A stretch of DNA of 1,659 bases from Naegleria gruberi. Lineage: Eukaryota. The position numbers and the translations under genes were made by a program. Position 1 is the first letter of the stretch, and the number at the start of each line of letters is the position of its first letter. Where the stretch lies: the NCBI GenBank assembly GCA_000004985.1, contig GG739354.1; one strand, given 5' to 3'. Under the pieces are notes generated by a model, which ran no database searches, was not told the origin of the DNA, and saw only the letters and a list, made by a program, of their open reading frames with translations. This document shows positions 1 through 1,659 of this stretch, piece after piece.

Positions 1-20
1 TTCGGAATCACTTTTTTTAT
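1..20. repeat. Copy 1 of a ~20-nt spacer motif 'ttcggaatcacttttttta', sitting at the window edge
   Basis: Seen in sequence: 1-19 'ttcggaatcacttttttta' vs 373-392 'ttcggaattcacttttttta' (identical except one inserted t). The copies are 372 bp apart and the flanks diverge immediately, so this is a motif repeat and not a long tandem subrepeat. Confidence 0.7.
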
Positions 21-224
21 GTTTGAAACATGCTCAAAAATCAATTTCTATAAAATAAAATCTTTACAAAAGGTTATATAGATAATAGATAGATATATAT
101 TCATAAAAATCATTGTCAACTTTTGAACGGCTGGGTTCTAGCCATTTTTGATATAATAGTTATTTGACTATACAATGATATATAATAATATCAATTTTTT
201 GAGGTACCCAACTCCCGAACGGCT

Positions 225-242
225 GCGATTCAGACGGTTCCG
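225..242. repeat. GC island motif copy A 'gcgattcagacggttccg'
   Basis: Seen in sequence: 16/18 identical to 305-322 'gcgattcaggcgattccg'. The two copies are 80 bp apart, inside an otherwise ~20% GC spacer. It is preceded by 'gaacggctg' (217-225), which also occurs at 125-133. Confidence 0.65.
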
Positions 243-304
243 TAATTGCATAATCAATGAATGTATCGCGTAGCTAACGTTTTCAAAAAAAAAAATGAAG
301 GAGG

Positions 305-322
305 GCGATTCAGGCGATTCCG
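305..322. repeat. GC island motif copy B 'gcgattcaggcgattccg', with an internal direct duplication of 'gcgattc' at 305-311 and 314-320
   Basis: Seen in sequence. It also contains 'gattccga' (316-323), the reverse complement of the 'tcggaatc' core of the 20-nt spacer motif at 2-9. Confidence 0.65.
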
Positions 323-365
323 ATTAAGAGACCGGTGTCCATAGATTTAATTTGATTATAAATAT

Positions 366-392
366 AGTGACTTTCGGAATTCACTTTTTTTA
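366..392. repeat. Copy 2 of the ~20-nt spacer motif, embedded in a short inverted repeat (agtga ... tcact) containing a GAATTC palindrome
   Basis: Seen in sequence: 373-392 'ttcggaattcacttttttta'. 'agtga' (366-370) and 'tcact' (381-385) are reverse complements flanking 'ctttcggaat'. Confidence 0.7.
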
Positions 393-689
393 CATTCGAT
401 TTAGACGATTTAATGGTAGTATAATTGAGTATACAGGTCTATTATAAAGAATATATTGGGTAGAAACGGGTTAATTTTTTTAATCGATTTTATGCATATA
501 TTACAAGAGGAATATAATGTTTTACAGTATTTGGTTATTTTAAAATCGGCTAGAAATGAAGTGAGGACAAAAATTTTAAAAAATTTCAGTCAAAAATATG
601 GTCATATTTATCAGTAAACTATATCTTGTGGATTTATATATTAATAGATTTTTCGTTTTTGACACCTCTATTGTAAACACTATAAGATT

Positions 690-745
690 ATTTATTTATA
701 GTTATTTCCATATCTACTTTCGAGTTCATCGACCCCCCCGAAATG
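690..745 (+). promoter_or_regulatory. Candidate RNA polymerase I core promoter / transcription start neighbourhood at the AT-to-GC boundary
   Basis: Inference only. 'tttatttatagttatttccatatctactttcgagttcatcgacccccccgaaatg' spans the transition from AT-rich spacer to the GC-rich block and ends in a C7 run (733-739). Pol I promoters lie at the IGS/ETS junction in characterised rDNA units. I recognise no specific consensus. Confidence 0.2.
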
Positions 746-964
746 TCTGAACTTCAGTTCCTAACCTTGCGGACAGCAGGATCCTAAGGGATTACCCTCA
801 TCGAGGGTATCAACGCCCTTCGGAGCCCCCAATGGGTCAACCACCCGTTGGGGCCTGCTGTTCACACCGGGGGTCGGTAACCCTCCCCGCCTGATGAAGG
901 GCGGTGGGCACCCCCAGCCCTTGCGGCTGGGAGCCAAGGCAGCGCGTAACTGCGGGGCGCTGCT

Positions 965-980
965 AACCAACCAACCAAAC
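965..980. repeat. (CCAA)n microsatellite-like tract 'aaccaaccaaccaaac'
   Basis: Seen in sequence: three perfect CCAA units at 967-978. Confidence 0.8.
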
Positions 981-988
981 CTGACCCG

Positions 989-1031
989 CCACCAGCCAAC
1001 CAGCCCACCAGCCAGCCAACCACCAGCCACG
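989..1031. repeat. CA-rich low-complexity tract built from two imperfect ~20-nt units (991-1010 'accagccaaccagcccacca', 1011-1030 'gccagccaaccaccagccac')
   Basis: Seen in sequence: 'ccagccaac' occurs at 992-1000 and 1012-1020, and 'accagcc' at 991, 1007 and 1022. The 60-nt line 961-1020 has 30 C and 7 G. Confidence 0.7.
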
Positions 1032-1173
1032 CGCCCTCTGGCCCACCCAGGCCACGCGTGCGGTCGAGGCACCCTACAGCCAGCCGGCAGAACCCACGGC
1101 CATTCCCACGGCCAACGGTCCAACCCGCTGCCAGTCCTGACCCCAGGGCTGTCCAGGGAGCCTCCCGCGTGTG

Positions 1174-1183
1174 TGACCCGGGA
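1174..1183. repeat. Exact 10-mer 'tgacccggga', also at 1381-1390; both copies are followed by 'gagcc' (directly at the first, after a 'c' at the second), and the first contains a CCCGGG palindrome
   Basis: Seen in sequence: 1174-1186 'tgacccgggagcc' vs 1381-1396 'tgacccgggacgagcc'. Separately, 'gggagcct' occurs at 1156-1163 and 1180-1187. Confidence 0.6.
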
Positions 1184-1246
1184 GCCTAGGAGGGCCCCCC
1201 AACCGTCCGGCCCAACCGCTGCCCCTGGGGCCGATTCAGATACCTC

Positions 1247-1340
1247 AACCGCAGCCTTTTGGGCTGCCCACAGTCAAACCGCAGCCTTTTGGGCTGCCCA
1301 GATCCTACCAGCCTACCACCGCAGCCCTTTGGGCTGCCCT
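1247..1340 (+). repeat. Three direct copies of a ~24-nt unit (1247-1270, 1277-1300, 1317-1340), each a perfect GC stem-loop: GCAGCC-UUUUG-GGCUGC in copies 1 and 2, GCAGCCC-UUU-GGGCUGC in copy 3
   Basis: Seen in sequence: 'aaccgcagccttttgggctgccca' twice and 'caccgcagccctttgggctgccct' once. Stems are 1251-1256/1262-1267, 1281-1286/1292-1297 and 1321-1327/1331-1337. Unit starts are spaced 30 and 40 nt apart. Confidence 0.8.
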
Positions 1341-1370
1341 ACCACCACAGCCAGCGAAGCCTGGACCGAG

Positions 1371-1440
1371 GGGAAACCCTTGACCCGGGACGAGCCAGCT
1401 GTTTTTCAATATTGATTACCCGCATTAAGCGGGAAACCCT
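1371..1440. repeat. Exact 10-mer direct repeat 'gggaaaccct' at 1371-1380 and 1431-1440, spaced exactly 60 nt
   Basis: Seen in sequence. The second copy overlaps the 3' arm of the hairpin at 1420-1434. Confidence 0.6.
1420..1434 (+). other. Small stem-loop 'cccgc-attaa-gcggg' (5-bp GC stem, 5-nt loop) in the distal ETS
   Basis: Seen in sequence: a perfect inverted repeat. Any function, such as a pre-rRNA processing signal, is inference. Confidence 0.4.
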
Positions 1441-1460
1441 CGCAAGAGGAACCCCATACC

Positions 1461-1477
1461 TCAGAGACCCAAACGAT
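1461..1477 (+). other. Small stem-loop 'aaacga-ttcat-tcgttt' (6-bp stem, 5-nt loop) about 130 nt upstream of the 18S 5' end
   Basis: Seen in sequence: a perfect inverted repeat. Functional role unknown. Confidence 0.35.
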
Positions 1478-1605
1478 TCATTCGTTTAGGCTCAAATCGA
1501 GTTCATAATGGCAAACGGATGGATAGCCAGTAGGTGGTGCAAACCAACGAACGCTTGAAATCCAACCGGAGCGCAAACAAGGTAAAACTCGTTTTGCTCC
1601 AGTGA

Positions 1606-1659
1606 TACCTGGTTGATCCTGCCAGTACTATATGCTTGTCTCAAAGCCTAAGCCATGCA
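1606..1659 (+). rRNA. 5' end (partial) of eukaryotic small-subunit (18S-type) rRNA gene; the gene continues beyond the window edge
   Basis: Seen in sequence: 'tacctggttgatcctgccagtactatatgcttgtctcaaagcctaagccatgca' matches the universally conserved SSU 5' terminus and the EukA/NS1 primer region (canonical TACCTGGTTGATCCTGCCAGTAGTCATATGCTTGTCTCAAAGATTAAGCCATGCA), with a few substitutions and a 1-nt shortening. The exact mature 5' nucleotide (1606 vs 1607) cannot be fixed from sequence alone. Confidence 0.9.

Follow-up and report, generated by a model that had tools for sequence, protein, structure and literature searches.

RESULTS

Gene content and source of the locus

The window, by which we mean the whole 1,659-nt stretch of DNA analyzed here, contains the end of a spacer, what is probably an entire 5' external transcribed spacer (5'ETS), and 54 nt from the 5' end of an 18S rRNA gene (Table 1). 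An Rfam scan of the window detected nothing beyond 18S, and a scan for tRNAs returned none. The start of 18S carries an unusual signature (AGTACTATATGC ... AAAGCCTAAGCC), and a 20-mer drawn from it matched 21 contigs in one metagenome scan, in 18 of which the last ETS bases before 18S read GCTCCAGTGA. The 18S 5' end also departs from the eukaryotic consensus, with AGUACU-AUAUGC and AAAGCCUAAGCC. L013, L015, and L021 share the 18S 20-mer, have another ETS end, and lack an AT-to-GC step (L013 is GC rich throughout); these contigs presumably belong to other lineages. Viral contigs scanned with the 18S signature and with a 20-mer from the junction gave no matches to either.

Longer related contigs, examined with Rfam, have an 18S gene of ~2.02 kb and 33 to 40 nt between 18S and 5.8S. 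Contig L022 overlaps positions 179 to 1659 of the window at 99.3% identity and runs through 18S, ITS1, and 5.8S into 28S, with an intron-free 18S of 2,020 nt and a 33-nt ITS1. It is matched exactly by both of the ITS primers published for Naegleria, giving an amplicon of 409 bp, and through L022 the element is seen to have Naegleria-type 18S, ITS1, 5.8S, and ITS2. GIR1 twin-ribozyme introns lie within the 18S of three related contigs (L002, 5720 to 5917; L009, 8337 to 8533; L014, 3155 to 3363), and L012 has a plain group I intron within 18S (5918 to 6255). To our knowledge, GIR1 has been reported only from Naegleria, Allovahlkampfia, and Didymium. The 18S and ITS1 sizes of L022, the exact primer matches, and the GIR1 introns of the relatives identify the window as Naegleria rDNA, in keeping with the AT-rich protist host that the first-pass annotation had surmised.

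All Naegleria rDNA is carried on ~4,000 copies of a 12- to 16-kb circular extrachromosomal plasmid, CERE. Published CERE annotations divide it into rDNA (18S to 28S, ~46% GC) and a nonribosomal sequence (36 to 38% GC), with no ETS, promoter, or start site named. The 14,161-nt contig L002 has both ends inside 28S, overlapping by ~127 model positions, which is the pattern that end-to-end assembly of a ~14.0-kb circle would give. L009 runs from the 28S end to 18S and includes one spacer. For the species of the window, contigs cover 6.5 kb of the element. The spacer is AT rich, bears repeats, and cannot be aligned between taxa except for a few short islands, as published for CERE. The reading of the locus as an IGS/5'ETS junction thus stands as a spacer/5'ETS boundary, but the "IGS" is most likely the nonribosomal sequence of an extrachromosomal circular rDNA plasmid, not the spacer of a tandem array.

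Table 1. Features of the window, with positions counted from its first nucleotide
Feature	Position	Strand	Basis or remark
AT-rich nonribosomal spacer, fast evolving, 27.6% GC	1-728	+	Composition; only short islands align to L009
Degenerate subrepeats of ~80-92 nt built on CGATTCAGACGG	117-410	+	Copies at 133-146, 226-239, 306-319, and 397-410
Distal block TTTCAGTCAA, matching TTTC(C)AGTCAA	584-593	+	-143 from the C of CGACC; equal distance in window, L009, and L018
TTTGAC, invariant; candidate upstream promoter element	658-663	+	71-72 nt upstream of CGACC in 5/5 taxa
Proximal semiconserved segment (ATATCTAC..TCGAGTTCA); likeliest Pol I start interval (inferred)	710-728	+	Comparative
P1 5' strand AUCGACCCCC	728-737	+	Comprises TCGAC and the greater part of the C7 run; coincides exactly with the composition change point
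Conserved block TCCTAACCTTGCGGACAGCAGGAT	759-782	+	Begins 36-37 nt after CGACC in 5/5 taxa; 768-780 is the P2 5' strand
P2 5' strand GCGGACAGCAGG	768-780	+	Within conserved block 759-782
P2 3' strand CCUGCUGUUCACA	854-866	+	Minimum-free-energy fold
P1 3' strand GGGGGUCGGU	869-878	+	Immediately 3' of P2
5' external transcribed spacer	730-1605	+	GC-rich core 730-1400 (C 40%, G 26%); conserved part of 46% GC, ~1345-1605
173-codon ORF, judged spurious	894-1415	+	By-product of GC-rich sequence
18S rRNA gene 5' end	1606-1659	+	Rfam RF01960 SSU_rRNA_eukarya, 55.8 bits, E 8e-14

The compositional step and the proposed GC-rich leader

GC content averages 27.6% over positions 1 to 728 and 66.7% over 729 to 1400, falling to 46% both at 1401 to 1605 and in the start of 18S. 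The likelihood of a single change point is highest at 720 and 729, where the log-likelihood gain reaches 94.7 nats compared to a maximum of 12.8 in 2,000 shuffles. Close to the step, the contrast is milder, with 22 to 30% GC in the 20 to 100 nt to its left and 53 to 65% in the 20 to 100 nt to its right; 70 to 77% is reached only from ~860 onward, and the AT-rich block itself holds an island of 41% GC at 181 to 340. The first-pass annotation had described an abrupt switch from ~20% to 65 to 75% GC at a C7 run and proposed a sliding GC analysis to place the breakpoint. The abruptness is borne out by the change point, and the C7 run does lie at the boundary, at 733 to 739 (the string quoted there spans 715 to 746). 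The AT side is less extreme than described, and the range given for 729 to 1400 holds for the mean and not for the first 100 nt.

The 5'ETS is contiguous with 18S and is conserved near the 18S boundary, where positions 1345 to 1605 are 84 to 95% identical across many loci. A further conserved block lies in its middle (~1047 to 1173), and its length ranges from 490 to 1,615 nt among taxa. The leader has three copies of a hairpin unit, AACCGCAGCCTTTTGGGCTGCCCA, two of which are kept in L009, and L009 lacks its CCA-rich microsatellite-like tract (ACCAGCCA units); these tracts (1247 to 1340 and 965 to 1029) account for variation in leader length. In the species of the window, mature rRNA has 47 to 48% GC, whereas the ETS has 62% overall and 67% in its core. 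A separate compositional constraint on rRNA, suggested initially, does not explain the step, because the GC richness belongs to the leader and not to the rRNA.

The GC-rich block contains an open reading frame of 173 codons that is called a gene on four public contigs and has no Pfam match on record. It resembles the unexplained "ORF upstream of 18S" of N. gruberi. The homologous DNA in L009 is read in another frame and has large indels, and no protein-level conservation was found in other taxa beyond the conserved nucleotide stretch. Given this loss of frame in L009, together with ORFs that overlap one another on the two strands, this ORF is probably spurious, and we rejected a protein-coding role for the GC-rich block. 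The annotated gene would be the one point in favor of reading the block as a foreign or protein-coding insertion, or the step as an artefact of chimeric assembly. This reading can hardly be credited: the same junction is present in four independent contigs from different samples (L022 to L025; 99.3 to 99.9% identity to the window), which argues against an assembly artefact, the same architecture recurs in all relatives, and the ORF has neither a conserved frame nor a recorded family match.

In related contigs with enough upstream sequence, the step lies 490 to 1,615 nt upstream of 18S. All share one profile, in which ~200 nt of 45 to 49% GC adjoin 18S and are preceded by a GC-rich block of variable length and then by an abrupt drop to 30 to 40%.

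A conserved single-copy module on the AT side of the step

To compare the junction across lineages, we used the window and four distinct relatives (L009, L016/L017, L018, and L002), giving five taxa. In all five, the step is found at the same place as the sole conserved single-copy island just upstream of the GC-rich block. The island has four parts, namely, TTTC(C)AGTCAA, TTTGAC, the junction element T-CGACCCCCCC, and a downstream block at 759 to 782. An alignment of related spacers had been proposed early on as a way of finding a conserved block at 700 to 745, and such a block is indeed found across the relatives. Identity to L009 amounts to 72% over 552 to 601, 76% over 702 to 726, and 92% over 752 to 776.

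The spacing of these parts is strictly kept. If the taxa are treated as independent, and given the rarity of the hexamer in these spacers, the placement of TTTGAC in the four other taxa would arise by chance with a probability of ~2e-12. More telling than this figure, the interval between TTTGAC and CGACC is conserved in length but cannot be aligned in sequence across the five taxa, and such fixed distances with free intervening sequence resemble those of protein-bound promoter elements. The distal block TTTCAGTCAA includes GTCAA, which on the opposite strand reads TTGAC. In four of the five taxa, a T-rich stretch and then YAC occupy -18 to -13. The junction element T-CGACCCCCCC (729 to 739) sits at the step in all five, with the variants CAACCCCCCT in L009 and CGACCCTACC in L017, and is followed 36 to 37 nt on by the block TCCTAACCTTGCGGACAGCAAGAT. 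The module as a whole covers 584 to 739 on the plus strand, 867 to 1,022 nt upstream of 18S, with conserved stems from 728.

Several observations indicate that this arrangement is unique within the spacer and specific to its position. Between L009 and the more distant L018, the collinear spacer match nearest to the GC-rich block spans -20 to +60 around the junction, and the remaining matches, all further upstream, are short repeats that are off register. With a profile of the module (-90 to +62), we obtained exactly one strong match per element and nothing elsewhere. No significant copy of the junction was found elsewhere in the window (the best local score, 22, was reached by 23 of 200 shuffles), nor were duplicates found in the spacers of L009, L017, L018, and L002, and we therefore rejected a spacer-promoter duplication. 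Two further candidates were set aside. The likeness of ACTTTCGGAATTCA (372 to 385) to ACTTTCGAGTTCA (716 to 728) is a weak match, and a sigma-70-like arrangement of TTGACA and TATAAG separated by 16 nt (659 to 686) was treated as a coincidence in AT-rich DNA, because its -10-like part is not conserved in L009.

The rest of the AT side evolves quickly. Seven of the 10 within-species single-nucleotide polymorphisms (SNPs) fall in 179 to 729 and three in 730 to 1659 (Fisher p = 0.046), which makes them ~4-fold denser on the AT side; none of the 10 touches the conserved blocks. A 34-nt element at 209 to 242 (CAACTCCCGAACGGCTGCGATTCAGACGGTTCCG) is conserved in L009 and L018; in these two and in the window, a copy precedes the junction by ~500 to 510 nt. 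In L009, it is inverted and 100% identical across 28 nt, and in L023, it is repeated ~300 nt further upstream. L009 also has, at 5343 to 5360 (~1.4 kb upstream of the junction), a segment GTCAATTTTGACCCCCCC in which GTCAA, TTGAC, and a C-run occur all together. That the subrepeats of the spacer are enhancer-like or terminator-like would be only a guess.

The spacing of TTTGAC and CGACC holds in all five close taxa, and in the more distant L004, L005, L008, L012, and L014, neither a profile hidden Markov model (HMM) nor multiple alignment detected the module or any convincing homology to it. All five of these contigs instead read TATA|GG exactly at the AT-to-GC step. Because they have another junction and no module, the module elements are clade specific. 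The TATA|GG clade looks like a different version of the promoter, and TATA|GG is a common Pol I initiator shape. Its presence at the step would fit rapid promoter turnover and support a general link between the step and initiation. Read toward 18S, the step lies at ~1940 in L004, ~971 in L005, and ~815 in L008; the same three contigs carry a second GGTATATATAGGG-like string 60 to 75 nt downstream of it, and L005 and L008 have ACCCACCTTGTAACA in common ~115 nt upstream of it.

Candidate RNA stems at the start of the proposed leader

Folding of positions 725 to 904 predicts a nested domain in which stem P1 encloses stem P2 (z = -4.4; strands in Table 1). Compared with shuffled sequences, the P2 duplex is significant in three of the five taxa (3/300 for the window, 1/300 for L018, and 0/300 for L002), and L002 has a diverged P2 5' strand with its own matching 3' strand. 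For P1, the 26 to 28 nt directly 3' of P2 are among the best ETS-wide partners of the junction element in all five taxa (rank fractions of 0, 0, 0.085, 0.033, and 0.023; combined p = 2e-5). P1 and P2 are each weak individually in L009, L017, and L018, and pairing of a C-run with a G-run is easily obtained in sequence of 67% GC.

Substitutions in the relatives are matched across P1. In L017, the C-run is interrupted and its CCCUA faces UAGGG, and in L009, TCAAC replaces TCGAC (G to A) opposite a change of C to U. A covariance model with both stems, built from the species of the window only, recovers L009 (E = 2e-16) and L017 (E = 7e-4) at full length at the junction. The best local match of L018 also falls there (E = 0.046 when 701 nt were searched with filters off), and L002 is only weakly matched at the junction (E = 1.4). 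In the three-taxon model alignment, 93% of P1 and P2 cells are paired, compared to 36 to 50% when the partners are slid, and five pairs change on both sides. This alignment comprises three sequences fitted to a model that already contains the structure, and we take the pair counts as moderate evidence because of the small sample and this fitting. In this small sample of three to five taxa, secondary structure in the ETS appears to be kept by compensatory change.

These results suggest that a conserved RNA stem, with the C7 run as its 5' strand, accounts for the run better than a promoter motif alone would. If P1 forms in the pre-rRNA, then the junction element is transcribed, which would place the start at or upstream of ~728.

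DISCUSSION

Our preferred interpretation is that the step probably marks the spacer/5'ETS junction, with a Pol I promoter occupying the final ~150 nt of AT-rich sequence and transcription starting at or just upstream of ~728. The step itself, the conservation, the fixed spacing, the single copy, and the stem complementarity with compensatory changes are observed; from these, we infer that the AT-side blocks are promoter elements and where the start lies. The step at 720 to 729 would be the beginning of a structured, GC-rich pre-rRNA leader, the first ~150 nt of which would fold with P1 enclosing P2 and with TCGAC and the C-run as the 5' strand of P1. The promoter would consist of short elements at fixed distances, namely, TTTC(C)AGTCAA at -143, TTTGAC at -72, and TCGAC at the junction. 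Transcription would start at 728 or a few to a few tens of nucleotides upstream of it, most likely at ~700 to 730; a start very near P1 is favored because the TTTGAC-to-P1 and P1-to-P2 distances are both fixed to within 1 nt. The junction element would then have two roles: it would act as initiator region and also supply the 5' strand of the terminal stem. The initial proposal of a Pol I start within a few tens of nucleotides of the step, with the C7 run as part of the promoter, is therefore retained in its first part as the best reading, whereas the C7 run more likely belongs to an RNA stem, with the start on the AT side.

A more speculative extension, possible but one we doubt, is that these elements represent an undescribed Pol I promoter architecture shared by Naegleria and near relatives. 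It would comprise three copies of T(T/C)GAC spaced ~72 nt apart, with GTCAA at -143, TTGAC at -72, and TCGAC at the junction. This last, proximal copy and the C-run would jointly act as the initiator region on DNA and as the 5' strand of the terminal stem of the pre-rRNA, and the whole might be coupled to the replication origin of the plasmid.

Other placements of the start have to be weighed against a start near 728. Transcription might begin far upstream (>150 nt and possibly kilobases away) in AT-rich sequence, so that the step would lie within a long 5'ETS, at the point where a structured GC-rich domain sets in. Very long leaders occur in some protist rDNA episomes, P1 puts the C-run in RNA and so requires a start upstream by a distance that P1 does not fix, and conserved repeated elements are also found at about -500. 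Such a start is nonetheless unlikely, given that the AT side shares the composition, divergence, and SNP density of the remaining spacer and that near the ETS no collinear island other than the conserved one is found. Moreover, a spacing of 71 to 72 nt that is fixed while the interval is free fits DNA-bound elements better than RNA. Conversely, the start might lie downstream of the C-run, at ~740 to 815, perhaps at the purines that first follow the run or close to GGGTATCAAC (805 to 814), in which case TCGACCCCCCC would be purely a DNA core element and P1 and P2 would be fortuitous or act at the DNA level. In all five taxa, a pyrimidine run does give way to purines at 739/740, where L017 and L018 read CCAGGTAC, which we take to resemble opisthokont Pol I initiator regions, and GGTATATATAGGG-like strings occur 60 to 75 nt past the step in more distant relatives. 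The position-specific complementarity of P1 and P2 in five of five taxa, with its compensatory changes, and the recovery of both stems in relatives by the covariance model leave a downstream start with only a slim chance.

A different function for the AT-side blocks would be compatible with a promoter nearby. TTTGAC, GTCAA, and the repeats at 117 to 410 might serve plasmid replication or maintenance, as an origin or a fork barrier, and not transcription. In other extrachromosomal rDNAs, origins lie in the 5' spacer near the promoter. The Naegleria element has a single origin within its nonribosomal sequence; that of N. gruberi has been mapped to a 2.1-kb fragment, and vectors make use of a 636-bp piece. 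The literature on extrachromosomal rDNA covers Didymium and Physarum. We consider a replication role improbable, since the distance of the blocks from the first leader nucleotides is kept to within 1 nt and an origin would not need such phasing.

Identification of a promoter and 5'ETS in this plasmid family would have practical consequences. In the literature searched, no cis sequences driving CERE rDNA transcription have been defined, nor did we find any description of a Pol I promoter, ETS, or initiation site from Naegleria. Attempts at expression vectors for the brain-eating amoeba N. fowleri are held back because defined cis elements are lacking. The candidate promoter proposed here is precise, with three short elements at fixed spacing and a conserved 5'-terminal leader stem, and would be useful for engineering Naegleria. 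As a type of feature, a Pol I promoter/5'ETS junction is nothing out of the ordinary; its annotation in the CERE plasmid family is new within the literature searched. Our analysis would also correct existing annotation, as ~0.9 kb of "nonribosomal sequence" is probably transcribed leader and the ORF there is probably spurious.

The closest points of comparison are the CERE elements described from N. gruberi, N. fowleri, N. australiensis, N. jadini, and N. pringsheimi. Like the window, these have an AT-rich, repeat-rich nonribosomal spacer and rDNA of ~46% GC, and their published annotations contain unexplained ORFs upstream of 18S. Those annotations assign everything outside 18S to 28S to nonribosomal sequence, whereas we argue that ~880 nt of it is transcribed leader, and they leave the upstream ORF standing, whereas we argue that the ORF of the window is spurious.

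The extrachromosomal rDNAs of Didymium/Physarum, Tetrahymena, and Entamoeba are likewise non-Mendelian, multicopy rDNA molecules, with repeats, a promoter, and one or more origins in the 5' spacer. They are all unrelated in sequence to the window and differ in form, those of Didymium/Physarum and Tetrahymena being linear or palindromic and those of Entamoeba being circles with two units. Their start sites are experimentally supported (that of Didymium rDNA was placed by similarity plus read mapping), whereas the Naegleria start proposed here is a prediction from sequence comparison.

In its organization, the module is similar to bipartite Pol I promoters, such as the upstream and core elements of yeast and the upstream control element (UCE) and core of vertebrates, which also consist of short elements upstream of and overlapping the 5'ETS start, with strict spacing and variable intervening sequence. 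Bipartite promoters turn over rapidly between lineages, as would the module, which is absent from more distant relatives. There is no sequence similarity between the two, and the proximal element of the module, itself predicted from comparative data, differs in being also the 5' strand of an RNA stem. Pol I initiators of the TATATA(A/G)GGG type are found in plants and several protists. Their likeness is seen in the TATA|GG step of the distant relatives L004, L012, L014, L005, and L008, whereas TCGACCCCCCC occupies the step in the window and its four nearer relatives, from which TATAGGG is absent. The 5' end of the yeast 5'ETS forms helices that scaffold the small-subunit (SSU) processome. The Naegleria leader would be similar in having a conserved stem domain at or near its first nucleotides, a resemblance in structure for which homology is not demonstrable.

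Follow-up and report, generated by a model that had tools for sequence, protein, structure and literature searches.

The DNA analysed here, a stretch of 1,659 nucleotides that we call the window, ends in the first nucleotides of an 18S rRNA gene, since position 1 of the Rfam SSU_rRNA_eukarya model aligns at 1606 on the + strand. Upstream of the gene the base composition changes abruptly: the spacer from 1 to ~720 has a GC content of 20-38%, and the C-rich segment from ~720 to 1400 has 56-74%. The GC-rich block that leads up to the 18S gene ranges from ~735 to 1600 nt in length, depending on the lineage. The main divisions are as follows.

729 to 784, + strand: conserved start of the GC-rich block, with TCGACCCCCCC at 729-739 and CCTAACCTTGCGGACAGCAGGATCC at 760-784; presumed 5′ end, or promoter-proximal part, of the ETS
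940 to 1246, + strand: hypervariable centre of the ETS, C/A-rich and of low complexity, with CCAGCC/AACC microsatellites at 965-1029 (repeat families D2 and D4)
1344 to 1605, + strand: conserved 3′ core of the ETS, with a GNRA hairpin at 1363-1388, CCCGC-AUUAA-GCGGG at 1420-1434, CCUC-GCAA-GAGG, and single-stranded UUCAAUAUUGAUUA at 1402-1415
1606 to 1659, + strand: 5′ end of the 18S rRNA gene (Rfam RF01960 SSU_rRNA_eukarya, 55.8 bits, E = 8e-14)

Three GC-rich hairpins between 1247 and 1340, the module studied here, form the 3′ edge of the hypervariable centre; the last of them ends at 1340, ~25 nt before the core hairpin at 1363. They sit 269-355 nt upstream of the 18S start and on the same strand, in agreement with the ~270-360 nt given in the preliminary description of this DNA. 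The 18S start at 1606, preceded from ~720 by a GC-rich block with a shared start motif, makes it very probable that the module is part of the 5′ ETS, as had been proposed there.

For comparison we gathered 23 related contigs: 17 (L001-L017) came from metagenomes scanned for the first 41 nt of 18S, four (L018-L021) from an exact-product look-up of a 173-aa ORF at 894-1415, and two contaminating contigs (L022 and L023) from a scan of prokaryotic genome assemblies. Naegleria carries its rDNA on the CERE, a ~14-kb circle (PMC5805870) that exists as a supercoiled plasmid at ~4000 copies per cell (PMC11008152). In Naegleria the ITS1 commonly measures 33 bp and the 5.8S 175 bp (PMC3167841), and the only genera known to have twin-ribozyme introns are Didymium, Naegleria and Allovahlkampfia (PMC3679873). 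Contig L018 matches the window at 99.3% identity; its SSU lacks an intron and measures 2020 nt, and its ITS1 is 33 nt long, as is that of L015. Introns of the twin-ribozyme kind, with a GIR1 branching ribozyme, interrupt the SSU of L009, L023, L012 and L002, and in the L009 intron the ribozyme adjoins a His-Cys box homing endonuclease ORF (PF05551). Contig L002, 14.2 kb long, has LSU sequence at both ends, which fits a ~14-kb circular rDNA plasmid. The window's lineage and its relatives therefore show the marks of a Naegleria CERE in ITS1, SSU length, GIR1 and the LSU-flanked 14.2-kb contig, and the window is the spacer/5′ ETS/18S junction of this extrachromosomal rDNA plasmid in a Naegleria of the N. 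gruberi type. A search of the PLSDB plasmids returned no CERE, only stray 18S-like contaminants in bacterial records.

Local alignments place TCGACCCCCCC and CCTAACCTTGCGGACAGCAGGATCC at the AT-to-GC boundary of L009, L015, L013, L014 and L002 as well. The AT-to-GC jump, together with the occurrence of TCGACCCCCCC in five lineages, suggests that 729-784 is the promoter-proximal start of the ETS and that transcription would begin at ~700-730. At the other end, the 3′ core aligns across 12 lineages and is conserved in all of them, with double changes in 13 of 42 pairs. It also contains single-stranded blocks that are invariant in the 12 lineages (1402-1415, 1455-1468 and 1545-1575), for example UUCAAUAUYGAUUA. 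When 720-1605 is folded, the sense strand gives z = -8.1 and the antisense strand z = -5.4. The conserved hairpin at -244 (relative to the 18S start) is much more stable on the sense than on the antisense strand, unlike the hairpins studied here. Short GC hairpins (-10 kcal/mol or better) occur about once per 45-50 nt across these ETSs.

The repeated unit and the elements related to it lie at the following positions.

913 to 931, + strand: related ETS hairpin CCCAGCC-CUUGC-GGCUGGG, with the CAGCC/GGCUG core in common with the unit (family D1)
1214 to 1237, + strand: putative degenerate fourth unit, AACCGCUGCCCCUGGGGCCGAUUC, a weak by-eye assignment with a ~62% match to the unit and a weak 4-bp stem
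1247 to 1270, + strand: hairpin unit copy 1, AACC-GCAGCCU-UUU-GGGCUGC-CCA; 1251-1257 paired with 1261-1267, U.G closing pair
1277 to 1300, + strand: hairpin unit copy 2, 100% identical to copy 1; 1281-1287 paired with 1291-1297
1317 to 1340, + strand: hairpin unit copy 3, CACC-GCAGCCC-UUU-GGGCUGC-CCU; 1321-1327 paired with 1331-1337, C-G closing pair

Copies 1 to 3 make up direct-repeat family D3, in which 1247-1270 equals 1277-1300 (100%) and 1317-1340 matches at 88%, with spacings of 30 and 40 nt. The copies run head to tail, are separated by non-homologous linkers and number one to three among lineages, as in a tandem repeat or minisatellite; Tandem Repeats Finder called no array at 1247-1340, because the linkers between copies differ. 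Exact GCAGCC-N5-GGCTGC sites are found at 1251-1267, 1281-1297 and 1321-1337, and a match with two mismatches at 914-930 brings the number in the window to four, versus 0.05 expected from shuffles. Isolated units fold at -11.6 and -13.3 kcal/mol (z = -3.1 and -3.8 against shuffles), and the 106 nt from 1240 to 1345, whose folding had been suggested earlier, give z = -4.7. By these measures the triplicated ~24-nt GC hairpin unit of the preliminary description is real. Family D1 covers 1216-1233 at 72% and so overlaps the putative fourth unit, as does the spacer motif CGATTCAG at 1232-1239, which sits just 5′ of copy 1. The hairpin at 913-931 has a counterpart in L009, CAGCC-GUGAA-GGCUG. A scan of viral contigs for the hairpin unit gave 0 matches, and at E ≤ 1 Rfam matched only the 18S gene in the window and no family at the module.

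The details of copy 3 differ from those first reported. Its loop had been described as shrinking while its stem lengthens, and this had been taken as a signature of selection on RNA structure. In the minimum-energy fold, a 7-bp stem with a UUU triloop is common to all three copies, and the closing pairs are U1257.G1261 in copy 1, U1287.G1291 in copy 2 and C1327-G1331 in copy 3. Inside the hairpin, copy 3 departs from copies 1 and 2 by a single T>C transition near the loop, which turns U.G into C-G with no double compensatory change. The argument for selection within the window fails because this one loop-proximal transition is the whole difference; if a substitution struck the 17-nt hairpin at random, it would miss the 6-bp core in about 5 of 17 cases.

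In the whole-ETS ensemble, copies 1 and 2 mostly adopt a nested fold (p ~0.67), in which the 5′ arm of copy 1 pairs with the 3′ arm of copy 2 and encloses a pairing of the 3′ arm of copy 1 with the 5′ arm of copy 2; the two local hairpins have p ~0.1. This alternative is preferred at equilibrium because copies 1 and 2 have identical arms. Copy 3 forms its local hairpin with p ~0.8 in the full-ETS fold, and cotranscriptional folding would be expected to favour local hairpins over the nested fold. Both strands of the studied hairpins are equally stable (-11.6 vs -11.2 and -13.3 vs -13.8 kcal/mol), so that the energetics are compatible with a palindrome acting at the DNA level. Sense RNA is weakly indicated by the wobble pairs (U.G and G.U) and by the tetraloops of relatives (UUCG and GCAA).

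Within the window's own lineage the module is stable. Five independent assemblies, the window and L018-L021 (99.3-99.9% identical), all have three copies, and T1274C in a linker is the sole change in the module across them, against 7-9 SNPs in the spacer. Other lineages have two copies (L009, L013/L014 and L006/L007) or one (L015, L016, L008, L023 and L005). L009, the closest of them (92% over 1278-1659), has GCAGCC(U)-UUU-(G)GGCUGC at -320 and GCAGCCC-UCUG-GGGCUGC at -286, which align with copies 2 and 3, respectively. Copy 2 is orthologous to the L009 hairpin at -320, and copy 3 is the hairpin kept by position at about -285; copy 1 and the ~65 nt that precede it have no counterpart in L009. 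The comparison thus shows that copies 2 and 3 correspond to the two hairpins of related lineages, that copy 1 arose as a recent, lineage-specific tandem duplication of ~30 nt from copy 2, and that the three-copy state is fixed in the window's lineage.

Farther afield the hairpins change progressively. Those of L013/L014 and L006/L007 read GCAGCCC-UUCG-GGGCUGC and GCAGCCU-UUCG-AGGCUGC, and the 6-bp core GCAGCC/GGCUGC is identical in these lineages, L009 and the window, with different loops and linkers. Among the clearly homologous copies the closing pair is C-G, U.G or U-A. The single hairpin of L015 has a GCAA loop and an A.A mismatch, that of L016 has a bulge, and those of L008 and L005 read GGGCUGG-UUUU-CCAGCUC and GCGGC-CUA-GCCGC. 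L023 has GCGGCG-GUUU-CGCCGC, with two double changes, following the same CCACCGC flank. A stable short hairpin is present at -280 to -300 in every lineage, and its loop, copy number and sometimes stem sequence vary. In a distant Naegleria lineage (L003/L012/L017, with an ITS1 of 40 nt), the equivalent place holds four GUGCGCAC palindromes of unrelated sequence; these fold as a tandem pair of 8-bp hairpins (z = -5.5), so that GC hairpins in tandem immediately ahead of the core have occurred independently.

These data divide the earlier expectation that repeated hairpins would be conserved in relatives: the hairpin at about -285 is kept, and the three copies are not, with one to three among lineages. 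Copy number that varies freely among rDNA units without phenotype had been named as evidence against the proposal, and here, too, the picture is split, with no variation in the five same-lineage assemblies and a range of one to three between lineages. The search for compensatory changes among orthologs also gave a mixed answer. On the positive side are the closing-pair variants and the double changes in L023, and a hand-registered stem alignment (A3), whose rows were picked as hairpins, has 98% of its cells paired and double changes at six of seven pairs, with none of 500 shuffles scoring as high and slid registers likewise nowhere near the observed value. Because the rows were chosen as hairpins, the A3 pair count is circular where homology rests on position; homologous descent is firmly established among the window, L009, L013/06 and L015 only, plausible for L023, and elsewhere a matter of position alone. 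On the negative side, RNAalifold on an unguided MAFFT alignment of -300 to -215 recovered only the conserved -244 hairpin and not the -285 helix, a miss explained by the unequal loop lengths, which shift the register. Because hairpin density in the ETS is high, finding one near -285 in every lineage is only moderately improbable by chance.

Taken together, we favour, with a probability of roughly 0.6, the reading that the hairpins are helices of the pre-rRNA leader that fold autonomously where its variable centre meets its conserved core, that at least one hairpin near -285 is under selection, and that its copies arise by slippage or recombination. We propose that the leader hairpins would form as the pre-rRNA is transcribed and tie up the few G-rich segments of the C/A-rich leader in local stems, which may shield the downstream core and the 5′ domain of 18S from mispairing; at most, they might also present processome proteins with a generic helix surface. 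Selection would apparently act on the presence of at least one stable short hairpin near -285, and not on sequence, loop or copy number. The triplication itself would be a near-neutral product of slippage or unequal recombination, and the three-copy arrangement would have been homogenised across the plasmid population.

A neutral origin could extend to the whole module, which would then be a minisatellite with a palindromic unit, produced where CAGCC met an inverted copy of itself in slippage-prone, low-complexity DNA and unconstrained as RNA. Much of the local context is as one would expect on these grounds: the module belongs to the C/A-rich, hypervariable portion of an ETS that varies from ~735 to 1600 nt, CAGCC is the dominant motif of the region (families D2 and D4), hairpins are dense throughout the ETS, stability lacks strand asymmetry, lineages differ in copy number, and copies 1 and 2 are identical, with copy 3 set off by single transitions. 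Neutrality sits poorly, however, with pairing that is kept across lineages despite changed loops, linkers and even stem sequence, and with the recurrence of extra-stable RNA tetraloops (UUCG with a C-G or U-A closing pair, and GCAA). Nor does it account for an ETS sense strand far more structured than shuffled sequence (z = -8.1), or for copy number and sequence that are invariant in five assemblies whose spacer has 7-9 SNPs. We therefore consider a wholly neutral module unlikely.

At the other extreme, the hairpins or their flanks could be a specific signal, either an early A′/A0-like cleavage site or a docking site, whether for a nucleolin-type protein, the U3 snoRNP or some other snoRNA, with copy number acting as dosage. 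In favour of this, all lineages examined have a stable hairpin at about -285, immediately 5′ of the 3′ ETS core, four of them share an identical stem core amid variable surroundings, and tandem hairpins recur at the same place in the distant lineage. A specific ligand would nevertheless have to tolerate loops that range over UUU, UCUG, UUCG, GCAA, GUUU and CUA, flanks (the "aacc" and "ccca" of the window) that are not conserved among relatives, and a copy number of 1 to 3. The nucleolin recognition element has the loop consensus (U/G)CCCG(A/G), from which the loops differ both in the window (UUU or UUUUG) and in relatives (UCUG, UUCG, GCAA and GUUU). In addition, Rfam has no match to the module at E ≤ 1, and the invariant single-stranded blocks that would better suit pairing with U3 or other snoRNAs sit downstream, at 1395-1605. 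We found no evidence for U3 docking or a cleavage signal, and a dedicated signal is thus rather improbable; the preliminary description, with its three hairpins conserved in structure and selected as processome sites, goes further than the evidence.

A broader proposal, which we rate as quite improbable, makes the -285 hairpin an obligatory landmark helix of Heterolobosea, marking processome entry, a processome boundary or an A′-like cleavage. Its independent multiplication, as the GCAGCC type in the gruberi-like lineages and as the GUGCGCAC type in the distant Naegleria lineage, could then tune processing efficiency on a plasmid-borne rDNA with a single unit, and copies 1 and 2, with their identical arms, would permit a switch between two hairpins and one nested, extended helix.

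The same symmetry could be read at the level of DNA, with the GCAGCC-N5-GGCTGC dyads binding a dimeric protein or extruding cruciforms and so affecting Pol I elongation or pausing, or CERE replication. Palindromes that are equally stable on either strand, a carrier that is a supercoiled plasmid at ~4000 copies per cell (PMC11008152), and the spacer motif CGATTCAG just 5′ of copy 1 are all compatible with such a role. Outside the close relatives, however, the stem sequence is lost while pairing is retained (L023, L008, L016 and L005), and because it is pairing and not sequence that is kept, this reading is disfavoured. The U.G closing pairs and the G.U pair of L008 exist only in sense-strand RNA, and stems of 6-7 bp are short for cruciform extrusion, so that we regard a DNA-level element as very improbable.

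Finally, a coding sequence or a hairpin terminator or attenuator is barely credible: the ORF at 894-1415, in whose 173-aa product "AAFWAA" is repeated, runs 173 codons without a stop, and four public assemblies annotate it as a gene, but stop-free frames are expected because GC is ~70% here, and the region is rich in indels; the stems are GC-rich, as in terminators, but termination here would abort every pre-rRNA ahead of 18S. The 173-aa ORF has no Pfam match, and the ORFs of L009 and L014 are in other frames with other end points; the ORF upstream of the 18S gene is very likely spurious. The hairpin-dependent termination that had been raised earlier finds no counterpart in the sequence either, since every stem is followed by CCCA or CCCU and none by a U-tract, and a terminator scan of the window returned one site, at 129-143, and none in 1200-1400.

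Taken alone, the module matters little, since repeated GC hairpins are common in variable ETS regions and only one lineage has three copies. Of greater use is a first comparative map of the Naegleria 5′ ETS, consisting of a conserved start motif at ~729-784, a hypervariable C/A-rich centre with short GC hairpins, and a conserved 3′ core of ~260 nt in which helices covary and single-stranded blocks are invariant. The map directs the search for the Pol I promoter, U3 sites and A0/A1 cleavages, information needed by groups that are now engineering the CERE as a vector for N. gruberi and N. fowleri.

Other eukaryotes, for example Solanaceae and Asteraceae, have tandem sub-repeats in the rDNA as well, located in the variable part of the 5′ ETS. 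As in those plants, short units are multiplied in the leader, copy number depends on the species, and the variable zone lies between conserved segments. The Naegleria unit differs in being only 24-30 nt, itself a perfect GC hairpin and present in 1-3 copies, and its carrier is a circular, extrachromosomal single-unit plasmid instead of a chromosomal array. In yeast, helices of the 5′ ETS scaffold the SSU processome and are bound by UTP-A, UTP-B and the U3 snoRNP. The Naegleria hairpins resemble them as stable local leader helices upstream of the U3-binding and A0/A1 region, conserved in position more than in sequence; unlike the yeast helices, they are much shorter (7 bp), vary in number among close relatives and are known from sequence alone. 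The mammalian 5′ ETS carries nucleolin recognition element (NRE) hairpins, which are likewise short hairpins repeated in the leader; the NRE is defined by its loop, whereas the Naegleria hairpins share no loop motif across relatives.

Our literature search found nothing relevant on the Naegleria ETS, U3 or promoter. Papers on the Naegleria CERE report, from BLAST, many direct repeats of 34-2135 bp in its non-ribosomal sequence (NRS), as well as an unexplained ORF upstream of 18S in N. gruberi EGB (PMC5805870, PMC7714845). These repeats and the module belong to the same molecule and region, the ETS being counted as NRS: the CERE descriptions consulted here lump the ETS into the NRS and leave the ETS, its hairpins and the promoter unannotated (PMC5805870, PMC7714845). 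In the module, a single ETS hairpin that is conserved in position has been multiplied in a lineage-specific way, and in kind it joins features already known from other rDNAs, namely ETS sub-repeats and variable ETS helices.

The strongest conservation-based candidates for pre-rRNA processing elements fall in the 3' part of the 5' external transcribed spacer (ETS), and they are listed here with the other features that we located in the window or in related Naegleria rDNA contigs.

1-26 and 373-399: spacer direct repeat (C)TTTCGGAAT(T)CACTTTTTTTA, spacing ~373 nt
216-237, 305-316 and 1232-1239, + strand: spacer motif (GAACGGCTG)CGATTCAG(AC)
729-784: conserved motif block TCGACCCCCCC plus CCTAACCTTGCGGACAGCAGGATCC, at the AT-to-GC boundary
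894-1415, + strand: 173-aa ORF spanning the GC-rich ETS
1344-1605: 3' ETS core, conserved across 12 Naegleria lineages
1402-1415: invariant single-stranded block UUCAAUAUYGAUUA of the core
1455-1468: invariant single-stranded block CAUACCUCAGAGAC of the core
About -330 to -225 from the 18S start in L003, L012 and L017 (a distant Naegleria lineage): GTGCGCAC palindromes

Across the 12 lineages, the 3' ETS core contains covarying helices, in one of which CCCGC/GCGGG is replaced by CCUG/CAGG and by UUGCG/CGCAG. The elements of this core make the best candidate sites for pairing with the U3 hinge and for the A0/A1 signals. Immediately upstream of the core in the distant lineage, the palindrome occurs in four copies at ~22-30 nt spacing, which form two tandem 8-bp hairpins (folding z = -5.5); these resemble the window hairpins in theme but are unrelated to them in sequence.

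At the other end of the ETS, the 729-784 block is common to the window, the closest other lineage (L009) and the related contigs L015, L013/14 and L002. The Pol I promoter or transcription start probably lies here, together with the first ETS helix; our search of the Naegleria literature found no mapped Pol I promoter, transcription start or first ETS helix. The window has three + strand copies of the spacer motif where 0.03 would be expected, and the copy at 1232-1239 lies within the ETS, immediately 5' of the first GC hairpin copy. The motif is also found in the spacers of L009 (nine occurrences), L015, L014 and L023, with the + strand predominating, and may serve as a Pol I terminator, as an enhancer or as a cis-element of the plasmid. 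The spacer direct repeat looks like a portion of a longer unit truncated by the window start.

The SSU gene of L009 carries a twin-ribozyme group I intron of ~1.3 kb (about 8130-9420), inserted immediately ahead of the ...GCGGTAATTCC region and containing the branching ribozyme GIR1 and a His-Cys box homing endonuclease ORF of 254 aa. In L012, L002 and L023 a GIR1 match in the SSU gene indicates an intron of this type, and the SSU of L018, from the window's own lineage, is without the twin-ribozyme intron. L022 (DYOB01000097.1, 9.4 kb) and L023 (JARLHW010000166.1, 14.3 kb), the latter bearing the GIR1 intron, are Naegleria rDNA plasmid contigs binned in bacterial MAGs under the labels Borreliella garinii and Desulfosporosinus sp.; their presence there is eukaryotic contamination.

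Window 960-1030 is a C/A-rich microsatellite zone with (AACC)n and (CCAGCC)n, in which GC skew reaches -0.45; its transcript is G-poor and is therefore expected to be unstructured and a poor R-loop former. The gene annotation of four public assemblies (L018-L021) includes the 173-aa ORF. A Pfam search returned no match for it, and its frame and end differ in L009 and L014, so that we regard this ORF as very probably spurious. An unexplained "ORF upstream of the 18S", which it resembles, has been reported from the extrachromosomal rDNA plasmid (CERE) of N. gruberi EGB.
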